From positions 11,023 to 75,022 of the forward strand of contig JBAYMO010000001.1 of NCBI GenBank assembly GCA_041663485.1: a DNA stretch of 64,000 bases, written 5' to 3'. Positions 1 through 64,000 of this stretch are shown here, in pieces. Source of the stretch: Candidatus Buchananbacteria bacterium. GTDB taxonomy: Bacteria > Patescibacteriota > Patescibacteriia > Buchananbacterales > UBA6539. The notes under the pieces are model-generated. The model did not search any database. It was not told where the DNA came from and worked only from the letters and a program-made list of their open reading frames with translations. Position numbers and translations under genes: made by a program. Numbering within the stretch: the stretch's first letter is position 1; the number at the start of each line of letters is the position of its first letter.

Positions 1-759
1 AACGGTTCCAGTGGATTTTACTCTCAATTCCCAACCTTCACTGGTAGCCAAGGTTAGCTCATCAGATTCAGGATTCTCAATACTATATTGCAAAATATCA
101 AAATCGGCCGATTTCTTTAATTCATCCTGTAAACTCAGAATATAATCAACAGTTTTTTTTGGCAGAACCTCCTTACCAATTTGAATGTCAGTATTGCTCT
201 TATCCATTACAACCGCTAAATCAGTACTAGCACTCAAAGGCCGAATAATTTCCACGCTGCCAGTTCTTTCTTTTTGGTCAGATAATCCCAATTCATATTT
301 TTTTATGGCTACTCCGTTCTCGTCAAGATTGAATTTCCCCTGATTGTTGATAAAAATAATTGACGTAGTTTTTTCTTTAATCCAAACGTCTACGGTATTA
401 AAATACTTTTTAGAAACTTTGAGATCTTGCAGCGAGTACATCTTATTCAATAAGCGCTTAGCTTGATACTTATTAAAAAATAAAATATTTTTTTGACTAA
501 AAAACAAAAATCTTTTTTTACTGATTTGTTTTTCAATCACCGCCTTGATTTCCTCATCACTAATAAATTCATTGCCCGCCACCCGGATATTACTAATTTT
601 TAAAAAATTTAAATTATTTATAATCGCCAGGCTAATAAAGCATAAAATCAAGCCGGAAATTATAAATATTTTCTTCCCCTGAGGTAAAGAAAATCTTGAC
701 TTTTTCCGCGCAAAATAAGGGTTATTGAATTTTTTTGGCTGATAAATTTTTCTTTTCAT
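1..759 (-). CDS. ftsQ: Cell division protein FtsQ/DivIB, 3'-truncated by the window edge. It has an N-terminal TM helix and a POTRA-like region.
   Basis: Manual minus-strand translation from the ATG at 759 gives MKRKIYQPKKFNNPYFARKK...IFIISGLILCFISLAIINNL...NIRVAGNEFISDEEIKAVI with no stop to position 1. It lies directly downstream of ddl, the classic ddl-ftsQ order. Confidence 0.5.
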   Translation of the reverse strand, partial: MKRKIYQPKKFNNPYFARKKSRFSLPQGKKIFIISGLILCFISLAIINNLNFLKISNIRVAGNEFISDEEIKAVIEKQISKKRFLFFSQKNILFFNKYQAKRLLNKMYSLQDLKVSKKYFNTVDVWIKEKTTSIIFINNQGKFNLDENGVAIKKYELGLSDQKERTGSVEIIRPLSASTDLAVVMDKSNTDIQIGKEVLPKKTVDYILSLQDELKKSADFDILQYSIENPESDELTLATSEGWELRVKSTGTV

Positions 760-761
760 TT

Positions 762-1907
762 TTATTTGTACCAATCTTGTTTAGGCTGATATGAGGTCAG
801 TAATTGATTCTTTTGCTGATGTCGTTTAATAGCTAAATCAATCAACTCATTAAGGAGCTTGGAATAAGATAATCCGACTGCTTCCCAAAGCTTGGGATAC
901 ATTGAAATTGAAGTAAAGCCGGGCAAAGTGTTAACTTCATTAAGATATATCCTTTTTTTGTCTTTGGATAACAAAAAGTCAACTCGTGATAACCCGCTCA
1001 AATCTAGCACTTTAAAAGCCTCAATGGCGTATGCTTTTATTTTTTTTGTTAACTCGGCTGATAGTTTGGCCGGAATTACCGCTTGAGTTTTGCCATCAAC
1101 ATATTTTGCGTCATAATCATAAAATTCGTTGGATGGAATAATTTCTCCTAAAGCTGAAACTCGGGGTTTATCGTTACCTAAAACTGAGACCTCTATTTCG
1201 GTAATATTTTCTATCCCCTGTTCCACAATAACTTTTCGATCGTATCTGGCGGCTTCATTAATACCTCGAATCAATTCCTGACGATTATGACACTTCCCTA
1301 TCCCCACGCTGGAACCGGTATTGGCAGGCTTAGTAAATACCGGATATTTAAGTTTATTTTCAATATTTTTAATAATTTGCTGGCGATTTTTTGACCAAGC
1401 ACTGGATAAAAAATAAACATACTCAACAATCGGCAGTTTGGCCTGAGCAAAAATTTGTTTTTGGACAATTTTATCCATCCCTACGGCTGAACCTAAAACG
1501 CCACAACCGACATACGGAATATTCGCCATTTCCAGCAAGCCTTGTAAACATCCGTCTTCGCCATAGGTACCGTGCATGACTGGAAAAATTACATCGACTT
1601 TAGTAAAAGGTTTTTGCGTTTCTGTCACCGGGGCTAAAGTCTTTTCTGAAACATTGGTTAATCTGTTTTCCGTTGGATCAGGTATTAAAATTGACTTAAA
1701 AGGCAATTTTTTAATGCCGGCTTTGAGATATTCAACCGCCTTCTGACCGGCGATCCATTGACCTTGCTTGGTAATGCCAATCGGCACCGCTTCATACTTG
1801 CTTCGGTCAAGAAATTTTAAGACTGACTGAGCCGACACAATTGAGACTTCATGTTCACCAGACCGACCACCAAATATAACCCCAACTTTAATTTTATTTT
1901 TTGACAT
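762..1907 (-). CDS. ddl: D-alanine--D-alanine ligase
   Basis: 381 aa; N-terminus KVGVIFGGRSGEHEVS and an ATP-grasp layout typical of Ddl. Confidence 0.9.
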   Translation of the reverse strand: MSKNKIKVGVIFGGRSGEHEVSIVSAQSVLKFLDRSKYEAVPIGITKQGQWIAGQKAVEYLKAGIKKLPFKSILIPDPTENRLTNVSEKTLAPVTETQKPFTKVDVIFPVMHGTYGEDGCLQGLLEMANIPYVGCGVLGSAVGMDKIVQKQIFAQAKLPIVEYVYFLSSAWSKNRQQIIKNIENKLKYPVFTKPANTGSSVGIGKCHNRQELIRGINEAARYDRKVIVEQGIENITEIEVSVLGNDKPRVSALGEIIPSNEFYDYDAKYVDGKTQAVIPAKLSAELTKKIKAYAIEAFKVLDLSGLSRVDFLLSKDKKRIYLNEVNTLPGFTSISMYPKLWEAVGLSYSKLLNELIDLAIKRHQQKNQLLTSYQPKQDWYK

Positions 1908-1956
1908 AATATTGATAAAATTATAATTTTTTACCTTATTTAATTATTTTTACGTT

Positions 1957-3072
1957 TTATTTTATATACATCCTAGGCAATAAAGGATTAATTCGCGTGA
2001 CTACTTCGTAATTAATTGTACCGATTTTTTTGGCTAAATCTTCAGCTGGAATTTTATTACCTAACAATATCGCTTCGTCTCCAGTTTTTACTGATTTTAT
2101 TTTAGATACATCAACCATCATCAAATTCATACAGATACGACCAACTACCGAACAAACTGCATTTTTAATCTGAACAAATCCGGTGTTCGAAAGTTTTCGG
2201 TCATAACCTTCCCAATACCCCGCGGCCAACACCGCAATTTTCATTTCTTTTTTTGCTTGATAGGTTGAACCATAACCGACTTTGGCGCCAGCGGGAATAG
2301 TTTTAATTTGTACAATTTTGGTCTTCCAAATTAAGGCCGGTTTTAGTTTAAACCAAGGATATTTTTTTTGAATAATATTTTTAACTTTGGCCGATGGCCA
2401 CAAGCCATAAAGACCCAAACCAAGCCTGATTAAATTAAAATTGGCCTGTGGCTCAACCAAACTGGCAGCACTACAGGCAAAATGTTTATCTGAAATTTTT
2501 ATCTGATTCTTTTCAAGATCTTTGACAACATTATTAAAAATTTTGAGCTGTGATTTTGTATAATTTGGATTGTTTTCTGAATCAGCAAAATGGCTGTAAA
2601 GGCCAACCACCTTCAGACCAGGCATCATAATTATTTTTTTTATAAAAAACTCGGCTTGGCTTGGCGCGATACCAATTCGTGACGTCCCAGTATCAATTTT
2701 AACATGAACTTTAGCTTCTTTTCTTTGTTTTAATGCAACTTGGGAAATAATTTTCGCATAATTTAAATCATAAACCGGCAACTCAATCCCCTGTTTAATT
2801 CCATCACTTAAGTATCGACCGGGGGCATAGCTTAGAACAAAAATATTATTTTTTATTCCGAGTTTTTTTAATGCCAAAGCTTCACCAAGACTGACAACAC
2901 CAAATCTTTTTACTTTAGCCGAAAGTAGCCGGGCAATCTCGAACATCCCATGCCCATAAGCGTTACTTTTAATTACCGGCACGATTTCAACCCTGGAACC
3001 GACCAATTTTTGATATTGAGCTAGGTTGTTTAAAATTGCTGATTTTGAAATTTCGACCCAAGAATTATACAT
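1957..3072 (-). CDS. alr: Alanine racemase
   Basis: 371 aa with the PLP motif VIKSNAYGHG near the N-terminus. Confidence 0.88.
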   Translation of the reverse strand: MYNSWVEISKSAILNNLAQYQKLVGSRVEIVPVIKSNAYGHGMFEIARLLSAKVKRFGVVSLGEALALKKLGIKNNIFVLSYAPGRYLSDGIKQGIELPVYDLNYAKIISQVALKQRKEAKVHVKIDTGTSRIGIAPSQAEFFIKKIIMMPGLKVVGLYSHFADSENNPNYTKSQLKIFNNVVKDLEKNQIKISDKHFACSAASLVEPQANFNLIRLGLGLYGLWPSAKVKNIIQKKYPWFKLKPALIWKTKIVQIKTIPAGAKVGYGSTYQAKKEMKIAVLAAGYWEGYDRKLSNTGFVQIKNAVCSVVGRICMNLMMVDVSKIKSVKTGDEAILLGNKIPAEDLAKKIGTINYEVVTRINPLLPRMYIK

Positions 3073-4325
3073 TATTTATTATTTTTTTCAATTTTACTAA
3101 AGCCGCAAAACGGCTGGAGAGCCAAAGGAATATCCACGGAACCATCTTCATTCTGAAACTGCTCTAAAATCGCAGGAATTAAGCGGCTAGTGGCCAAACC
3201 AGAGGCATTTAGGGTATGAACAAACTCATTTTTGCCAGTTTCCAAATTTTTAAAGCGCACATTACCCCGACGCGCTTGATAATCCAAGGCATTGGAAACA
3301 CTGGAGACTTCTTTGTATCCCTCCATGCTGGGGATCCAGACTTCAATATCAATAGTTTTAGCCATAGCCGCTGAAGCGTCCCCCGCTGCCAATAATACCG
3401 ACTGAAAATGCAGACCTAAGCCTTCTACCAAAGCTTCGGCATTCTTAACTAGTTCCGCAAAACTGTCCCAAGATTGTTCCGGCTTAGTATATTGAAACAT
3501 TTCAATTTTGTTAAATTGATGGCCACGAATCATTCCTCTTTCTTCTTTGCGATAGCTACCGGCTTCGCGCCTAAAACAAGCGGAATAGGCACAATATTTG
3601 TAAGGCAATTTTTGGACGTCCAAAATTTCATCGCGATGATAGTTGCCCAGCATCATTTCCGAAGTCGCGTTCAAACATAATTTATCTTGAGTCCAAAATA
3701 AATCATCACGGAATTTTGGTAAATGTCCAGAAGTATAGGCCGATTGTTCGGTCAGCAAAAATGGCGGGATCATGAAAGTATAGCCATTGCTTTGATGAAA
3801 TTTTATAAAGTATGAAAGCAAGGCCCACTCCAAAATTGCTCCGGCACCTTTATAAATCCAAAAACCCGTACCGGACATTTTAGCCGCCCGCTCGTAATCA
3901 ATAATATCTAAGCTTACCGCCAAATCATAATGATCTTTAATGGTAAATTTAAATTTCTTCTGACTGCCAACGGTTTTTATGACCTTATTATTCTCTTTTC
4001 CACCAGCTAAAACGTCGTCCGCGGGTAAATTGGGCAAAGCCGCCAATTTTTCGTTTAAATTATCTTCCACCATTCTCAACCTATCATCAAGTTCTTTGAT
4101 TTGATCCCCAATATCGCGCATCTTTTTTATCGTTTTTTCGTCCGGCTTGGTTTTAGAAAATTTATTTCTTTCAGCTTTCAAAATTTCCGCCTCTTGCAAA
4201 ATCTCTCGGCGCTTATCATCAGCCAAAATAATATCGTCGAGATTTAAATCTTTTTTATCCAACCTTTTTAACAAAGCCTTAGTTACCTCCTCCTTCTGAT
4301 TTCTGATTCGATTTAGATCTAGCAT
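3072..4325 (-). CDS. serS: Seryl-tRNA synthetase
   Basis: 417 aa with an N-terminal coiled-coil arm and a class II core. Confidence 0.9.
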   Translation of the reverse strand: MLDLNRIRNQKEEVTKALLKRLDKKDLNLDDIILADDKRREILQEAEILKAERNKFSKTKPDEKTIKKMRDIGDQIKELDDRLRMVEDNLNEKLAALPNLPADDVLAGGKENNKVIKTVGSQKKFKFTIKDHYDLAVSLDIIDYERAAKMSGTGFWIYKGAGAILEWALLSYFIKFHQSNGYTFMIPPFLLTEQSAYTSGHLPKFRDDLFWTQDKLCLNATSEMMLGNYHRDEILDVQKLPYKYCAYSACFRREAGSYRKEERGMIRGHQFNKIEMFQYTKPEQSWDSFAELVKNAEALVEGLGLHFQSVLLAAGDASAAMAKTIDIEVWIPSMEGYKEVSSVSNALDYQARRGNVRFKNLETGKNEFVHTLNASGLATSRLIPAILEQFQNEDGSVDIPLALQPFCGFSKIEKNNK

Positions 4326-4339
4326 ATTTATTATAATAA

Positions 4340-4726
4340 TTAATTTAATTTAGATGATTTGAATTTTTTTGGCTGATAAGATTTTAACCGAAAAAAAATT
4401 ATTTTAGGAAACTTTTTTTTAAGATTACAATTAAAACTTTTCTGATCATAGCCTAAACAAATTACCTCCGGTTTAATTTTTCTAATTATAGCCAAAGGGT
4501 CGCGCACTTGCCCTAGAATTCCCAAGTCAACCAATTCATTATTCCTCACTTCTCTCAGCCTGGCAATTTCACTCGTTTTGGGCCAATGTTTTTTTATCTT
4601 AAAAACATTTTTATCCCGCGCGACGACAACAATTAAATACTCGCCTTTTTTCTTAGCCTGCCTGAACAGATTTAAATGCCCCGGATGCAAGCCGTCAAAA
4701 GTGCCAAAAACCATCACTTTTCTCAT
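4340..4726 (-). CDS. Cytidylyltransferase-like nucleotidyltransferase (TagD/RfaE-II/RibL-like)
   Basis: 128 aa; VFGTFDGLHPGH is an HxGH-type nucleotidyltransferase motif, and the size matches the TagD family. Confidence 0.55.
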   Translation of the reverse strand: MRKVMVFGTFDGLHPGHLNLFRQAKKKGEYLIVVVARDKNVFKIKKHWPKTSEIARLREVRNNELVDLGILGQVRDPLAIIRKIKPEVICLGYDQKSFNCNLKKKFPKIIFFRLKSYQPKKFKSSKLN

Positions 4727-4729
4727 AGC

Positions 4730-5296
4730 CTAAAGACTAATTTCCGACGCAATTTCTTTCATCGCGCCTAAACTTATTTCAATAAATTCATCCAAGGAAA
4801 TACCGGCTAATTCGCATTCCTTAATAATTCCACGGTTAACGCTGGCCGCGAAAGACTTATCTTTCATTTTCTTTTTTATGGAACTAATTTCTACGTTTTC
4901 TAGCTTCTTTTCCGGTCTAACCAATGCCGTGGCGTAAATTAAACCCGTAATCGTTTCGGCGGCCGCTAAAAGATGCTCAGTATTAGTTTCTCTTTTTTTA
5001 TCCAAAAAATCCTGACCCAAAACCGCAAAGCCATAAGCATGAGAAACAATAGTATTGATAAAATCCTGATCAAAGCCAGCCTGACTTAAAATTTCAACAC
5101 ACCGCCGACAATGTGTTTTCTCTCCATATTCCCAATCAATATCGTGCAATAGACCCAAATTACCCCAATAATCCTGGTCTTGATTAAGCTTTTTAGCCAG
5201 GGCTCTCATGATAGCTTCCGACTCCCGACTATGATTTAAATTAGTCGGGTCTTTAAGGTGTTTTTGCAACAAAATTATAGCATCTTGCCTGTTCAT
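4730..5296 (-). CDS. HD-domain phosphohydrolase
   Basis: 188 aa; His...HD metal-binding pattern (HSRESEAIM...LLHDIDWEY). Confidence 0.55.
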   Translation of the reverse strand: MNRQDAIILLQKHLKDPTNLNHSRESEAIMRALAKKLNQDQDYWGNLGLLHDIDWEYGEKTHCRRCVEILSQAGFDQDFINTIVSHAYGFAVLGQDFLDKKRETNTEHLLAAAETITGLIYATALVRPEKKLENVEISSIKKKMKDKSFAASVNRGIIKECELAGISLDEFIEISLGAMKEIASEISL

Positions 5297-5370
5297 AAAA
5301 TACTATTTGTTAAACCGATTTTTTTCACTCTCAAAAGGACGAAAACAACTTAGGTTGAAATAAAAAAATT

Positions 5371-6879
5371 TTATTTGATCTTCTTTTCTTGATTATCCAA
5401 ATCAATTGGCCGCAGCAAAGGAAATAGAATAACGTCGCGTAAATTATCTTGCTGGGTCAAAAGAGTTAAAATTCTATCAATACCCATACCCCAGCCAGAA
5501 ATTGGCGGCGCGCCATGTTCCAAAGCTTTTACATATTCATCGTCTTTACCATGGGCCTCGGCATCACCGGCCGCCTTAGCCTGAGCTTGAGCCGAGAAAC
5601 GCTCGCTCTGGTCAATCGGGTCAACTAATTCGGAATAAGCATTAACGATTTCCCAGGTATTGACCAATAATTGAAACCGATCCACGATTTGCGGATTATC
5701 ATCATTTTTTCTAGCTAAAGGCGATAAATCAAGAGGATGTCTAATCAAAAAAGTCGGCATAACAATTTTTTCTCGCGAGACTACCTTGAAAAGGGCATCG
5801 ATTAAATTTCCCCTTTCTAAGTCAGCCATACCGTCAATTTTAATTTTTTTCTTTTCAATTTCTTGTTTTAACTTTTTAGCCGAATCGAATTGATCAATAT
5901 CAATACCACAATCGCGTTTAATTAACTCTGCGAATGTTAATTTAGGCCAGGGGGGAGTAAAATCAACTTCCACTAGTTCCCCTTCTCGATTTTTGATTTT
6001 AATTTTTAACTGACCAAATAATTTATTCAGTAAAAAAGTAATCATTTCTTCCGTAAATTTCATGTTATCTTCAAAATTCCAATAGGCCGCGTAGTGCTCA
6101 CACATGGTAAAATCTTGCAAATGAGAAGGATCCATCCCTTCATTTCTAAAACATCGGCCAATTTCAAAAATCTTTTCAAAGCCGCCAATAATTACTTCCT
6201 TTAAATAAACCTCCGGCGCAATGCGTAAGTAAACATCCAAATCTAGGGCGTTGTAATGAGTAACAAAGGGCTTAGCCAATGCCCCGGAAGCGGCGTTAAC
6301 CAAAATCGGCGTATCGACTTCCATAAAACCTTTTGACCAATAAAATTCTCGCAAAGCCTTAATAAATTCACTGCGCAAGACAAAACGATCATAGGTTTGG
6401 GGATTGGCAATCAAATCCAAATATCTTTGCCGATAACAGCTTTCCTGATCCTGCAAACCGTGCCATTTCTCTGGCAGCGGTCTTAAAGCTTTGCTTAGTA
6501 ACTCAAATTTTTCCACCAGAATTGAAACCTCGCCCTTTTGCGTCTTGAAAATTCGTCCCGACAAACCAATAAAGTCAGCCGGATCAAATGTCTTAAGAAA
6601 ATTCTTAAAAACATCCTTACCGATTTCGTCCTGTTTTAGAACAATTTGCAGTTTGCCCGAGCTATCGGCAATATGGCAAAAACAAATTTTACCCATTTCC
6701 CTGATAGTTAAAATTCTTCCGGCTGCCCTAGCCTGACTGTCCAAAGGCAGTAATAAAATGTCTTTTATATCCTGCTTATCAGAAAACTTTTGCAGATATG
6801 GATTTATCCCCTGTTCTCTCAGCTTTTTAAGCTTTTCTTTACGATTTTGATATTCGTCATTTAAAGTTGATTTTGCCAT
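5371..6879 (-). CDS. lysS: Lysyl-tRNA synthetase (class II)
   Basis: 502 aa with an anticodon-binding OB fold followed by a class II catalytic core. Confidence 0.9.
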   Translation of the reverse strand: MAKSTLNDEYQNRKEKLKKLREQGINPYLQKFSDKQDIKDILLLPLDSQARAAGRILTIREMGKICFCHIADSSGKLQIVLKQDEIGKDVFKNFLKTFDPADFIGLSGRIFKTQKGEVSILVEKFELLSKALRPLPEKWHGLQDQESCYRQRYLDLIANPQTYDRFVLRSEFIKALREFYWSKGFMEVDTPILVNAASGALAKPFVTHYNALDLDVYLRIAPEVYLKEVIIGGFEKIFEIGRCFRNEGMDPSHLQDFTMCEHYAAYWNFEDNMKFTEEMITFLLNKLFGQLKIKIKNREGELVEVDFTPPWPKLTFAELIKRDCGIDIDQFDSAKKLKQEIEKKKIKIDGMADLERGNLIDALFKVVSREKIVMPTFLIRHPLDLSPLARKNDDNPQIVDRFQLLVNTWEIVNAYSELVDPIDQSERFSAQAQAKAAGDAEAHGKDDEYVKALEHGAPPISGWGMGIDRILTLLTQQDNLRDVILFPLLRPIDLDNQEKKIK

Positions 6880-6943
6880 ATTTTTTTCAGATTTATATCC
6901 TATATTTTACTAAATATTCCGACTTTAGTCAAAAAAATTAGCT

Positions 6944-6985
6944 ACACAAAAAAATAGTCCCACCAAGGCGAGACTATTTTTTTTA
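6944..6985. terminator. Bidirectional intrinsic terminator; terminates greA on the minus strand.
   Basis: Stem atagtc/gactat with a 12-nt loop, flanked by an A-run upstream and a T-run downstream. Confidence 0.55.
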
Positions 6986-6999
6986 ATACCTGAAATATC

Positions 7000-7458
7000 T
7001 TATTTGATCTTTAAAATCTCACACTCCATTTCTCCCTTAGGGACTACCACTTTGACTTTTTCACCAATTTTTCGCCCTAAGAAAGCGCGACCCAAAGGCG
7101 ACTCATTTGAGATTAAACCCATGGACGGATTAGCTTCGTTTGAGCCGACGATCGTGTACTCTGTTTCTTTTTTATTGCAAAGAATTTTTATTGTACTACC
7201 GACATTAACCATATTCTTTGAACCGCCCTCTTCAATTAATTCTGACTTGTTGATTAAATTTTCCAGCTCGGCCATCCGACCGGCAATGAAACCTTGTTCA
7301 TCTTTGGCGTCTTGATACTCGGCATTCTCCGAAAGGTCACCCAGCTCTTTGGCTCTGGCAATTCTTTCAATTACTTCCGGCATTTTTATTTTTTTTAAAT
7401 ATTCCAATTCTTCCTCTAATTTCTGTAAACCTTGTTTGGTTAAATAATTTGTTCCCAT
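7000..7458 (-). CDS. greA: Transcription elongation factor GreA
   Basis: 152 aa; N-terminal coiled coil carrying acidic residues and a C-terminal FKBP-like domain. Confidence 0.9.
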   Translation of the reverse strand: MGTNYLTKQGLQKLEEELEYLKKIKMPEVIERIARAKELGDLSENAEYQDAKDEQGFIAGRMAELENLINKSELIEEGGSKNMVNVGSTIKILCNKKETEYTIVGSNEANPSMGLISNESPLGRAFLGRKIGEKVKVVVPKGEMECEILKIK

Positions 7459-7520
7459 AGTAGTAAAAGGCTTAAAAAAAATACAGTTTTTTTAAGAGCT
7501 GTAAAAATTTTATTTAAATA

Positions 7521-7549
7521 CCTGAATTAAATTATAATTTAATAAAAAA
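7521..7549 (-). promoter_or_regulatory. Sigma70 promoter for greA (TTGACA-17-TATAAT on the minus strand)
   Basis: Plus-strand tgtcaa at 7544-7549 and attata at 7521-7526 give a perfect consensus -35 and -10 on the minus strand with a 17-nt spacer. Confidence 0.6.
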
Positions 7550-7570
7550 TATATGTCAAGACTTGTGCCT

Positions 7571-7897
7571 AAAAAATAAAAAGGTTGGCAACAGAAACCA
7601 CTTGGTAGCCCCTTTGGAGGTCCGTTGTTGGGATACGGAGTCTTCTCTAGCAAAAAGAGTCGCAACGAGGGAAGACTAGAAGGGGTATCCGCCAGAGCTC
7701 AGCTACAACTATTCGTATGCCTGGAGCTTTGCCGTTATTACATAGTTGGCCATCATCCGGGGCGGTAGAAACTCTCGAAAAGTTCCGCCTGGCCGTAAAC
7801 CCGCTAGACATGTTGACAATCACCCAACGATAGCCAAAAACACGGCGCAATAGCTTCTGTTGCCAAAAATCGTATAGTCGAATTGCAATGAACAGCG
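7571..7897 (-). ncRNA. Structured ncRNA of about 325 nt, class unresolved (candidates tmRNA, 6S or long SRP RNA). It sits in a GC-rich island with its own promoter and a U-tract.
   Basis: GC is about 50% against roughly 35% in the flanks. A 12-bp closing helix joins 7855-7866 to 7583-7594 and is followed by a U-tract. A TTGACT/TAATAT promoter lies at 7904-7932. No plausible ORF. Confidence 0.5.
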
Positions 7898-7903
7898 ATT
7901 TAA

Positions 7904-7932
7904 ATATTATATAAATTAAACAAAAAAGTCAA
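7904..7932 (-). promoter_or_regulatory. Sigma70-like promoter driving the ncRNA island (TTGACT-17-TAATAT)
   Basis: Plus-strand agtcaa at 7927-7932 and atatta at 7904-7909, immediately after the PBP2 stop codon. Confidence 0.5.
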
Positions 7933-7937
7933 GGGGG

Positions 7938-9923
7938 CTACTTCTTAATTAAGGCCTGGGTCGTAGAAGCCAAACCGGCCTTCTGCGCCGCCCACCAATT
8001 AAAAATATCATAGGCTACCGGCAGGGCCACGCTGCTGCCCTCACCTCCCTCTTCCACCAAAACCGTAATCACAATTTCTGGATCATGGTATGGCGCAAAG
8101 GCCGTAAACCAGGCTTGCGGCAGCTTAGTCGAGGACCATTGAGCCGTTCCAGTTTTAGCCGCCACTTCGACGGGTAGAGCACTTAAACGTTTACCACTAC
8201 CAGTCAAAACAGTTTGTCTCATTCCCCTCTTTATTATTTCAATATTTTTTTCGGATATAAAATCCTGATTTAAAATTCTTGGTTCAATCTTAGATATTGA
8301 ATTATTTTGACCGTCTAAAATTTCTTTAACCACATGCGGCTGGTAAATCTTGCCGCCGTTGGCATAAAATGACGTCCAAAGCGCGACCTGCAATGGCGTG
8401 GCCAGTAAATCACCCTGGCCAATGGCAAAATGATAAGTATCACCAATATACCAAACCTCATTTTTTGTTTCTTCTTTCCACCTGGGATCAGGCACAAAGC
8501 CGGTGGCTTCGTTAGGTAAGTCTATCCCCAGTTCCTTACCAATGTTAAACGATTCGCTATATTTTTCCAGCTGATCCACACCCAAACCCTTAAAATCATT
8601 ATAGCCGCCGCCGACGATATAAAAATAAGTATTGATTGATTCCGCTATCGCCTTAATAATGTTGGTGGCTCCGTGACCGCCGGCTTTCCAATCGGGAAAA
8701 AACCATTTATTAACATGGATGCCGCCGGAACTAACAAAAGTCGTATTTTCATTAACAATATTTTCCTGCAAAGCAGCGCCTCCGACAATCAACTTAAAGG
8801 TTGAACCGGGCGGATATTCACCACTAATTGAACGATTAAACAATGGGTGGCTAGAATCGTTAATTAGTTTCTGAAAATCACTTTGACTGATACCAAGACT
8901 GAATAAATTATTGTCAAAAGTCGGCAAAGAAACTAAGGCCAGGATTTCACCGGTTTTCGGATCCAAAACAATGACTGACCCTTTCTTTTTGCCAGTCGAA
9001 GATAAAATTTTCTTAAGACTCTTTTCCGAGATGTTTTGCAAATCTTGATCAATACTTAAAACCAAATTACTACCGGAAACATACTTCTGCGAAGCTAAAA
9101 TTTCCTTGGCTTGACCAGTGGCGTCTACCTCCACCTGCTCTTTGCCATTACTGCCTTTCAATTCTTTTTCATAGGTCAGCTCTAAGCCCGCCTTGCCGAC
9201 ATAATCATTGTAAAGGTAGCCTTTGGCCAAATATTCCTCCCTTTTACTTTCCTCAATCTTACCCTGATAACCTAAAACATGGGAAAAACTTTCAGTTGAT
9301 GACGCGGTTAAATAATGACGAGTACTGTCAATAATTAAAACCACGCCGGAATATTTCGTGGCCAATATTCTGATGCCGATTGCTTGATCTTGATTGAGAT
9401 TTTCCGCCACGATAATCGGCTGATAAGAATAGACGACTTTAGAAAATACTTGCTGATAGATGCCATCGGCCGATTGGCCGGTGACAGCGGATAATTCATC
9501 GGCCAAACTTCGACGAACGGCCTGATCCTTAGATAAATCAACCGGAATAATGCCCAAAGAAAAGCTTGGGATATTCTCCACCAACGGCTTCATGTTACGA
9601 TCATAAACCAGACCCCGAGGCGCTTTGACATCACGGATACGAATCCGATTGCCCTCCGCCACGGCGCGGAAGTAGTTACTTTGATACAATTGCAGATAAG
9701 CCGTTCGACCAAGTAATATAACCAAGCCTAAGAATAGTATTCCAAGCCAGAAATTGATACGCGGCTTATTTAAAATCAATCCAAATGAGCCGGACCGAAA
9801 ATTATTATCATCCGATGAAAAAGAATCCACTTCATGGCTGTAATTTTTGAAGCGGCGTTGAATACTATACTTGGAATTTTTCGATGTAATCCCAAAGGGA
9901 TCAGCCCCGGTTACGTTTTTCAT
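7938..9923 (-). CDS. mrdA: Penicillin-binding protein 2 / transpeptidase (rod-complex PBP)
   Basis: 661 aa; N-terminal TM helix and the STFK (SxxK) active-site motif. It is directly adjacent to mreD, mreC and mreB. Confidence 0.85.
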   Translation of the reverse strand: MKNVTGADPFGITSKNSKYSIQRRFKNYSHEVDSFSSDDNNFRSGSFGLILNKPRINFWLGILFLGLVILLGRTAYLQLYQSNYFRAVAEGNRIRIRDVKAPRGLVYDRNMKPLVENIPSFSLGIIPVDLSKDQAVRRSLADELSAVTGQSADGIYQQVFSKVVYSYQPIIVAENLNQDQAIGIRILATKYSGVVLIIDSTRHYLTASSTESFSHVLGYQGKIEESKREEYLAKGYLYNDYVGKAGLELTYEKELKGSNGKEQVEVDATGQAKEILASQKYVSGSNLVLSIDQDLQNISEKSLKKILSSTGKKKGSVIVLDPKTGEILALVSLPTFDNNLFSLGISQSDFQKLINDSSHPLFNRSISGEYPPGSTFKLIVGGAALQENIVNENTTFVSSGGIHVNKWFFPDWKAGGHGATNIIKAIAESINTYFYIVGGGYNDFKGLGVDQLEKYSESFNIGKELGIDLPNEATGFVPDPRWKEETKNEVWYIGDTYHFAIGQGDLLATPLQVALWTSFYANGGKIYQPHVVKEILDGQNNSISKIEPRILNQDFISEKNIEIIKRGMRQTVLTGSGKRLSALPVEVAAKTGTAQWSSTKLPQAWFTAFAPYHDPEIVITVLVEEGGEGSSVALPVAYDIFNWWAAQKAGLASTTQALIKK

Positions 9924-10449
9924 AAGAATCAGCAGGAAAAAGAAAATAATTTTTTAGCCGGCCAGAGGAAATAAAATAGGTAAAAAAAACAATCATTAAA
10001 ATCAAAACGTTCATTAAGGGCTCCCAAAGATACAACAATTTAAAATCATAAATGGCAAAAGAAAATTTAAAACCAAAAATTACAAAAATCGCACTCAAAA
10101 AAAGTAAAATCAAATTATGAATAATTGTACCAATAAACCCCAAGATGGCTAATGAATAAAGAGAGCGGTTGGTAAAGAAATTATTGTATAAGAAATTTAT
10201 AGTTACCACCGACAAGAGCAGACTTAAAGTTGTTTGACCAAAAGGCAAAGCGCTGTAAAGTTCCAAAAGTAAACCAGTTAACATGGCAAAAACTAAGCCT
10301 TTTTCGTAAGAAAAAATGACCGTCAAAAAAATAATCAGACAGAAAATAATATTCAAGCTTGAAATGGGTACCGGCCAAGTAGTCAAAAAGCTGATTTGAA
10401 TCAAAACCATCAACAGAGAAAAAAATAAATTGTAAAGAAAGTTATTCAT
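9901..10449 (-). CDS. mreD: Rod shape-determining protein MreD (polytopic membrane protein)
   Basis: 182 aa, very hydrophobic, positioned between mreC and the PBP2 gene. Confidence 0.6.
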   Translation of the reverse strand: MNNFLYNLFFSLLMVLIQISFLTTWPVPISSLNIIFCLIIFLTVIFSYEKGLVFAMLTGLLLELYSALPFGQTTLSLLLSVVTINFLYNNFFTNRSLYSLAILGFIGTIIHNLILLFLSAIFVIFGFKFSFAIYDFKLLYLWEPLMNVLILMIVFFTYFISSGRLKNYFLFPADSYEKRNRG

Positions 10450-11257
10450 GATTTTGGTTTTTTACCACCGAAACAATGGTGAGACTATCCAATTTGACCA
10501 GGGATTGCAAATAAGCGGTTTGGAAAAAAGTGTTGGGCTCGGAAATAATTCGGCTGACTTTGCCGATAACCAAACCTCGAGGAATTTGCGCCTCTGTACC
10601 GGATGTAATAACCACGTCCCCTTCTTTAACTATTTCATTCTTGGGAATCAACTCCATCTTTAAACTTAAGCCATGTTCACCGGCCACCACGCCTCGACTG
10701 CTGCTTTCATTTAAAATTGTCGCTGCGATTTGACTGCGAGAATCACTAATAATAATCGCTTCAGAACTATTTTTTTTGGTATACAAAATTTTACCAACTA
10801 TAATACCGCTATCGCTGATCACCGGCAGACCAACCGCGACGCCGTCTGCTTCACCTTTATTCAAAATTATTGACTGGAGATTCGGCTCGGGATTTTTACC
10901 AATTACCATAGCCGGAATTGATTCAAGCGCGGCGGCCTGGGCAAATTTACATTGCTTGGCTTGTTCTAAATTTTCTTCCAATTTAACTTTTAGACCAGCA
11001 TTTTCCGTTGTTAGCTGGGTAACGGCTTGGTTTAATTTTTCGTTTTCCGACTTAATCTCTGAAACATTGAAACGACTAGAATATAAATCATTAATCCCTG
11101 AACCGAATAAATAGATTCTGGCCTGGAGTGGAGAAATAATTCTTATTAGTAAATTTTCCGCCGGAACAAGAATCGTCGTATAATGCAAAAAAATCAGCAG
11201 AATCGCCGCCGCCAATAATAAAATCGAAAGCTTAGTTTTTCGTAATAACTTAAACAT
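10442..11257 (-). CDS. mreC: Rod shape-determining protein MreC
   Basis: 271 aa; N-terminal TM helix, a coiled coil, and a beta-rich C-terminus. Located downstream of mreB. Confidence 0.8.
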   Translation of the reverse strand: MFKLLRKTKLSILLLAAAILLIFLHYTTILVPAENLLIRIISPLQARIYLFGSGINDLYSSRFNVSEIKSENEKLNQAVTQLTTENAGLKVKLEENLEQAKQCKFAQAAALESIPAMVIGKNPEPNLQSIILNKGEADGVAVGLPVISDSGIIVGKILYTKKNSSEAIIISDSRSQIAATILNESSSRGVVAGEHGLSLKMELIPKNEIVKEGDVVITSGTEAQIPRGLVIGKVSRIISEPNTFFQTAYLQSLVKLDSLTIVSVVKNQNHE

Positions 11258-11269
11258 ACCAGAAATATT

Positions 11270-12328
11270 CTAACGAGAAGTCTTTTCTTCTTTGGTTGAT
11301 GATGGTACCGCCACTTCGCGCAATAAATTGTCATCTTCTAAAATTAGCCCCATACCGCGCACGCAACAAGTCTGAGGATCTTCGACTACTTTAACCGGAA
11401 TATGAGTCGCTTCGGAAATTGTCTCGTTTAAACCGGCCAAAAGCGCACTACCACCGGCTAAAACCATACCCCGCTGATAAATATCGGCAACTAATTCCGG
11501 GGGCGTGATTTCTAAGGTGCTTTTAATACCATCAATAATTCCCGCAACGGAACGCTGCATGGCCTGATGAACCTGGTCAGGGCTGACAATTACTTCTTTG
11601 GGCAAACCCGACATTAAATCGCGACCGCGCATGTGAAGTTCGTAGGCTTGGTCGGAATTAGCCATTTGGCTGGCGCGAATTTTCAAATCTTCGGCCAAAC
11701 TTTCACCCACTAATAAATTATATTCGTTGCGCGCGAATTGAATTATGTCTTGATTTAGTTTATTGCCGGCGACTCTCAAAGATTTCCAAGCCACCACGCC
11801 GGATAAAGAAATGACGGCAATTTCAGTCAGGCCACCACCCAAATCAACAATCATATTGCCTGACGGATCCTGAATCGGCAGCCGCGCGCCAATGGCAGAC
11901 GCGATAATGTTTTCTACTAAATAAACTTCTCTGGCGCCAGCCGATAATACCACATCCTCAACGGCCTTTTTTTCTACTTCTGTCACATCAAGCGGCACGC
12001 CGATAACCACGCGCGGTCGCGGAGAAAGGCCGTGGCTTTGCTGATATAAACGATCAATAAAATATTTCAACATTTTTTCCGTCACTTCAAAATCGGAAAT
12101 AATACCATCAACCAAAGGTTTTGAAATAGTAATGTGCGGCGGAGTTTTACCCAGCATTTTTTGCGCTTCCTCACCAACAGCCAAAATTTGATCATTGCGA
12201 TTATTTAAAGCAACGATAGATGCTTCGCGAACGACTATCCCCCTATCTTTTACATAGATTAGAGTATTGGATGTACCTAAATCAATTCCAATGTCTTTTG
12301 AGAATTTCTTGAATAAATTGTTAAACAT
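11270..12328 (-). CDS. mreB: Rod shape-determining actin homolog MreB
   Basis: 352 aa with the actin-fold motifs IGIDLGTSNTLIYV and DLGGGLTEIAV. Confidence 0.9.
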   Translation of the reverse strand: MFNNLFKKFSKDIGIDLGTSNTLIYVKDRGIVVREASIVALNNRNDQILAVGEEAQKMLGKTPPHITISKPLVDGIISDFEVTEKMLKYFIDRLYQQSHGLSPRPRVVIGVPLDVTEVEKKAVEDVVLSAGAREVYLVENIIASAIGARLPIQDPSGNMIVDLGGGLTEIAVISLSGVVAWKSLRVAGNKLNQDIIQFARNEYNLLVGESLAEDLKIRASQMANSDQAYELHMRGRDLMSGLPKEVIVSPDQVHQAMQRSVAGIIDGIKSTLEITPPELVADIYQRGMVLAGGSALLAGLNETISEATHIPVKVVEDPQTCCVRGMGLILEDDNLLREVAVPSSTKEEKTSR

Positions 12329-12364
12329 ATTTTGGCTTATTTTAAACGTTTTAATTAATTACTG

Positions 12365-12393
12365 TTGACATGATATTGATAATATGTTATGAT
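12365..12393 (+). promoter_or_regulatory. Sigma70 promoter (TTGACA-17-TATGAT) driving the GC-rich RNA island
   Basis: ttgaca at 12365-12370, tatgat at 12388-12393, spacer exactly 17 nt. Confidence 0.6.
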
Positions 12394-12399
12394 TATTTT

Positions 12400-12850
12400 T
12401 GTTCTCAACTTAATGGTGAGTTTGAGAATAGAACCAAAGGGCCAACAACTAACAGAAGGGGTTGTATTAATGGCCGCGTTATCGAAACGCCAGGCAAAAA
12501 TCCTGGCACGTTCCAAGATGATTGGGGAAGGCCGGAAACCGGTTCAGCCGCGGCACCTACGCCTGCCGCGACAACAAAAAGTCTTCTCCAAGAAGGCTGA
12601 CCCCGAACGGGTGACGCCAGACGAAGGCGTCTTGGGCCTTGGAATATTCCCTGGCGGCAAATCGCGCGCGCAGATTGCAGCAGCGAGCTTCTACCTCGCC
12701 GCGGAAGGCCTGAAAGGGTCTATTCGAATGAAAGGCGAGGGGCGCTCGCGCCTCGTCACCATCCCCATCGCTGCCTAGCCAGCAGCGACGAGCTTAAAAG
12801 CTCACCCGGAGCCGATTGACTACCCTGTCCGTCGGCTCCTTTCCTTTTCC
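12400..12850 (+). ncRNA. Large structured ncRNA of about 440 nt, candidate RNase P RNA (bacterial type A-like, reduced)
   Basis: About 58% GC in an AT-rich genome. Upstream promoter; terminal hairpin ggagccga/tcggctcc followed by a T-run at 12808-12850. Tandem hairpins CCAGGCAAAAAUCCUGG and CCGGAAACCGG resemble P8 and P9. ACAACAAAAAG resembles CR-III. GGGUGAC followed by the hairpin GCCAGACGAAGGC resembles CR-IV. ACCCGG lies near the 3' end. CR-I and P4 are not cleanly recognisable. Confidence 0.45.
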
Positions 12851-12860
12851 AAAAATTCAA

Positions 12861-13235
12861 TTAGCCAAACAATTTCTGCCAAAAACCTTTTTTGTCTTCT
12901 TCTGTATTATTTACTTGAAGCTGATTATCCATTTGATTTTTAATCAAGCCTTCCAAACGTTGCGCTTCGCGTTCAACCACCGGCCCGTCATATTCGGCAC
13001 TGTGGGCGTGGGCGCCGGCATAGGAAGGTTTTTTTTGATCCAAATGTAAATTGATGCTGACGCGATTATCCCGATCCTGCTCAATATAGACATGATAGCG
13101 CGGATAGAATACCTCGCCTAATCTTTTTATGTAGCTGGTTTTACCAGTATTATAATCATTAAATTCATGATAGCCCGAGCGACGCATAAATAACGACAAA
13201 TTCTGGTGAAACTCAAAAGGTAAAATTATTTTCAT
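12861..13235 (-). CDS. Hypothetical protein
   Basis: 124 aa ORF with native AT-rich codon usage, immediately downstream of rseP. Confidence 0.4.
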   Translation of the reverse strand: MKIILPFEFHQNLSLFMRRSGYHEFNDYNTGKTSYIKRLGEVFYPRYHVYIEQDRDNRVSINLHLDQKKPSYAGAHAHSAEYDGPVVEREAQRLEGLIKNQMDNQLQVNNTEEDKKGFWQKLFG

Positions 13236-13245
13236 GATTTTTAGA

Positions 13246-14412
13246 TTAGAATAATCCTGTTATTTTTTGCCACCAATTCAAGAATCCCGATGAAACTCGG
13301 GCAATATCACGAAAGGTTACAAGAATTACCAGAATCATTAAAAAAGCAAAACCCAAATTATGCATCATAGCTTCTAGCTTTTGATTAACCGGTTTTCGTC
13401 TAATCGCTTCAATAATCAAGAAAAATACGCGGCCGCCATCAAGAGCCGGGAAAGGCAAAAAATTAATCACAGCAATAATAACCGATAAAACCGCGGTGAA
13501 TTGCAAAATATATAGAAATCCCATTCGCGCCGCATCGCCCACCAAAGACGCGATCCCCACCGGACCGTAGACTTCACCGATGACCTGATGAGAAACAATT
13601 AGGCTGGACAACATTACGTAGAATCCATATAAAACACTACCGATCATTTCAAAGGTTTCACCCAAACCATACCACCAGGCGACATACCACGGATAAGAAA
13701 CGAAGCCGGTTTGCACCAAGGCGACGCCAATGCCGCCTTTTTTGGTTTCATCCAAAACCAGCGGGGTTACCTCTTTTTGCATTTCACTTTGATCTCGTTT
13801 AATGGTAATTTTTATCGGCGCGCCAACCTTGCTGCTGACATATTCTTGCAATTCCTCAATTTTGGAAAATTTTGTGCTATCCATAGCCACGACGCTATCG
13901 CCAACTTGAATCTCAGCTTTAGCTGCGGGTGAGGCTGGAATCACTTCTACCACTTGAATCTTTAGCTCACTGACTCGCGCCAAAGCGGGCAATTCTTTTT
14001 CAATCGCTTGTGGCGAACCAAAAATTAAACCAATTGTAAGCAGCACGGCCGCCAAAACGAAATTCATAAATACCCCGGCCGAAACGATAATAATACGCTG
14101 CCAAACCTTTTTGGTCGCAAAACTGTCGGTGTCGATTTGGTTCTCCCCTTCTTCACCTTTAATTTTTACAAAGCCGCCCATAGGAATCCAGTTCAAAGAA
14201 TAGATAGTGTTTTTTGTTTCGATTTTTTTAGGACCAATAAATTTCAGCTTACCGGCTTCATCTCGATAAACTCCGCCGATGCGCGGCGGTAAACCCAAGC
14301 CGAATTCTTCGGCCTTAACGCCAAATCGTCGAGCGGTAAAAAAATGCCCCGCCTCATGGACTAGCACCAAAATGCTTAAAACGACAAAAAATGCGATCAG
14401 AGTAAAAATCAT
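13246..14412 (-). CDS. rseP: RseP-type site-2 zinc metalloprotease (HExxH motif, PDZ domain)
   Basis: 388 aa; LVHEAGHFF motif inside a TM helix. Confidence 0.85.
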   Translation of the reverse strand: MIFTLIAFFVVLSILVLVHEAGHFFTARRFGVKAEEFGLGLPPRIGGVYRDEAGKLKFIGPKKIETKNTIYSLNWIPMGGFVKIKGEEGENQIDTDSFATKKVWQRIIIVSAGVFMNFVLAAVLLTIGLIFGSPQAIEKELPALARVSELKIQVVEVIPASPAAKAEIQVGDSVVAMDSTKFSKIEELQEYVSSKVGAPIKITIKRDQSEMQKEVTPLVLDETKKGGIGVALVQTGFVSYPWYVAWWYGLGETFEMIGSVLYGFYVMLSSLIVSHQVIGEVYGPVGIASLVGDAARMGFLYILQFTAVLSVIIAVINFLPFPALDGGRVFFLIIEAIRRKPVNQKLEAMMHNLGFAFLMILVILVTFRDIARVSSGFLNWWQKITGLF

Positions 14413-14415
14413 AAT

Positions 14416-14967
14416 TTAGATGGTCATTATTTCATTTTCTTTTTTCTCGCCTAACTCATCGACTTTTTGTGTATATTCTTTCGATACTTCATCAAGTTTT
14501 TTTTGAATGGAAAATTTATCATCTTCGGTTATTTCTTTTTCTTTCTCCATTTTGCTGGCACTATCTCGCACCTTATCGCGAATTTGTCTAATGGTAATTC
14601 GTGCTTTTTCCATTTTTTCTTTGACTGATTTGACTAAATCCTTACGATTCTCTTCGGTCAATTGCGGAATGGTTAATCTTACCTGCTGACCTTCATTGAC
14701 CGGATTGATTCCAATGTTAGCCTGAATAATCGCTTTTTCAATTTCTTTGGACAAAGTTTTATCCCAGGGCTGAATCAAAATCGTCCGTGCTTCCGGCACG
14801 GCAATAGAAGCCATTTGCTTGATTGGCATTTTACTGCCATAAGCATCAACAATAATACCTTCCACCATCGCCGGGTTAGCTCGGCCGATACGCAGGGTAG
14901 CGAGTTCGCTTTTAAGTACGTCGATTGATTTCTCAAAATCCGGCTTACTTTGTTCGATTATTTGCAT
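14416..14967 (-). CDS. frr: Ribosome recycling factor
   Basis: 183 aa with the typical Frr sequence. Confidence 0.9.
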   Translation of the reverse strand: MQIIEQSKPDFEKSIDVLKSELATLRIGRANPAMVEGIIVDAYGSKMPIKQMASIAVPEARTILIQPWDKTLSKEIEKAIIQANIGINPVNEGQQVRLTIPQLTEENRKDLVKSVKEKMEKARITIRQIRDKVRDSASKMEKEKEITEDDKFSIQKKLDEVSKEYTQKVDELGEKKENEIMTI

Positions 14968-14993
14968 AAATATTTTTATTATTTATTATTAAA

Positions 14994-16046
14994 TTATTTT
15001 TTCGCGATAACGGAAAATCCCAAATAAATAATTTTTGGGTCGCTGGGGTCGATGAGCATAGCCGTACCGGCCGTATTGGTGGGCAAACGTTTGGTTACCC
15101 AGTTAACTCCCCCGTCAGTTGATTTATAGAAAGTCGTAGCGGTTGAATAATATATTTCTTGATTATTTTTTGGATTAACAGCCACAGAATAAATGTCCGT
15201 GGCGCCAGCCGGGGTAATCAATTTAATCGGTTCCCAATTCAAACCACCATCAGTGGTTTTTAATAAGCCATATTTAGCCGCTAAAATCAAAGAGTTAGGT
15301 TGGCTTAAATCAAAAATTAAACTTTTATACTCCAGCGCGCCCGAGAAGCTTTTTAGCTCATTATTAATATTGACCCAATTCAACCCAGCATTTTCGGCTT
15401 TAAAAATTCCCTTACTTTTAGTAGCAAAATAAATTGTTTGCGGGGAAAAAGGATCGACCATAATTTTGACAATTTGATCACCCACGCGGTTGATAGTTTG
15501 CCAGGTCGCACCGGCATCACTGGATTTTAATACCTCACCGGCATTGTTGCCGGCATAAATAATTTTGCTATCATCCAAGCCCACGGCCAAAGCGGTTACT
15601 AATTTTTCGGCTCGAGCATCAAGATAAGTTTCCGTCCAGCTGCGATTACAATCGCTTGATTTAATAATAGTATTATTATAAGTCGCGTAAATAGTGCAGC
15701 GATCTTTGGGATCAATGGCCACGGAATAAATCTTAGCATTACCGATACCATTAGCTTTCATCCAACTATCGGCTGAATCATAGCTGTAAAGCAAGCCGGC
15801 CGTGTCAGAATTAATATAAAGCGCTTTGCGATCACTGGGATCAAAGGTCAATCCAGAAACATTAACCCCACTAATTTGACCCACGCCTTTGGAATGTAAA
15901 AACAAATTTTTTGCTTGCCAGGTAACACCGGAATCAACGGATTTGTAGACCCCAGCCACAGTTGGCGTGTTACTACCGCCCAGCTGCAAAGTGCAACCAG
16001 ACAAAAGCATGGCGGCGAAAACAAAAATAATCAAACTTTTTTTCAT
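14994..16046 (-). CDS. Lipoprotein with BNR/Asp-box repeats (beta-propeller, Ycf48/sialidase-like)
   Basis: 350 aa; lipobox LLSGC and repeated SxDxGxTW motifs (SVDSGVTW, SSDAGATW, TTDGGLNW, STDGGVNW). Confidence 0.6.
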   Translation of the reverse strand: MKKSLIIFVFAAMLLSGCTLQLGGSNTPTVAGVYKSVDSGVTWQAKNLFLHSKGVGQISGVNVSGLTFDPSDRKALYINSDTAGLLYSYDSADSWMKANGIGNAKIYSVAIDPKDRCTIYATYNNTIIKSSDCNRSWTETYLDARAEKLVTALAVGLDDSKIIYAGNNAGEVLKSSDAGATWQTINRVGDQIVKIMVDPFSPQTIYFATKSKGIFKAENAGLNWVNINNELKSFSGALEYKSLIFDLSQPNSLILAAKYGLLKTTDGGLNWEPIKLITPAGATDIYSVAVNPKNNQEIYYSTATTFYKSTDGGVNWVTKRLPTNTAGTAMLIDPSDPKIIYLGFSVIAKK

Positions 16047-16056
16047 AAATTTTATT

Positions 16057-17076
16057 TCAAAAATTTAAGGCTAAATTTTCTAAAGTCAGTTTGGGATTAG
16101 CATTGGCATCTAAAAATCTTCTGGCATTGTCAATTTCAAAAATTAAACTAATAATTTTCTTAGGCTGATAAAGCTGGCTCAAGTCTTTTAACTCACTCAA
16201 AAAACTTTGATTACTAACTAAGCCTTCCAGACAACCCACGAGAGCCAAATCACGCAAAAATCTTTTCCAAAGAGAAAGTTCGATTTTAATATTATCTAAA
16301 TCACTGTCGGCCACTTCATTCATTATTTTAAATTTTTCATCCAAACTGCCGCGCATTAAACTGATCAAAATTTTATTTTTTTCTTTAAGTTCTTCATAGA
16401 CTTCCGGCTCCAAAAAATATTTAATCGCCAAGCCAGGACGACCAAAAGATAAAGCTGAAATCTTTTTAGCTTTTTTTCTTTCACATCCAAGTTCTATCAG
16501 ATGATTTTCAATTACTGGCTGGCTAACCGGTAAAAATTTGATAACCTGACAACGAGAAGCAATAGTCGATGGCAAGTCAGAAATGTTATTGGCCAACAAA
16601 ATAAGGACGGTTTGCGGTGCCGGTTCTTCCAAGGTTTTCAGTAATGAATTGGCCGAAGCATTATTTAAAGTTTGAGCCGACTCAATGATGGCGACCTTGT
16701 AGGTATTAAGAAAAGAACAAAGGCTCAATTTTTCCATCAGCTCTCTGGTCTGATCAACGCTGATATTTTTATTGAGTTTGCCAGAGTCGCCAGTTTGCCG
16801 TCGCAACCAATAAACGTCGGGGTGAATTTGATTATTTATTTGCTGGCAACATTCACAGCGACCACAGGGCACGAATTCTTCCTGATTATTTAAATGGCGA
16901 CAAACCAATGAGTTAGCTAAAAAATTTGCTACCGCTGTTTTGCCAATATTATCCGGCCCAACAAAAAGATAAGCATGCGCTATCTGACCCTTTTGCAATT
17001 CCTGCTGCAAAAAACTAATAATATTAGAATGGCCGATTACGGGCCACCTAAAACGGCTTTTTTCATCTTTTGACAT
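16057..17076 (-). CDS. holB: DNA polymerase III delta-prime subunit
   Basis: 339 aa; AAA+ P-loop variant FVGPDNIGKT and a Cys cluster typical of HolB. Confidence 0.75.
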   Translation of the reverse strand: MSKDEKSRFRWPVIGHSNIISFLQQELQKGQIAHAYLFVGPDNIGKTAVANFLANSLVCRHLNNQEEFVPCGRCECCQQINNQIHPDVYWLRRQTGDSGKLNKNISVDQTRELMEKLSLCSFLNTYKVAIIESAQTLNNASANSLLKTLEEPAPQTVLILLANNISDLPSTIASRCQVIKFLPVSQPVIENHLIELGCERKKAKKISALSFGRPGLAIKYFLEPEVYEELKEKNKILISLMRGSLDEKFKIMNEVADSDLDNIKIELSLWKRFLRDLALVGCLEGLVSNQSFLSELKDLSQLYQPKKIISLIFEIDNARRFLDANANPKLTLENLALNF

Positions 17077-17194
17077 GGTTATATTTTATCACAATCTAGG
17101 AATTTTACAAGTAAAATTAAGACACAGAATTAACAAAAAAACAAGAATCTAGTTATGCCTAAAAGCATAATATATTCTTGCAATATTTAATAAT

Positions 17195-18235
17195 TTATGG
17201 CCAGAGAGATTTGGCTTGATTCCAAATTTCTGGCCGGTTATTTTGCTTTAACCAGTACCAATACTCCACTCCCCAAAAATAAATTTTAGAAAAACCAGTC
17301 TTTTGGGCATAAATAACGTTATTCCTAAAGCGTTCAAGATTAAATGATTTCTCTTGTTCGGCTTGGGTCAATTCAATCATGCTCCGATTATACGTCCAGG
17401 GTTCCATCTGCATTTCCACTACAATAATATCTTTAAGATTTTTATGGAAAAATTTAGTTAAATCGGCTTTGACGTGATAATAAGCCGACGGTACAAAAAA
17501 ATAATCCAAAAAACCCATATACTTATTCCAAACAATCCGATACAAAGTCGTGCCTAGAATATCAGGCACAGACGCCGCGGTTTGCCAAGTTGACAACTCG
17601 CCACTGTCAGTAACAATGATCGGGTGTTTGACATCTAATGATTTAACCAGAGCCACTTCTTGTTTTAATAAAGGCAGACTGGGAGCTGGACACTGGCCAA
17701 AAAGCGTGAGTAATGGCTCATTCTCGACTTGCCAGGCCTCAAGCATAGAATTATTTTGATACCGTTCAACTGTTTTGTTTATAAAATTCATCTGGCGGCT
17801 GATTACTTCCGATTGATCCAGACCTTTGAGCCAATTTGGGTCATGGCACTCTGGCCAGCGCGGCGTTCGCCGACCAAGCACCATAATTATTTTCACCCCC
17901 CGATCCGAAGCCTGTCTAACCTGCCAATCCAAATCATTAAAGATGTATTGATCCGGTTCTTTTTCAATTTCATCCCAATAGGCCACTAAACGGACATGAT
18001 CCACTTTTAAATCTTGCAAAATCGCCAAATATGCCTCCTGCCAATTAAGCTTCAGCTCTTCGGCATATTTTTTGCTGAAAGTAACGCCAAAAACCGTTTC
18101 TTTGTTTTTAGAAAAATCCCAAAAGAATGAGGATAAAAAAATTAAAAATATTATTAAAAAAACTCCGGCTAAACTTAACCAGGTTATCATTTTTTTGGAT
18201 CCCATCCAACCGCTTTTATTCGCTTTCTTTAACAT
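17195..18235 (-). CDS. Membrane-anchored TIM-barrel glycoside hydrolase (clan GH-A, GH5-like)
   Basis: 346 aa; N-terminal TM helix, the acid/base motif WQVENEP, and a later TDSGE motif. Confidence 0.45.
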   Translation of the reverse strand: MLKKANKSGWMGSKKMITWLSLAGVFLIIFLIFLSSFFWDFSKNKETVFGVTFSKKYAEELKLNWQEAYLAILQDLKVDHVRLVAYWDEIEKEPDQYIFNDLDWQVRQASDRGVKIIMVLGRRTPRWPECHDPNWLKGLDQSEVISRQMNFINKTVERYQNNSMLEAWQVENEPLLTLFGQCPAPSLPLLKQEVALVKSLDVKHPIIVTDSGELSTWQTAASVPDILGTTLYRIVWNKYMGFLDYFFVPSAYYHVKADLTKFFHKNLKDIIVVEMQMEPWTYNRSMIELTQAEQEKSFNLERFRNNVIYAQKTGFSKIYFWGVEYWYWLKQNNRPEIWNQAKSLWP

Positions 18236-18310
18236 AATTATATTATATCATATTTTTTCTAACAAAAAAACACAAAAAAATCATTGATATCTTTGTGTTT
18301 TTATGATATT

Positions 18311-18430
18311 TTAGGCAATGTTTTTCTTGCCTCGGCGCAAATCCTTGGTTCTCTTAGCCAAAGCTCGGCCAACTTTCGTGTTCTTTTTAGAATGCTTAAT
18401 TCTTGCCTTCAAGGCGCTGTTTTGTCCCAT
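18311..18430 (-). CDS. Possible small basic, ribosomal-protein-like peptide (39 aa)
   Basis: Unlisted minus-strand ORF MGQNSALKARIKHSKKNTKVGRALAKRTKDLRRGKKNIA. No Shine-Dalgarno (SD) sequence seen. Confidence 0.2.
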   Translation of the reverse strand: MGQNSALKARIKHSKKNTKVGRALAKRTKDLRRGKKNIA

Positions 18431-18490
18431 AGTATTTTATTTTAAAATTAATTAATTATTAAATAAGCTATTTTATCTCATAACTTTTTT

Positions 18491-20137
18491 CTATTCCAGA
18501 CTAGAAGGCATACCAGCTTTATAAAAACCCCTTTTACTTTTAATATAATCAACGGCAAATAAATACCTCCCGGTTGTGTGATTTTTTTTGGCTTTTATGC
18601 TTCTTATACTAGTCGGCTCTTTTGGCGCAATTACTTTTGCGCCTAAAACTTCTGATAATTTCTGACCAATGCCATTCTCTGCTCCGGTTGAACATGAAGA
18701 CAAAATAATAGTCGGCATTTTTTCGAAAAATTTAGTGGCGCCAGCCGCGGTTTGACCAGTCAAATCATCTGTGGTTATGCTCCATCTCTCTTGTTCAGGC
18801 GAACCAGGCTTAAAAAAATTATAACGACCAAACTTAATACTATCTTTAGTGCCATGTCCGCCAATTATCGCTAAAGATATTTTGTGACCGGATTGGTCCG
18901 ACGAATTGTAGCGTCGATCAAATTTAATCAAAGTTCGAACAAAGTCTAATTTACCGGAGCATTCTGCCACCCGCAAACTTAAATCTTTCTCAACCTGATC
19001 ATACAAACTCTTTAAAACCTCGCAATCGTTGTAAAAGGCACCATTGTGATCGCTGCGCGGATAAATAATTACGCCATAAGGCTTATCTAGGCTGTCAGCT
19101 TCCTCATATTGCCTAATAAGTAAATCGTTCGGATACCGGGCAAAATCAGCAATATTAAACTCCTGATTCAAAAACTGGCAAACCCCAGGCTTGGTTTCCT
19201 CCAAAGCCCGAACGGCGTTCAAATTATTCCTTATTACCTCGGACAAATCACCACGCCGATCACTTAAATCCCAAGCCCGAAAAAAATCACGTCCCGACAA
19301 ATTATAATCAGAAAGGATATAATCAAGCTCTTCGATACCATTGGTCATTGCTTCACTTTGAAAAGCTTCCGAACGCTCGAAGAGCGAAGACGTTATTTCA
19401 GTATAATGCTCCCAAGCATCTATATATTCCACGTCAGTCGAATAATCATCTTCACCACCTGGCCGCAATCTTTTGGCCAAAAGACCAACTTCATTGGCCG
19501 CGGACTGGTACTTATACCCAAAACCGTATTTAAATACAGGCTTAATTATTTCGACCGCCTCATGCATCTTAGGAGTTAGCTCCTGAGACAGGTATCGTCT
19601 TATAAGCCCAAAATTGTCCGTCAACGCTTCGACACCAATGTCTGAGCGTTTTTCATTGGACCTGTCTTCAGCCACCTGATAATAAGCCTTCAGGACATTA
19701 AATTCATCAAAAATCTCTTGATTCGAAAGGGCAAAATCAATTTCCCCTCTCAGATCGACAATCATGTCTAAGGAAAAATCCTTAACTTTCTTCCAGTCAT
19801 CATCTTGCTCATGTAACTTACTACAATTGGCAAGACGAATTAGAATTTCTAAAATACGATTTCTGAATTCCGATCTGGCGTAACGTTTATCTTCATTGAA
19901 CCCAATAAAAATTTCGCGTACCTCCGATTGCCTGGACTCCAACTCGGCCATCAGGCCAGATAAAGACTGTAAATCTTCTTCACCATTATTGGCCAAACTA
20001 TCAATTTTATTCACCAATTCCGACCAACTATTTAAAGTCGCGCGGGCATCTTTTTTTTCCTTGGGTTTTGGCGACTGATCTTGCTTCTTAGCCTCAAATG
20101 TTTCTTGGGCTGTTAGTTCTTCGTAACGCTCTGCCAT
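18491..20137 (-). CDS. Large protein with a helical N-terminal region and a C-terminal caspase/CHAT-like (clan CD) putative peptidase domain
   Basis: 548 aa; IIGGHGT (His) and ILSSCSTGA (Cys) are 54 residues apart, as in clan CD peptidases. Its start is 10 nt downstream of the mreB paralog's stop. Confidence 0.45.
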   Translation of the reverse strand: MAERYEELTAQETFEAKKQDQSPKPKEKKDARATLNSWSELVNKIDSLANNGEEDLQSLSGLMAELESRQSEVREIFIGFNEDKRYARSEFRNRILEILIRLANCSKLHEQDDDWKKVKDFSLDMIVDLRGEIDFALSNQEIFDEFNVLKAYYQVAEDRSNEKRSDIGVEALTDNFGLIRRYLSQELTPKMHEAVEIIKPVFKYGFGYKYQSAANEVGLLAKRLRPGGEDDYSTDVEYIDAWEHYTEITSSLFERSEAFQSEAMTNGIEELDYILSDYNLSGRDFFRAWDLSDRRGDLSEVIRNNLNAVRALEETKPGVCQFLNQEFNIADFARYPNDLLIRQYEEADSLDKPYGVIIYPRSDHNGAFYNDCEVLKSLYDQVEKDLSLRVAECSGKLDFVRTLIKFDRRYNSSDQSGHKISLAIIGGHGTKDSIKFGRYNFFKPGSPEQERWSITTDDLTGQTAAGATKFFEKMPTIILSSCSTGAENGIGQKLSEVLGAKVIAPKEPTSIRSIKAKKNHTTGRYLFAVDYIKSKRGFYKAGMPSSLE

Positions 20138-20147
20138 ATGTGTTTAA

Positions 20148-21155
20148 TTATTTTATGGCCAAGATACTTCGCTTGTATGATTCCAAATTCTCTAAAGCAA
20201 TACCAGTGCCTTTGGCCACGCAAAATATTGGCTCGTCAGCAATGTAAGCCGGCACGCCAGTTGCCTGCATCACCAATTGATCAATATTTCTCAGCTGACT
20301 GGAACCACCGGACATAATAATCCCCTTGTCAATAACATCCGCGGATAACTCCGGCGGCGTTTTATGCAGTACATCTTTAACGGCCTGAATAATACCTTCC
20401 AACTCCGTTTGAATGGCGTCGGTAACATCATCGGAAGTTACCGTCACGGTTCGAGGCAAACCGGAAACCGTATCGCGACCCCGCACTTCCATCGACAATG
20501 GTTCTTCCATGTACATGGCTGAACCGATATCAATTTTTACGCGTTCAGCTGAACGTTCACCGATAGCCAAATTATATTTACGACGAATAAACTCAGCAAT
20601 AGCCAAATCAAAACGATTGCCTCCGATTTTTACCGAGGTGGAAGCCACAATGCCACCCAAAGAAATAACGGCCATTTCCGACGTGCCGCCGCCGATATCA
20701 ATAATCATGTGACCCGAGGGCGAACCAATCGGAATATCAGCGCCAATAGCGGCCACAATCGGCTCTTTAATAATATAGGCGGCCTTAGCTCCGGCCGCGA
20801 TGGTCGCGTCAATAACCGCGCGCCGCTCAGTAGAAGTAATACCGGCCGGTACAGCCACCATCACTTCTGGCCGAAATAATCTAATACCGCCCAAAGCCTT
20901 ATTAACAAAATATCTCAACATAGCCGCGGTGGTTTTGTAATCGGCGATAACTCCGTCTTTCATCGGCCGAACCGCGATAATGGTTTCCGGCGTGCGGCCA
21001 AGCATTTCTTTAGCTTCAACGCCAACCGCTAAAATCTTTTTATCAATCGCTGAAACCGCTACCACCGAAGGCTCATTAATAACAATTCCCCTCTTGGGCA
21101 CATAAACCAAAGAATTAGTCGTACCTAAATCAATTCCGATTTTCTTGATTAGCAT
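20148..21155 (-). CDS. Second MreB/Mbl-type actin homolog
   Basis: 335 aa; IGIDLGTTNSLVYV and DIGGGTSEMAVISLGG. Confidence 0.85.
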   Translation of the reverse strand: MLIKKIGIDLGTTNSLVYVPKRGIVINEPSVVAVSAIDKKILAVGVEAKEMLGRTPETIIAVRPMKDGVIADYKTTAAMLRYFVNKALGGIRLFRPEVMVAVPAGITSTERRAVIDATIAAGAKAAYIIKEPIVAAIGADIPIGSPSGHMIIDIGGGTSEMAVISLGGIVASTSVKIGGNRFDLAIAEFIRRKYNLAIGERSAERVKIDIGSAMYMEEPLSMEVRGRDTVSGLPRTVTVTSDDVTDAIQTELEGIIQAVKDVLHKTPPELSADVIDKGIIMSGGSSQLRNIDQLVMQATGVPAYIADEPIFCVAKGTGIALENLESYKRSILAIK

Positions 21156-21258
21156 ATATTACAAAAAAAATTCTTTAAAATAGCTTATATATTATAAGCT
21201 AAATTTAAAAATTTGTCTAGTTTTACCCTTAAAAATTATGGCCAAAATAAAATAAAAA

Positions 21259-22119
21259 TTAGCTCCGGCCAGGAGTTTTAATACCAAAATATTTCAAAAA
21301 ATATTTGATACCGGAAATAAGATGAATTCTGCCACCAAGTTTAAACACCCCCAAAATTCCTTCCCGCTCCGCCGAGAATCTGGTATGATAATGAACTAAA
21401 ACCACTTCGGGAAAATAAACTACTTGGCTTTTATTTTCCCAAAAACGCCGGCAGAGATCCAAATCCTCAAAATACATAAAGAATCTTTCGTCGAACAAAC
21501 CAACTTTAACCAAAATTGACTGACGAATTAATAGACAAGCGCCAAATAGCCAATCAACGGGAATGGTTTTATCATGTTCAATATCAATCATCAGATACTG
21601 ATTGACTGAATTTTGAGCAAAAGGCAGCTTACCGAAAATGGTTCGGCGATAAAGTGGCACAAAAGTATTGGGAAATCGCCGGCAGGAATATTGAATGGTG
21701 CCATCCGGATATATTAATTTTGGTCCGATCATGCCGACCGACTCATTGTGTTCCAAATAGTGATACATTTTCTCAATAACGCCAGAAACAATAGCGATAT
21801 CAGAATTCAAAATCATGACATATTTGCCTTTGGCAGCTTTAATGCCTAAATTGTTGCCATAAGCAAAGCCGCCATTAACTTTTGATTGCATAGTGACAAT
21901 GGGCGGCACGACTAGTTCTTTTCCGTTGGCCAACCTGAACCTCTGAATATATTCCCGTGAAAAAAGATTGTTTACCATTTCTAAACACCCGTCATCCGAA
22001 TCATTATCAACCACTATGATTTCGTAGTCTAGCTGAGGTTGGGACAAAACAACGCCCTTGAGACACTGTTTAATCAGCTCCTTTGATTTGTAATTCAATA
22101 AAATAATTGATATATCCAT
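21259..22119 (-). CDS. Glycosyltransferase family 2
   Basis: 286 aa; IIVVDNDSDDG, a DxD-type GT-A fold. Confidence 0.8.
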   Translation of the reverse strand: MDISIILLNYKSKELIKQCLKGVVLSQPQLDYEIIVVDNDSDDGCLEMVNNLFSREYIQRFRLANGKELVVPPIVTMQSKVNGGFAYGNNLGIKAAKGKYVMILNSDIAIVSGVIEKMYHYLEHNESVGMIGPKLIYPDGTIQYSCRRFPNTFVPLYRRTIFGKLPFAQNSVNQYLMIDIEHDKTIPVDWLFGACLLIRQSILVKVGLFDERFFMYFEDLDLCRRFWENKSQVVYFPEVVLVHYHTRFSAEREGILGVFKLGGRIHLISGIKYFLKYFGIKTPGRS

Positions 22120-22124
22120 ATCTT

Positions 22125-23141
22125 TTAATTAAACCATGACCTGATTTGGTTGGCGGTAATTTTTCGGTGTCGCATAATTATTTGTCGTTTAGACCAAGTC
22201 CGGGGCAATAATTTAAAAAACTTTACCAGACCCGACCACTGAAACGGCTCAAAAATTAGCGCCCCAAAGGTTATAATAAAATCACGACTTAAAAACCATG
22301 GTGAAGCCAGAAATAAATTAATCAAATCATCATTTTTTACCAACATCAAATGATGATTGCGTAAAGAATAAATACGCAAAATCTTTGATATCTTTTTTCT
22401 TTCCTTTATTACTTGACTCAACTTTGATTGATAAAAACCACGATGATGAAAACAAACGGCTTGATAATTATACCAACAGGTAAAGCCATAAAGCCGCAAG
22501 CGCCATGATAAATCAATGTCTTCTTTATACGCAACAAAATCTTGATCAAAAAACTCATGGTTGATTGAAACATCATCCAGAGCTGACTTGCGATATAAAA
22601 CACAGGCGCCAGTGACCCCAAAGACTTCTTCGGTTTTATCGTATTGGCCCGAATCAATCTCACCTTCACCGCGATCAACAACTCTTCGGCTTTTAAAAAT
22701 TTTTAAGCCCGTGGAGTCGATGATATTTGATTTAATTGTTTCTCTCATGGACTGATCATTACTATCAATGGCCTCGGTGCTAAATTTCAAAATTTTACCG
22801 CCAAAGGCTGCGCCTTGCGGTTGGCGATCAGCAAATTCTACAATTTTTTCTAAAAAATTTTCCGTTAAAACTACATCGGCATTCATCACTAAGACATATT
22901 CGCTTTTGGCAATCAAAATACCCTGATTGTTAGCTTTGGCGAAACCGAGATTGCGAAAATTTTGTAAAATTGAAACGGTGGGATAATTAGAACGAATAAA
23001 ATCGACTGTTTCGTCGTCTGAGCCGTTGTCGATAACCAAAATGGAAAAGTCGCGAAAAGATTGGCGCATCAAAGACTCCATGCAATCAAAAATATAACGC
23101 ATAGAATTCCAAGTGACAATTTGCACCGATACTTTTGCCAT
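22125..23141 (-). CDS. Glycosyltransferase family 2
   Basis: 338 aa; ILVIDNGSDDET. Confidence 0.8.
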   Translation of the reverse strand: MAKVSVQIVTWNSMRYIFDCMESLMRQSFRDFSILVIDNGSDDETVDFIRSNYPTVSILQNFRNLGFAKANNQGILIAKSEYVLVMNADVVLTENFLEKIVEFADRQPQGAAFGGKILKFSTEAIDSNDQSMRETIKSNIIDSTGLKIFKSRRVVDRGEGEIDSGQYDKTEEVFGVTGACVLYRKSALDDVSINHEFFDQDFVAYKEDIDLSWRLRLYGFTCWYNYQAVCFHHRGFYQSKLSQVIKERKKISKILRIYSLRNHHLMLVKNDDLINLFLASPWFLSRDFIITFGALIFEPFQWSGLVKFFKLLPRTWSKRQIIMRHRKITANQIRSWFN

Positions 23142-23156
23142 AATTTTTAAGTTAAT

Positions 23157-24650
23157 TTATTTTTTTTCGGTTACCCAAAAACCCAAGCGATACTTGCCGC
23201 CCAGCATTAACCGAGTTTGAGCATCAGCGGCCGGCAATGACCCAAAAAGAATTAAGGTTACCGGTACCAATAACCATTGCAAAAACATCAAGACATAATG
23301 GTGCCATTTAAAATGTCTGGGTTTGGGTGGCAGCATAATCGCGTATAAAAAAGCAATGACCACCATGCCAATCATAGAAAAACGCATTAAAAAAGCTAAA
23401 ACATGAGGCGTGTTCTGAAAAAGCGCTGTTTCCCGTTCCATGGGTCGGGCTAGCCACAGCGGCAAATAACCGGCGGAAATCATTATAATCGGCGCGGTGG
23501 CCCAAGAATATACACCTTCAGTCTGATTCCAAAGATATCGTATTTTTTTAAAAAATGGAATGTTTCTACCCTCCCCTGACTTAAACCAAAATTGCTTAAC
23601 CATCCAGGGAAAATGCTCCACGCCCCAGGCCCAGCGGCGCATTTGCTTGTACTGATTCTTCAAGCTGCGCCAAAAATTACCGATATCGACCGTGTTCATA
23701 TAAACCGGAATATACATCGGTACGGTTTGATAATCGCCTTGATACCGAACCAAACCCTGAAGAAAAATTCGCGAATCTTCAGTTACAATTGTATTGTCCC
23801 AATAGCCCACGTCAACTAACGCCCTGAAACTCATAGAATGGGAGGAAAAAGTAAACAATCTCTCTGGACGCGACAAATCAGTAAACAACCAAAAAGTGGT
23901 TGAGCTGGCCACCACCCTGACGATTGGATTAGACTCCCAGACGTTATTATTATAAATGGCGATCGGTTGAAAGCTACAACGGGTCGGGTTGGGCTGAGTT
24001 AAATAATGATAAGTCAAACAGGCAAAATATTGAGGATGAACACAGGTGTCAATGTCAAAATTTGAAACAATCACTTGGTCATAATCTAATCCCAATTCAT
24101 CAATCAATCGATGGGCGCAAATCGCGGCGTAATGAGTATTTGAACCTTTACCCGGCAATTCATGAGGAATATCAGACGGATGAACTGTAATCAAAAATTT
24201 AAAAAATTTGTCGGAAAATTTTTCTCTGATTTGCTCGGAAATTTTTAAAAAATTTTCTTGATCACGCGCCTCACCGGCTAAAACCACAATAAATTTTTTC
24301 AAATCATAATTTGATTCTATCAAAGCCTTAAAAGGTTTTTCCACAATACCAAAAGGTTCTTTATAGGTAGGCAAAAAAATTAAATGATGATACTGAGTAA
24401 AATCTTTGGGCAGGGATTTCACGCGACTGAACCAATCCACCTCCACGTCGCGTCTAAATCGGCGCCAAGAAGTCAAAAGATAAATGAGCATATACAAGAT
24501 CCGAAGCAGCCAATAAATATCAAACGCGATGATAAAATAAATAGCCCAAAGAGGTTTAATAAAGGAAAGCAAAATAATTCCAAGAAAAGTCAGCCAGACT
24601 AATAAACCCGGGATAGTTTCTAAAATTCTATATTTTGTCTGCTCAGTCAT
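23157..24650 (-). CDS. Processive membrane beta-glycosyltransferase (cellulose/chitin synthase-like GT2)
   Basis: 497 aa, multi-TM, with DID, TED and QMRRW (QxxRW) motifs. Confidence 0.6.
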   Translation of the reverse strand: MTEQTKYRILETIPGLLVWLTFLGIILLSFIKPLWAIYFIIAFDIYWLLRILYMLIYLLTSWRRFRRDVEVDWFSRVKSLPKDFTQYHHLIFLPTYKEPFGIVEKPFKALIESNYDLKKFIVVLAGEARDQENFLKISEQIREKFSDKFFKFLITVHPSDIPHELPGKGSNTHYAAICAHRLIDELGLDYDQVIVSNFDIDTCVHPQYFACLTYHYLTQPNPTRCSFQPIAIYNNNVWESNPIVRVVASSTTFWLFTDLSRPERLFTFSSHSMSFRALVDVGYWDNTIVTEDSRIFLQGLVRYQGDYQTVPMYIPVYMNTVDIGNFWRSLKNQYKQMRRWAWGVEHFPWMVKQFWFKSGEGRNIPFFKKIRYLWNQTEGVYSWATAPIIMISAGYLPLWLARPMERETALFQNTPHVLAFLMRFSMIGMVVIAFLYAIMLPPKPRHFKWHHYVLMFLQWLLVPVTLILFGSLPAADAQTRLMLGGKYRLGFWVTEKK

Positions 24651-24728
24651 GTTTATATTTAACCATAAAATTAATTTTTTTGCAACTAAAATAAAACAAT
24701 TTTTTTCACTTGTTTTAATAAAAAAATA

Positions 24729-26318
24729 TTAAATTAATGACCGGCCGGTCATTTCCGGCGACTGAGGAATTTCAAAAATGTTTAAGATGGTGGGCGAAAT
24801 ATCCGCTAGCATACCGGAGGGAGTTAAAATGCTTAAATCACCCTGCACACTATCCAAACCCGAAGTTAATGTTTGACCTTCCCAACGCGCGCCCACCGCG
24901 ATAAAAGGCACGGGGTTGGTGCTGTGCTCCTTGTCAATTTCACCGGTTTGCAAATTTATCAGCTCTTCGGCATTGCCATGGTCAGCCGTGATTAAACAAA
25001 CGCCATTCTGTCCCAACACCGCGTTCACCAATTCACCCAAACACCGATCAACCGTTTCAACCGCTTTAATCGTCGCTGGAATTACACCAGTATGACCAAC
25101 CATGTCAGGGTTGGCAAAATTAACTACGATAAAATCATATTTGGCTTGCTTAATGGCCGCAATTAATTTGGCGTTTAATTCCATGGCGCTCATTTCCGGT
25201 TTTAAATCATAAGTTGGCACCGACGGCGACGGCACCAATATTCTTTGTTCACCCTGAAATTCGTCTTCTTTGCCACCGTTAAAAAAGAAAGTAACGTGGG
25301 CGTATTTTTCCGTTTCCGCCGCGTGAAGCTGAGTCAAATTGTTATCCTGAATAATTTTGGCCAAAGGAGTTTGAATTAATTCTTTAGGGAAAACCACATC
25401 AACCGGCAAATCTTTATCATACTCGGTAAAAGTAATAAAAACTAAATTGGAATATTTTTTTACTTTGGGAAATTTATCAAAACCGGGCAAAGCAAAAGCG
25501 GCGGAAATTTGTCTAGCTCGATCAGCTCTAAAATTAAAAAATATTACAACGTCATTATCATCTATTGTTGCCACCGGTTTAGAATTTTCCATAATTACGG
25601 TCGGCAAAAATTCTTCGTCAAAAATATTTTTACTATATGCTTTTTGAATAGCATCAATCGGATCTTCGGATTTTAATTTACTTTTACCGCTGGCGATGGC
25701 CGTATAGGCGCTCTCAATTCTTTCCCAATGATTATCGCGATCCATAGCGTAAAACCGTCCAGACAAACTGGCAATTTTGCCCACACCCACGGCTTTAATT
25801 TTTGCCTGAAGCGCTTTAACGAAATCTAAACCACCATCTTTTTTGGTATCCCGGCCATCCAAAATTACATGGATGAATACGTCCTTAATGCCATTGGCGC
25901 GGCACATATCAAGCAAAGCATACAAATGATCTTGATGAGAGTGAACACCGCCATTACTAACCAGACCCAAAAGGTGAAGTCGGCTTTTGTTGGTTTTAAC
26001 TTGTTTGATGGCTTTTAGCCACACTGGATTTTCAGCTAAACTTTTATTTTCAATCGCCCGATTAATTTTTGGCAATGTTTGATAAATAATTTTTCCTGAA
26101 CCAAGGTTGAGATGTCCAACTTCGGAATTACCCATTTCGCCCCAAGACAAACCAACCGCTTCGCCAGAAGCTTGCAGGGTCATGACCGGATAAGTAGAAA
26201 CCAGATGTTCAAATACCGGTTTTCTGGCTAAAGTTATACCGTTGCCTTTTGATGGCGGCGCTACGCCCCAACCATCGAGAATGGCCAAGACGACAGGTTT
26301 TGGTCTGATTATTGGCAT
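24729..26318 (-). CDS. gpmI: 2,3-bisphosphoglycerate-independent phosphoglycerate mutase
   Basis: 529 aa; GNSEVGHLNLGSG and ADHGNAE motifs. Confidence 0.88.
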   Translation of the reverse strand: MPIIRPKPVVLAILDGWGVAPPSKGNGITLARKPVFEHLVSTYPVMTLQASGEAVGLSWGEMGNSEVGHLNLGSGKIIYQTLPKINRAIENKSLAENPVWLKAIKQVKTNKSRLHLLGLVSNGGVHSHQDHLYALLDMCRANGIKDVFIHVILDGRDTKKDGGLDFVKALQAKIKAVGVGKIASLSGRFYAMDRDNHWERIESAYTAIASGKSKLKSEDPIDAIQKAYSKNIFDEEFLPTVIMENSKPVATIDDNDVVIFFNFRADRARQISAAFALPGFDKFPKVKKYSNLVFITFTEYDKDLPVDVVFPKELIQTPLAKIIQDNNLTQLHAAETEKYAHVTFFFNGGKEDEFQGEQRILVPSPSVPTYDLKPEMSAMELNAKLIAAIKQAKYDFIVVNFANPDMVGHTGVIPATIKAVETVDRCLGELVNAVLGQNGVCLITADHGNAEELINLQTGEIDKEHSTNPVPFIAVGARWEGQTLTSGLDSVQGDLSILTPSGMLADISPTILNIFEIPQSPEMTGRSLI

Positions 26319-26387
26319 AAATAAATTAAAAACAAAAAATTAAGAAATTAAAACCGTTAATCTTGTTATTTTTAATTTCTTATTTTC

Positions 26388-27974
26388 TTAAAATAGTGAC
26401 CTACCTTTCATTTCTTTAGCTTTGGCTAAGTTCATCAGTTTTAGAATAGTTGGCCCTACGTCCCCTAATTTTCCCTGGTGTAGTTTGCGGTTAATCTTTT
26501 TTGGCTCAATTAAAATAAAGGGGACGGGATTGCTGGTATGCTCAGTATAGACTTCTCCGGTTTTTAAATCAATCATTTTCTCAGCATTGCCATGATCAGC
26601 GGTAATAATTAAGGTTCCATGTTTTTTTAAAACCGCTGGGACCAATTTGCCCAAACACTCATCAACATGTTCAATTGCTTTAATACAAGCTGGCAAATTA
26701 CCGGTATGACCAATCATGTCAGGCGAAGCCAGGTTAGCGCAAATGAATTCAAAACGTGATAAGCTAGAAATTACTTTGTTAGTAACTTTGGTCGTCGACA
26801 TGGCTGGCACTTTATCATAGCTATCAACATGAGGTGAAGCGATATTTATCCTCATTTCACCATTAACGGCATGATCATAACCACCATTAAAAAAGAATGT
26901 GATATGAGCGTATTTTTCCGTTTCCGCGATATAAATTTGTTTATTGCTCGGTAAAATTACCGGCAAAGTATTAAGTAAATCGGCTGAAGGATAAGCGGTC
27001 AAAATCGAATCTAAATCCGGGCCGAAATCGGTCATGGCTACAAAAACTATGTTTTTTAGAATCTTGGCACGTTTAGCAAGACCGGGATTTTTTTTCTCAA
27101 ATTCAACTTGCACGAATGGTTTAGCCAACTGACGGGCGCGGTCGCTGCGTAAGTTAAAGAAAATTATCGCGTCATCGTCGTCAATGCGTGGCACCATTTT
27201 CCCCTTACGCTTAATCACAAACGGCTTGATGAATTCATCAGTAATATTGGAATTATAGGAACGCGAAATACCTTCTTGAGGACTATTGGCCACTGCCACT
27301 TCTTTACCATCTACCATGGCGTTATAAGCTGAAATGGTTCTTGACCAAACCTTTTTGCGATCCATGGCATAAAACCTGCCGATAACCGTCGCAATCCACT
27401 CACCGGACTTTTTACCATTTTCTTTATTTTTCATCTGACGCATCAAAGCTTCAATTAATTTTAAGGAAGCATGCTGAGGTGAATCACGACCATCAGTAAA
27501 CAAATGAAGATAAACGTTAGGAATTTTTTTCAGCCGCGCCCAGGTCAGCAAAGCCAAAAGATGGTCCGGATCACTATGGGCGCTTTGGCCATCGGATAGC
27601 ATGCCCATTAAATGCAAATTGGATTTGTTTTCGATTACGTGCTTATAAGCCGCTTCAAAAGCCGGATTCTTAAAAAATTTTCCCGTGCTAATATCTTTAC
27701 CAATACTAACCGCGTCCTGATCAACCAGCCGGCCAGCACCTAAATTCATATGTCCTGCCTCGGAATTTCCGTGCTGTTTGGGCGGCAGACCAACATATTT
27801 ACCTGAAGCAAAAAGCTGCGTATGGGAATAGTTTTTCCACAAACGATCAAAGACCGGCTTTCGCGCTAGCTCAATGGCATTACCTTTATTTTTTGGCGCC
27901 AGTCCCCAGCCATCCAAAATCAATAAAACTACCGGCGGTTTTTTTTGATTAGCTTTATTTTTTAGTTTAGGCAC
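26388..27974 (-). CDS. Second, divergent iPGM-family phosphoglycerate mutase paralog
   Basis: 528 aa; GNSEAGHMNLGAG and ADHGNAE motifs, arranged in tandem with gpmI. Confidence 0.8.
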   Translation of the reverse strand: MPKLKNKANQKKPPVVLLILDGWGLAPKNKGNAIELARKPVFDRLWKNYSHTQLFASGKYVGLPPKQHGNSEAGHMNLGAGRLVDQDAVSIGKDISTGKFFKNPAFEAAYKHVIENKSNLHLMGMLSDGQSAHSDPDHLLALLTWARLKKIPNVYLHLFTDGRDSPQHASLKLIEALMRQMKNKENGKKSGEWIATVIGRFYAMDRKKVWSRTISAYNAMVDGKEVAVANSPQEGISRSYNSNITDEFIKPFVIKRKGKMVPRIDDDDAIIFFNLRSDRARQLAKPFVQVEFEKKNPGLAKRAKILKNIVFVAMTDFGPDLDSILTAYPSADLLNTLPVILPSNKQIYIAETEKYAHITFFFNGGYDHAVNGEMRINIASPHVDSYDKVPAMSTTKVTNKVISSLSRFEFICANLASPDMIGHTGNLPACIKAIEHVDECLGKLVPAVLKKHGTLIITADHGNAEKMIDLKTGEVYTEHTSNPVPFILIEPKKINRKLHQGKLGDVGPTILKLMNLAKAKEMKGRSLF

Positions 27975-28540
27975 ATGAAAACATTAAGAATAGCTTTAAT
28001 ATTTTTACCAGCTTCTTTTTTGCAATCACTCAAAGTCAATAACTTATTTTTATCTTTCATCTTTTTAATAACATATTGCACCGAATACTCCAAAGTAGCA
28101 CCACGTCGGCCCATTTCGTGCAATAATACTAAACATCCCGGCAAAGTTACAAACTTAAAACATTCGGCATTCTTGACCACTTCCGCAACTACTGATTTAG
28201 CTAAAACTTTATCATGATGCGCTTGAATTGAATTAATGATTACCTCTTGATCATCTTTTTCAATCCGCCATTTATTCAAATACGGTCTGACGAATTTAGC
28301 GCTTAAATTATAATGATTACTTTGCACTCGCCCGCCGATTTTCTCGTCAAAAACCGTATGAGCTAAATACAGAGAAATCTTGACTAAATTTTTATCTACC
28401 TTATATTTTTTGGCCAATTGCTCTCCTTTGCCCACCGCCAACTCAGTTAGTAACCAAGCCGGCGCGCCATTTTTCTTGGTTTGGCTAAACATCAACTGCT
28501 TGGCTTTTTCGATATTAGCTTCAGTTATCATAACAAACAC
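27962..28540 (-). CDS. HD-domain protein
   Basis: 192 aa; IQAHHDKV. Confidence 0.5.
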   Translation of the reverse strand: MFVMITEANIEKAKQLMFSQTKKNGAPAWLLTELAVGKGEQLAKKYKVDKNLVKISLYLAHTVFDEKIGGRVQSNHYNLSAKFVRPYLNKWRIEKDDQEVIINSIQAHHDKVLAKSVVAEVVKNAECFKFVTLPGCLVLLHEMGRRGATLEYSVQYVIKKMKDKNKLLTLSDCKKEAGKNIKAILNVFMCLN

Positions 28541-28549
28541 TTCAATTCT

Positions 28550-29806
28550 TTATTTTAATTCACTTTCAATTTCTAATAATCGATTATACTTTTCCACTCT
28601 TTCCGAACGCGACAAAGAACCGGTTTTAATAAATTCCGAATTAACCGCCACTGCCAAATCCGCGATCGTCGTATCACCGGTTTCACCTGAACGATGGGAA
28701 ATGGAAGTCTTATAATGATTTTTGTGCGCCAATTCAATCGCGTCAATGGTTTCTGACAAAGTACCGATTTGATTTAATTTAATTAAAATCGCGTTGGCCA
28801 CCTTTTCGTCTATCCCCCGTTTTAGTCTGGCTACGTTAGTCACAAACAAATCATCGCCAACCAAAGTAATTTTATCGCCAATTTCTTTCGTCAGTATTTG
28901 CCAATTTTGCCAATCATCCTCGGCCAGGCCGTCTTCGATGGAAATTATCGGATATTTTTCGATCCAAGATTTCTCCATCGCCACCATGGCTTGCGGTGAA
29001 ATAGTTTTTTTATCAGCCTTCAAATCATAATCTTTATTTTTTTCATCATAGAATTCCGTTGAAGCCGCATCAATGGCTAACATAACATCGGCTCCTGCTT
29101 GATATCCGGCCGCGGCAATGGCTTGCAAGATAAAATCAAAAGCTTTCTCGTTACCCGGCAGCTGCGGCGCGTATCCGCCCTCATCACCTTTTAAAGTAGG
29201 ATAATTGCTGGCTTTCAAAATCTTGCCCAAGGCGGCAAAGACTTCCGCGCCGCAGCGGACGCGTTCGGCAAGTTTTTTCTGTTGCGGCACAATCATAAAT
29301 TCCTGAATATCCAACGACCAATCCGCGTGCGCTCCGCCGTTTAATATATTCATGGTCGGATACGGCAAAATCCAATTCTTATACTTCAGCTTATAAGTCT
29401 GACGAATATATTGATACAATGGTTTTTTTGCCGAGGCAGCACTCGCTTTGGCCAAAGCCAAAGAAACGCCTAAAATCGCGTTAGCCCCCAGTTTGGATTT
29501 AGTTTCCGTGCCATCCAGCTTAATCATTTTTTCATCCAACATTCTTTGCTTACCAGTGTCTTGACCGACCAATTTTTTAGCAATAATTTTATTGACATTA
29601 CTAACCGCCTTTTGCACGCCTTTGCCGTTATACCGATTTTTATCATTATCGCGAAGCTCCAAGGCTTCGTGAGCGCCAGTAGAAGCGCCAGACGGCACAG
29701 AGGCTTTGGCCACAATGCCATTAGCTAAAGTCAAAATAACTTCCACGGTTGGATTACCGCGTGAGTCTAAAATTTCAAGAGCTTTAAGGGATTTTATTTT
29801 CGGCAT
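28550..29806 (-). CDS. eno: Enolase
   Basis: 418 aa; ALEILDSRGNPTVEV. Confidence 0.9.
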   Translation of the reverse strand: MPKIKSLKALEILDSRGNPTVEVILTLANGIVAKASVPSGASTGAHEALELRDNDKNRYNGKGVQKAVSNVNKIIAKKLVGQDTGKQRMLDEKMIKLDGTETKSKLGANAILGVSLALAKASAASAKKPLYQYIRQTYKLKYKNWILPYPTMNILNGGAHADWSLDIQEFMIVPQQKKLAERVRCGAEVFAALGKILKASNYPTLKGDEGGYAPQLPGNEKAFDFILQAIAAAGYQAGADVMLAIDAASTEFYDEKNKDYDLKADKKTISPQAMVAMEKSWIEKYPIISIEDGLAEDDWQNWQILTKEIGDKITLVGDDLFVTNVARLKRGIDEKVANAILIKLNQIGTLSETIDAIELAHKNHYKTSISHRSGETGDTTIADLAVAVNSEFIKTGSLSRSERVEKYNRLLEIESELK

Positions 29807-29828
29807 GATTGAATTAATTAAATATTTA

Positions 29829-30989
29829 TTACTTCACAAACTTAAACGCTTTAGAGAAAATGCTACCGTCAATTAAGTCGTCGGTTGAGGTACCAAATCG
29901 CATTATTTCTGCGGTTATCTTTTTTACACCTGGCAAGTCCGGTTCTTTCTTGAAAAAATCATCATACAAATCAACAACAGCACTAACAGTTTGTCCGGGC
30001 TTAATGATGTCAAATAAAGTCACTGGGGTTTGCAACTGATTGGAGTCAGAGAGAGTCACATCAAAATCCACACCATCTAAAGCAGCCTTGGTGCCGATAT
30101 TTTTAATAAAAACTTCAGCCTCGGTGTTTTCGTCGTTGACTTTTGGCGGATTAGGATAAACTTTTATATCAGTAACGACTAAATCAACTTTTGAATCTGA
30201 CAGCTCAAGTCTTCTTAATTCATCTTTTTCCACATTATAAGCTTCAATCCCTTTATTTAAGGTCTCAATCGCTGCGAATTTCCAGGCGCCGCCCTCTTTA
30301 ATAAACAATACATCACCACCAACAGTTCGACCGTTTTTGTATATGACCGTCTGGTTAACCAGATAATTCTGTCCGTTTTTAACCGGATTTGTATATTTTA
30401 TATCAGCAATGCTATTATCTATTTTTACGCCAAATCCAAATAGCTCAAAAGTCTTTTCGCTAAACAAAGACTGATAGGTAGAAGTGGCAACTGGTGTTTT
30501 CGATAATTCCGCTGCGCGAAGTTTATTCATTACCTCCTGCAATGATGCTAAATCATCTAAGGGTTTAAGGCTATAATCGGCAAAAGAGTTAATAATTGCG
30601 TCAGAGACATTATAGGTCTTGGCCTTAGAATATTTTTTTAGCTCGACTAAATTCTTAATCAAATATTTTTTCTGCTCTTTTATCAAATAAATTTTACCCT
30701 TGGTCGATTTGAGCAAAACGCCATCAGCATACTTACTTTCAACATAATTCTGATAGGCATCAGTTACGCTCTTGTCTACAAAAATAATCTTTTGACTCTT
30801 GTATTTTTTTAGCTCGGCTAAAGTTTTAAGATGCAGTTTTTTTTGCTGCTTAATGACATAAACCTTATTACTTGAATCGCGCAACAGTGTCCCATCGGGA
30901 TACTGGGTAACGGCTAAAACTTCACCGGTACAAAACAAAAATCCGAATAGCACCAAGCTAAAAACCAAAGAAAAAAGCAGTTTTTTCAT
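29829..30989 (-). CDS. Secreted hypothetical protein with internal tandem repeats of about 45 aa
   Basis: 386 aa with a signal peptide. The KVYVIKQQKKLHLKTLAELKKY and KIYLIKEQKKYLIKNLVELKKY modules are repeated. Confidence 0.5.
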   Translation of the reverse strand: MKKLLFSLVFSLVLFGFLFCTGEVLAVTQYPDGTLLRDSSNKVYVIKQQKKLHLKTLAELKKYKSQKIIFVDKSVTDAYQNYVESKYADGVLLKSTKGKIYLIKEQKKYLIKNLVELKKYSKAKTYNVSDAIINSFADYSLKPLDDLASLQEVMNKLRAAELSKTPVATSTYQSLFSEKTFELFGFGVKIDNSIADIKYTNPVKNGQNYLVNQTVIYKNGRTVGGDVLFIKEGGAWKFAAIETLNKGIEAYNVEKDELRRLELSDSKVDLVVTDIKVYPNPPKVNDENTEAEVFIKNIGTKAALDGVDFDVTLSDSNQLQTPVTLFDIIKPGQTVSAVVDLYDDFFKKEPDLPGVKKITAEIMRFGTSTDDLIDGSIFSKAFKFVK

Positions 30990-31006
30990 AGACTTAAAAT
31001 TTTATT

Positions 31007-31795
31007 TTATAGCACCTCGTAAGTTACCATGACGTCAACTACAATATCTTGACTGCCAACTTCAACCGCCGGAGCCGGCGCCGCGCCACCCACACCCACA
31101 GCCGCCTCTGACTTCATGGAATAATCACGATAGACCGGCACAACAGAATTTTGCGTACTTTCGGCAAAAGAGACCAATTTACCTAATTTAACTCCCGCGA
31201 TTTTAGCCAAGGCTTCGGCTTTTTCTTTCGCGTTAGCCAGCGCCTTTTCTCGGGCTTGTTGTTTTAATTTTTCCGGTTCATCAATGGTAAAATTCAAGCT
31301 GCCGATTTGATTAGCCCCCAAAGTACCGGCCTGCGAAATGATACTGCCGATTTTGTCCAAATTTCTAATCTTAATCGTCACGGATTGTGACACTGTGTAG
31401 CCGCGCAAAACTTGCTGGCCGTTGCTGTAGTCGTAACGGGGATAAATATTGTAATTGGCAGTTTGAATATCTTTAGCGTCAATGCCGGCACCTTTAAGCT
31501 GCGCAATAATTTTATTCATCTTGTCGGTATTTTCTTTTTGCGCATCGGCTACTTTTTCTTTTTGAGTTTCAATGCCTAAAGAAATTTGGGCAATATCGGG
31601 CACGGCATTAATTTTGCCTTCGCCGTCGATGCTAATGGTGTAAGTCTGCTGACTCTCGCGGCCAATGTAATCATGCTTTTTGACTTCATTCCAAGTTAAC
31701 ACCGACATAAATACTACGAGAAAAACTGTAACAATGGTGCCAAGAATTTTCCAAACCGGCACATGATTACAGCAACATTTTTTTTCGTCTTCCAT
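31007..31795 (-). CDS. SIMPL/DUF541 family periplasmic protein
   Basis: 262 aa with a TM anchor and a BP26-like C-terminal pattern. Confidence 0.55.
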   Translation of the reverse strand: MEDEKKCCCNHVPVWKILGTIVTVFLVVFMSVLTWNEVKKHDYIGRESQQTYTISIDGEGKINAVPDIAQISLGIETQKEKVADAQKENTDKMNKIIAQLKGAGIDAKDIQTANYNIYPRYDYSNGQQVLRGYTVSQSVTIKIRNLDKIGSIISQAGTLGANQIGSLNFTIDEPEKLKQQAREKALANAKEKAEALAKIAGVKLGKLVSFAESTQNSVVPVYRDYSMKSEAAVGVGGAAPAPAVEVGSQDIVVDVMVTYEVL

Positions 31796-31805
31796 AAATT
31801 TTAAA

Positions 31806-33041
31806 TTAATTTTTAATAATATTTTTTAAAGCGGGCAAAATTTTTCCCGACATTAATTCCAAGCTGGCGCCGCCACCGGTTGAAATATGGCTGAATTTCC
31901 CCTCAAGCTTGTATTTAGCCACCACCATTTCCGTATCGCCGCCGCCAATGACCGACATGGCCTTGCTCCTGGCCACCGCCTCCGCAATTTTTCTGGTGCC
32001 AAAAGCGAATTTGTCAATTTCAAAAACACCCATGGGTCCGTTCCAAAAAATTGTCTTGGCCTGTTTTAATTCAAATAAATAATTGGCAATGGTTTTAGGT
32101 CCAATATCCAAAAACATCCACCGCTTATCAATTTTTTGATGATTTTGTAAATCAACCATTTCCACCAAAGAATGCTGGTCAATTTTATTGCCCGAGAGCA
32201 TATCAACCGGTAAAACAATTTTTTGTTTATGATGTTTTAATAAATCTTTGGCAAATTTTACGATATCGACATTTTTTCTTTTGGCCTTATCAACAAAGGA
32301 TGATTCCACCAGAGATTTACCAATTTCAAAACCCTGGGCTTTTAAAAATACGTTGGCGGCGCCCCCGCCGATCAAAACTTTATCGGCTACTTTGATTAAA
32401 TGGTCTAAGACGGCAATTTTGTCTGACATTTTAGCGCCGCCCAGAACGACCACGAAAGGTTTTTGGGGGTTTTGAGCCACGCCAGTTAAAACTTTTATTT
32501 CCTTTTGCAGCAAGAACCCGGCATAACTCGGCAATAATTCCGTAATCCCCGTCGTCGAAGCATGGACGCGATGAGCCTGAGCGAACGCGTCAAAGCAAAT
32601 TAAATCACTGCCATGAACCAAAAGCTTGGCGAATAATTTATTATTTTCTTCTTCCTGGTGATAAAATCTGACATTTTCCAGCATAACAATCTCCCCGGCC
32701 TTCATCTTACTGATTTTTTCGAAAACCTTTGGTCCCACGCAATCATCCAGCTTCTTTACCGGTTTTTTAATTAACTTCGCTAAGGCCTTAGCCACCGAAT
32801 CCATTTTCAATTTTTCCACCATTTTGCCGTCCGGCCGACCCAACCACGATAAAACCACCACTCGACATTTGTTTTTCAAAAGAAATCTTAAGGTGGGCAA
32901 AGTCTCTCTAATTCTACGATCATCAAATACTTGCCAACTTCCATCTTTTAAGACTAATGGCAAATCATAAGCCACGCGAAATAAAACCGTCTTGCCTCTT
33001 AAATTTTTTACCTCCCTGATTGATTTAAGTTTCATTATCAA
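31806..33041 (-). CDS. pgk: Phosphoglycerate kinase
   Basis: 411 aa with typical PGK N- and C-terminal domains. Confidence 0.9.
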   Translation of the reverse strand: MIMKLKSIREVKNLRGKTVLFRVAYDLPLVLKDGSWQVFDDRRIRETLPTLRFLLKNKCRVVVLSWLGRPDGKMVEKLKMDSVAKALAKLIKKPVKKLDDCVGPKVFEKISKMKAGEIVMLENVRFYHQEEENNKLFAKLLVHGSDLICFDAFAQAHRVHASTTGITELLPSYAGFLLQKEIKVLTGVAQNPQKPFVVVLGGAKMSDKIAVLDHLIKVADKVLIGGGAANVFLKAQGFEIGKSLVESSFVDKAKRKNVDIVKFAKDLLKHHKQKIVLPVDMLSGNKIDQHSLVEMVDLQNHQKIDKRWMFLDIGPKTIANYLFELKQAKTIFWNGPMGVFEIDKFAFGTRKIAEAVARSKAMSVIGGGDTEMVVAKYKLEGKFSHISTGGGASLELMSGKILPALKNIIKN

Positions 33042-33160
33042 GTTTTTAATTATTTCGTCTTCAAAATAATTACTTCGGTATTGAAATTATAACATAAAAA
33101 GCCAGGATTCAGCAAGGCAAAATTTAAAAATAATGATTAACAAATTCTAGCCGCTCACGA

Positions 33161-33415
33161 CTACTCCCCTTCAATCTCCACCAGCTTCCAGGTGCTGCCC
33201 GCTACCGGTCTGATTTCAATTTCTGCCATTTTAGCCGGAGTTTGACTGGCCAGCAATTTCAAATTATAGGCTAAATTTTCTGGATTTATCTCCTGACTAT
33301 GCTCAACAACAGAGCCAAGTTCAATCACTATTTTTTTTATTTCTTTGATTTTGTTTTCGGCCGCCTTTTCTAAAACTAATTTCAAAATCAAATCGGCCGC
33401 GTGAAGATCATGCAT
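33161..33415 (-). CDS. hypA: HypA-like hydrogenase nickel-insertion protein lacking the C-terminal CxxC zinc finger
   Basis: The start was moved to the internal ATG (MHDLHAADLILKLVLEKAAENKIKEIKKIVIELGSV, which fits the HypA N-terminal domain). There are no Cys residues. It lies 15 nt downstream of the large-subunit stop. Confidence 0.5.
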   Translation of the reverse strand: MHDLHAADLILKLVLEKAAENKIKEIKKIVIELGSVVEHSQEINPENLAYNLKLLASQTPAKMAEIEIRPVAGSTWKLVEIEGE

Positions 33416-33432
33416 AAAAAAATAATTATTAT

Positions 33433-34719
33433 TTAATGAGTCGCGCAAGAAATGCAAGGATCATACGCGCGAATCATAGCTCGAATTTTTTGTTCACGTT
33501 CCGTCGCATTCATCTGAGCCAAGCCTGGCATATACGTCATTAAATCCTGTTCAATATTATTTAAAAATTGAACCGTCGGTGTGATAATGTCGGCTTTGAC
33601 AATAATACCATTCTCATCGATTCGCAACATATCATACAATATGCCCCGAGGCGCTTCCATAATTGAATATCCGGTTCTAACTTTACCCAAAGGATTGGCG
33701 CCGGCAATTAAATTTAATTTCTTAGCCAAACTTTCTTCGGGTTTTAAATTTTTAATTATGTCTTTTAATAATAATCCGGCGGTTTCTGTGGCATGAACTA
33801 ACTCAATGGCTTGAGCCAAGACGTTGTAAAAAGTATTATAAATGGGAAATTCTAATTTTAAATCAGCTACCACCTTTTTGGCCAAAGGGCTGAGCCGATT
33901 GTGATTAATATTTAATCTGGCTAATGCGCCCACCATAAAACTCTTACCTTTATAATTGGCCCGCTTGGCTGCCGTGGCCAACAGCTGGTATTCATCAATG
34001 GCTTTACCGTAGTGATTAGCGCCAATAATCTTGCCTGATAAAAATTTTACTTGCCCGTCATAAATAGCATATTCTTTACTATTTACCAAACAGGCATATT
34101 CTTGTTCTCGATAAAAATTTGGTATGGGCATTCTCGAAGCAAATAAAACCAGATTCATCGCCGATTCCATGGCTTGTTCCCAGTCGCCTAGAATCTCTTG
34201 TAATTTTTTCTTTTTAGGCAAAACTTTGAAACCGCCAACCTCACAGGCAATCGGATGAACGGCGCGGCCGGCTACCGCTTCTAAAATCGCTAAAGCAAAT
34301 TGTCGACTATTAATAGCCGCCTGGGCTTCGGTGGGGTGATTTTTAATAAAATCAAGATCATCTTTGACGCCATAAAAATCCGGCATGGATAAAAAATAAA
34401 GGTGCAAAGCGTGACTATGGATGACCTGGCATAATTCCATTAATTTTCGCAACCTAACTGTTTGGTCGCTGGGATGTAAATTAAAAGCGTCTTCAATACA
34501 CTTGATAGTATTTAAAGAATGAACAACCGGACAAATACCACAAATCCTGGCGGTAATAATCGGCACATCACTATAGTGCCGACCAACCAAAATGCTTTCG
34601 ATTAATCTCACACCCTCAGTAGTTTTTATTTTGGCCGCAGCCATGTCACCATCAAAAATATCACCAATAAAATCGGCATGACCTTCCATTTTCGCCAGAT
34701 GATTAATGACTATTTTCAT
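33433..34719 (-). CDS. hydA: NiFe hydrogenase large subunit (group 3, sulfhydrogenase alpha-like)
   Basis: 428 aa; N-terminal RICGICPVVH and C-terminal DPCISCATH. The protein ends at the His with no extension. Confidence 0.85.
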   Translation of the reverse strand: MKIVINHLAKMEGHADFIGDIFDGDMAAAKIKTTEGVRLIESILVGRHYSDVPIITARICGICPVVHSLNTIKCIEDAFNLHPSDQTVRLRKLMELCQVIHSHALHLYFLSMPDFYGVKDDLDFIKNHPTEAQAAINSRQFALAILEAVAGRAVHPIACEVGGFKVLPKKKKLQEILGDWEQAMESAMNLVLFASRMPIPNFYREQEYACLVNSKEYAIYDGQVKFLSGKIIGANHYGKAIDEYQLLATAAKRANYKGKSFMVGALARLNINHNRLSPLAKKVVADLKLEFPIYNTFYNVLAQAIELVHATETAGLLLKDIIKNLKPEESLAKKLNLIAGANPLGKVRTGYSIMEAPRGILYDMLRIDENGIIVKADIITPTVQFLNNIEQDLMTYMPGLAQMNATEREQKIRAMIRAYDPCISCATH

Positions 34720-34731
34720 AAAATAATTTTA

Positions 34732-35568
34732 TTACTTTTTAACAATCAAATCCTTTGGCGTTTGTTCAGAGCGCCATTCTTTTTGAGCCTGATCCAACCA
34801 GTCATCCTTGACCCCAAAAACTTCTAAAACTTTTTTTACTTCAGCGGCGTCATGGCCGGCCAGAAAACAATTTTTAACAAACTTATCAACGTCGGGTTCT
34901 TCCAATAATCCACGGCAACCCCAACAAGGCTGTTTGCTATTCAAACACACCGCATTGCAACCACCCAAAGTAATTGGTCCACAGCATAAATCACTATTTT
35001 GCAATAAACATTCATTGCCGTTAAATTGACATTCCAAGCAAACTGGATTTTGAGCAATGAAGGGTTTCTTGCCGGCCAAAATCTGCAAAACAATATTTAA
35101 AAACTCTTCACCGTTGATCGGACAAGTCGGAATTGTAAAATCAACTTTGACAATTTTGTTAATTGGTAAAATATCTAAATTATCAATTCCTTCCGGTTTT
35201 TCATAAACCTCGCCTAAGGCTCGATATCGTCCTACCCAATTTTTCATCCGATGAATACCGCCGGTATGAGCACAGTTGCCCAAAACAATTAGCATCTTGG
35301 ATTTTTTTCTAAGTTCCTTTAATGTTTTTAAATTATTTTTTGTTACCACTGAGCCTTCCACAAAACAAACATCAAACGGCCCAAGCTCGGGCGGATCTTC
35401 TTTGACAAACCTCCATTGAACCAAATCAATTCTTTTGGCCAATTCCAAAAATCTCTGGCCTAAATCCAAAATAGCGAATTCGCATCCCTCGCAACAAGTC
35501 AGGCCAATAATTCCCACTCTCGGTTTAGCAATTTGATTAGACTTAGACGAAAATATTTTTTTAAACAT
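34732..35568 (-). CDS. hydD: NiFe hydrogenase small subunit (delta-like)
   Basis: 278 aa; GLTCCEGCE proximal-cluster motif and additional Cys clusters. Confidence 0.8.
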   Translation of the reverse strand: MFKKIFSSKSNQIAKPRVGIIGLTCCEGCEFAILDLGQRFLELAKRIDLVQWRFVKEDPPELGPFDVCFVEGSVVTKNNLKTLKELRKKSKMLIVLGNCAHTGGIHRMKNWVGRYRALGEVYEKPEGIDNLDILPINKIVKVDFTIPTCPINGEEFLNIVLQILAGKKPFIAQNPVCLECQFNGNECLLQNSDLCCGPITLGGCNAVCLNSKQPCWGCRGLLEEPDVDKFVKNCFLAGHDAAEVKKVLEVFGVKDDWLDQAQKEWRSEQTPKDLIVKK

Positions 35569-36340
35569 ATAAATTAGCTAGATTTAAATTATACTTAGTC
35601 CATTTCTCTAAATTTTGTTTTTGTTCTTGAGATAAATAATCGCAAACCCAACCCCAATGAATTGATACAAAATCCCCAACTTTCAGCTCAGCCACAAATG
35701 ATTTATTATTTACTTCAAGCCAAACCTCCCTTTCAATCGGCTCAGCCAAAACTAATTTATCGCCCGCAACCGCTAACGGTTGGTATTCAATAATAATTCC
35801 TTTGGTTAAATTATTTAAATCCTTAATTTCTGATTTCTGTTCTTTAACTTTTCCCCACCCAATCCGACATTCATCCATGGTTTTAATGGTATGCTCCAAG
35901 GGATAGTGGCCGGTTCGTTTGGGAATATTTAAAACATGAAAACTGTGATGCGGCTTGGCTCCAACCGGAATTTTGCCAAAAATTTTTTCGACCAGGGCGG
36001 GTTTAAGTTTCTTTTTTAATTTTTGTTCATCAACTAAATACTGATAAAAATTTTGCATGGAAACATTTTCCAATAATTCATTGCCCAGCCAATAAGCCTC
36101 AACCACTTTATAATCAAACGGGTCAAGAATTTTATTTGCCTCAGCAATTAAGCGCAAATACGGAAACATGGTTTCAAATTCCCTTAACATGTTTTTCAAG
36201 CCATCATCGCTGACGGCTTGGGCCGCATATTCAAACAGTTCGGCATTGCTATCCCCGCCGCAATAACGCAGCTTATTGGGCATAAAAGCGTAACGGGCGG
36301 CTAATAGGACTCCATCTGAATTTCTAATATTATCCGACAT
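35561..36340 (-). CDS. Hypothetical protein, first gene of the hydD-hydA unit (8-nt overlap with hydD)
   Basis: 259 aa with no recognisable motif. Its stop overlaps the hydD start, which suggests translational coupling. Confidence 0.5.
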   Translation of the reverse strand: MSDNIRNSDGVLLAARYAFMPNKLRYCGGDSNAELFEYAAQAVSDDGLKNMLREFETMFPYLRLIAEANKILDPFDYKVVEAYWLGNELLENVSMQNFYQYLVDEQKLKKKLKPALVEKIFGKIPVGAKPHHSFHVLNIPKRTGHYPLEHTIKTMDECRIGWGKVKEQKSEIKDLNNLTKGIIIEYQPLAVAGDKLVLAEPIEREVWLEVNNKSFVAELKVGDFVSIHWGWVCDYLSQEQKQNLEKWTKYNLNLANLYV

Positions 36341-36361
36341 TAATTTTTTTCTAAATTTTAC

Positions 36362-37267
36362 TTAATTTTCCTGAATAATTTTTTTAACCAAAAACTTTTT
36401 TTCAAAAATCAAAATGCAAGCAACACCCCCTAAAATAATTATCAATCCCATAAATTTTTCAACCGCTAATAATTTGTGCGTCACAAAAACCGAATTCAAT
36501 ATGGTCGTTACTGGCGACGCTAAAACTAAAATGCAAGCCGTTAGCGTCGCTGGCATCATTTTTAGACCGCGATACCAAGTTATTACATAAGCCGTCAAAA
36601 GAATTGAAGCGAGTAATAGCCACGACCACTGGACTGAATTTAAATTGGTTAAGCCGGACAAATCATTGGTCAGCCACAAAAATCCCAAAAGAAACCAAGC
36701 ACCGAAAAACATTCTCCCCCAGGCTACCACCAAAGAGTCCAATTTAAACAAAGTTTTTTTGACAATCACTGTTTCCGTGGCCCAAAACAGCGTAGCCAAC
36801 AAAATCAAAGTTTCGGCCAGACCCCAGCTCAAACCCTTGAAACCTTCAAACACCATATTGCCATAAAGTAAAACTCCCAAGGCAACAAATTGCCACCAAG
36901 AAACTTTTTCTTTCAAAAATGGCCAGGCTAAAATTGCCACCCAAACAAATAATGTTTTGTGAATAAATGAAGCACTAGTGGAAGAAGTCAAGCTTAAGCC
37001 CTTAAAAAATAACAAAAAAGGAATACTACCGCCAATCAAACCAATCAGGGCTAAATTTAACCAATCTTTAATTTCTAACAGTTTTAATTTCCTAAAAATC
37101 CAGGGAGATAAAATAACCAAAGACAAGACCAAGGCGACTAAAATATTTTTTAGGGTTGTGTATTGAAAAGAATCCTTACCGACCACGCTCATGGCGAATT
37201 TATTAAAAAAATTAGCCAATCCGGAAATAATTGCCGTAATTAAAACTAAATAAAAACCTTTTTTCAT
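36362..37267 (-). CDS. EamA/DMT-family transporter
   Basis: 301 aa with about 10 TM helices in a duplicated EamA layout. Confidence 0.7.
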   Translation of the reverse strand: MKKGFYLVLITAIISGLANFFNKFAMSVVGKDSFQYTTLKNILVALVLSLVILSPWIFRKLKLLEIKDWLNLALIGLIGGSIPFLLFFKGLSLTSSTSASFIHKTLFVWVAILAWPFLKEKVSWWQFVALGVLLYGNMVFEGFKGLSWGLAETLILLATLFWATETVIVKKTLFKLDSLVVAWGRMFFGAWFLLGFLWLTNDLSGLTNLNSVQWSWLLLASILLTAYVITWYRGLKMMPATLTACILVLASPVTTILNSVFVTHKLLAVEKFMGLIIILGGVACILIFEKKFLVKKIIQEN

Positions 37268-37272
37268 AAATA

Positions 37273-37464
37273 TTATTTTAAATATTCGTTAATCTCTTTG
37301 GCTTCTTGATCAGAAATTTTAGTTAAAGCCAAATTGGCGTTAGCCAAAACCCAATCTCCAGCTTTAACTTTTTTTATCAAAGCAACATTAATCATTCGGC
37401 CATCAGCTAATTCGGCCACCTGTCCATTAACCTTTTTAATTTTTTGCGGCTTGGTTAAACACAT
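37273..37464 (-). CDS. hypC: Hydrogenase maturation chaperone HypC/HybG
   Basis: 63 aa starting MCLTKP (MC(L/I)xxP signature). Confidence 0.8.
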   Translation of the reverse strand: MCLTKPQKIKKVNGQVAELADGRMINVALIKKVKAGDWVLANANLALTKISDQEAKEINEYLK

Positions 37465-37750
37465 AAATTACTACCCGGCCAAGAAAAAATAAAATACTAA
37501 AAACCAATATTACCCCCAAAACTCCGGCCAGACTTGAAGCCAGCCAAGTTTGGCCAATACCGGGAATTAGATATTCAGAAAAAAGACCGGGGAAATAATT
37601 ATTACTTTTTTGTATAAAACCCAAATTCTCCGCCACATACTCCAAACCATCGGGAAAAGAAAAAGCTGCTAGTGAAACCACGCCGCCGCAAAATAACGAA
37701 AACAATAATATCTTATTCCGTCTTTTCATAAAAAAATAATTTGATGGCAA
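37436..37750 (-). CDS. PDGLE-domain small membrane protein (CbiN/NikN-like auxiliary component)
   Basis: 104 aa containing FPDGLEYVAENLGF. Confidence 0.6.
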   Translation of the reverse strand: MPSNYFFMKRRNKILLFSLFCGGVVSLAAFSFPDGLEYVAENLGFIQKSNNYFPGLFSEYLIPGIGQTWLASSLAGVLGVILVFSILFFLGRVVIYVFNQAAKN

Positions 37751-38417
37751 AAATAGTTATTATGGCTTCAGCCAAACCAATTAAGACATGGACTTTTAGC
37801 ATCGCCCAAAAAACTAAATTAAAAGAAATGTTGCCGGATAATCCAAGTTCAACCGAACAAGCCGTGGCAGCCAAAACTACTGAAAGCCAACTGGCCAAAC
37901 CAATGGCTAAAAATTTATTATGACTCTTTTGATAAATATAAGAATAAATTAAAAAACTAAACAACACGCCAATTATTCCCATATTAAAAATATTGGCACC
38001 CAAAGCGATTATGCCCCCATCCGAAAAAACCAAGGATTGAACGGCCAAAACCGATGCAATAGCCAATAACCCGGTCCAAGGTCCTAAAACAACAGCCGCC
38101 AAAACTCCGCCCAAAAAATGTCCGGAAGTTCCATACTGCACCGGAAAATTCAGCATCTGCAAAGCAAAAATAAATGACGCCACCAAAGCCAGTTGTTCAA
38201 CTTTTTTGTTCGCTTGATTTTTGGCTCTGAATTTGGTCAAAAATTCAGGTGAACAAAATTTTTGTCCAATATTGGTTTGGATCTGGGGCAATAATATTTT
38301 GACTTTTTCAAAGTTTGAATTAAAAAAATTTTTAAAAGCCTGACCTAAAAATCCGGCGGAAACCGCCGCTAAAATAAAGCTGGTCTGATTGGACAAAAAT
38401 TGATCAGGCAAATGCAT
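37713..38417 (-). CDS. cbiM: CbiM/NikM substrate-capture component of an ECF-type Ni/Co transporter
   Basis: 234 aa; N-terminal MHLPDQFLS, the MHIPDG-type signature. Confidence 0.8.
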   Translation of the reverse strand: MHLPDQFLSNQTSFILAAVSAGFLGQAFKNFFNSNFEKVKILLPQIQTNIGQKFCSPEFLTKFRAKNQANKKVEQLALVASFIFALQMLNFPVQYGTSGHFLGGVLAAVVLGPWTGLLAIASVLAVQSLVFSDGGIIALGANIFNMGIIGVLFSFLIYSYIYQKSHNKFLAIGLASWLSVVLAATACSVELGLSGNISFNLVFWAMLKVHVLIGLAEAIITIFAIKLFFYEKTE

Positions 38418-38437
38418 AAATATTTTTTTAAATTGGC

Positions 38438-38578
38438 TTATTTTTTCTTAAAAATCATGGCAATACCAATGACTAATACCGCCATCGGCCAAACGATATC
38501 CCAGTTAACCCCGGGAATCATGCCAAGATTTTTCATCAAAAAAATTGCACCAATCACGACTAAAGCAATACCAAACAT
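38438..38578 (-). CDS. Small two-TM membrane protein (46 aa, DUF5668/LiaF-N-like)
   Basis: Unlisted ORF MFGIALVVIGAIFLMKNLGMIPGVNWDIVWPMAVLVIGIAMIFKKK. Confidence 0.4.
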   Translation of the reverse strand: MFGIALVVIGAIFLMKNLGMIPGVNWDIVWPMAVLVIGIAMIFKKK

Positions 38579-38594
38579 AAAACAATATTATTTA

Positions 38595-38684
38595 TTATTT
38601 TTTCTTTTTCTTAGCAGCTGGTTTCTTTTTTTTGGCTGGTGCTTTCTTGCTCGCACAGCCGCTGCAACATGAACAACATGGCAT
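38595..38684 (-). CDS. Putative 29-aa cysteine-rich, lysine-tailed peptide
   Basis: Unlisted ORF MPCCSCCSGCASKKAPAKKKKPAAKKKKK located 21 nt downstream of the 610-aa gene. Its start codon is in a locally GC-rich patch. No SD. Confidence 0.3.
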   Translation of the reverse strand: MPCCSCCSGCASKKAPAKKKKPAAKKKKK

Positions 38685-38705
38685 AAGATTATATATAATT
38701 AATTA

Positions 38706-40538
38706 TTAAATTATTCCTTCCCGAACCAGCATCCTGGCGTGTTCCCGCGGTAGAAATACTTCATTCTCGCGCCAATCAACTCGATTGCAAAATTCCAATA
38801 CCGATTTTTTTACCCATGTATCAATTATTTTTTCCGGCGGTAATTTGGTTAAATATTGCATTTTCTTATCACCACTTTTTTCGATATCTTCGGCAACTTC
38901 CGCCTGATGATCGACTAGTAAGACCTCACGGTAATAATTGCTTATTGTATCTTCAAAATTACTTTCAAATCCCCCGAAATGCCGGCCGCTGGCGATAATA
39001 CCAGGAAAAACTTTCGCAATCTCCCTTACTATTTCACGTTCGCGTCGCCGGCTGTCTTCCTCATCGGACCAAGCGTCCGTGCCAACACGTTTAAAAATGA
39101 CATTATATTTTTTTCTCAAAATATTTTTTACTAAATCAGTCATTTCAGTCGAGGACGGCACAAATTCAATCTGATCATTCTCACTATTTTTTGCCAAATT
39201 TTCTTCAGCCAGTCCGGTAGAAATTACGGTAGAATTTTTTGGAATTTTAATTCCCAATTTATTTGGATCAACCACCCAATATGTATCAGCCGGCATAAAA
39301 TTAGCCATTACACCATTTTCTTTTACCATTTGACCCAATGGCGCAAGAATACCAATATTACTTTTATCCCATTCCCCAGGGCCGATAAATCCCGCCGTGG
39401 CAATACCGTCGATGGCAAAATGCTCGGTAATTCGTCCAACTTTATTGCCAGTGGCCCCAGAATGCGTCGGAATTATCCAGTCGCCCGATTCCTGATCAAA
39501 GATTGGTTCATAGGCCGTCATGTGAATTGCGACGTGCTGGTCAAGCGCCTCAACCAAACGCTCCGGAATTTCCACTTCTTCGCCATTTTTATGGCGCTCA
39601 ATAAAATCTTCGAGATCTGCGATTACAGAAGAAATTTCTACGGCCTGTTTGCGAAAATTTTCTTTTTCATATTCCATCTTTGATTTAGATTCCGATTCTT
39701 GGATACTAGTTAAATTGATTTTATATCCAGCTAACACTAACTTACATTGACGAACCAGAAAAGGTGGCGAAAAATGTTTTTTCTTTTCTAATTCTTGCTG
39801 TAAATCCGCTGATATTCTTTTGTCGCCTAACAACGCCTGCAAAATTAGATTCCTGGCATTTTGAGAATTATCTCTTAAAATGCCGCTTTCATCAAAACTT
39901 AAAGCAATAATCATATCTTCCAAAACTTCGGTTTTTACCACATCGATTTCCGAGGCTGAAAACTGACCTTCCGGGAAAGAATTTCTGATCATGACCGCCA
40001 AGTCAGCCAATGACTTAGGCTGGCCATCAGCAACAAAAACGGCGCTACCTTTACTTGCGGCTTTCCTTAAATTATCCAGTTCGGCTTTTCTTAGGCCGGT
40101 TTTTGGTTTGGGATAATCCGCTTCCGATGGATTAATCCGGTATTCTTTAAAATTATATCCACCGGCCCTACACTGATAGTTGACATTAACCTGAGGATGA
40201 TATGGTTTAGTATATTCTCCGCTGAGATTTATATCATAAACCGCAGCGGCACTTTTTTCTAGACTAACTTTATTTTCCTTGATTTTTTCCGGCTCCCTGG
40301 CGTAAGGCACATCGCCGACCATCACTGCAACTTTATCTTTTACCATCTCCGGATCAAACAAATTTTCCTGGTCTTTGAAATAAACCGAAATTCTGGCATC
40401 ACCAATCTTATAAACATATTCGTTATACTGCAAACCGCTACTGTCTTGGCGTTCAATTGTTTCTACTTCAAACTTCGGCTGGGGCTCCACCTCAAACCCG
40501 ACTTCAGCTAAATTTTTTGATATTTCTCGACGCTCCAT
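38706..40538 (-). CDS. Hypothetical 610-aa soluble protein embedded in the hydrogenase/nickel operon
   Basis: Long ORF with no recognisable signature, lying between hydG and the Ni-transporter genes. Confidence 0.6.
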   Translation of the reverse strand: MERREISKNLAEVGFEVEPQPKFEVETIERQDSSGLQYNEYVYKIGDARISVYFKDQENLFDPEMVKDKVAVMVGDVPYAREPEKIKENKVSLEKSAAAVYDINLSGEYTKPYHPQVNVNYQCRAGGYNFKEYRINPSEADYPKPKTGLRKAELDNLRKAASKGSAVFVADGQPKSLADLAVMIRNSFPEGQFSASEIDVVKTEVLEDMIIALSFDESGILRDNSQNARNLILQALLGDKRISADLQQELEKKKHFSPPFLVRQCKLVLAGYKINLTSIQESESKSKMEYEKENFRKQAVEISSVIADLEDFIERHKNGEEVEIPERLVEALDQHVAIHMTAYEPIFDQESGDWIIPTHSGATGNKVGRITEHFAIDGIATAGFIGPGEWDKSNIGILAPLGQMVKENGVMANFMPADTYWVVDPNKLGIKIPKNSTVISTGLAEENLAKNSENDQIEFVPSSTEMTDLVKNILRKKYNVIFKRVGTDAWSDEEDSRRREREIVREIAKVFPGIIASGRHFGGFESNFEDTISNYYREVLLVDHQAEVAEDIEKSGDKKMQYLTKLPPEKIIDTWVKKSVLEFCNRVDWRENEVFLPREHARMLVREGII

Positions 40539-40594
40539 ATTAAATACTCAATTATTATTTATTGTTGATTAATTACCCTTTTGATCGGTATATT

Positions 40595-41413
40595 TCAAAC
40601 TGTCCCCGGGATATCTTTTAACTGAGCCCAAGAAAAAATCGGACCATCTTTACAGACATAATAAGGACCAATGGCGCAATGCTGACACACACCAACACCG
40701 CAATACATCTTTCTTTCCAAAGAAATATAAATATCTTCGTCTTTTACCCCCTGTTTCTTTAAATTTTCTATAACCGGTCGATACATTACCGGCGGACCAA
40801 CAACCAAAGCCACGGTATTGGCAAAATCCTGCTTTTTATTAAACAAAACCGTAATCACTCCGGTTGGACCCTTCCACTTTTTTGACGGGCTAGCCAAAAC
40901 CACATCCAAGCCAACTTTTTTTTGCCACTGACAGAATTCACGCTTAAAAAGTAAATTATGTTCATCCTGACAACCATAAAAAACATTAACTTTATTGGCA
41001 GGCAATTTACCGGCCAAAAAATCCAAAACAATTGAACGCATGACGATAAATCCCGAACCACCGCCCACCAAAAGCAAATCTTTCCCTTGGGTCATTTTCT
41101 CTGGCAAACCGTTACCAAATGGTCCCCTAACCGTTGCTTGATCACCAACATTTAGCTCGTGTAATTTGGTAGTTAAAGTACCCACTTTTCTGATAGCCAA
41201 ATCAAAAGTTTTAGTTTGACTGGCCGAGGAACAAATATCAAAAGCCGCCTCACCGTGATTTAGCAAACCAAGCATTAAAAACTGGCCATGATTAAAGGCA
41301 AAATTTATTCTGTTTTTTCTTTCAATAAACTCAAAAGTAAAAAGTTTAATGTCAGGCGTTTGCTCAACAATCTTTATCACTCTGACTAATTTTGGGATAT
41401 ACAAATTATGCAT
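40595..41413 (-). CDS. hydG: Hydrogenase gamma subunit / PyrK-like FAD-NAD(P) oxidoreductase with a 2Fe-2S cluster
   Basis: 272 aa; ferredoxin-reductase fold and C-terminal CGVGVCQHC...C. Confidence 0.75.
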   Translation of the reverse strand: MHNLYIPKLVRVIKIVEQTPDIKLFTFEFIERKNRINFAFNHGQFLMLGLLNHGEAAFDICSSASQTKTFDLAIRKVGTLTTKLHELNVGDQATVRGPFGNGLPEKMTQGKDLLLVGGGSGFIVMRSIVLDFLAGKLPANKVNVFYGCQDEHNLLFKREFCQWQKKVGLDVVLASPSKKWKGPTGVITVLFNKKQDFANTVALVVGPPVMYRPVIENLKKQGVKDEDIYISLERKMYCGVGVCQHCAIGPYYVCKDGPIFSWAQLKDIPGTV

Positions 41414-41417
41414 TGAT

Positions 41418-42404
41418 TTATTTAATCTTGCCTTTTAAAATTCTCTGCAAATTTTCTTTAATATCAATACCCACCGGACAAACTTTTGTACAACGACCAC
41501 AGCCGACACATCCGGGCAAAGAAATATCGTCGGGACAGCGGACAAATTTATGTTCATACCAAAATCTAATCCGACTCATAGTATTCGATAAAAATTTTGG
41601 TTTTTTTGAATCAATTTCCAAACCGGCCACTTCGGAAAAATCCGTATAAAAACAAGTAGTTTGCAACCGACAACGATCGCCACAGCCAGAGTTTAGTCCG
41701 GGCTGATCGCTAATATCAAAACAGAAACAGCACGGACAAATTACCGTACATTTGCCGCATTCAATACAAATTTTTCCCAGATCTTCCCAAATTTTATTAT
41801 CCTCATAAAACTTTTCTCTGATTTTTAACATCTGTGGATCTTTGCCTTCTTCTCTGATTGGTCCGACATATTCAACGTGATCGTAATTTTTATAACCAAA
41901 ATCGTCTAAAATTCGCTGCCCATCTTCTGAGCCGGTATAAACCAAATATTTGTCTTTACAAACAGCCAAGAATATATCAAATTTTAAATGCTCCAGCATG
42001 TCCTCTTGAAACTTTGCCAGAAAAAATTGCGTTCTCTCAGCGGGCACCAAACTATGACCGACAATCAAAGTGTTTTTTACGCGCTCCTGAAAGTAAGGAT
42101 CTTTGGCAAAAATTTGATTCAAAAAAGTTACTGCCTTTAAATCAACTACGGTCAGACCAAAAATCACTTGTTTAGGCGAGGTAAAATTCTGTTTAATTTG
42201 GTTTTTTTGATAAGAAAAAAGCACCTCTTTGGCAGGTACTAAAATTCGTTTAAATGAATGCAGAGGCAATTCATTAGTTAATTCAACTTTTTTGGGATCA
42301 TCAACTGTTTCCATGACCAATTCACCGTTAATTCTTTGCGGTGCCCAAACAATATTTTGTTGGGACAAATACTCAATAAATTGACGCAATTGTTTATTGG
42401 TCAT
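41418..42404 (-). CDS. hydB: Hydrogenase beta subunit (HydB/AsrA-like Fe-S protein)
   Basis: 328 aa; CIECGKCTVICP and CVGCGRCTKVCP, i.e. two 4Fe-4S motifs. Confidence 0.75.
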   Translation of the reverse strand: MTNKQLRQFIEYLSQQNIVWAPQRINGELVMETVDDPKKVELTNELPLHSFKRILVPAKEVLFSYQKNQIKQNFTSPKQVIFGLTVVDLKAVTFLNQIFAKDPYFQERVKNTLIVGHSLVPAERTQFFLAKFQEDMLEHLKFDIFLAVCKDKYLVYTGSEDGQRILDDFGYKNYDHVEYVGPIREEGKDPQMLKIREKFYEDNKIWEDLGKICIECGKCTVICPCCFCFDISDQPGLNSGCGDRCRLQTTCFYTDFSEVAGLEIDSKKPKFLSNTMSRIRFWYEHKFVRCPDDISLPGCVGCGRCTKVCPVGIDIKENLQRILKGKIK

Positions 42405-42564
42405 ATCTATTTTATTATAACATAAATTCAGAATATAACCAAGGAATAATTTACTAAAAAATTACTTCTTGAAAATAATTTTAAGCTTACCTGATTGACA
42501 AATCAATCTAGCCGGCATAATATGGCCATAGAATCTTTGCTGCTCTTTACTGGAGGGAACTAAC

Positions 42565-42783
42565 GTGGCAAAACAAACCGATACCTGGATAGAGGCCTGT
42601 CCAAACTGCGGCACCGAAGCCACATTAACACAATGGGCTTGCGGCTGCATCACCTGGACCTGGAAATCTGAAGATGTTAATAATGGGGGGCATAGCCGTA
42701 AATGTCCGACCGGAGACTTCTTTTCCAAAAGAGCCCACCTGTGCGCTGAGGGAAAAAATCCACATAGGCCATTGGAACATTAA
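42565..42783 (+). CDS. Cysteine-rich small protein (72 aa, zinc-ribbon-like) with a GTG start
   Basis: GGAGGG SD 6 nt upstream of the GTG. Motifs CPNCG...CGC...KCPTGD...C. Intrinsic terminator at 42784-42814. An antisense ORF at 42462-42728 overlaps it. Confidence 0.45.
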   Translation: MAKQTDTWIEACPNCGTEATLTQWACGCITWTWKSEDVNNGGHSRKCPTGDFFSKRAHLCAEGKNPHRPLEH

Positions 42784-42814
42784 CCCAACAAAACCGTAGT
42801 TGGGCTATTTTTTT
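42784..42814 (+). terminator. Intrinsic terminator
   Basis: Stem cccaac/gttggg with a 9-nt loop, followed by T8. Confidence 0.6.
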
Positions 42815-42831
42815 AATTTTAATTATATACT

Positions 42832-43317
42832 TTATTTATATTTATTTTTACTTGAAGCATTAAATTTAACCACCCCATCTAATATCCCCTGTTTAAATAA
42901 TTTCTCCCGCAAAATCAAATCATTTTTTCGTGAGTAAATAAATTTCAAATCTTTGACTAAATTCAACTCTACTATTAGCTCTTTTTTGGTCAATTTTTTT
43001 TGCTTAATAAAATTAATATAACAATTTTGATATTGTTTAACTGTTTTACAGTTTAAGTAATTTTGCGATCCAAATATTTTTTTATCTTCGGGCGTAGCTA
43101 AAACTAAACAAGTAGTAAACTTGTCGTTTTTCTTATTTTTTAATAAATTATAAAGCCGACAAGTGGCGCATTGGTTTTTACAATTTCTCACCTCAACACA
43201 ATCATAAATAAAACGATAACCTCGCCAATTGTCTAAAATAACGTTAATAAACCCAGAATATTTTTTTGACAATTTCTTGAATTCAGCTTCTGCTTGTTTA
43301 ATTATTTTTTGATTCAT
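42832..43317 (-). CDS. Hypothetical Cys-containing protein (161 aa)
   Basis: CVEVRNCKNQCATC cluster and native AT-rich codon usage. Confidence 0.5.
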   Translation of the reverse strand: MNQKIIKQAEAEFKKLSKKYSGFINVILDNWRGYRFIYDCVEVRNCKNQCATCRLYNLLKNKKNDKFTTCLVLATPEDKKIFGSQNYLNCKTVKQYQNCYINFIKQKKLTKKELIVELNLVKDLKFIYSRKNDLILREKLFKQGILDGVVKFNASSKNKYK

Positions 43318-43332
43318 AAATTTATACGAATA

Positions 43333-43380
43333 ATTTTTTTAAAAATGGTTGGGACAGTTATCTTGTTATTCTGTCCCAAC
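43333..43380 (-). terminator. Intrinsic terminator of the radical SAM gene
   Basis: 10-bp stem gttgggacag/ctgtcccaac followed by a U-run on the minus strand. Confidence 0.6.
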
Positions 43381-43390
43381 CCAACTCAAA

Positions 43391-44434
43391 TTAGAGGTAC
43401 GCCATGGGGCATAGGGTATAACCCCCGAAAGGATCGCCCATACCTTCGACCGTGGCTCGACATCCGCCGCGACATTTCTCCCATTTGGCACAGGAATGGC
43501 AAGGTTCCTTGACCAGACTTTGATCCAATTTCAAACGATGGCAAATCAAAGGTGATTCGTAGGCTGCCTGAATCGGATTGGTGTCAGAAATTCGAGCCAA
43601 AACCACGGGGCTATTAGTACAAGCCCGAATTGACCCATCTACGGCAAAATACAAACCTTTGTCATAGAACGGGCACGAACCAAAGACATGCGGCATTAAA
43701 ACTTCAGCCGGCTCCAAACCAAACTCCGCTCGAACTGACTGAATGGCCAAAATCATTTCCGCAATCTGCGGCGGCGTTGGCGCCACTTGCCAATAGTCTG
43801 GCCCAATGGTCTCGCCCGAGCCCATCAATTCCAGATCAGTACCAATATTCTGTTGCAAACACCAGCGATAATACTCAGATGCCAAGCCGATATTTTCCTG
43901 ACGAATCAAATTCTGCAAGCGCAAAAGCGGTTGGGTATAACCAGCCTGCTGCAAAATACCAATCGCCTCAATCATCCTTTGCGCTTGAACCTGGCTCTGA
44001 CCAATCATTTTTGCCTGCAAGGGCAGCTGGGTCTGATCGGCCGGATTAATGTTGAGCTTGCCGGTAATGTGAATCTGCCGCTCAAATAACCACTGGGCCA
44101 AGGCCGGAGTAATGGCCAGCATATTGGTAAAAATCCACGGTAGAATGCCCCGCTCAAGCAAAATCTCAATGTACTGGCGCAGATTGGGCCAAAGCAGCGG
44201 ATCGCCGCCCAGCAAATCCATAGTTTCCAGCTCCGAGCCGCGATAATCACGACAAAGATCCAAAACCCTGATCGCCTGATCCAGCGACATCTCGCCATGA
44301 TTCAAAGCCTTACGCCTAACCATGTAACATCCCGGACAAGCGCATTGACATCGACTTGTTACCTCAATAATGCCATAGCGTAAACCACAAGCCTGACCTG
44401 ATTGTAGATAACGATCTTTCTGATTTGTCTGCAT
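43391..44434 (-). CDS. Radical SAM enzyme with a C-terminal SPASM/twitch-like Cys-rich domain
   Basis: CQCACPGC (CxxxCxxC) motif; C-terminal CHSCAKWEKCRGGCRA. The start was moved to the internal ATG preceded by a GGAGGA SD. GC is about 48%. Confidence 0.75.
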   Translation of the reverse strand: MQTNQKDRYLQSGQACGLRYGIIEVTSRCQCACPGCYMVRRKALNHGEMSLDQAIRVLDLCRDYRGSELETMDLLGGDPLLWPNLRQYIEILLERGILPWIFTNMLAITPALAQWLFERQIHITGKLNINPADQTQLPLQAKMIGQSQVQAQRMIEAIGILQQAGYTQPLLRLQNLIRQENIGLASEYYRWCLQQNIGTDLELMGSGETIGPDYWQVAPTPPQIAEMILAIQSVRAEFGLEPAEVLMPHVFGSCPFYDKGLYFAVDGSIRACTNSPVVLARISDTNPIQAAYESPLICHRLKLDQSLVKEPCHSCAKWEKCRGGCRATVEGMGDPFGGYTLCPMAYL

Positions 44435-44471
44435 GGAATGCTTCCTCCAAAGTGTAAAGAGCCTGATTTTT

Positions 44472-44501
44472 GCTAATGCAAAAACCCCGCCACAAGCGGG
44501 G
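44472..44501 (-). terminator. Hairpin plus U-run between the yerC-like and radical SAM genes (terminator or attenuator)
   Basis: ccccgc/gcgggg stem with a uugug loop followed by UUUUUG. It lies within the N-terminal 31 codons of the longest ORF call. Confidence 0.4.
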
Positions 44502-44528
44502 CAATTAGACATTTTTAAAAATCTCAAA

Positions 44529-44882
44529 TCACCTCGATCGTGGCGAGTTGATTCGATGATGATTATTTAATTTGATATTATTATTCATAGTTTTATTATT
44601 TTTAGATAACGCCAATTTGTAACCCCCTTCACCATAATTTAACCAATAAGCGACGCGAGTAACCGTGGTCGTCGATAAACCGGTTTTTTGGGCAATTTCG
44701 CGATAAGGCTTGCCCCGGCTGATCATTTTTACCGCTTGCCAACGGCTAGTCATTTCCTTTAATTCTTCCAGGGTGCAAAGATCACGAAAAAATTTTGCTA
44801 CTTCACCGGTTTTTTTCAATTTCAAAATTGCTTTAAATAATTCCGTGCTTTCTTTGTTTTGCCAGACAAATTTTGAAGCCAT
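44529..44882 (-). CDS. YerC/YecD (TrpR-like) helix-turn-helix protein
   Basis: ELFKAILKLKKTGEVAKFFRDLCTLEELKEMTSRWQAVKMISRGKPYREIAQKTGLSTTTVTRV aligns closely with B. subtilis YerC. The start was moved to MASKF because the longer call overlaps the promoter. Confidence 0.7.
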   Translation of the reverse strand: MASKFVWQNKESTELFKAILKLKKTGEVAKFFRDLCTLEELKEMTSRWQAVKMISRGKPYREIAQKTGLSTTTVTRVAYWLNYGEGGYKLALSKNNKTMNNNIKLNNHHRINSPRSR

Positions 44883-44911
44883 AGGCTGTTTCAATGTTTT
44901 AATATGATAAT

Positions 44912-44940
44912 ACATTACCACGGTCATAGAATTATGTCAA
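44912..44940 (-). promoter_or_regulatory. Sigma70 promoter (TTGACA-17-TAATGT) for the yerC-like gene
   Basis: Plus-strand tgtcaa at 44935-44940 and acatta at 44912-44917. Confidence 0.5.
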
Positions 44941-44954
44941 GACCTGAAATAACC

Positions 44955-44986
44955 AGATACAAAAGAAGCCGTTTTTACGGCTTCTT
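44955..44986 (-). terminator. Intrinsic terminator of gap
   Basis: 9-bp stem aagaagccg/cggcttctt followed by a U-run on the minus strand. Confidence 0.6.
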
Positions 44987-45008
44987 AAAATAAACTGAAA
45001 TAAAATAT

Positions 45009-46031
45009 TTACTTTATCAATTTGCCCATATCTTCTAGCATTTGTACCATACGCATTGAGTAACCCCATTCATTATCATACCAAGCTAAAACTTTTATTA
45101 GATTACCACCAATCACGCGCGTATAAGGCAAATCAATAATAGCGGAAAACGGGTTACCAATATAGTCGCTGGAGACCAACGGTTCCTCCGTGACTTTTAA
45201 AATCCCCTTGTAGAGTGGATCCTTGGCTGCTTTTTTAAAGGCATTATTAATTTCTTCAATGGTAGTATTTTTCTTTAAAACTGCCGTAATATCAGAAACC
45301 GAAGCACAAATCGTTGGCACGCGAATAGAGATACCATCAAAGAGATCAGCTAATTTTGGGATTACTTTTGTTGTAGCAATCGCCGCACCGGTGGTGGTAG
45401 GAATTATATTATAAGCGGCCGCTCTGGCTCGACGTAAATCGCGATGCGGACCATCAACTAAATTCTGGTCAGCGGTATAAGAATGCACGGTTGTCATCAT
45501 GGCTTTTTCAATGCCAAAAATATCAGATAAAACCTGCATAACTGGCGAAATACAATTAGTTGTGCAAGAAGCCATGGAAACCACCTGATCACATTTGCCC
45601 TTAGTAATGCAATCAACTGAATATCTAGTACCATAAACCAAAGTCTGAGTTTGATCGTCTTTGGCCGGCGCCGACAAAAGCACGCGTTTGGCTCCAGCGG
45701 TTAAATGGCCACCCGCCTCTTCTTTATTGGTGAAGCGTCCGGTACACTCGGCCACTACTTTTACTCCCAACTTAGACCAGGGCAATTTAGCCGGATCTTT
45801 TTCGGCAAAAATTGGATAAAATTTTCCGTCAACTTTAATTCCCTCTTTTACCGCTTCCACTTTTTTAAAATATTCCCGATAGACAGTGTCATATTTTAGT
45901 AAGTGAGCTAAAGTCTTACTATCCATTAAATCATTAATCGCTATGACTTCCAGCTTTTTGCTGGCTAAAGCACCTTTAAAAACCGCCCGGCCAATGCGGC
46001 CAAAGCCATTAATTGCAATTTTTGTCGCCAT
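45009..46031 (-). CDS. gap: Glyceraldehyde-3-phosphate dehydrogenase
   Basis: 340 aa; INGFGRIGR and the catalytic SCTTNC motif. Confidence 0.9.
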   Translation of the reverse strand: MATKIAINGFGRIGRAVFKGALASKKLEVIAINDLMDSKTLAHLLKYDTVYREYFKKVEAVKEGIKVDGKFYPIFAEKDPAKLPWSKLGVKVVAECTGRFTNKEEAGGHLTAGAKRVLLSAPAKDDQTQTLVYGTRYSVDCITKGKCDQVVSMASCTTNCISPVMQVLSDIFGIEKAMMTTVHSYTADQNLVDGPHRDLRRARAAAYNIIPTTTGAAIATTKVIPKLADLFDGISIRVPTICASVSDITAVLKKNTTIEEINNAFKKAAKDPLYKGILKVTEEPLVSSDYIGNPFSAIIDLPYTRVIGGNLIKVLAWYDNEWGYSMRMVQMLEDMGKLIK

Positions 46032-46096
46032 AATTTTTGGTTAATACTTACTGTAATATTATAACATATAAATTTATTTTTTATAACTCAGGTAAT

Positions 46097-46125
46097 TTGA
46101 CAAGAATATAGTTTCTTGATAATTT
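46097..46125 (+). promoter_or_regulatory. Sigma70 promoter (TTGACA-17-TAATTT)
   Basis: ttgaca at 46097-46102, taattt at 46120-46125. Confidence 0.55.
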
Positions 46126-46161
46126 ATAGCCAACCAAGGACAACCCAGAGGAGACTCAGTC

Positions 46162-46542
46162 ATGAACATGAACAAAAAACCAGTCGAGATTCGTGGAATC
46201 TATCACTGTGAAGTGATCAAGACGACCAAAGAAGTTCAGGTCAAATCAGAAGAACCAAGGCATAATCGTTTCTATGGCGAATGTGAATATAAAGATGTGA
46301 CGGTATCGGAGAAAGAATTTGTTCGAACCGTACAGGTGACCGAAACCGGTAACCCATATAGCGGCAAAATCTTGCCAATTGCTTCTCACTACGGCCAGCT
46401 CAAAGATGGTGACGAGGTGGTATTTATAATTTCGGATGACAACCCGCCGAAAGCGGCCATGGTTCATCCCAAAAATTACCAACCCAGCAATTCCCGTCGT
46501 CCTGGCCTTCGCCAAAATCCGTGGTATAGCTCGAGACGATAA
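46162..46542 (+). CDS. Hypothetical 126-aa protein
   Basis: Strong promoter and a GAGGAG SD upstream, with a terminator at 46566-46590. No motif recognised. Confidence 0.55.
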   Translation: MNMNKKPVEIRGIYHCEVIKTTKEVQVKSEEPRHNRFYGECEYKDVTVSEKEFVRTVQVTETGNPYSGKILPIASHYGQLKDGDEVVFIISDDNPPKAAMVHPKNYQPSNSRRPGLRQNPWYSSRR

Positions 46543-46565
46543 CTTTTACATTGATCATTGTTTGA

Positions 46566-46625
46566 CAAACCGCTTTGGTTTGTTTTTTTATTAACAAAAC
46601 CGCCGCTGAAAGCGGCGGGATAAAA
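46566..46625. terminator. Two face-to-face intrinsic terminators between convergent genes
   Basis: Plus-strand hairpin caaacc/ggtttg followed by T7. Minus-strand hairpin ccgccgc/gcggcgg followed by a U-run. Confidence 0.6.
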
Positions 46626-46657
46626 AATATATTTTAAGCCTAAATAACTACCAAAAG

Positions 46658-47086
46658 CTATTGGCTTAAAATATTATAAGTAAAAGTCTTCTCAACTTTT
46701 TTACCCGGCCAACCATAATTAAATTCCAACTTAAACTGTCCGGTCTTTTCCACCTTAAAAAGCCAGGTTACTGTTCTCTCATTGGTTTTATCATCGCTGG
46801 TTACCTTTTGATCCTTGAGAGAAACATAAGACGCCGCGGCAATACCGGCAATAACATATTCCCGATTCTTATCTTTATTAACAAATTTAACTGATAAAAC
46901 ATCGCCCGGGGTAGTGGTATTGGTTTGATTATTTTGGACTGACAAGTCAATGACTTTGCCGGTCTCAGCTACACCCACTGCCTCTTCAACAGTTTGCTGA
47001 TTAACTTGGGACTTTGTCCCAAAACTACAAGCGCTTAAGGTTAGCGCAAAAAACAAAACTAAAATAATTAAAATCTTTTTTCTCAT
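46658..47086 (-). CDS. Hypothetical lipoprotein
   Basis: 142 aa with the lipobox LTLSAC. Confidence 0.5.
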   Translation of the reverse strand: MRKKILIILVLFFALTLSACSFGTKSQVNQQTVEEAVGVAETGKVIDLSVQNNQTNTTTPGDVLSVKFVNKDKNREYVIAGIAAASYVSLKDQKVTSDDKTNERTVTWLFKVEKTGQFKLEFNYGWPGKKVEKTFTYNILSQ

Positions 47087-47898
47087 ATATTTTTTAAACT
47101 TTTAATTGCTACTTCAACGCGGTTAGCGTCATCACCCTCCAAGACCACATCCACGGTTTGTTTAAGCGTGTGCCAACCGATTACTTTGCCTTTGCCCTGA
47201 GGCGTTTTAACCTGACTGCCAATGGGTGGCAAATTTTTCACTAAATCATTATAAACTTCCTGTTCGTAGGCCAAACAACAACGCAACCGGCCGCAGCTGC
47301 CGGAAAGGCGTTCCGAACCGCGATGAGCAATTTGCTGAACATCGGCCAACTCGGAAGTGATACTGGCTAATTCTTTAAGATGAGTTTTACAGCAAAGGGT
47401 GCGTCCGCAAGTTCCGACATCACCGGCAATTTTAGCCTCATCGCGAATACCGATTTGCTGCAAACGAATTGATTTCTGGAAATGATGGGTTAAATCTTTA
47501 ACTAATTGGCGAAAATCAATCCGGCCATCGGCAATAAACGGAAAAACAATCCGACTGCCGTCAAAAGAAAAATGAACATCAATAACTTTCATGGGCAAAT
47601 CCAAACGATCAACCATTTTTTTACAATAATCCAATCCGGCGGCCTTTTGCTTGTTCAATTCATTTTGATTTTGCACGTCTTCGGTTGTCACTTTGCGAAC
47701 AATCACCGCCGCCTCACCGGTTTCCGGCCCAAAAGTCGGTTCGGTTGACGGAATAAAAAGCATCATGACCCGACCCATATCAAACCCGGCTTCGGTTTTG
47801 ACTACCACTTGTTCGCCTAATTCCAATTTGTAATCGCCAACTTTAGCGATAAACGGTTTCTCCCAAAGAGAGACCTGGATTTGCGCGTATTTATCCAT
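47083..47898 (-). CDS. ricT: PSP1-domain protein RicT/YaaT-like
   Basis: 271 aa; TCGRTLCC and CGRLRCC Cys motifs typical of the PSP1 C-terminal domain. Confidence 0.7.
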   Translation of the reverse strand: MDKYAQIQVSLWEKPFIAKVGDYKLELGEQVVVKTEAGFDMGRVMMLFIPSTEPTFGPETGEAAVIVRKVTTEDVQNQNELNKQKAAGLDYCKKMVDRLDLPMKVIDVHFSFDGSRIVFPFIADGRIDFRQLVKDLTHHFQKSIRLQQIGIRDEAKIAGDVGTCGRTLCCKTHLKELASITSELADVQQIAHRGSERLSGSCGRLRCCLAYEQEVYNDLVKNLPPIGSQVKTPQGKGKVIGWHTLKQTVDVVLEGDDANRVEVAIKSLKNI

Positions 47899-47938
47899 AA
47901 TATATTAGGACGCAATTACTATCGCGCCATAGATTGAT

Positions 47939-48721
47939 TTAGATCTGATAACGCTGAAAGCTGATAATCTCTCCAGCGTCATTTTGCTGCAAAAGTTTTT
48001 CAATAGAAATTTTGTCGTCTTTAATAAACGGCTGCTTAACCAGGCAAACGTCGGAATAATATTTTTGCAGTTTACCTTCAATAATCTTATCCCACATGGC
48101 TTCGTTTTTACCTTCGGCTCTTAATTGTTCACGATAAATTTCTTTTTCTTTATCTAATTCAGCTTTAGCAATATCTTCCGGTTTAAGATATTTCGGCGAC
48201 ATGGCCACGACTTGCATGGCAATGTCATTGGCCAATTCTTGGCTACCTTTGGCTAAAACCACCACCGCGGCAACTTTTTTATTGGAATGCAAATAAGTGC
48301 CAATAATTTTGCCTTCAACGATATCGGCGGCGGAAATTTTCATGTTCTCACCAATTTTAACCGACAATTCATTCTTAATCTTATCCTGCACCCAGGTCGT
48401 AAATTCCGCCACGCCCAATTCCATTAATTTAGCCGCTAAATTATTAACGGTATCAATAAAATCTTGGTTGCGAGAAACAAAATCAGTTTCACAAGCTAAA
48501 CCCACCAGGCAAACTTTACCATCACTTTTGACTAAAGCGATTACACCCTCATTAGTCGCCCGATCCGACTTTTTAGCCGCTTTAATCGCGCCTTTTTTGC
48601 GCAATAATTCAACAGCCTTATTGATATCACCACCGGCTTCCTCTAACGTGGCTTTGCAATCACCGATGCCAGCGCCAGTTAGTTCCCGTAATTTAGTTAT
48701 CGCCTGAGTATCTACGCTCAT
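47939..48721 (-). CDS. tsf: Elongation factor Ts
   Basis: 260 aa; UBA-like N-terminus ITKLRELTGAGIGDCKATLEEAGGDINKAVELLRKKG. Confidence 0.9.
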   Translation of the reverse strand: MSVDTQAITKLRELTGAGIGDCKATLEEAGGDINKAVELLRKKGAIKAAKKSDRATNEGVIALVKSDGKVCLVGLACETDFVSRNQDFIDTVNNLAAKLMELGVAEFTTWVQDKIKNELSVKIGENMKISAADIVEGKIIGTYLHSNKKVAAVVVLAKGSQELANDIAMQVVAMSPKYLKPEDIAKAELDKEKEIYREQLRAEGKNEAMWDKIIEGKLQKYYSDVCLVKQPFIKDDKISIEKLLQQNDAGEIISFQRYQI

Positions 48722-48742
48722 ATTATTATTTTGTTTTAATGA

Positions 48743-49486
48743 TTAATTCTTTTTAACAAATTTGGTCTTAGCCTCCGCGGATACTACCGGAGCCTGAGGC
48801 CTGGCTTTAATGCCTTCTTTAACGGCTTCGGCCATGAGACTGGTAACAATTTCAATGGACTTGACCGCGTCGTCGTTAGCCGGAATCGGATAATTAATAA
48901 TTTCCGGATTGATGTTGGTATCCACCATGGCAATAAGAGAAATATTTTTCTTTAAAGACTCGGCCACGGCAGTTTTTTCTTTTTTAATATCAACCACAAA
49001 AACCGCGTCGGGAATTTTTGACATATTTTCAATGCCGCCTACCATGCGATCTAATTTTTCAATGGTTTTATTAAATTCCAGTTGTTCTTTTTTGGTATAT
49101 TTTTCCAACTGACCGAGAGCTTTCTTCTTTTTTAAATCGGTTAATTTTCTGATCATGCGAGAGATTTCCCCAAAATTGGTAAAAGTTCCACCCAACCATC
49201 TCTCGGTAACATACGGCATACCACATTCTTTGGCGTACTTAACCACAATCGGCTGAGCTTGTTTTTTTGTACCCAAAAATAAAATAGTGCCGCCATTGCT
49301 CACTACTTTTTTAGCAAAATCCAAAGCTTCTTGGAGTTTGATTTGAGTTTGCTCTAAATTAATGATATGAAACCCACCTTTGTTCATAAAGATGTACGGT
49401 TCCATTTTTGGATGACGTTTGGAAAGCTTGTGGCCAAAATGGCTGCCAGCTTTAAGCAAAGTCATCAAATCCGGGATTTGTGACAT
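48743..49486 (-). CDS. rpsB: 30S ribosomal protein S2
   Basis: 247 aa with typical S2 sequence, located upstream of tsf. Confidence 0.9.
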   Translation of the reverse strand: MSQIPDLMTLLKAGSHFGHKLSKRHPKMEPYIFMNKGGFHIINLEQTQIKLQEALDFAKKVVSNGGTILFLGTKKQAQPIVVKYAKECGMPYVTERWLGGTFTNFGEISRMIRKLTDLKKKKALGQLEKYTKKEQLEFNKTIEKLDRMVGGIENMSKIPDAVFVVDIKKEKTAVAESLKKNISLIAMVDTNINPEIINYPIPANDDAVKSIEIVTSLMAEAVKEGIKARPQAPVVSAEAKTKFVKKN

Positions 49487-49593
49487 AATTTTTTCCTTTT
49501 CTTTCTTCTACCGCTGTTAACTAGGCCCCATGATTCGGGGAGGATTTAGCTAAACTAAAAAACGGCATGAATGATTAATAAATTAACTATATT

Positions 49594-49622
49594 AATATAA
49601 AGGAATTTTAAGACTTTGTCAA
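49594..49622 (-). promoter_or_regulatory. Sigma70 promoter (TTGACA-17-TATATT) of the rpsB-tsf operon, with a structured 5' leader
   Basis: Plus-strand tgtcaa at 49617-49622 and aatata at 49594-49599. The leader hairpin ccccatgattcgggg sits at 49527-49541. Confidence 0.55.
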
Positions 49623-49631
49623 GCCTTTTAT

Positions 49632-49660
49632 TTGACAAATTAATATATTATTACTAAGCT
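49632..49660 (+). promoter_or_regulatory. Sigma70 promoter (TTGACA-17-TAAGCT) for the ROK gene, divergent from and back-to-back with the rpsB promoter
   Basis: ttgaca at 49632-49637, taagct at 49655-49660. Confidence 0.5.
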
Positions 49661-49741
49661 TTTCGAGAAAGCACCAATGGTTGGTGCGACTGGCTCAAAA
49701 ACCACATCACAGAGGAGAGCAATAGAATAGGACAAGAAGCA

Positions 49742-50623
49742 GTGGCAATTGGTGGGAATCTTGGTGGCAGCCATTTTTCCTGCGCGGGCGTAAACGATAG
49801 CGGGACGTTACTCACAAAAGTCGAGGAAACGCCAATCAATCCGAATCAGTCGCAAGAAGAAATTCTTGGCGCCATGGCCGAACTGGTTAACGGATTGAAG
49901 TGCGAACTTGTGCAAAAAGGTTTCAAGGTTGTCGGTTTCGGCACAGGCGCGCCAGGACCGGCCAACTTTGACACCGGCGTGATTGGCGAAACACCCAACA
50001 TGCCAACCATGCGCGGCTGCCGGTTAAATGACGAGCTTTCCAACCGAACCGAACTGCCGGTCAAAAGCAACAACGACGGCAATCTTACTGTTTTTGGCGA
50101 AAGCCGACACGGAGCAGCCCGGGGCTACAAGAACGTGTTCGGTAACACGCTCGGCACGGGTTTGGGCGGCGGACTGGTCATCAATGACGAAATCTATACC
50201 GGAGAAGACTTCTCGGCCACCGAACTCGCCAAAATGCCGACCAGTGTCGGAAGCCTCGACAACAGCACCATTGAGCAACTAGTTTCGACCGGTGGTATTA
50301 TGGCCCGTTACCATAGCCTTACCGGTCAGCAAGCCGACCCGAAAGAAATTGAAGCTCTGGCTAAGGGTGGCGACAAGAAAGCTCAAAACACTTACGACTG
50401 GTTTGGCAAATGGCTCGGTTTTGAACTGGCCTGGGTTCAGGGTCTGTTGGCGCCGGATATCATGGTAATCGGCGGCAAAATCGCCAAAGGCTGGGACTTG
50501 TTCGCGCCGGCAATGTTTGCCATGCTCCAGCTTCACACCTGGAAAAAGGATGTGCTTGTCGTGCCGGCCGCGCTCGGCGAAGCCGGTCCCATTATCGGCG
50601 GCGCCTCGCTCTTTTTGGGATAA
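49742..50623 (+). CDS. ROK-family sugar kinase (glucokinase-like) with a GTG start and elevated GC
   Basis: 293 aa; AIGGNLGGSHFSCA N-terminus and the GTGLGGGLVINDEIYTG ROK signature. About 55% GC against roughly 37% for the genome. Confidence 0.8.
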   Translation: MAIGGNLGGSHFSCAGVNDSGTLLTKVEETPINPNQSQEEILGAMAELVNGLKCELVQKGFKVVGFGTGAPGPANFDTGVIGETPNMPTMRGCRLNDELSNRTELPVKSNNDGNLTVFGESRHGAARGYKNVFGNTLGTGLGGGLVINDEIYTGEDFSATELAKMPTSVGSLDNSTIEQLVSTGGIMARYHSLTGQQADPKEIEALAKGGDKKAQNTYDWFGKWLGFELAWVQGLLAPDIMVIGGKIAKGWDLFAPAMFAMLQLHTWKKDVLVVPAALGEAGPIIGGASLFLG

Positions 50624-50661
50624 CACCCAATAAATTCGGAGGGGATTTGATTTTTGCTATG

Positions 50662-50693
50662 CAGTGGCGACTGATGTTTGCCACTGTTTTTTT
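50662..50693 (+). terminator. Intrinsic terminator of the ROK gene
   Basis: Stem cagtggc/gccactg followed by T7. Confidence 0.6.
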
Positions 50694-50697
50694 AAAT

Positions 50698-50750
50698 TTG
50701 TGATTAAGTTTATTTTCGTTTATAATAAAAGTAGACAAAAGTGGACAAAA
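50698..50750 (+). promoter_or_regulatory. Promoter (TTGTGA-17-TATAAT) with tandem 10-bp direct repeats GT(A/G)GACAAAA at the predicted transcription start site (TSS) (candidate operator)
   Basis: ttgtga at 50698-50703, tataat at 50721-50726, repeats at 50731-50740 and 50741-50750. Confidence 0.45.
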
Positions 50751-50766
50751 TATTTTTAAACAATTT

Positions 50767-51363
50767 ATGACAAAATTTTTAAAACCTAAAGACTTAGCCG
50801 AATATTTAGGCGTGAGCAAAAAAACCATTTTTCGCTACCTTGCCTCCGGCCAAATTAAGGCCATAAAAATCGGCCAATGGAAAATTGAGCCGCATGATTT
50901 TAATAAATTTTTGAAAAAAAATTTAATCACCAAGAATCGCCAGGCCGTCAAACTAATGCGCCCCCAGGCAAAAACCGCTTTTAATCTGCCGCTTTATCTT
51001 TCCCCGGTCGCCGCCGGCTTCCCCTCCCCGGCCGAAGATTTTATTGAAGACCGGCTTGATCTAAATTTATATTTAATCAAAAATCAACCGGCCACCTTTT
51101 TAGTCAAAGTCCAAGGCCATTCCATGATTGGTGCCGGTATCAATGAAGGTGATATCTTGGTAGTTGATAAATCACTGCCCAGCCAAGACGGAAAAATCGT
51201 GATCGCGGTTTTGGACGGCGAATTAACAGTTAAACGCCTGAAAAAAATAAAAAATCAACTATACTTAATGCCGGAAAACCCCGACTACCAACCAATTGAA
51301 ATTAAAAAAGAATCAGAGTTAATGATTTGGGGCGTGGTAGTTGGCGTAGTCAGAAAATTATAA
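50767..51363 (+). CDS. umuD: UmuD-like S24 self-cleaving peptidase fused to an N-terminal excisionase/MerR-type HTH (LexA-like architecture)
   Basis: The C-terminal 130 aa align nearly residue-for-residue with E. coli UmuD (GFPSPAEDFIEDRLDLN...GHSMIGAGINEGDILVVD...VLDGELTVKRL). The N-terminal 70 aa, LKPKDLAEYLGVSKKTIFRYLASGQIKAIKIG, is an Xis-family HTH. The AG cleavage site is VAAGFP. Confidence 0.8.
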   Translation: MTKFLKPKDLAEYLGVSKKTIFRYLASGQIKAIKIGQWKIEPHDFNKFLKKNLITKNRQAVKLMRPQAKTAFNLPLYLSPVAAGFPSPAEDFIEDRLDLNLYLIKNQPATFLVKVQGHSMIGAGINEGDILVVDKSLPSQDGKIVIAVLDGELTVKRLKKIKNQLYLMPENPDYQPIEIKKESELMIWGVVVGVVRKL

Positions 51364-51460
51364 TAGACCGATGCTAATTTACGAATGCATACGAATAATA
51401 CTAATTCAATAATATTCGCATCATTCGCATTTATTCGTATTCATTAGCATCGGTTAATAG
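51361..51460. mobile_element. MITE-like 88-bp element with 12-bp perfect terminal inverted repeats and a 6-bp target-site duplication (TAATAG), inserted between umuD and umuC
   Basis: accgatgctaat at 51367-51378 and attagcatcggt at 51443-51454; flanking TAATAG at 51361-51366 and 51455-51460. The interior is built from ACGAAT/ATTCGCAT-type subrepeats. Confidence 0.45.
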
Positions 51461-51471
51461 TATCGCGAAAT

Positions 51472-52731
51472 ATGTTTGCTCTGATTGATTGCAACAATTT
51501 TTATGCTTCCTGTGAAAGACTGTTTAATCCCAAGCTGGAAAATTTCCCGGTTGTGGTTTTATCTAACAACGACGGTTGTGTTATTGCCAGATCTGAAGAA
51601 GCCAAAAAACTTGGTATTGCCATGGGCCAGCCTTATTTTGAAATCAAAAAACTAGCCGAGCAAAAACTGGTACATGTCGCCTCTTCCAATTTTTCCCTTT
51701 ACGGTGATATTTCTCAAAGAGTGATGAATATCTTGCATTATTTTATTGACGAAATAGAAATTTATTCCATTGATGAGGCCTTTATTAATTTAGACCAAAT
51801 TAAAAAATCGGATTTAACTGCTTTCGGTTTAGATATCAGAAAGACTATCAAACAGTGGACCGGCATTCCCGTTTCCATCGGTTTGGGATCAACCAAAACT
51901 TTGGCCAAAGCCGCCAGTAAAGTGGCCAAAAAACAACCTCAATTTGGCGGAGTAGTAAATTTTATTAACAACCCAGCCATTGATTCTTGGCTTGACCAGA
52001 TTGCAGTTGACGATATTTGGGGCATTGGCCGGCAATATGGCAAACTTTTAAAAAGTTTAAATATCGCCACGGCCCTGGACTTTAAAAAGCTACCGCCCGA
52101 TTGGATTAAAAAAAATCTAACCAGCGCCGGCCTGACAACCTGGCAAGAAATTAACGGCCAAGCTTTGGTTGATTTTGAAAAAGAAAAAAGTCAAGCCAAA
52201 AGCATTATCAGTTCACGATCTTTTAAGCAGCCTATTAGAGAACTTGGTGCGTTAGAAAAACTCGTTGCCAGCTACACGGCTCGCGCGGCGGAAAAACTCC
52301 GAGCTGACCGGCTCAAGGCCAAAGAAATTTCAGTTTATATCCGCACTAATCGTTTTAACCGAGAAAACTTTTATTTTAATTCGACTAAAATTAAACTGAA
52401 CCCACCGACCGATTACTCCCCCGAATTAATCACCCAAGCGCAAATAGCTTTAAAAAAAATTTTTAAACCGGGTCTGCCTTATAAAAAAGCCGGCATTAGT
52501 CTGACGCAATTGGTGGATAAAAATTGTATTCAACCGAATTTATTTGAAAATAAAAACTTAGAAAATAAAAAAGAGCGCCTGATGCGCTGCTTGGATAAAC
52601 TTAATCAAAAATTCGGATCTAAAACCATTGGCTCGGCGGCGGAAAGTTTTTGCGGCGTCAGCTTTTTGGAACAAAGTTTTAAATCTCCCAGCTACACCAC
52701 CGACTGGCAAGAATTATTACTGGTTAAGTAA
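51472..52731 (+). CDS. umuC: Y-family translesion DNA polymerase (UmuC/Pol V-like)
   Basis: 419 aa; [16 protein letters not shown]-terminus typical of UmuC/DinB. Confidence 0.85.
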
Positions 52732-52732
52732 T

Positions 52733-53980
52733 TTATTTTTGCGATCGCAAAGCGTTAACCGGGTCTAAACGGGACGCGGTTAAGGCGGGAAAAACGCCAA
52801 AAACAATGCCAATAAAAAACGAGACGCCAACCGCTAAAATAATTGAGAATGGTGAAACAACAAACTTCCAGCTCAAACCCTGAGAAGTGGCGACAACGGA
52901 AATCAGAAAAGACAGCAACACGCCAAATACCAACCCCAGAATCGCGCCCAAAAGTGTAATGACAATAGCTTCCCAAAGAAACTGCCACAAAATATTTCTG
53001 CCGGTAGCGCCGAAAGATTTGCGCAAACCAATTTCATAAGTTCTTTCCGTGACGGAAACATACATGATATTCATAATCCCTACGCCGCCAACCACCAAAG
53101 AAATACCGGCGATAGCCGCTAAAAGCAAATTGATCGCGCCAAAAATCGTATTATACATATCCATGGCTTCAGCCATGCTCATAACCGCGAAATCATCTTT
53201 ATTGGGATCGGTAATGTCGTGGCGTTCACGCAAAAGTGCCACCAATTCCGCGCTAGTTTCATCCGCTAAATTTTTATCAATAGCCTCATTCATGATGTTG
53301 ACTACATAGTCCACACCCATAATCTTTTTTTGTAATGTCCGAATCGGCACGTAAACCATATTATCCAAATCAAAAAAAGCAATCGAACCGCGCTTGTTCA
53401 TAATACCGATAACCATAAATTTTTCCCGACCGATTTTTACCATCTTACCGATCGGATCCTGACTGCCAAAAAATTTATCCTTTACGGTCAAACCGATAAT
53501 GGCCAACTGCGCCAAACTCTTATCCTCTTCCTCAGTAAAAAACCTACCGGCGGCCAAACCAGTTTTATCCAAATCATTATACGAAGAGGTCGTGCCCCAA
53601 AGCATGACTTGTTTATTTTCATCTTGATACGACATAACCTGCATACCAATCAAATTGGAATAATTATTCCTAATATTTGGCACTTTTTTCATCGCCTCGG
53701 CATCATCTAAAGTCAAAGTGGTAATGGTAACGCCCTGGGCCATACTACCGGCATTCTCGGTCGAAACTTGACTGGTGTTGGGAACCTTGACCTCGACTTG
53801 GATCATGTCCGTGCCGAATTTTTCAATCTCACCGGTTACATACGACTGCAACCCGCCGCCGGCTGACATGACGGTGATTACGGCCATAATCCCAATGACA
53901 ATACCTAAAATTGTCAGAAAAGTTCTGACTTTATTTCGCTTCAAAGAAGCCAAAGCAATTTTTAACGGCTGAAGTCTCAT
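52733..53980 (-). CDS. ABC transporter permease (MacB/FtsX-like)
   Basis: 415 aa; N-terminal TM helix, a MacB-type periplasmic domain, then four C-terminal TM helices. Confidence 0.8.
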   Translation of the reverse strand: MRLQPLKIALASLKRNKVRTFLTILGIVIGIMAVITVMSAGGGLQSYVTGEIEKFGTDMIQVEVKVPNTSQVSTENAGSMAQGVTITTLTLDDAEAMKKVPNIRNNYSNLIGMQVMSYQDENKQVMLWGTTSSYNDLDKTGLAAGRFFTEEEDKSLAQLAIIGLTVKDKFFGSQDPIGKMVKIGREKFMVIGIMNKRGSIAFFDLDNMVYVPIRTLQKKIMGVDYVVNIMNEAIDKNLADETSAELVALLRERHDITDPNKDDFAVMSMAEAMDMYNTIFGAINLLLAAIAGISLVVGGVGIMNIMYVSVTERTYEIGLRKSFGATGRNILWQFLWEAIVITLLGAILGLVFGVLLSFLISVVATSQGLSWKFVVSPFSIILAVGVSFFIGIVFGVFPALTASRLDPVNALRSQK

Positions 53981-53989
53981 TTTGTAAGT

Positions 53990-55228
53990 TTATTCATAAC
54001 GCAAGGCGGTAATTGGATCAAGATTGGCCGCCTTATAGGCCGGATAAATCCCAAAAACCAAACCAATACTAACGGCAATACCGCAGGCTAAAACAATTGA
54101 AGAAATCGATACCACAAAATCCCATTGATAACCAAGATAGCGCGCCACCAGGGCTACCAAAGCCGAAAATAAAAAGCCCACGGCAATACCGATTATGCCC
54201 CCACCCAAAGATAAAACTATAGTTTCAACTAAAAACTGACTTAAAATATTTCCCCGGCGCGCTCCCACCGCTTTTCTCAAACCGATTTCTCTGATGCGCT
54301 CATTAACTGATACCAGCATAATATTCATAATCCCAATTCCACCAACCAATAAAGCAATGGCGGCGATAGCCGCAAGAAAAAATTTTAAAGCATTGGTTAC
54401 GCCGGTAAAGACATCCAAAGCTTGCTGCATGCTGCGCACAGAAAAATCATCAGCCACCGTACCGGTCAAATCATGCTGCTCCCGCAGTGTGGCTTTAATA
54501 TCTTGAATGGTTTCGGTAATATTATCCGATGAATCAACCTTGACGCGAATATAGCCCAAATGATTCACTCCTAAGATTATTTTCTGAGCGGTTAAAAGCG
54601 GAATAAAAATTTGATTGTCTTGGTTCTGAAAAGCGACCGAGCCGCGCTCCTTCATAACGCCAATTACGCGAAAAGTTTCGCGCTTAATTTTTACCGTTTG
54701 ACCGATAGGATCGGTGCCTTGAAATAAATCTTTAACTACTTGACTACCCAAAACCACAACCCGAGAAATTGATTTTTCTTCTTCGACGGAGAAAAATAAT
54801 CCCTGTTCCACGATGGCATCCTCAACGCTAGTATAACCGGCCGTCGTGCCGGTAAAATTAGTATCAATGCTGCGATTGCCCCAGGCAATCGTGCCGGTCC
54901 CCTTAACATAAGACGCGACCGCCAGCGCGTGAGGAACTTTTTCTTTTTTGGCAATCGCCACGGCATCGTCATATTTCAAAGTCGTAACGGTTACACCCAT
55001 AACTGATGCCGGCGGGCCTTCTTCATCGGATGCGCCCGGCAAAACCCCGATCAAATTCGAACCCATGCCTTTGATTTGATTTAAAATCAAACTTTGAGCA
55101 CCGGCACCGACGGCCATAATAATAATCACCGAAGAAATGCCAATAATCATGCCCAGCATGGTTAAAAATGTTCTCATCTTTCGGGCAATCAAGCGCGAGA
55201 TTGAAGATTTAACCGTTTCAAATATCAT
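53990..55228 (-). CDS. ABC transporter permease (MacB/FtsX-like), paralog of the previous gene
   Basis: 412 aa with the same architecture. Confidence 0.8.
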   Translation of the reverse strand: MIFETVKSSISRLIARKMRTFLTMLGMIIGISSVIIIMAVGAGAQSLILNQIKGMGSNLIGVLPGASDEEGPPASVMGVTVTTLKYDDAVAIAKKEKVPHALAVASYVKGTGTIAWGNRSIDTNFTGTTAGYTSVEDAIVEQGLFFSVEEEKSISRVVVLGSQVVKDLFQGTDPIGQTVKIKRETFRVIGVMKERGSVAFQNQDNQIFIPLLTAQKIILGVNHLGYIRVKVDSSDNITETIQDIKATLREQHDLTGTVADDFSVRSMQQALDVFTGVTNALKFFLAAIAAIALLVGGIGIMNIMLVSVNERIREIGLRKAVGARRGNILSQFLVETIVLSLGGGIIGIAVGFLFSALVALVARYLGYQWDFVVSISSIVLACGIAVSIGLVFGIYPAYKAANLDPITALRYE

Positions 55229-55233
55229 AAAAA

Positions 55234-55959
55234 TTATTTTCTTAATTCGCCGTCTTTAGCCGTGCGCCGATGAACAACAACTTCATCCGCCAAAATCAAA
55301 CCGTCGCGAATTTTAATAATTCTGCGCGCGTGGTCGGCCGTGTCCTGCTCGTGAGTAACTAAAATAATAGAATGGCCGCTTTCGTTCAAATCTTCCAAAA
55401 TCGCCATGACCTGCGTGCCTGATTTTGAGTCTAAATTTCCGGTTGGCTCATCGGCAAAAATTACCTTAGGATCATTAACCAAAGCCCGAGCAATCGCCAC
55501 GCGCTGTTGTTCGCCGCCGGACAATTGATTGGATAAATGATTGATCCGATGATACAGGCCGACCGCCTTAACCGCGTCTTTGGCTTTTTCGTCCATGGCT
55601 TTAACGGAAATACCGGAGTAAATTAGGGGCAATTTCACATTTTCCAGAACCGTAGTACGCGGTAAAAGGTTGTAACTTTGAAAAACAAAACCGACTTTTT
55701 TATTGCGCAAACCGGCCAATTCGTCATCACCGAATTCCGCCACGTTGCGGCCTTCAAATTCATAAACTCCCGAAATTGGCCGATCCAAAAACCCCAAAAT
55801 ATGCATTAAAGTCGATTTGCCGGAACCGGACGGACCCATAATGGCCACGAATTCGCCGGCGGCAATTTCAAAACTGACACCGCGTAAAACACTGGTGGTT
55901 ACTTCATCGTTAATATATTCTTTTTTGATATCCGCTAATTTGATTAATGTCTGTTTCAT
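55234..55959 (-). CDS. ABC transporter ATP-binding protein (MacB/LolD-type)
   Basis: 241 aa; Walker [10 protein letters not shown], the LSGGEQQR signature, and Walker B. Confidence 0.9.
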
Positions 55960-56047
55960 AAAATTGGCTAAATTTTAAAATATTATTCTAACTTCTAAAA
56001 CTGCTAACATTTTAGCACAAATATCCCTGTCTTGCCCAATAAGAAAA

Positions 56048-56103
56048 GGGGTTAATTTGGCAGTCTCTGACTTTTTGTCATTGACTTCAAATTAACCCCT
56101 TGG
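56048..56103. repeat. Hairpin with 14-bp perfect inverted-repeat arms at the left border of the GC-rich island
   Basis: aaggggttaatttg ... caaattaacccctt separated by 28 nt and followed by T7. Confidence 0.5.
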
Positions 56104-56159
56104 TTTTTTTCTGCCCTCCTTTCACAAGTTGGCGAACCCAGCTCACGAAGCTCCATTCG

Positions 56160-57299
56160 TCAGCCCCTGCCGACGTTTGCGCGTTGCTTTTTGCTGCGTT
56201 TGGCCACGACCGCCTGGCCCGGCTTGACTTCTTCCAAGGCTTGCTTGGCTATCGTCGTGTCGGGTTGTTCGATGGCCACTTCGTCGTGGTGAACGGCTTC
56301 CACTTCCTGCACCTCCGTGCCCTGGGGCAGTTCCTGCGCGGGAACGTGAATGGCTTCGGGTACGGCATTGGCCGATTTCAGCGCAGCGTGTAGGGCTTCG
56401 CCTAGCTGGCCAAAGCCGCTGCCGCTGATCGCGGGCGCAGGCGCCTGAACGACCGGCTTCGGTTTGGCCGCCTTGGTCGCGGCGAACCGCTGAAGCCCCT
56501 CCCAATCCGTCTTGGTCAGGAAGGTGTAGTTGACTGCGAATAAATCGCGACCAACCTTGACCGCGATGAACTGGCAGATCGTGCGCGGCTCACTGACCAG
56601 CATGTACTCCGCGTTGGCGGAAATATGCTGCCCCCGATGAAACCCCGTTGGCACCAGAATCGAGAAGCACCGGGCCTCCCGATCCATCGAGACAAACACG
56701 CACCCCGTGCGTTCCGTCTCGATCAGACAGTAATTTCCCTCCCCGGTCGGAAAGTTGACCATGGAACCCTGAAGGGCGAGGCTGATGTTCCCGTCAACGC
56801 GACATTGCGTCAGACCGACCACCAGAATTCCATTCTTCTGGCGATAGATTTGCACAGCCGCCGCCGCATTGATTGAATCCGTCAATGCCATCTGGTAACC
56901 GGCCTGGCTGGCCTCATGGATTTTGTTCAACTCGTCGGCCTTGGCCTCGGCCGTGGCCAACATTTCCTCGATTCCGACGACACCATTATCGACGGCCATT
57001 TTCAGGCCGTCGACAGCTTTGCGCGCGACCGACAATTCGGCCGGCACATTATCCATGGCCGACTGCCAGGCCTTGTAGACACTGAGGCTGGTGGGCCTCG
57101 TGTCAAATACGGCCAACCCACTGTCTTGGTGGGTCAGGCCACACAAGGCCTGCGCGTCGCCGAACTTGACAAGCTGCAAGTTGGCCGGGTCTGACGGGAC
57201 CAAGAGCACTCGCATGCCCAGCCAGCCTTCGCCAACTGAGACCAAGCCTGCGCCGAAGTCAACTTCGACTTCCGGCCCGCACGATGGATTTGCACTCAT
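56160..57299 (-). CDS. Hypothetical 379-aa protein encoded by a roughly 60% GC island, probably of foreign origin
   Basis: The only long ORF spanning the 56.1-57.3 kb GC-rich block; GGAGGAAACGAC-ATG SD. The C-terminal tail AKRSKKQRANVGRG is basic and Ala/Pro/Lys-rich. No recognisable domain. Confidence 0.6.
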   Translation of the reverse strand: MSANPSCGPEVEVDFGAGLVSVGEGWLGMRVLLVPSDPANLQLVKFGDAQALCGLTHQDSGLAVFDTRPTSLSVYKAWQSAMDNVPAELSVARKAVDGLKMAVDNGVVGIEEMLATAEAKADELNKIHEASQAGYQMALTDSINAAAAVQIYRQKNGILVVGLTQCRVDGNISLALQGSMVNFPTGEGNYCLIETERTGCVFVSMDREARCFSILVPTGFHRGQHISANAEYMLVSEPRTICQFIAVKVGRDLFAVNYTFLTKTDWEGLQRFAATKAAKPKPVVQAPAPAISGSGFGQLGEALHAALKSANAVPEAIHVPAQELPQGTEVQEVEAVHHDEVAIEQPDTTIAKQALEEVKPGQAVVAKRSKKQRANVGRG

Positions 57300-57438
57300 G
57301 TCGTTTCCTCCAGATAGGTAGGTTCACGTAAAAGAAGCAACCGTTGAAAAAACCAACAGGGTTTATCAACGTTATTTCGGCAACAGGCCGAAATTCGAAC
57401 CTTGGAACAGCCAAAGTTCGAGTCAAAATTGACTTTCT

Positions 57439-57467
57439 ACCATATCATATTATCATAAAAAAGTCAA
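57439..57467 (-). promoter_or_regulatory. Sigma70 promoter (TTGACT-17-TATGGT) for the GC-island gene. A palindrome, AGTCAAAATTGACT, lies near the TSS.
   Basis: Plus-strand agtcaa at 57462-57467 and accata at 57439-57444. A 14-bp palindrome at 57419-57432 sits at the start of the 5' UTR of about 130 nt. Confidence 0.5.
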
Positions 57468-57490
57468 CCTTGACCAAAAAATTATAGTAA

Positions 57491-57519
57491 TTGACACTAA
57501 TTTAAAAGAATTATATGAT
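57491..57519 (+). promoter_or_regulatory. Sigma70 promoter (TTGACA-17-TATGAT) for the zinc-ribbon gene, divergent from the island-gene promoter
   Basis: ttgaca at 57491-57496, tatgat at 57514-57519. Confidence 0.55.
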
Positions 57520-57604
57520 GGCAAAGGCAATGTTTCTATTGCTATCTCTGCACCTTACCTCAAAACTATTTTACCCAACCAACATTAATCTGGAGGATGA
57601 TTAA

Positions 57605-57904
57605 ATGCCAGAAACCAATGCCATTGCTGTCATGCCGGGCAGAATTGATACAACCGGCCTCTGTTCTGCTTGTAAAAAGGATGTCTCGTTTCTTTTTCCT
57701 TTTATCGAAAATGGAGAAATTCCCCGGCCTAATTATTGCCCAAAATGCAAAACACCGTTTCGGGAAGGAGAAATTGACAGGATAATTTTGAAGTGCGGAA
57801 ACTGCGATACAAAAATCGTAGCGCCTGATGAAATTATTTACTGTACCGGTTGCGGAAAAAAAATTATTTATCCCCCAAAGGATGATGGGCAACCCAATGA
57901 CTAA
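57605..57904 (+). CDS. Double zinc-ribbon small protein (four CxxC pairs)
   Basis: 99 aa; CSAC, CPKC, CGNC and CTGC pairs, with a GGAGGA SD upstream. Confidence 0.6.
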   Translation: MPETNAIAVMPGRIDTTGLCSACKKDVSFLFPFIENGEIPRPNYCPKCKTPFREGEIDRIILKCGNCDTKIVAPDEIIYCTGCGKKIIYPPKDDGQPND

Positions 57905-57936
57905 AAACGCGGTTGTCCCTTTTTATTAAACAAAAA

Positions 57937-57955
57937 CCCCGGCTATTAACCGGGG
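57937..57955 (-). terminator. Intrinsic terminator of the 627-aa gene (ccccgg/ccgggg hairpin followed by a U-run on the minus strand)
   Basis: Hairpin ccccggctattaaccgggg followed on the minus strand by TTTTTGTTT. Confidence 0.55.
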
Positions 57956-57972
57956 TAAGCAGATAGATCTAC

Positions 57973-59856
57973 TTATCTGTTCTTAAAAAAATTTGATAAA
58001 TTATTTATGTCTTGTTGAGACGGCGGTTTGGTTTTTCTTTCTTTGGCTGCTATTCTGTCTGCTTCGGCCTTGTTCTCTTTATCTTTTCTTAATTGCGCCT
58101 CTCTTTCATCTTTGAGCCTTTTTTCCTCAATTAATTCTTGTTGTTCTTCAAGCCATGGTTTTAACTTTTTAAATAAATAAGGCGACAGTTCTTCCAAAAT
58201 TTCCGGAGCAACTTCCGCTAAATATTCAGGATTACTAAATTGTCCGGCAGCCAAAAGATTTCTCACCCCATGCCCTTTATCTTGATTACCGTTTAGCAAG
58301 TCTCGATTTGTTTTTAAATCAAAACCAATTATTTTATTGGTCACCAAAAGTAGAGCCCGCTTGGTCCCATCAGGGTTATATAAAGTCGATGTTTTAGAGC
58401 GTGCATTTGATTGTTCCTGACTGTCGTCAATAACCACACCAGTTTTGGCCAATTCAATAAGTCCAGCAGAACCATTAAGTTCTTGCCGACTTGGGAATAA
58501 ATAATGCTTAACTAATAGCGGCAATTGCCCAGCAATAAAACTTTTTTTAATGCCCTCAGTCTTATTGCTTAAATTGGATGATAAACTATAAAGCGCGTCC
58601 TTAATACTTCTTTCGAGCCTAAAATCCTGATCCAAGTCGGTTTCCGATTCTGATTTCGATAATGCCTGTAGTTTAGTTAAAACGTTAAGCCATCTGTCTA
58701 AAAGCGGTTCCTGACCAATAACGGTTTCATTGGGATAGCGCTCTAGCAGTTCGTCTTCAATAGACAAAAGCGCCTGATTGCTTTTCGGTTCGTCTATCAG
58801 TTGACTCATGGCCAAAACTTCATCAACACATTCATTTTCTTTAGCTTCAACCAGTCTCCTGGCTTGGCCTAAGCTTTGACAACCAAAATGTTCCATCGCT
58901 TCAAGGCATTTACCGGCCATTTCGGTTACTTGACCATTTTCATCTAAACAATCAAATACCATCAGTTCTTTAACAACAGTTTTTTCAAGCTTCTCGGCCG
59001 ATTTGGGATACCACTTTTTAACATTTTCTCGCAACTTTTCTACCCATAGTGCAACTGGTTGACTATTCTTTTCTTTAAGTGCTTCTAAAACAAAACCGTC
59101 AAAATCAGCTAAATAATTTTCGTCTGGTATTTCTTTGCCATAAGTCACGGGACGTTGATGATCGTCAGTGGCATATTTATCATACAGAGGAATATAGCTA
59201 TTGCTAGCCTCACGCCGACGGGCAATCTCTTCTCGGCTCGCCATCCGTGTTGCCATTACTAATAAACCAGAACTCAAATCGATGCCAGAAACGGTCTGTA
59301 AACCGCTATCTAGGAGTACAACATCTGGCTTTGGTCTCTGACGTCCACCCTGATTGGAATTGTTATTTATTATCTCATTTCGTTGTCCAAAAAATTTTTC
59401 TGCTGATGATGAAGTAACAGCAACTCGTCTTTTGAAATATGGCGCGTTAAATTGTCTTGATTGACGAGCCGGCACATATTCTTTGACTACATCAATCTGA
59501 CGATTAGGCTGGCTACGGCCAATCACTTTGGCTACTTTATCAACAACCCCGCTTGAAGGCGCCATAATCACCATATCTTTTTCAACTAAAGCCCTAACGT
59601 CATCGTCTATTTTATTCTGTTGGGCTAATTCATCAAACCAAGCAATCACTTCACGCGCCCGATCTTCTAAATTCAATTGGCCTAAATTTCTAACGCCTAA
59701 TTTACCTTTAACATATTCAGCAAACTCAGACGGCTGATCGGGTGGAAACTTCACGCTAAAACCATCAATTATATCATCTTTAAATTTATCTAAACCAATC
59801 AATGATTCTCTTTCTTCCGGCGATTGGGGCATTTGATTAATGAATTCCCTGTCCAT
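57973..59856 (-). CDS. Hypothetical 627-aa protein, start corrected to the internal ATG
   Basis: The long ORF call (to 60045) overlaps the upstream gene. The ATG at 59856 (MDREFINQMPQSP) removes that overlap. Mostly helical with a Lys/Glu-rich C-terminus and no motif. Confidence 0.55.
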   Translation of the reverse strand: MDREFINQMPQSPEERESLIGLDKFKDDIIDGFSVKFPPDQPSEFAEYVKGKLGVRNLGQLNLEDRAREVIAWFDELAQQNKIDDDVRALVEKDMVIMAPSSGVVDKVAKVIGRSQPNRQIDVVKEYVPARQSRQFNAPYFKRRVAVTSSSAEKFFGQRNEIINNNSNQGGRQRPKPDVVLLDSGLQTVSGIDLSSGLLVMATRMASREEIARRREASNSYIPLYDKYATDDHQRPVTYGKEIPDENYLADFDGFVLEALKEKNSQPVALWVEKLRENVKKWYPKSAEKLEKTVVKELMVFDCLDENGQVTEMAGKCLEAMEHFGCQSLGQARRLVEAKENECVDEVLAMSQLIDEPKSNQALLSIEDELLERYPNETVIGQEPLLDRWLNVLTKLQALSKSESETDLDQDFRLERSIKDALYSLSSNLSNKTEGIKKSFIAGQLPLLVKHYLFPSRQELNGSAGLIELAKTGVVIDDSQEQSNARSKTSTLYNPDGTKRALLLVTNKIIGFDLKTNRDLLNGNQDKGHGVRNLLAAGQFSNPEYLAEVAPEILEELSPYLFKKLKPWLEEQQELIEEKRLKDEREAQLRKDKENKAEADRIAAKERKTKPPSQQDINNLSNFFKNR

Positions 59857-59872
59857 GTTTTTTATCTCTAAT

Positions 59873-60742
59873 TCATTGATTAACCGGCATAAAAGATTCC
59901 GAACTGATAATATCAGCTTCCGGATAAATCTCCACGCTTGATACCGCCGGTAAAGATTCATACCAGCGCATCTCGACTTCGCGCGTTTCTTTAGATAACA
60001 AGTTATCCAAAGAAATGTAATTGGCGCCAACCGGCGAAGTACCATTGAGTAATATCATATAAACTCCCACATGCCAATAACCATAGGCGCTGTCATTCAA
60101 AATTTTAAAATTCAAAATGCTAACCGGCAAATCGCCTTTCACGCCCGACTCCCCGGCAGCTTTGAAATTAATGTCACTGACTTTAAATTTTAACCGCTGA
60201 CTGCCATAAACAGAAAAATTATTAAACCGGCTCCAATCTACTTTAACGATTCTGACAGAGGCCCCGGCCGCATCCGCAATCTCTTGACCAAAGATGCCCA
60301 AATATTTTTCCTCACCGGCGTAAACATACCCGGTTTTTTCCGCCAAAATCTGATCATTTACTAAAAGCTGATAAGTAACATTGAGGGCCACAAAATTATT
60401 ATTGGGATTTTTTACTTTAAAGATAAAATCATATTTTCCCTCCCCGTCTTTTAAAGCATTCGAACTGAGAATTTGCAAATCTTGGGGTTTCTGTGTTTGG
60501 CGGAAATAGCTATAATCAATCAAATTATTTGGCAAATTGGCCAGATCAGCTTGCTGAGCCTGGTCGTTAATTAAAATAACTACCAACCGATAAATCGAAT
60601 AACTATATAAAATAACGCAAAAAGCTATCAACACACCAACTAAAACCTTTTTTAACTGGAGCTTATGATTTATATACCAGTAGCTGACTTTTAGTTGCCA
60701 GTGACTAATTTGTCCGGGTGGTTGAGTGTTTGGAGTAGCCAT
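59873..60742 (-). CDS. Hypothetical membrane-anchored protein (289 aa)
   Basis: One N-terminal TM helix followed by a beta-rich extracytoplasmic domain. Lies 17 nt upstream of the 627-aa gene. Confidence 0.5.
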   Translation of the reverse strand: MATPNTQPPGQISHWQLKVSYWYINHKLQLKKVLVGVLIAFCVILYSYSIYRLVVILINDQAQQADLANLPNNLIDYSYFRQTQKPQDLQILSSNALKDGEGKYDFIFKVKNPNNNFVALNVTYQLLVNDQILAEKTGYVYAGEEKYLGIFGQEIADAAGASVRIVKVDWSRFNNFSVYGSQRLKFKVSDINFKAAGESGVKGDLPVSILNFKILNDSAYGYWHVGVYMILLNGTSPVGANYISLDNLLSKETREVEMRWYESLPAVSSVEIYPEADIISSESFMPVNQ

Positions 60743-60848
60743 AATAATAAAAATTAATACTTTTATTATAACATATTCTTAAAAATCCCACACTTAAATT
60801 AAAATTGTTATTTTATGACTCTTGGATTCTTTTTGTTCAATTTTGCCC

Positions 60849-60877
60849 TTGAACCTTTTATGATTTTCTGCTAAAAT
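60849..60877 (+). promoter_or_regulatory. Sigma70 promoter (TTGAAC-17-TAAAAT) for gyrB
   Basis: ttgaac at 60849-60854, taaaat at 60872-60877. Confidence 0.5.
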
Positions 60878-60934
60878 ATAAGCAGTGAAATCTTTCTAAA
60901 TCTAAGCAATATTTCGCCAATATTTATAGGCTAA

Positions 60935-62989
<2,055 letters not shown>

Positions 62990-63007
62990 ATTTTCATTAA
63001 GTTCTTT

Positions 63008-63040
63008 AAAGCTCCGGCAGTGCCGGAGCTTTATATTTCA
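63008..63040 (+). terminator. Intrinsic terminator of gyrB
   Basis: Stem aaagctccggc/gccggagcttt followed by a T-rich run. Confidence 0.6.
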
Positions 63041-63124
63041 CAAATTATGAACCAATAATAAATTATTTACATAAAAAAAATAAGGCCGACGATAAATCGC
63101 GACCCTAAAGCATTGGTTTTTAAC

Positions 63125-63400
63125 TTAAAATGGTAGGCGGTCTGCCGCGAGTTCCTGTCGGAACTCTTCAACCTCGGCCGGCGTGATTTCGCCCAACGCC
63201 TCGGCGGGCAAATCCAGCCCAGCCGGTTTAATCGCCGTGACCGTAATCCGATTCATATTATCGCATTCAGGACACACGATAAATATTACCATCACCTCGT
63301 CATTGACCAGCCGTTCACATTCGTTGTCGGTAACAGTAAGACCAAACTGAATGGCCTGACCACATTGACGACAGCGAAACACCAAAACAATTTTTTTCAC
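63125..63400 (-). CDS. GC-rich small zinc-ribbon protein (91 aa, GTG start)
   Basis: CRQCGQ ... CPECDN; GGAGG SD 6 nt upstream of the GTG. About 58% GC. Confidence 0.5.
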   Translation of the reverse strand: MKKIVLVFRCRQCGQAIQFGLTVTDNECERLVNDEVMVIFIVCPECDNMNRITVTAIKPAGLDLPAEALGEITPAEVEEFRQELAADRLPF

Positions 63401-63652
63401 AATAGACCTCCATGGCTAAAACCCAAAATAGCAGACAACAAAAAATCTAATTTGCGTATCGGCATCGCGAACCGATTTGCTGTTCAAAAACAAAGGATAA
63501 TTACTAAAAGAACCAAACCGGTTTGAAACAACGCCGCTAATTATTTCTACTAAAAATCATCAGATAATACGACAATCTAACATAAATAATCAAAAAAATC
63601 AAGGCTAACGCAATGGATCAAGGTAGCAAACTGCCGTATCATATATAGCCCC

Positions 63653-63682
63653 TTGACTTTATTAGATTAATTGTGGTAGAAT
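63653..63682 (+). promoter_or_regulatory. Candidate promoter (TTGACT-18-TGgTAGAAT, extended -10) upstream of secE
   Basis: ttgact at 63653-63658, tagaat at 63677-63682 with TG at -15/-14. Followed by the hairpin aagccc/gggctt plus T5 at 63701-63720. Confidence 0.35.
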
Positions 63683-63774
63683 AATTAAGTAAATTAAATA
63701 AAGCCCAGCGACGGGCTTTTTAAAAAACTTTAAAAAATCAATTGGTAATCATAAGCGAATAATAAACAAAAATT

Positions 63775-63966
63775 ATGACTATTTTTGAACGCCTCACTAA
63801 TTACATCAAAACCTCCCACCAAGAACTGAAAAAAGTCGTTTGGCCAACCAAAAAGGAAGTAATCCAACACACCCTCATGGTCATCGGCATCAGCTTGGGC
63901 GTGGCCGCTTTTTTGGGCATTATTGACTATATTTTAGTCTATATCATGGGAATTATTATTAAATAA
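63775..63966 (+). CDS. secE: Preprotein translocase subunit SecE
   Basis: 63 aa with a single C-terminal TM helix and typical SecE sequence. Confidence 0.7.
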   Translation: MTIFERLTNYIKTSHQELKKVVWPTKKEVIQHTLMVIGISLGVAAFLGIIDYILVYIMGIIIK

Positions 63967-64000
63967 CAAACGCGTATGCCAAAACAAACATTACAACAAG

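What the first reader, a model, noticed from the sequence alone, without database searches (positions are those of the whole stretch)
42460..44945. YerC/TrpR-like regulator - radical SAM/SPASM enzyme - cysteine-rich small proteins at elevated GC
A YerC/YecD-type HTH gene has its own TTGACA-17-TAATGT promoter. A hairpin plus U-run follows it, then a radical SAM enzyme (CxxxCxxC plus a C-terminal SPASM-like Cys cluster) with a GGAGGA SD and its own terminator. Downstream are a 161-aa protein carrying CxxxxxCxxxCxxC, and a convergent 72-aa Cys-rich protein (GTG start, GGAGGG SD, own terminator) with an antisense ORF lying entirely over it. The rSAM gene's GC of about 48% is above the genome background. 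rSAM-SPASM enzymes usually modify peptides or proteins (RiPP maturases, anSME-like enzymes). The neighbouring Cys-rich products are candidate substrates. Given the position next to hydB and hydG, a role in metallo-cofactor or Fe-S protein maturation is also possible.
Basis: partly seen in the sequence, partly recalled or inferred. Interest (0 to 1): 0.65.

Follow-up and report, generated by a model that had tools for sequence, protein, structure and literature searches.

The report
Histidine-regulated radical SAM operon in CPR bacteria
This is one copy of a three-gene unit found in scattered ultra-small (CPR) bacteria, made of a histidine-type repressor, an iron-sulfur radical enzyme and an unknown cysteine-bearing protein, and it appears to be switched on when histidine runs short; what the enzyme pair does is unknown.

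Summary
Comparison with about 30 related loci changes which parts belong together. The conserved unit is yerC/hisR-like, then radical SAM/SPASM, then the 161-aa protein. The 161-aa gene follows the rSAM in 27 of 29 evaluable loci, all Patescibacteria. The 72-aa Cys-rich ORF has no homologue and is missing from the closest relative. hydB/hydG are neighbours only in close relatives.

The rSAM matches no curated family. Its fold is closest to anSME and SuiB-type SPASM enzymes, and it has no RRE domain. The 161-aa protein keeps CxxxCxxC plus two more Cys, is almost free of histidine, and has no known fold relative.

The main new result concerns regulation. Each promoter carries a 20-bp palindrome matching one of the two published HisR operator consensus sequences. 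The hairpin plus U-run after yerC is preceded by conserved His-His codons. These lie in the YerC tail or, in five loci, in a separate 15-25-aa mini-ORF. An alternative pairing is supported by covariation, so the region has the anatomy of a histidine attenuator. hisS is adjacent in three different arrangements.

Function is inferred: a histidine-limitation-induced enzyme pair of unknown chemistry. The RiPP and hydrogenase-maturation readings are weakly supported.

The parts
44912..44940 (-). Sigma-70-like promoter of the operon: TTGACA at 44940..44935, a 17-nt spacer, TAATGT at 44917..44912.
   Evidence: Read from the sequence. It has the same layout as the promoters upstream of yerC-like genes in related loci. 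No promoter-like site lies on the - strand between the attenuator terminator and the rSAM start.
44895..44914 (-). 20-bp palindromic HisR/TrpR-type operator TGTATTA-TCATAT-TAAAACA. It overlaps the -10 box and the transcription start region.
   Evidence: It is the only match in the 64-kb window to TGTATTA-N6-TAATACA at up to 2 mismatches. The same motif sits at the yerC or leader promoter in L029, L010, L005, L006, L015, L016, L018, L022, L023 and L026: 18 hits at 12 of 14 or better against 3.9 in shuffles, 13 of them at these promoters. Eleven other loci carry the CTTTA-N6-TAAAG type instead. Both types match published HisR consensus sequences (PMC9413887).
44529..44882 (-). yerC/hisR-like repressor gene (117 aa): a TrpR-fold HTH domain plus a C-terminal tail ...KLNNHHRINSPRSR*.
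   Evidence: Pfam PF01371 at 2e-24. TIGR02531 yecD_yerC at 84.4 bits against a cutoff of 42.2. The best solved relatives are 3FRW, 3G1C (E. eligens HisR) and 3KOR. It lies immediately upstream of the rSAM in 25 of 29 related loci.
44524..44561 (-). Leader segment of the putative attenuator. It holds the tandem His codons CAT CAT (44561..44556), the tail codons, the stop (44531..44529) and hairpin 1 (44556..44524).
   Evidence: His-His lies 5-13 codons before the stop in 21 of 26 leaders. It is found either as a YerC tail or as a separate 15-25-aa mini-ORF (L006, L010, L015, L016, L025). Residues after HH vary, but the purine/pyrimidine class of the bases is conserved.
44479..44502 (-). Intrinsic terminator of the attenuator: GCCCCGC-TTG-TGGCGGGG followed by TTTTT, 26 nt after the yerC stop.
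   Evidence: Found by the terminator scan. A hairpin plus U-run lies 17-37 nt after the leader stop in 24 of 25 loci, often with the conserved sequence CCCCTTCTC..GAGAAGGGG. Alternative pairing of its 5' arm with the leader tail is predicted.
44443..44462 (-). Conserved GCTCTTTACAC element and the GGAGGA Shine-Dalgarno (44448..44443) in front of the rSAM start. A small SD-sequestering helix is possible.
   Evidence: A TTCTTTACA-N3-8-GGAGG pattern recurs upstream of the rSAM in most loci. A mini-helix is predicted in the window fold. The sequestering role is inferred only.
43391..44434 (-). Radical SAM/SPASM enzyme, 347 aa.
43348..43380 (-). Intercistronic hairpin GTTGGGACAG-(13 nt)-CTGTCCCAAC followed by CATTTTT, between the rSAM and the 161-aa gene.
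   Evidence: A strong 10-17-bp GC-rich hairpin (dG -15 to -31 kcal/mol) occupies this spacer in all 27 loci that have both genes. The sequence differs between loci while the structure is kept. Its role as a partial terminator or RNA stabiliser is inferred.
42832..43317 (-). 161-aa partner protein (p161). It is basic and Lys-rich, has no His, carries conserved C46xxxC50xxC53, C90 and C99 plus many invariant polar residues, and has a novel fold.
42784..42805 (.). Bidirectional hairpin CCCAAC-(9 nt)-GTTGGG that ends the operon. On the + strand it is the terminator of the orphan 72-aa ORF.
   Evidence: Read from the sequence. The T-run is on the + strand side.

Best explanation
The region is the window's copy of an accessory operon found patchily across Patescibacteria (CPR). 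The gene order is hisR-like repressor (YerC/TrpR family), radical SAM/SPASM enzyme, then a 161-aa Cys-bearing protein of unknown fold.

Shown by comparison:
- The three genes travel together while their flanks vary.
- The promoter carries a 20-bp palindrome of the HisR/TrpR operator type.
- A short coding stretch with tandem His codons is always followed, about 26 nt after its stop, by a hairpin plus U-run. This stretch is either the end of the repressor gene or a separate mini-ORF.
- The 5' arm of that hairpin can pair alternatively with the end of the His-containing ORF.

Inferred mechanism:
- The HisR-like protein represses its own operon when histidine is available.
- Transcripts that do start are terminated at the hairpin if ribosomes run through to the stop codon.
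- When His-tRNA is scarce, a ribosome stalls on the His codons and covers region 1. This leaves region 2 free to pair with the terminator's 5' arm. The terminator cannot form, and RNA polymerase reads into the rSAM and 161-aa genes.
- This is the logic of the E. coli trp operon (TrpR repression plus attenuation) and of the E. coli his operon attenuator, except that here the repressor gene's own last codons serve as the leader peptide.

The two downstream proteins would therefore be made under histidine limitation. The rSAM is an anSME-like SPASM enzyme without a peptide-recognition (RRE) domain. It most probably acts on, or together with, the 161-aa protein, which looks like a metal or Fe-S binding protein with an active or binding site. 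The chemical reaction is not known.
For: Linkage:
- The 161-aa homologue is immediately downstream of the rSAM on the same strand in 27 of 29 evaluable loci.
- A yerC-like gene is adjacent in 25 of 29 non-window loci.
- Look-ups anchored on the 161-aa protein always show the rSAM upstream.
- Pairwise identity matrices for the genes are correlated (Mantel r 0.47, p 5e-4).

HisR identity:
- TIGR02531 is above its cutoff.
- The best solved relatives are YerC/HisR structures, including 3G1C.

Operators:
- There are 17 perfect CTTTA-N6-TAAAG palindromes in about 430 kb, against 0.7 in shuffles. Sixteen lie within 40 nt upstream of the yerC start, in 11 loci.
- The TGTAnTA-N6-TAnTACA type has 18 hits against 3.9 in shuffles, 13 at yerC or leader promoters. 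These include the only site in the window.
- Both types equal published HisR consensus motifs, and hisR as first gene with its site upstream is the arrangement published for Proteobacteria (PMC9413887).

Attenuator:
- HH is conserved in tails and in five stand-alone mini-ORFs.
- A terminator lies 17-37 nt after the leader stop in 24 of 25 loci.
- An antiterminator is predicted, with mean z -2.1 against shuffles over 17 loci.
- Cognate pairings are more stable than non-cognate ones (permutation p 0.0009).
- The RNAalifold consensus contains the region 2:3 pairing. It has 28 pairs, 13 with compensatory changes.
- Amino acids after HH vary while purine/pyrimidine class is conserved and Leu is always TTG.
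- There is no promoter-like site between the terminator and the rSAM start.

Histidine theme:
- hisS (TIGR00442 above cutoff) is adjacent in three different arrangements, in L003, L012 and L027.
- The 161-aa family is about ten-fold depleted in His.

Against: - Nothing here is experimental.
- Only 2-3 His codons are present. Published His attenuators have 3-7.
- In the window itself the predicted antiterminator is weak (5 of 8 arm bases, z -0.9). The free-RNA minimum-energy fold is a long 1:4+2:3 hairpin rather than the classical 1:2+3:4 pair.
- Sequences in the covariation tests are related, so the p-values are optimistic.
- The co-repressor is unknown. The acidic helix-2 residues that the authors suggested might contact histidine are partly changed, for example FFED to FFRD.
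- Four loci lack a yerC-like gene (L002, L003, L004, L025; L025 retains an HH mini-ORF plus terminator). L002 and L004 lack a clear HH leader. Two loci (L011, L027) lack the 161-aa gene.
- One divergent 161-aa homologue (L030) is not next to an rSAM.
- CPR bacteria are generally regarded as amino-acid auxotrophs. It is therefore not obvious what a two-protein module could contribute to histidine supply.
- No direct evidence says whether the 161-aa protein is a substrate, a partner or an independent enzyme.
Confidence: 0.6

Rival explanations
1. RiPP-type system. The short His-His-containing peptide (the YerC tail or the stand-alone mini-ORF) is the precursor that the rSAM/SPASM enzyme modifies. 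The hairpin behind it is the leaky terminator that RiPP operons commonly use to make more precursor than enzyme. The 161-aa protein is an accessory, carrier or immunity factor.
For: - A small ORF or tail lies immediately upstream of an rSAM/SPASM gene, with a hairpin between them.
- The nearest structural relatives are mostly RiPP maturases.
- HH is the one conserved peptide feature.
Against: - In most loci the 'precursor' would be the C-terminus of a DNA-binding repressor.
- Everything except HH varies at the amino-acid level while nucleotide class is conserved. Third codon positions and the exclusive TTG Leu codon are included, which points to RNA-level rather than peptide-level selection.
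- There is no RRE domain in the rSAM, whose core starts at about residue 20. The 161-aa model shows no RRE or PqqD-like fold match.
- The enzyme is 60-70% identical across classes, which is unusual for a maturase of hypervariable peptides.
- This reading does not explain the HisR operators or the hisS linkage.
Confidence: 0.12
2. The 161-aa protein is the dedicated protein substrate of the rSAM, as sulfatases are for anSME or QhpC is for QhpD. The rSAM installs a modification on its Cys-rich segment, such as a thioether cross-link or oxidation, to make a mature functional protein. This is the surviving part of the first reader's idea. It is compatible with the histidine-responsive regulation in the main explanation and is a sub-hypothesis of it.
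For: - The gene pairing is strict and reciprocal.
- The enzyme is anSME-like without an RRE.
- Five invariant Cys and an invariant Trp, Asp and Glu are present in the 161-aa protein.
Against: - The protein is predicted to be well folded (pLDDT 90). It has about 14 invariant polar residues spread over the fold, which looks more like an enzyme or ligand-binding site than a modification target.
- CxxxCxxC plus a fourth Cys is a typical metal or Fe-S ligand set.
- Divergent family members occur without the rSAM.
- A C_GCAxxG_C_C redox-domain fusion exists, which suggests a redox-partner role instead.
Confidence: 0.3
3. Metallocofactor, hydrogenase or Fe-S protein maturation linked to the neighbouring hydB/hydG genes.
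For: - HydB/AsrA-like and HydG/AsrB-like genes follow the cassette in the window, L010 and L029.
- A HypC-like gene lies nearby in L029.
Against: - The adjacency is confined to these close relatives. In the other loci the flanks are ArgRS, RibD, EF-G, IF-3, SmpB, UvrA, glycosyltransferases and similar genes.
- The rSAM does not match HydE, HydG or other maturase models.
- In the window the two units are separated by the 0.4-kb orphan insertion and by terminators.
Confidence: 0.04
4. The pair acts on the translation apparatus for histidine, for example a modification of tRNA-His, HisRS or a His-decoding factor, or on a small molecule that is converted to histidine (a salvage reaction). Under this reading the 161-aa protein is a basic nucleic-acid-binding or nucleotide-binding partner.
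For: - hisS is adjacent in three different arrangements.
- The 161-aa protein is very basic (K+R 21%).
- Its weak but repeated best fold matches are minimal nucleotidyltransferases.
- Known HisR regulons comprise histidine supply genes (PMC9413887).
Against: - Known RNA-modifying rSAM enzymes lack SPASM domains, and the top fold matches are protein or peptide modifiers.
- The NTase signature (G[GS]...DxD) is absent from the 161-aa protein.
- No candidate small-molecule substrate can be named from the data.
Confidence: 0.15

Closest known systems
E. coli trp operon control (TrpR repression plus trpL attenuation) and the enterobacterial his operon attenuator (hisL)
   Same: - A TrpR-family repressor binds a 20-bp palindrome at the promoter.
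- A translated stretch with tandem regulatory codons is followed by mutually exclusive hairpins, the last being an intrinsic terminator.
- The stop codon lies at region 2, so a terminating ribosome favours the terminator.
   Different: - The 'leader peptide' is the C-terminal tail of the repressor gene itself in most loci. It is a separate 15-25-aa ORF in only five.
- There are only 2-3 His codons.
- The controlled genes are not amino-acid biosynthesis genes.
- The organisms are CPR bacteria. I found no description of ribosome-mediated attenuation there in the searched literature.
HisR (YerC) histidine repressor regulons of Firmicutes, Actinobacteria and Proteobacteria (Ashniev et al. 2022, PMC9413887)
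   Same: - Same protein family: TIGR02531, with best PDB hits including HisR 3G1C.
- Operators match both published consensus types, cacTTTAnnnnnnTAAAgtg and TGTAnTArnnnnyTnTTACA.
- hisR is the first gene of the regulated operon with the site upstream, as in Proteobacteria.
   Different: - Known targets are his biosynthesis genes and histidine transporters. Here the targets are an rSAM/SPASM enzyme and an unknown protein, plus hisS in some loci.
- Histidine binding is not shown, and some conserved acidic residues differ.
- The paper's phylum list, as read, does not include CPR.
Anaerobic sulfatase-maturating enzyme (anSME) and SPASM RiPP maturases (SuiB, CteB, SkfB, ChlB, TigE, PqqE)
   Same: - A radical SAM core is followed by a full 7-Cys SPASM domain.
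- Like anSME, the enzyme has no N-terminal RRE domain.
   Different: - Sequence identity is 10-14%.
- No curated equivalog is reached (best 30 bits against cutoffs of 265-650).
- There is no sulfatase or recognisable precursor peptide.
- Extra invariant Cys are present (C61, C192).
- The partner is a 161-aa folded protein.
Conserved rSAM plus small Cys-rich protein pairs (QhpD-QhpC; SCIFF peptide and its maturase)
   Same: A highly conserved SPASM enzyme is encoded next to a conserved Cys-containing small product.
   Different: - The 161-aa protein is larger, is predicted to be globular, and has many invariant non-Cys residues.
- No cross-link evidence exists.
- No amine dehydrogenase subunits are present.
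- These resemblances are recalled from general knowledge and were not tested here.
Minimal nucleotidyltransferases (MNT antitoxins, KNTase/ANT(4'), the GlnE and DrrA adenylyl-transferase domains), as fold neighbours of the 161-aa protein
   Different: - The scores are at or below significance.
- The strand order differs: a beta-hairpin carries D29 and D39.
- The G[GS] and DxD catalytic signature is absent.
- A Cys cluster is inserted.

Membership tests
Radical SAM superfamily | CxxxCxxC motif ligating the SAM-binding [4Fe-4S] cluster, in a partial TIM barrel | tested here: met
SPASM-domain rSAM subfamily | C-terminal 7-Cys motif CX9-15GX4C - gap - CX2CX5CX3C - gap - C for two auxiliary clusters | tested here: met
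   C254-x12-G267-x4-C272, C312xxC315x5C321x3C325 and C342 are all invariant. The TIGR04085 HMM scores 23.5 against a cutoff of 27, so the profile score alone is below threshold. The AlphaFold model of this part has low confidence (pLDDT below 50 for residues 301-347).
anSME or any named SPASM equivalog (PqqE, MftC, NirJ, AhbC, SbtM, HxsB, PapB, and others) | Score above the curated equivalog cutoff | tested here: not met
   The best NCBIfam hits score 24-30 bits against cutoffs of 265-650. A PDB profile search gives only PqqE at E 2e-4 and ChlB at 1e-3.
RiPP maturase with recognition element | An RRE (PqqD-like) domain in the enzyme or in a partner protein, and a precursor peptide with a conserved leader or core | tested here: not met
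HisR / YerC-YecD branch of the TrpR family | Sequence membership (TIGR02531, PF01371) | tested here: met
   TIGR02531 scores 84.4 bits against a cutoff of 42.2, and PF01371 gives 2e-24. The best PDB hits are 3FRW, 3G1C and 3KOR at 1e-16 to 2e-18. E. coli TrpR is not among the hits.
HisR / YerC-YecD branch of the TrpR family | A 20-bp palindromic operator of HisR consensus at the regulated promoter | tested here: met
   See, compared with the consensus sequences quoted in PMC9413887.
HisR / YerC-YecD branch of the TrpR family | Histidine as co-repressor | not testable with these tools
   There is only indirect support: the HH leader, hisS linkage and the His-poor product. Some conserved acidic residues of helix 2 differ.
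Ribosome-mediated transcription attenuator (his/trp leader type) | A translated ORF with tandem regulatory codons immediately upstream of region 1 | tested here: met
   HH (CAT CAT, sometimes a third His) lies 0-2 codons before the pyrimidine-rich arm in 21 of 26 leaders. There are only 2-3 codons. In the window the ORF is the repressor gene, not a mini-ORF.
Ribosome-mediated transcription attenuator (his/trp leader type) | An intrinsic terminator and a mutually exclusive antiterminator | tested here: met
   Terminators are present in 24 of 25 loci. Support for the 2:3 pairing comes from shuffles, cognate against non-cognate comparison, and an RNAalifold consensus with compensatory changes. 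The signal is weak in the window copy itself.
Ribosome-mediated transcription attenuator (his/trp leader type) | Read-through that responds to charged tRNA-His | not testable with these tools
   This needs in vitro or in vivo assays.
Known cis-regulatory RNA families (T-box, riboswitches) | A match to an Rfam covariance model | tested here: not met
   There was no match to any cis-regulatory RNA family at gathering score in the window or in 8 related loci; the only matches there were tRNAs outside the leaders.
Hydrogenase or Fe-S maturation systems (HydE/HydG, Hyp) | Homology to maturases and conserved linkage to hydrogenase genes | tested here: not met
   There is no family hit. hydB/hydG are adjacent only in the window, L010 and L029.
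Anti-phage defence systems | A match to PADLOC models | tested here: not met
   There is only a generic viperin-like rSAM hit at 29 bits. The other proteins give nothing significant (one marginal CARF hit for YerC at E 0.003).

The most novel reading that the evidence does not exclude
CPR bacteria carry a previously unrecognised histidine-limitation response. A radical SAM/SPASM enzyme and a novel-fold, His-free Fe-S or metal protein carry out a new reaction. That reaction supplies or spares histidine, or adapts His-tRNA decoding. The pair is controlled by a compact dual switch in which a HisR-type repressor gene ends in its own histidine leader peptide and attenuator.
Probability: 0.3. Interest if true: 0.8.

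Novelty: new variant of a known kind. Interest (0 to 1): 0.64.

Why it matters
CPR/Patescibacteria make up a large share of bacterial diversity. They have tiny genomes, and little is known about how they regulate genes or cope with nutrient shortage.

If the reading is right, three things follow:
- This would be a clear case of classical amino-acid attenuation combined with a TrpR-family repressor in CPR. It has an unusual economy of design, because the regulator's last codons act as the leader peptide.
- An uncharacterised rSAM/SPASM family that is conserved at 60-70% identity, and a protein family with no known fold, become tied to a specific physiological signal, histidine. This turns two 'hypothetical' genes into a testable problem.
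- Radical SAM chemists get a defined enzyme-partner pair to reconstitute.

If the histidine link is wrong, the conserved operon and its structured leader still stand as an uncharacterised CPR-specific module.

Tried and rejected
- **72-aa ORF as part of the system.** There is no tblastn hit in 28 loci and no homologue, not even itself, in the 5.8-billion-protein set. It is absent from the closest relative, where the 161-aa gene is 48 nt from hydB. The spacer in L010 does not align. There is no meaningful Rfam match at E up to 10; the one hit is a spurious trypanosomatid mitochondrial rRNA match. There is no phage DNA match and no excess RNA structure (z 0.18). I treat it as an orphan insertion.
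- **Known RNA family for the leader.** No cis-regulatory family was found at gathering score; the only hits were tRNAs outside the leaders.
- **Defence system.** PADLOC gave only a generic viperin-like hit.
- **Housekeeping family for the rSAM.** None was found.
- **Metagenome scans anchored on divergent 161-aa homologues.** The third returned a single locus without an rSAM.
- **A fourth conserved gene between leader and rSAM** in loci with long spacers. None was found.
- **Separate horizontal transfer of the rSAM as the cause of its high GC.** The distance matrices of the three genes are positively correlated, so this is not supported. The GC contrast remains unexplained.
- **Literature.** Searches found no description of this operon.

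Full report
**What is in the window.** All coordinates are on the minus strand between 44940 and 42784.
- The promoter is TTGACA-17-TAATGT at 44940..44912.
- A YerC/TrpR-like gene follows. Its likely start is the ATG at 44882, and its stop is at 44531..44529.
- A hairpin GCCCCGC-TTG-TGGCGGGG plus a U-run lies at 44502..44484.
- A GGAGGA Shine-Dalgarno precedes a 347-aa radical SAM gene (44434..43391).
- A 10-bp hairpin with a T-run lies at 43380..43348.
- A 161-aa gene (43317..42832) follows, and then a bidirectional hairpin.
- Convergent to this, on the plus strand, is a 72-aa Cys-rich ORF (42565..42783) with its own promoter-like site, SD and terminator.
- hydB/asrA-like and hydG/asrB-like genes follow at 42404..40595.
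- The 378-aa rSAM ORF listed mechanically begins inside the hairpin. Homologues show that the conserved protein starts near the ATG at 44434.

**Identity of the proteins.**
- The first gene matches TIGR02531 (YerC/YecD) at 84 bits against a cutoff of 42. Its best solved relatives are the YerC/HisR structures 3FRW, 3G1C and 3KOR.
- The rSAM has the CxxxCxxC motif and a complete seven-Cys SPASM motif, all invariant in 24 homologues. It reaches no curated family. The best equivalog scores are 24-30 bits against cutoffs of 265-650.
- The rSAM AlphaFold model has pLDDT 74.5, and its SPASM tail is poorly modelled.
- The 161-aa protein has no family in Pfam, NCBIfam or PADLOC.
- Its alignment keeps C46xxxC50xxC53, C90 and C99, D29-x-W31-R32-G33-x-R35, and further polar residues.

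**Which genes belong together.**
- The window is from a Candidatus Buchananbacteria MAG, shown by 100% matches to the rSAM and the 161-aa protein.
- The rSAM has 176 homologues. The 120 listed are 58-85% identical over the full length, and every one that carries a taxon label is from Patescibacteria.
- A scan of one genome per species (185,579 species) found only 28 loci. All are CPR, apart from some evidently mislabelled MAGs. The cassette is therefore patchy and accessory, yet strongly conserved.
- tBLASTn, ORF clustering and HMM searches of these loci gave the linkage counts. The 161-aa homologue lies immediately downstream on the same strand in 27 of 29 evaluable loci. A yerC-like gene is adjacent in 25 of 29.
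- Flanking genes vary: ArgRS, RibD, EF-G, IF-3, SmpB, UvrA, glycosyltransferases and others.
- Look-ups anchored on three 161-aa homologues again showed Trp_repressor, then Radical_SAM, then the 161-aa gene.
- The 72-aa ORF is in none of the loci and has no homologue at all.
- In the closest relative (L029, rSAM 85% identical) the 161-aa gene is followed by hydB after 48 nt. The 0.4-kb GC-rich segment carrying the 72-aa ORF is therefore a window-specific insertion.
- hydB/hydG are neighbours only in the window, L010 and L029.

**Regulation: the operator.**
- The published HisR study identifies B. subtilis YerC as the histidine repressor HisR (PMC9413887). It gives two operator consensus sequences.
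  - cacTTTAnnnnnnTAAAgtg for Firmicutes, Actinobacteria and Synergistetes.
  - TGTAnTArnnnnyTnTTACA for Proteobacteria, where hisR is the first gene of the regulated operon.
- Both types occur here at exactly the expected place.
- Perfect CTTTA-N6-TAAAG palindromes occur 17 times in about 430 kb of loci, against 0.7 in shuffles. Sixteen lie within 40 nt upstream of the yerC-like start in 11 loci, often as two sites 18 nt apart.
- The other loci carry TGTAnTA-N6-TAnTACA. There are 18 hits at 12 of 14 or better, against 3.9 in shuffles, and 13 of them are at yerC or leader promoters.
- The window's site, TGTATTATCATATTAAAACA at 44914..44895, overlaps the -10 box. It is the only such site in 64 kb.

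**Regulation: the attenuator-like leader.**
- The hairpin plus U-run after yerC is conserved in position, 17-37 nt after the upstream stop codon in 24 of 25 loci. In many loci it is also conserved in sequence, as CCCCTTCTC-loop-GAGAAGGGG-TTTT.
- The ORF ending in front of it carries His-His, sometimes His-His-His, 5-13 codons before its stop in 21 of 26 cases.
- In most loci this is a C-terminal tail of the YerC-like protein. The window's tail is ...NNHHRINSPRSR*.
- Where YerC lacks the tail, a separate mini-ORF carries it:
  - L006: MNDKAIQNLNRVHHDNFFSPEKGLC*
  - L010: MNIISQKLHHQITSP*
  - L015: ...NNLHHTKGLG*
  - L016: ...NLTHHKISFE*
  - L025: ...ISIVHHSPSQAFEKRPV*
- After the His codons the amino acids vary, with 4-6 different residues per position. 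The bases keep a pyrimidine-rich then purine-rich pattern, third positions are constrained, and Leu is always TTG. The constraint is therefore on the RNA.
- This tail forms hairpin 1, whose arms repeat the terminator arms. Region 2, the end of the ORF, can therefore pair with the terminator's 5' arm (region 3).
- That 2:3 pairing is supported in three ways.
  - It is predicted when the His-proximal part is masked as by a stalled ribosome. It engages 8-12 of 9-14 arm bases in most loci against 3-6 in shuffles, with mean z -2.1 over 17 loci.
  - It is stronger for cognate than for non-cognate pairs (permutation p 0.0009).
  - It is part of the RNAalifold consensus of 11 leaders, which has 28 pairs, 13 with compensatory changes.
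- No promoter-like site lies between the terminator and the rSAM start. The rSAM therefore depends on read-through.
- The geometry is that of classical his and trp attenuators. The His codons sit just 5' of region 1, the stop lies at the end of region 2, and the spacing to the terminator is fixed.
- In the window copy the signal is weaker (z -0.9). The free RNA folds into a long 1:4+2:3 hairpin. With a ribosome at the stop codon the terminator is predicted. With a ribosome at the His codons the 2:3 helix forms before region 4 is transcribed.

**Further links to histidine.**
- hisS, with TIGR00442 above its cutoff, is adjacent in three different arrangements.
  - L003: hisS then rSAM, in tandem.
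  - L012: hisS is divergent from yerC, with the HisR box between them.
  - L027: yerC then hisS, divergent from the rSAM.
- The canonical 161-aa family contains 0.19% His against 1.95% in neighbouring proteins. Eleven of 16 members have none. Depletion of this kind has been reported for proteins made during starvation for that amino acid.

**How it most likely works.**
- Shown: the conserved operon, the operator motif, the HH-terminator anatomy and its alternative pairing, and the enzyme class.
- Inferred: autorepression by the HisR-like protein with histidine as co-repressor.
- Inferred: ribosome stalling at the His codons relieves termination, so the rSAM and the 161-aa protein are produced when histidine is limiting.
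- Inferred: the two proteins act together.
- Whether the 161-aa protein is a substrate, an Fe-S or redox partner, or a second enzyme is open.
  - Its many invariant polar residues argue for a partner or enzyme.
  - So does a C_GCAxxG_C_C redox-domain fusion in a divergent member.
  - So does a divergent homologue found without an rSAM.
  - The strict pairing and the anSME-like enzyme keep the substrate model alive.

**Rivals.**
- A RiPP reading, with the HH peptide as precursor and a leaky terminator, fits the gene order. It does not explain the nucleotide-level conservation, the fusion to a repressor, the missing RRE, the HisR operators or hisS.
- The hydrogenase-maturation idea has no comparative support.
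- A role on tRNA-His or HisRS, or in histidine salvage, is compatible with the regulation but has no direct evidence.

**Other observations.**
- Every locus has a strong hairpin in the short spacer between the rSAM and the 161-aa gene.
- In almost every locus the rSAM gene is GC-richer than its surroundings: 0.526 against 0.450, with GC3 0.58.
- The 161-aa gene is GC-poorer, at 0.350 with GC3 0.37.
- Joint horizontal transfer cannot explain deviations in opposite directions. The three genes' distance matrices are positively correlated.

**Verdict.** The real feature is a CPR-specific, histidine-regulated operon encoding an rSAM/SPASM enzyme and an unknown protein. I found no description of it in the searchable literature.

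Noticed in passing
window 42440-42830: A GC-rich (0.51) 0.4-kb segment lies between the 161-aa gene and hydB. It carries an orphan 72-aa ORF (CPNC...CGC zinc-ribbon-like) with its own promoter-like site, SD and terminator. It is absent from the closest relative L029, and the L010 spacer sequence is different. It has no protein homologue, no Rfam family, no phage DNA match and no excess RNA structure.
   Followed up: yes
window 43348-43380, and the rSAM-to-p161 spacer of all 27 loci that have both genes: A strong 10-17-bp GC-rich hairpin (dG -15 to -31 kcal/mol) is present in every locus, usually followed by a T-rich stretch. The sequence differs between loci while the structure is kept. It could be a partial terminator, a processing site or an mRNA stabiliser that sets the enzyme-to-partner ratio.
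   Followed up: partly
window 43391-44434 versus 42832-43317, and the same genes in L001-L029: Two adjacent genes of one operon deviate from the host GC content in opposite directions in nearly all loci. The rSAM is higher (GC3 up to 0.82 in a 0.37-GC genome, L015) and the 161-aa gene is lower. The 161-aa gene's GC tracks the host (r 0.94), while the rSAM's tracks it less well (r 0.61). This is unexplained.
   Followed up: partly
window 44443-44462 and the equivalent position in most loci: A conserved (G)TTCTTTACA element lies 3-8 nt upstream of the GGAGG Shine-Dalgarno of the rSAM. It may form a small SD-sequestering helix, which would be a second, translational layer of control.
   Followed up: no
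L018, L019, L021, L023, L024 and L026 (a weaker version in L027), between the terminator and the rSAM start: The Peribacteria-type leaders and L023 carry two extra conserved hairpins, GAAATCCGC-nnnn-GCGGATTCCC-nnnn-GGGAGAGC. There is no Rfam match at gathering score. This may be an additional structured leader element.
   Followed up: partly
L005 1662-1681 and 2403-2422: Two further TGT-type HisR-like palindromes flank a 216-aa multi-pass membrane protein with no Pfam family (1705-2355), about 5 kb from the cassette. It is a candidate second regulon member, possibly a transporter.
   Followed up: partly
L008 2974-4074; L033 1781-2472: L008 has a second, distantly related rSAM/SPASM gene directly upstream of its yerC-like gene. 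L033 has two tandem Trp_repressor genes and an extra 97-aa ORF in front of the rSAM.
   Followed up: no
Proteins P0205, P0137 and P0224: A divergent 161-aa-family domain is fused to a C_GCAxxG_C_C 'probable redox protein' domain in P0205 and to an unknown N-terminal region in P0224. P0137 joins the first 134 residues of an rSAM to a 161-aa-type protein and is probably a deletion or an assembly chimera.
   Followed up: partly
window 1-64000: The whole 64-kb window contains no tRNA, rRNA or other Rfam family at gathering score.
   Followed up: no
window 56160-57299 (-): A 379-aa ORF lies in a local GC peak (0.57 against about 0.40 for the window). A long antisense ORF overlaps it. It was not examined further.
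   Followed up: no
window 38706-40538 (-): A 610-aa ORF downstream of hydG has no Pfam or NCBIfam match.
   Followed up: no

Follow-up and report, generated by a model that had tools for sequence, protein, structure and literature searches.

At positions 50767-51363 (+) of the 64-kb window, by which we mean the whole stretch of DNA analysed, lies an uninterrupted open reading frame for a 198-aa protein in which an HTH_17 domain is fused to a UmuD-type peptidase S24 domain. The protein is identical to NCBI MFA6321913.1 from a Candidatus Buchananbacteria MAG; the public record lists it simply as a Pol V subunit, with no mention of the regulator half. Its S24 domain (residues 75-192, 50989-51342 (+); Pfam PF00717, E 1.5e-34) scored above the curated UmuD cutoff (NCBIfam NF007621, 163.8 bits vs 110, residues 82-195), the protein also matched the UmuD-like family phrog_811 (E 6e-48), and its best PDB match was E. 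coli UmuD (8gmt_B, E 4.8e-31), with about 45% identity over 126 residues by hand count. Alignment to 8gmt_B and 1umu_A placed the predicted autocleavage bond at Ala83-Gly84 (51013-51018 (+)), opposite Cys24-Gly25 of E. coli UmuD and equivalent to Ala84-Gly85 of LexA. In the 8gmt_B alignment, the catalytic Ser119 of the GHSM motif (51121-51123 (+)) lies opposite UmuD Ser60, and the catalytic Lys156 of the TVKRL motif (51232-51234 (+)) opposite Lys97. A83, G84, S119 and K156 were invariant in an alignment of 18 homologues. A cut at Ala83-Gly84 would leave a 115-aa fragment, which is the size of UmuD'. The LexA equivalog TIGR00498 matched residues 60-198 only and did not reach its cutoff (103.4 vs 110.95). 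The fusion gene is the only S24 gene, and the only umuD-like gene, in the window, and neither recA nor a canonical lexA is found within these 64 kb.

The N-terminus is an excisionase/MerR-like winged helix of the HTH_17 type (residues 4-52, 50776-50922 (+)) with the recognition-helix signature VSKKTIFRYLASGQIKAIKIGQWKI. This domain scored above cutoff with PF12728 (E 4.7e-12; 46.4 bits, cutoff 27) and with the excisionase model TIGR01764 (30.8, cutoff 28.8). In Pfam searches the fusion protein gave no match to LexA_DNA_bind (PF01726), and its matches to Cro/CI-type N-domains were far below their cutoffs (HTH_3, E 0.088; Phage_CI_repr, E 0.056). An AF2 model of the domain (pLDDT 87.5; elements H7-14, H18-27, E33-35, E37-40 and H42-64) has the Xis/MerR-like winged-helix fold, running beta, helix, helix, beta-hairpin wing, helix. 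The top Foldseek matches of this model were Pukovnik Xis (4j2n; TMt 0.77, rmsd 2.1 Å) and the BldC-DNA structures 6ama and 6amk (6amk, TMt 0.82, rmsd 1.5 Å), and RdfS and the GIsul2 excisionase were also found, the PDB entries among the best matches being 4j2n, 6ama, 6amk, 8dgl and 8c3t. BldC multimers have been reported to line up head-to-tail on direct repeats (PMC5859096). A basic linker of about 30 aa (residues 53-82, 50923-51012 (+)) connects the winged helix with the cleavage site and falls in variable alignment columns; it was poorly conserved in sequence in two alignments and had low pLDDT in a full-length AF2 model, a poor model (9 sequences, pLDDT 55) that we set aside.

The gene for the Pol V catalytic subunit, the Y-family polymerase UmuC, follows in the same orientation 108 nt 3' of the fusion gene (51472-52731 (+); 419 aa; IMS, IMS_C and DUF4113 domains). 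It matched the UmuC model NF002955 with an E-value of 4e-115 at 385 bits, under the strict cutoff of 431. Thus, all the protein features that a preliminary description of this DNA had read from it are borne out: a 198-aa product with a C-terminal UmuD, an intact Ala-Gly site, GHSM serine and TVKRL lysine, an Xis/MerR-family HTH in place of the LexA winged helix, and umuC downstream. The same description had placed the cassette in an accessory stretch of the genome. We rejected this island idea on synteny and GC content: the flanking genes are syntenic in three relatives (PSP1, tsf, rpsB and a ROK kinase upstream; a MacB-type ABC transporter downstream), and the GC of the cassette (0.35-0.41) is that of its neighbours.

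Independent assemblies from ENA, JGI, Logan and NCBI yielded 9 protein clusters with the fusion, at 58-100% identity; the homologues have the same continuous open reading frame of 196-198 aa with a linker of conserved length, and umuC is linked downstream in all homologous loci, displaced by a 2.7-kb insertion in two of them (L003/L004). The architecture is rare: among the best 150 matches from 1.84 billion representatives, it occurred only in the Buchananbacteria family and in a single unrelated protein, an HTH_17/MerR-UmuD (P0147). Phage and plasmid collections held plain UmuD only and no HTH fusion. A match to Magnetospirillum pMSR-1 with 96% coverage was discarded as not being an HTH fusion, the N-terminal extension of the alignment being spurious and running into non-coding sequence. 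Our literature searches on HTH-UmuD fusions and on Parcubacteria LexA found nothing. Other DNA-binding domains do occur on UmuD, among them RHH-UmuD and HTH_3-UmuD.

Upstream of the fusion gene, a terminator-like hairpin with a T-run (50661-50694 (+); 10-pair stem with 5 GC pairs) has the features of an intrinsic terminator; it is the putative end of the ROK-kinase gene (49742-50623) and may insulate the umuD promoter. L001, L002, L003 and L062 likewise have such a hairpin ahead of the promoter. The best promoter-like site of the region is of the sigma-70 type (50698-50726 (+); 10/12 matches), with TTGTGA at 50698-50703 and TATAAT at 50721-50726 separated by 17 nt. Four nucleotides after the -10 box begins the first of two candidate operator repeats, GTAGACAAAA (50731-50740 (+)), which overlaps the predicted transcription start; the second, GTGGACAAAA (50741-50750 (+)), is contiguous with it in the same orientation, giving a 10-bp period. 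The promoter and the two contiguous GT(A/G)GACAAAA repeats of the preliminary description are therefore both present. In the 64-kb window the exact sequence GTRGACAAAA occurs in these two repeats only, and the looser pattern [AG]GACA-N5-[AG]GACA occurs once, at the umuD promoter. One such site was also found in each of L001-L003 and L006, always on the strand of the gene; the probability of finding such a site by chance is 0.004-0.03 per locus.

These elements are conserved. The -10 box and both repeats, the latter directly 3' of the -10, are kept in 8/8 homologous loci with enough upstream DNA, the opposite of the loss at homologous loci that had been named beforehand as evidence against an operator. 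In the alignment of these 8 promoters, no non-coding columns are invariant apart from the -10 box and GT.GACAAAAG..GACA, with GT.GACAAAA of repeat 1 invariant in all 8 loci. The -35 is not conserved among them, MITE-like insertions (85 to about 440 nt) set their leaders apart, and L006 and L060 have other genes upstream. The truncated locus L005 had no tandem site in its available DNA.

Free-standing relatives of the N-terminal domain, of about 50 aa, are common in Patescibacteria, where they adjoin large serine recombinases. Finding them took a profile search; a single-sequence word-index search with the 66-aa N-terminus returned one protein. In 3/4 contexts of such relatives that were found by protein similarity alone, tandem GGACAAAA repeats with a 10-bp period lie upstream. 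One is a 60-aa homologue from the protein search (P0269), whose 954-bp contig has AAAGTGGACAAAAGTGGACAAAGGTGG on the coding strand, about 470 nt upstream; in another (P0282; L193-196), ATGACAAAA GAGGACAAAA CTGGACATAG lies 78 nt upstream together with TGGACA-16-TATAAT; and in a third (P0304; L197), CTGGACAAAACTGGACA lies upstream of an operon of a 67-aa gene and the HTH gene. The context of another close free-standing homologue (L198-201) had no tandem site within the sequence spanned, and the tandem repeat is absent from more distant viral homologues, whose recognition helix differs. A further context with tandem repeats, reached through the DNA motif scan described below (L110), encodes a 50-aa homologue of the N-domain (E 1.9e-20), and here the repeats overlap a TAGACA-17-TATAAT promoter. 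Of all protein elements, only the HTH_17 domain is shared by every repeat-bearing context. Because the repeats are kept in 8/8 loci and also occur upstream of free-standing HTH_17 relatives, they are most likely the HTH_17 domain's own operator and not a LexA box.

The exact 19-mer GTRGACAAAAGTRGACAAA matched 53 loci in 185,579 species genomes, none in Patescibacteria; the source MAG lies outside this collection, and the count does not address the regulon. A single S24 gene lay near one of these matches (L019), with the repeat downstream of the gene, not upstream. A metagenome scan with AAAGTRGACAAAAGYRGACA returned at least 120 loci, and nearly all of the matches listed were unrelated: minisatellites, 44-bp iteron-like arrays, a marine element upstream of integrases (12 times) and coding sequence for KVDKSG/KVDKSR. 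We therefore rejected AAAGTRGACAAAAGYRGACA as a widespread regulatory motif. Among the matches listed, it was paired with an HTH_17 homologue only in L110 and, weakly, in L168.

Taken together, these results point to a self-contained, damage-inducible Pol V cassette, in which UmuD gained an Xis/BldC-type HTH_17 domain and its cognate tandem-repeat operator from serine-recombinase mobile elements; we regard this as the probable reading of the locus. The domain would derive from the family of ~50-aa DNA-binding proteins of patescibacterial serine-recombinase mobile elements, and the operator, two or more head-to-tail 10-bp GGACAAAA repeats, would have been acquired along with it. The intact protein, dimerised through S24, would set two HTH_17 domains on the repeats at 50731-50750, and as the predicted transcription start is covered by these repeats, which closely follow the -10 box, we propose that the umuD-umuC operon is thereby repressed (autoregulation). 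Upon DNA damage, RecA-ssDNA filaments would stimulate Ser119/Lys156 self-cleavage at Ala83-Gly84, which would part the DNA-binding from the dimerisation domain and lower operator occupancy, and the released 115-aa UmuD'-like fragment could then activate UmuC. Since UmuD carries an HTH whose likely site lies at its own promoter, one protein probably represses, senses damage and supplies a polymerase subunit. The core of what had been suggested before, a self-cleaving UmuD with an Xis-type HTH that uses the repeats as a predicted operator for autoregulation, thus gains support from the domains, the 8/8 loci, the free-standing homologues and the modelled Xis/BldC fold. A bolder form of this reading, which we offer tentatively, is that the single polypeptide makes up a whole minimal SOS circuit, which represses its own operon, senses RecA* and, once cleaved, activates the co-transcribed polymerase as UmuD', built from a mobile-element module captured with its operator in reduced CPR genomes.

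The closest known analogue is UmuDAb of Acinetobacter. This UmuD homologue cleaves itself, and with its N-terminal domain it represses the promoters of umuDC (PMC4807011, PMC11332147); it also represses its own gene, self-cleavage after DNA damage allowing induction (PMC4807011, PMC11332147, PMC8565304). As UmuDAb is a UmuD homologue turned repressor, the concept of a UmuD repressor is not without precedent. The likeness, a UmuD-type S24 domain behind an N-terminal DNA-binding extension and next to error-prone polymerase genes, is a functional analogy only. Going by the descriptions, the N-domain of UmuDAb (A. baumannii / A. baylyi) was modelled as LexA-like (PMC4807011), whereas that of the fusion is of the HTH_17/Xis/BldC type. 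UmuDAb acts at a large palindrome, whose 5-bp core is critical, and requires the corepressor DdrR, in contrast to the two contiguous 10-bp direct repeats of the fusion locus, and its host is a gammaproteobacterium and not a CPR bacterium. UmuDAb no longer functions as UmuD and acts in trans on several umuDC loci, whereas the fusion is the only UmuD encoded in its operon and UmuD' is probably still formed from it.

This last point bears on the alternative that the fusion is purely a LexA-like repressor of the UmuDAb type, which binds the repeats and cleaves itself but whose C-terminal fragment no longer serves as a UmuD' subunit, leaving UmuC alone, with another partner, or inactive. UmuDAb, the only characterised repressor derived from UmuD, does not complement E. 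coli umuD, and the mutation rate does not drop when UmuDAb is lost (PMC4807011); since UmuDAb lost UmuD function, a dual function is not to be assumed for the fusion. Nevertheless, we consider this alternative unlikely: the window has no umuD-like gene other than the fusion, which lies directly upstream of umuC in every locus, its S24 domain exceeds the UmuD cutoff and keeps the identity to E. coli UmuD given above, and its predicted cleaved fragment matches UmuD' in size.

Another possibility, quite improbable in our view, is that HTH_17 binds the repeats but that cleavage does not relieve repression, either because the domain is an architectural factor or activator like BldC or Xis or because the N-terminal fragment stays bound, so that damage would alter only the conversion of UmuD to UmuD'. 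The free-standing 50-aa relatives function without an S24 domain, and in the BldC family the wHTH suffices for oligomerisation, and members can act as activators or as repressors (PMC5859096). Against this, in 8/8 loci the predicted +1 lies within the site, which immediately follows the -10, a classic repressor position; there are just two repeats, as would suit an S24-held dimer; and LexA, CI and UmuDAb all lose repression when cleaved. One argument against the cassette reading that we favour is that the relatives presumably bind the same repeats without an S24 dimerisation domain, and therefore the 83-aa cleavage product might keep binding; relief of repression would then require that this product be degraded, or that cooperativity be weaker where there are just two repeats.

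Could the repeats instead be the SOS box of a canonical patescibacterial LexA and the cassette an ordinary umuDC under LexA control, with HTH_17 serving otherwise, as a tether of Pol V to DNA or as a mobile-element leftover? Direct-repeat LexA motifs are reported to have evolved in Patescibacteria, Alphaproteobacteria/Acidobacteria, Verrucomicrobia and Balneolaeota, the patescibacterial LexA recognising such a motif (PMC7739468), and translesion polymerases are core SOS genes (PMC8565304). In our own comparison, the reverse complement, TGTCC-N5-TGTCC, loosely resembles LexA half-sites of the TGTTC/GTTC type. We nonetheless hold this explanation to be very unlikely, as the motif accompanies free-standing HTH_17 homologues in mobile-element contexts without SOS genes, HTH_17 is the only protein shared across those contexts, and the window has no second site. 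Furthermore, as the exact 19-mer had no patescibacterial match in the species genomes searched, it is not a widespread patescibacterial SOS box. Finally, an assembly or frameshift artefact joining a small HTH gene to umuD, for which the rarity of the architecture is the one argument and which the preliminary description had itself raised, is refuted by the recurrence of the continuous reading frame in 9 clusters from independent samples.

The predicted cassette also differs from better-known systems. With E. coli UmuD/UmuD'2C (Pol V) it shares the glycine of the cleavage bond, the Ser-Lys dyad, the adjoining umuC and a predicted 115-aa fragment like UmuD'; in E. coli UmuD, however, the N-terminal tail is only 24 aa long, there is no DNA binding, and repression is by LexA, whereas 83 residues with a folded DNA-binding domain precede the cleavage site of the fusion. 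Unlike LexA, the fusion has no LexA_DNA_bind domain, its S24 is of the UmuD type, and its apparent regulon comprises just one operon. BldC, phage Xis and RdfS resemble it in the winged-helix fold of the N-domain and in tandem direct repeats with a period of about 10 bp, but none is known to be fused to an S24 protease or tied to RecA-dependent cleavage, and BldC recognises AATT-N4-C rather than the GGACAAAA of the fusion family. The non-canonical LexA of Bacteroidetes and HdiR of Streptococcaceae likewise combine S24 with a non-LexA DNA-binding domain and control translesion polymerases or an SOS-like regulon (PMC8565304), but they have CI/HTH_3 N-domains, S24 of the phage-repressor type and palindromic sites, in contrast to the HTH_17, UmuD-type S24 and direct repeats of the fusion.

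If our reading is correct, the conversion of UmuD into a repressor, for which Acinetobacter UmuDAb is the one known case, took place independently in an uncultivated CPR lineage, with another class of DNA-binding domain and another operator geometry, and probably with the polymerase-accessory role kept. It would also provide a testable pair of transcription factor and operator (GGACAAAA, head-to-tail) for the large uncharacterised family of ~50-aa HTH_17 proteins of patescibacterial serine-recombinase elements. Because the cassette is small (promoter, operator and two genes in about 2 kb) and self-contained, it would be convenient for studying cleavage-coupled derepression where the DNA-binding domain binds direct repeats alone, and it may represent a compact damage-inducible switch. 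Should the bolder minimal-circuit form hold and the host be without LexA, the fusion could be its sole damage-inducible transcription switch; considered with RHH-UmuD, HTH_3-UmuD and other fusions, UmuD might then be a general chassis for grafted DNA-binding domains, giving private, LexA-independent mutagenesis switches.

The spacer between the fusion gene and umuC contains an imperfect hairpin of 90 nt (51366-51455 (+); dG -30.7 kcal/mol, z -3.74), whose stability was matched by 0/200 shuffles. Rfam held no family for this hairpin or for the leader. The hairpin lacks a T-run and so does not qualify as a canonical terminator. L001 has a related but shorter hairpin.

The open reading frame at 50767-51363 (forward strand) encodes a protein of 198 aa and is followed, in the same orientation, by umuC (51472-52731), whose 419-aa product carries IMS, IMS_C and DUF4113 domains and was identified by domain search as a UmuC-type Y-family polymerase. 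The preliminary description had read the upstream product as a UmuD with intact Ala-Gly, Ser and Lys motifs, joined to an Xis/MerR-family HTH in place of the LexA N-domain. Both halves of this reading held: HTH_17 (PF12728) matches residues 4-52 (E = 4.7e-12) and the excisionase-family domain TIGR01764 (NCBIfam) scores above its cutoff, Peptidase_S24 matches residues 75-192 (E = 1.5e-34), and the UmuD subfamily model NF007621 gives 163.8 bits (cutoff 110). Among solved structures the closest is E. coli UmuD (8gmt_B, E = 4.8e-31), and in the alignment with it Ala83-Gly84 corresponds to Cys24-Gly25, Ser119 to Ser60 and Lys156 to Lys97. The cleavage bond and the Ser119 and Lys156 positions are invariant among 18 homologues, and the predicted cleavage at Ala83-Gly84 would yield a 115-aa fragment, the size of UmuD'. 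The LexA equivalog scores under its cutoff and covers residues 60-198 only; judged by its domains, the protein is not a LexA, since the defining LexA N-domain is absent. A CI/HTH_3 repressor identity was rejected by the domain search. When ORFs, domains, catalytic residues, promoter and repeats were re-derived, the earlier sequence details proved correct throughout. The umuD-umuC spacer contains a 90-nt imperfect hairpin (51366-51455; dG -30.7 kcal/mol, z -3.7) with neither a T-run nor an Rfam match, which could serve in processing or in translational coupling, or could be a small palindrome that has inserted there. The spacer of the homologous locus L001 holds a related but shorter hairpin (CCGATGC...GCATCGG), and the spacers of the other loci differ.

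The fusion protein and NCBI MFA6321913.1 have identical sequences; the latter belongs to a Candidatus Buchananbacteria MAG (Patescibacteria/CPR), and its annotation names only the Pol V autoproteolytic subunit. Nine clusters (58-100% identity) among 5.8 billion proteins searched have the HTH_17 + S24 architecture in common, and the full-length matches among the best 150 found by an exhaustive HMMER search of 1.84 billion representatives are this family and one unrelated protein, P0147, in which a different HTH_17/MerR-like domain stands on a UmuD domain. On these protein comparisons, the HTH_17-UmuD fusion is real and recurrent, yet rare. The cassette had been placed in an accessory stretch of the genome, which was not borne out: three relatives retain the gene order PSP1, tsf, rpsB, ROK, fusion gene, umuC, and the cassette has the GC content of its flanks (0.35-0.41 for the cassette). 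The two most distant family members (58-59% identity) have other genomic contexts. Elsewhere in the window, a 379-aa ORF (56160-57299, reverse strand) has a GC content of about 0.57-0.59, the genome being at about 0.40; it has no significant match in Pfam and may have been acquired recently from a foreign source. GC is likewise high (0.50-0.56) in the ROK-kinase gene (49742-50623). Across window positions 1-64000 there were no tRNA genes and no Rfam families at gathering score.

A terminator-like hairpin closes the ROK-kinase gene upstream of the umuD promoter, TTGTGA-17-TATAAT (50698-50726), the best promoter-like site of the region. Four bases past it begin two contiguous 10-bp direct repeats, GTAGACAAAA and GTGGACAAAA (50731-50750). 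The exact 10-mer has no other copies in the 64 kb, where the looser pattern [AG]GACA-N5-[AG]GACA occurs solely at this promoter. Eight homologous loci had enough upstream DNA for comparison (the window, L001, L002, L003, L006, L060, L061 and L062), and in all eight TA.A.T is followed by 3-6 A/T-rich bases and then by GTGGACAAAA G(T/C)(G/A)GACA; the invariant columns of the alignment fall almost entirely within the -10 box and the two repeats. The preliminary description had counted a lack of the repeats at homologous loci as a refutation, and the opposite was found. Owing to MITE-like insertions, the repeats stand between about 20 nt and about 440 nt away from the start codon, and the upstream gene is not the same in L006 and L060. 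Since the repeats are kept despite differing leaders and upstream genes, the alignment indicates that selection acts on the repeats themselves. The inserts are short, GC-rich hairpin repeats, TTGTCATTGCGAG...GCGACC...GAAGCAATCTC, found in leaders and umuD-umuC spacers of related Buchananbacteria (L003 3400-3800 and 4410-4560; L060 1640-1860; L001 3890-3960), so that transcripts from the conserved promoter would have leaders as long as about 440 nt. In L005, 68 nt of upstream sequence hold a single reversed half-site only. The protein calls P0006 and P0007 take the GTG in repeat 2 as their start (L002 4001-4039; L062 116-154), and their length of 211 aa was rejected as a start-codon miscall, the internal ATG almost certainly being the true start (198 aa).

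To test if the repeat accompanies the HTH_17 domain at sites away from umuDC, we turned to an N-domain profile search, which found at least 275 free-standing relatives of ~50 aa, many labelled Patescibacteria, Falkowbacteria, Uhrbacteria or Parcubacteria. The family is highly conserved and occurs widely in Patescibacteria. Its members nearly share the recognition region VSKK(T/S)(I/V)(F/Y)RYIKSGKLKA.KIGQWRI, and one such sequence has entries in 179 blocks of the assembly collection. In 3/3 contexts examined (L194 2501-5165; L197 2293-4560; L198 2501-4820) a single small gene separates the HTH_17 gene from a large serine recombinase downstream, and the free-standing HTH_17 is therefore a mobile-element module. 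This position points to a role as recombination-directionality factor, or as regulator, in CPR integrative elements or prophages. PHROGs labels the N-domain family "excisionase and transcriptional regulator". Upstream of P0269, a relative found by protein similarity alone, AAAGTGGACAAAAGTGGACAAAGGTGG lies at about 470 nt on the same strand of a 954-bp contig. L193-196 have ATGACAAAA GAGGACAAAA CTGGACATAG 78 nt upstream of the HTH_17 gene, where TGGACA doubles as a -35 hexamer (TGGACA-16-TATAAT), and in L197 CTGGACAAAACTGGACA precedes a 67-aa-gene/HTH operon; the upstream GGACAAAA repeats of L193 and L197 overlap or adjoin promoter-like hexamers. L198, the context of a close free-standing homologue, shows no tandem repeat site within the DNA available. 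The site is thus present in 3/4 close protein-found contexts, always upstream and on the gene's strand; in shuffles it occurred in 0.4-2.8% of loci of such sizes. L110, reached via the DNA motif, has a gene for a 50-aa homologue (E = 1.9e-20) and a promoter, TAGACA-17-TATAAT, which the repeats overlap. Viral homologues with other recognition helices (36-41% identity) showed no tandem site, and in two viral homologues that keep VSKKTIYRYIK, TAGACAAAAATAGACAAAAAAGGACAA adjoins the gene.

HTH_17 most likely has the repeats as its cognate site, being the one protein element common to all repeat contexts; at the umuD promoter they would most likely act as an auto-operator. The earlier proposal of an autoregulatory operator thus gains comparative support from the homologous loci and the free-standing relatives. 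A serious rival is that canonical LexA, not HTH_17, recognises the repeats: a passage of PMC7739468 cites a direct-repeat motif recognised by Patescibacteria LexA, but the repeat accompanies the HTH_17 domain beyond the umuDC context. An AF2 model of the full-length protein from 9 sequences was poor and was set aside; with 67 homologues the N-domain was modelled confidently (pLDDT 87.5) as a beta strand, two helices, a beta-hairpin wing and a long helix. Its best Foldseek matches are mycobacteriophage Pukovnik Xis (4j2n), BldC on direct-repeat DNA (6ama, 6amk; TM 0.72-0.82 normalised to target, rmsd 1.5-2.1 A), RdfS and the GIsul2 excisionase. BldC has been reported to form head-to-tail multimers on tandem direct repeats (PMC5859096), a geometry that, by analogy, would fit two contiguous 10-bp repeats.

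The closest analogue of the fusion protein is UmuDAb of Acinetobacter, a UmuD homologue which needs its N-terminal domain to repress umuDC promoters and self-cleaves after damage (PMC4807011, PMC11332147, PMC8565304). The two differ in host lineage (Patescibacteria/CPR here), in the DNA-binding domain (HTH_17/Xis/BldC here, LexA-like in UmuDAb) and in the operator, which is two head-to-tail 10-mers here and a large palindrome with a 5-bp core for UmuDAb. Unlike UmuDAb, the present system has no evident DdrR-type corepressor and has probably kept the polymerase-accessory role. We place the fusion protein with the UmuD-derived self-cleaving repressors of error-prone polymerases, a concept with precedent; what adds interest is the independent origin, the Xis/BldC-type recognition of direct repeats and the likely dual function. 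As a by-product, the large family of HTH_17 proteins on patescibacterial mobile elements gains a candidate operator.

Intact fusion protein would probably be dimeric via its S24 domain, like UmuD and LexA, and the dimer would set two HTH_17 domains on the tandem repeats spanning the predicted transcription start, repressing umuD-umuC. RecA* would stimulate Ser119/Lys156 cleavage at Ala83-Gly84, which would free the DNA-binding domain from the dimerisation domain and also yield a UmuD'-like fragment able to partner the co-transcribed UmuC. The anatomy is directly observed; for repression, RecA*-stimulated cleavage and the later steps we infer from the precedents of LexA, CI and UmuDAb and from the intact motifs. 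The main weakness of this mechanism is that loss of DNA binding after cleavage is not guaranteed, because the free-standing 50-aa relatives presumably bind without a dimerisation domain. Retention of UmuD' function is probable, since the operon encodes no other UmuD and the fusion protein scores like a genuine one, and some uncertainty arises because UmuDAb has lost UmuD function (PMC4807011).

When other long UmuD-type proteins were scanned against Pfam, RHH_1-UmuD (P0129) and HTH_3-UmuD (P0130) were found, and a GGxRxGAGRPxG-motif N-terminal extension occurs on UmuD in P0123 and P0016-P0019. These proteins show the grafting of DNA-binding domains onto UmuD to be recurrent; no description of such fusions was found in the literature searched. 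Pentapeptide-repeat-UmuD, a second HTH_17/MerR-UmuD and terminase-large-subunit-S24 proteins were also seen (architectures from RHH_1 to terminase: P0129, P0130, P0145, P0147, P0238). Many UmuD homologues of ~200 aa from other phyla, some labelled Pseudomonadota, share the extension GG(A/K)R.GAGRP.G.G..GE.T...R.P (carriers P0016, P0018, P0019, P0028, P0038, P0058, P0076, P0091 and P0123), which has no Pfam match and may be another DNA-binding graft. In P0121, P0010, P0122 and P0125 (220-300 aa) the query profile matches two separate stretches.

Similar repeats were seen in other settings. L202 2323-2370 is Magnetospirillum gryphiswaldense plasmid pMSR-1 (NC_009353.1 7375-7422), where a large serine recombinase and a plain umuD-umuC operon diverge from an array of 4.7 tandem copies of TTTGTCGAAG, a 10-bp unit (reverse complement CTTCGACAAA); the array parallels the GACAAA-type 10-bp repeats of the fusion loci, with no HTH_17 gene evident there. 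In a marine element (GC about 0.5; L091 1621-1640, L076, L088, L097, L098, L108, L119, L120, L144, L150, L157 and L175), the 20-mer AAAGTGGACAAAAGTGGACA, preceded by TTGACT, sits immediately ahead of the start codon for a ~395-aa protein whose motifs, ME(K/R)xPSFR..., resemble those of a tyrosine recombinase; these contigs yielded no HTH_17 homologue. L106 (2968-3163), L152, L164 and L172 carry 44-bp repeat arrays with AAAGTGGACAAAAGTGGACA in each unit, which look like iterons of plasmid or phage origin.

Follow-up and report, generated by a model that had tools for sequence, protein, structure and literature searches.

In well-studied bacteria, operon expression and the stability of the genome are influenced by small palindromic repeats of the REP, ERIC, Correia and BOX types. 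The ERIC (or IRU) sequences of enterobacteria are non-coding imperfect palindromes of about 127 bp which lie in intergenic regions within transcription units, in both orientations, and it is established that they are co-transcribed as long hairpins; copies occur at orthologous sites across species, and in some genomes their number is low. The Correia (or NEMIS) elements are MITEs of Neisseria with terminal inverted repeats (TIRs) of 26 bp. They insert between co-transcribed genes with duplication of TA, reach hundreds of copies per genome and create or abut −10-like TATAAT sequences with their ends, and their RNA hairpins are processable by RNase III. ERIC and Correia hairpins are either cut or protect mRNA ends. 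The REPINs of the REP/RAYT system are composed of two inverted halves with a GTAG-type REP motif in a long hairpin, usually in tens to hundreds of copies per genome; they lack a target duplication, persist vertically at orthologous sites and change both arms in concert. Finally, the pneumococcal BOX and RUP sequences are modular intergenic repeats that form stem-loops in transcripts. BOX carries modules of 45–59 bp, with boxB as a tandem subunit of variable number, whereas RUP, with ends of the IS630 type, duplicates TA. Descriptions of similar repeats from the Candidate Phyla Radiation (CPR) are, to our knowledge, almost lacking. CPR genomes are small and tightly packed and are considered poor in mobile DNA.

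The locus described here is located in a stretch of 64,000 nucleotides from a Candidatus Buchananbacteria contig, called the window in the following. An 88-bp palindromic element separates a umuD-like gene from umuC. The features of the locus, with positions in the window, are these:

50698..50726, + strand: probable promoter of the umuD-like/umuC operon, TTGTGA-17-TATAAT, called by consensus scan alone
50767..51363, + strand: gene for an HTH_17 + Peptidase_S24 fusion of 198 aa, a UmuD/LexA-like self-cleaving protein (PF00717, 1.5e-34; PF12728, 4.7e-12)
51361..51366, + strand: left TAATAG, holding the umuD-like stop codon TAA (51361-51363); its TAAT is part of TATAAT at 51359-51364
51367..51454, + strand: palindromic repeat element of 88 bp, co-directional with umuDC (orientation set by the family profile)
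51367..51378, + strand: left TIR ACCGATGCTAAT; family consensus (A)AC(C)nGATGCYAAT
51371..51405, + strand: left arm with four octamer units, one every 9-10 nt, namely ATGCTAAT (51371-78), the degenerate TTACGAAT (51379-86), ATACGAAT (51389-96) and ATACTAAT (51398-405)
51406..51413, + strand: central loop TCAATAAT of 8 nt, also present in the orthologous remnant of locus L005
51414..51450, + strand: right arm of four octamer units, namely ATTCGCAT twice (51414-21 and 51423-30), ATTCGTAT (51433-40) and ATTAGCAT (51443-50)
51443..51454, + strand: right TIR ATTAGCATCGGT, the exact reverse complement of ACCGATGCTAAT
51455..51460, + strand: right TAATAG, a possible target-site duplication for the window copy alone
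51472..52731, + strand: gene for a umuC-type Y-family DNA polymerase (IMS, IMS_C and DUF4113 domains)

The perfect 12-bp TIRs of the original prediction read exactly as claimed. The subrepeats of the ACGAAT/ATTCGCAT type are present as well and are more regular than had been proposed, as they form four plus four octamers with a period of 9–10 nt. The octamers follow the pattern ATRCNAAT in the left arm and ATTMGYAT in the right arm, and their spacing of 9–10 bp corresponds to about one helical turn. The inner parts of the arms are complementary too, over 26 nt at 77% and over 15 nt at 93%. In the 64-kb window the terminal 12-mer has no other occurrence even with one mismatch allowed; 0.27 matches are expected by chance, and none of 100 shuffles contained two or more. 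The palindrome is an inserted hairpin-forming repeat and not a product of chance. A family profile scores it with 78.4 bits on the + strand versus 62.1 bits on the − strand, and the covariance model R1 gives 98.9 bits on the + strand.

The two open reading frames are separated by 108 nt, and the umuC ATG follows 17 nt 3′ of the element. An identical UmuC protein is on record for a Candidatus Buchananbacteria MAG, a lineage of the CPR/Patescibacteria. The earlier claim that the element accounts for this gap holds: together with one TAATAG it comprises 94 nt, and the relatives L006/L007, which are devoid of it, have overlapping genes. The upstream gene had been taken for umuD. Its product is indeed a UmuD-like S24 protein, but it is an HTH_17–Peptidase_S24 fusion rather than a plain UmuD. 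A promoter-like site is called by the consensus scan solely upstream of this gene, whereas for the TATAAT at 51359-64 no promoter was called by the scan and no acceptable −35 box was found on direct reading. The element lies inside the operon and should therefore be transcribed together with umuDC. Near its own promoter the gene for the HTH–S24 protein is accompanied by operator-like repeats, GTAGACAAAA and GTGGACAAAA, which are unlike the octamers of the element.

Related copies exist at other loci. A terminal-pair scan (exact termini, 50–80-nt gap, one genome per species, 185,579 species) revealed one further copy of 83 bp in the MAG CAZHUO010000014, located between a tRNA-Ser gene and galU. 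The CAZHUO01 record is labelled Gammaproteobacteria, yet its GalU is 75–79% identical to Buchananbacteria proteins. A scan of JGI metagenomes added a 2-kb contig carrying two copies, which a slightly longer ENA version of the contig places in the rplN-rplX and rpsN-rpsH spacers. All four copies, each at an unrelated locus and together distributed over at least three organisms, align over their full length with pairwise identities of 78–85% and share the four-plus-four octamer layout, while the loops vary. For orthologous coding DNA, the identity between the window and L005 is only about 76%. The termini of the other copies form inverted pairs of 13–19 bp, and the family consensus is (A)AC(C)nGATGCYAAT ... 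ATTRGCATC(G)nGTT; a T directly 3′ of the right terminus is found in every copy (GGTT). Changes in the two arms are concerted between copies, with GCTAAT/ATTAGC versus GCCAAT/ATTGGC and ACC/GGT versus CCCC/GGGG. Furthermore, at all four independent loci the element is oriented in sense to the downstream gene and ends 2–23 nt before its start codon.

A search for further copies, as had been suggested, thus led to three unrelated loci in other CPR genomes, but to none elsewhere in 73 kb of the source genome (the 64-kb window and 9.2 kb of one flank, searched for the terminus and for octamer clusters, as well as by nhmmer profile and by covariance model). Four independent loci are known in all. 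Further copies were likewise absent from about 200 kb of related loci, and the two copies within 2.8 kb in the L009 organism are the sole case of multiplicity within one genome. Viral contigs gave no match to the strict pattern and 28 to a looser one-sided pattern, all of them chance seeds lacking a second arm or octamers, and phage and plasmid collections gave no blastn match. These comparisons support the assignment of the element to a dispersed family which is, or once was, mobile. No description was found in the literature on CPR repeats or under the terminal sequence, so that the family is apparently undescribed and apparently the first such repeat noted in CPR genomes of the Buchananbacteria type.

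Compared with the systems described above, the element resembles ERIC as a non-coding imperfect palindrome in the range of about 90–130 bp, in its position between genes of what would be one transcription unit, in its presence at orthologous sites across species and in its low copy number. However, there is no sequence similarity, the phylum is another one, all four loci carry the element in sense, and its arms are arrays of phased octamers. With Correia it shares terminal inverted repeats, the insertion between genes that are probably co-transcribed and a TATAAY by the left end, and its RNA may likewise be open to processing by RNase III, but it lacks a consistent duplication and is present once in 73 kb. 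The likeness to REPINs consists in the two inverted halves within a long hairpin, the missing target duplication, the vertical persistence and the concerted arm changes. In contrast, the GTAG-type REP motif is absent from the element and no RAYT occurs in the sequence covered. The octamers are comparable to boxB as tandem subunits of a modular repeat, although at 8–10 bp they are far shorter than BOX modules. The element has no sequence in common with BOX, RUP, ERIC, Correia or REPINs.

The flanks bear on the mode of arrival. A 6-bp target-site duplication had been proposed from the TAATAG on both sides, the left copy of which contains the umuD-like stop codon. This direct repeat is real; a 6-mer identical at the fixed offset of the element is found at 5e-4 of the window positions, or at 1.2e-3 for AT-rich 6-mers. 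However, it is not a property of the family: it is absent at the other three loci, whose flanks share AT-rich matches of 1–3 nt (TA, TAT, T) when the termini are drawn at AAC...GTT, and the orthologous copy of L005 is flanked by TAATTG and TATTAG. TAATAG as a target-site duplication is accordingly unproven. At three of the four independent loci the GATGC core is preceded, 3–6 nt away, by TATAAY; the fourth reads AATAAC instead. By chance this pattern would arise with a probability of about 1e-6 to 1e-7, a value estimated after the pattern had been noticed, and a preference for certain targets or an association with −10 boxes may lie behind it.

The interpretation as a MITE-like element was borne out in part. 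The TIRs and the filled and empty sites among relatives agree with it, but a fixed-length duplication in all copies is missing. The high copy number expected of a MITE within its genome is not seen in the 73 kb covered, which contain one copy, while the L009 organism has two in 2.8 kb. Neither the window nor the fetched loci encode a transposase or an autonomous partner, and 73 kb of the source genome are free of a RAYT (Y1 transposase) gene. On the other hand, a hairpin of two inverted halves that lacks a consistent target duplication is a REPIN-type feature. Because of the missing consistent duplication, a hairpin-recognising (Y1/RAYT-like) or site-directed mechanism fits better than a DDE cut-and-paste MITE.

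The history of the umuDC site can be followed in relatives. Two further independent assemblies of the same population contain the identical element. The locus L005 is syntenic over 21 kb (UmuC 70% identical, coding DNA about 76%), and its umuD-umuC junction of 53 nt contains CCGATGCCAATTCAATAATATTCGCATCGG at the same site as the window element. This sequence corresponds to the window element after two deletions, one of 27 nt between direct CTAATT repeats of the left arm and one of 29 nt between GCAT repeats of the right arm. On direct reading, 30 of the 32 positions of the surviving core, including the loop, are identical to the window. A comparison with relatives lacking the insert had been suggested; in L006/L007 (UmuC 62% identical, the same MacB/FtsX genes downstream) the element is absent and umuD and umuC overlap by ATGA. 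L008 (UmuC 69% identical) has a spacer of 136 nt with a different, terminator-like hairpin (z = −5.1), in which GGCGCAAAGCGCC stands between long A-rich and T-rich arms and which looks like a classical bidirectional terminator. The site is hence filled in the window, reduced to a remnant of 30 bp in L005 and empty in L006/L007; a presence/absence polymorphism between close strains was not seen. Since the syntenic L005 carries a deletion derivative at the same site, the insertion is ancient and not recent. Judged by these alignments, the element is an old insertion relative to a compact gene pair, which predates the split between window and L005 and was later shortened in L005.

A similar picture emerges at galU. 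The intact copy is found in four assemblies (L044–L047), in one of them with an uncompensated change in the terminus, and fills exactly the space between the conserved promoter TTTACA-17-TGTTATAAT and the galU ATG. At the same position L041 (GalU 92% identical) has a degenerate, non-folding remnant of 50 nt (z = 0.2), and the member in L051 (GalU 79% identical), about 100 nt in length, has diverged, folds weakly and is bounded by CCGAAT ... ATTCGG. L049 (GalU 80% identical) contains in this slot an unrelated strong hairpin made of ACTGGATTTACTGGCTA units (z = −5.7). Judged by these loci, palindromic inserts at galU are old, turn over and decay by deletion.

The hairpin that had been suggested for the umuD-umuC spacer is also obtained by RNA folding. 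For 121 nt of the + strand the predicted fold reaches −30.7 kcal/mol (z = −4.1), and none of 200 shuffles was equally stable; the base of the predicted hairpin contains GC and the umuC start codon is unpaired. Folded as single-stranded DNA, the z-scores are −5.0 for the + strand and −5.8 for the − strand. When both strands of every copy were folded, a consistent advantage of the sense strand was absent. For the window copy the minus-strand RNA reaches −40.8 versus −28.4 kcal/mol for the sense RNA, and the sense RNA of the galU copy is likewise not the better-folding strand, while the two copies of the ribosomal operon show the reverse. The better-folding minus strand in the window copy means that there is no sign of selection on the sense transcript, but this strand-bias test neither supports nor excludes an RNA role. 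Double changes occur in 2 of 23 pairs among just four independent sequences, so that covariation is too sparse to discriminate.

Taken together, we favour with moderate confidence the view that the element is a copy of a small non-coding palindromic repeat family (MITE/REPIN/ERIC-like) of the Parcubacteria group of the CPR and forms a co-transcribed intercistronic hairpin. A copy would have entered the umuD-like/umuC junction in an ancestor of the Buchananbacteria lineage, presumably by transposition-like copying that left no fixed duplication, and would have converted an overlapping or abutting pair into a spaced one. Since then it would have been inherited vertically, remaining intact here and being cut down in the sister lineage by two repeat-bounded arm deletions. 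Transcribed with umuDC, it is predicted to adopt an imperfect hairpin structure of about 33 bp, which would lie immediately 5′ of the umuC start codon and leave this codon free. The translational coupling of the overlapping pair would thereby be lost, and the hairpin could offer a double-stranded site for processing of the RNase III type or for protection of mRNA ends. Either effect could change the ratio of UmuC to UmuD, so that an effect of the RNA hairpin on umuC expression is plausible, as had also been suggested.

A selected cis-acting leader or intercistronic module, as opposed to a selfish repeat, is possible, though not likely. Here, a sequence-specific factor would read the phased octamers in the DNA or the hairpin in the RNA just ahead of start codons and control translation or mRNA stability in these bacteria, the genes of which are devoid of Shine–Dalgarno sequences. 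New loci would rarely acquire a copy, which selection would then retain. The constant sense orientation 2–23 nt before an ATG at all four loci speaks for this possibility, as do the exact fit of the galU copy between promoter and ATG, the unrelated hairpin which takes that place in another lineage, and TATAAY at three of the four loci. Furthermore, the L005 core is conserved at 30 of 32 positions versus about 76% for coding DNA, the octamers recur about once per helical turn, and copies from different lineages are more alike than is expected of neutral DNA. However, the element is dispensable, as the L041 remnant with z = 0.2, the 30-bp stub of L005 and its absence from L006/L007 indicate, and galU, umuC, rplX and rpsH have no function in common. 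In addition, neither a folding advantage of the sense strand nor more than two doubly changed pairs of 23 can be put forward, and a candidate factor is missing, the operator-like repeats of the HTH–S24 protein being different in sequence.

A more specific proposal is a CPR-specific expression module of conserved sequence in which a −10 box is followed by a hairpin, located either at the transcript's 5′ end or in an intercistronic spacer, and then immediately by an AUG, with a dedicated factor that reads the octamers or the stem; we regard this as doubtful. The same degree of doubt applies to the accompanying idea that the module is copied between loci without target duplication to a specific site 3′ of TATAA. 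If correct, such a module would set translation or mRNA lifetime of genes without a Shine–Dalgarno sequence, including the subunit ratio of a mutagenic polymerase.

It is improbable that the element attenuates or terminates transcription between the two genes and so lowers UmuC relative to UmuD. The stable hairpin with a GC-containing base would suit this function, and the terminator-like hairpin at the same junction in L008 may indicate that some lineages favour a barrier there. However, a Rho-independent terminator was not called by the scan, and no T-tract but TAATAGTATCGCG follows the stem. The same element also separates essential ribosomal-protein genes and occupies the galU leader; termination at these places would do harm. 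Very improbable, finally, is a palindrome generated locally by slippage or template switching from a short L005-like ancestral hairpin without any mobility. It is true that the arms are slippage-prone tandem arrays, that short direct repeats delimit the length differences between window and L005, and that the galU site of L049 has a different hairpin built from repeats. However, independent local growth cannot yield the same 12–15-bp termini, octamers and four-plus-four arrangement in different organisms and at as many as four unrelated loci.

The family thus shows that the CPR possesses palindromic repeats, which remain at orthologous sites in different species and degenerate through repeat-mediated deletions. 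Its sites are sensitive ones, a ribosomal-protein operon, the galU leader and the junction between the genes for the subunits of an SOS mutagenic polymerase. At umuDC a structured spacer would replace the usual overlap-based translational coupling and could alter the dosage of UmuC. A regulatory role, if true, would provide a handle on translation start in CPR genomes without Shine–Dalgarno sequences.

Several other identities were considered and rejected. A search of Rfam 15 gave no match in the window at gathering thresholds, and a permissive search returned generic miRNA-hairpin matches of at most 30 bits versus thresholds of 70–211 bits. The TIGR arrays (Tas-associated guide RNA arrays) are common in the CPR. 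Their units of about 36 nt contain two variable spacers, follow one another in tandem and are located beside a Tas gene with a Nop domain (PMC12045711). The element differs from such an array by its period of 9–10 nt, by units that are inverted and not tandem, and by its neighbours, a umuD-like gene and umuC. An integron attC site (RYYYAAC ... GTTRRRY) does not fit, as the right ends read GTTAATA/GTTTATG and the left ends ATTAAAC/ATAGACC. For boxes of the ARG or DnaA type and for an operator of the HTH–S24 protein, either the period, the consensus or the context did not agree. Translation of a leader peptide from the ATG in the terminal GATGC was dismissed too, because the respective reading frames of 5–24 codons are conserved among the copies neither in frame nor in sequence.

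Apart from this family, another AT-rich palindrome, AAATTAAGAAATTAA, is found at position 26337 of the window and at the L008 junction. It is of low complexity and occurs in just these two exact instances.

The umuD-like gene next to the element encodes a 198-aa protein in which an N-terminal HTH_17 DNA-binding domain is fused to a Peptidase_S24 domain and which carries an Ala-Gly cleavage motif similar to that of UmuD and LexA (PVAAGFPSPAEDF). The region is organised as follows:

Window 50698-50726: predicted promoter TTGTGA-17-TATAAT, 5' of the direct repeats
Window 50727-50766: direct repeats GTAGACAAAA and GTGGACAAAA, between the predicted promoter and the umuD-like ATG
Window 50767-51363: umuD-like gene (HTH_17-Peptidase_S24 fusion)

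Comparable repeats, GTGACAAAG and GCGACAAAAC, are present upstream of the umuD-like orthologue in the syntenic relative L005 (9270-9350), and both pairs are candidates for the operator of the HTH-S24 protein. The protein itself may have a dual role as SOS-type repressor of its own operon and as polymerase accessory subunit.

A −10-like hexamer, TATAAY, lies 3-6 nt upstream of the GATGC core of the element in three of the four independent loci, namely at window 51359-51364, at about 205-215 on the galU contig L044 and at about 9-16 on the ribosomal-protein operon contig L009. The probability of this spacing arising by chance is about 1e-6, a value estimated post hoc once the pattern had been seen. 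The arrangement could reflect a preference for certain target sites or some connection with promoters.

Other hairpins were found at both the umuD-umuC and the galU sites. The junction of L008, a relative with a 69% identical UmuC, carries a hairpin of about 100 nt unlike the octamer element (30-135), in which a GGCGCAAAGCGCC stem is flanked by A-rich and T-rich arms of 19-22 nt (z = -5.1), and which looks like a bidirectional terminator. An exact 15-mer is common to this hairpin and an AT-rich inverted repeat, AAAAAATTAAGAAATTAAAA / TTTTAATTTCTTATTTTCTT, between two genes on the same strand at window 26320-26389; the latter may represent a second palindrome family or just low-complexity terminator arms. 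A further Patescibacteria genome (L049, a 922-kb contig) has in its galU leader, at 9925-10000, a 70-nt hairpin of ACTGGATTTACTGGCTA repeats that is predicted to fold with -33.8 kcal/mol (z = -5.7); it is unrelated to the octamer element and occupies the same position as the element in L044.

Two contigs start in or near family elements, one within an element (L004 1-97) and the other 217 nt upstream of a different copy (L044 1-217). These contig ends are a hint that assemblies break at the repeat, and the copy number in those genomes may therefore exceed what the contigs show. The L044 contig (CAZHUO010000014.1, also L003) has the public title 'uncultured Gammaproteobacteria bacterium', which is probably a mislabelling. 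The GalU encoded on it shares 75-79% identity with Candidatus Buchananbacteria proteins, and the set of genes appears CPR-like. In Buchananbacteria-type genomes, galU and a gene for a solute-binding protein are followed downstream by a conserved array of at least ten tandem T4SS_pilin (PF18895) paralogues (L044 2634-9164, and the galU loci L041, L049 and L051).

The palindrome load of the L009 operon, which already holds two family copies, is unusually high: additional long inverted repeats lie at 1771-2002 and 2545-2800, with CCCCCACACTCAAAAACAGT ... ACTGTTTTTGAGTGTGGGGG in the rpsH-rplF spacer and further ones 3' of rplF.
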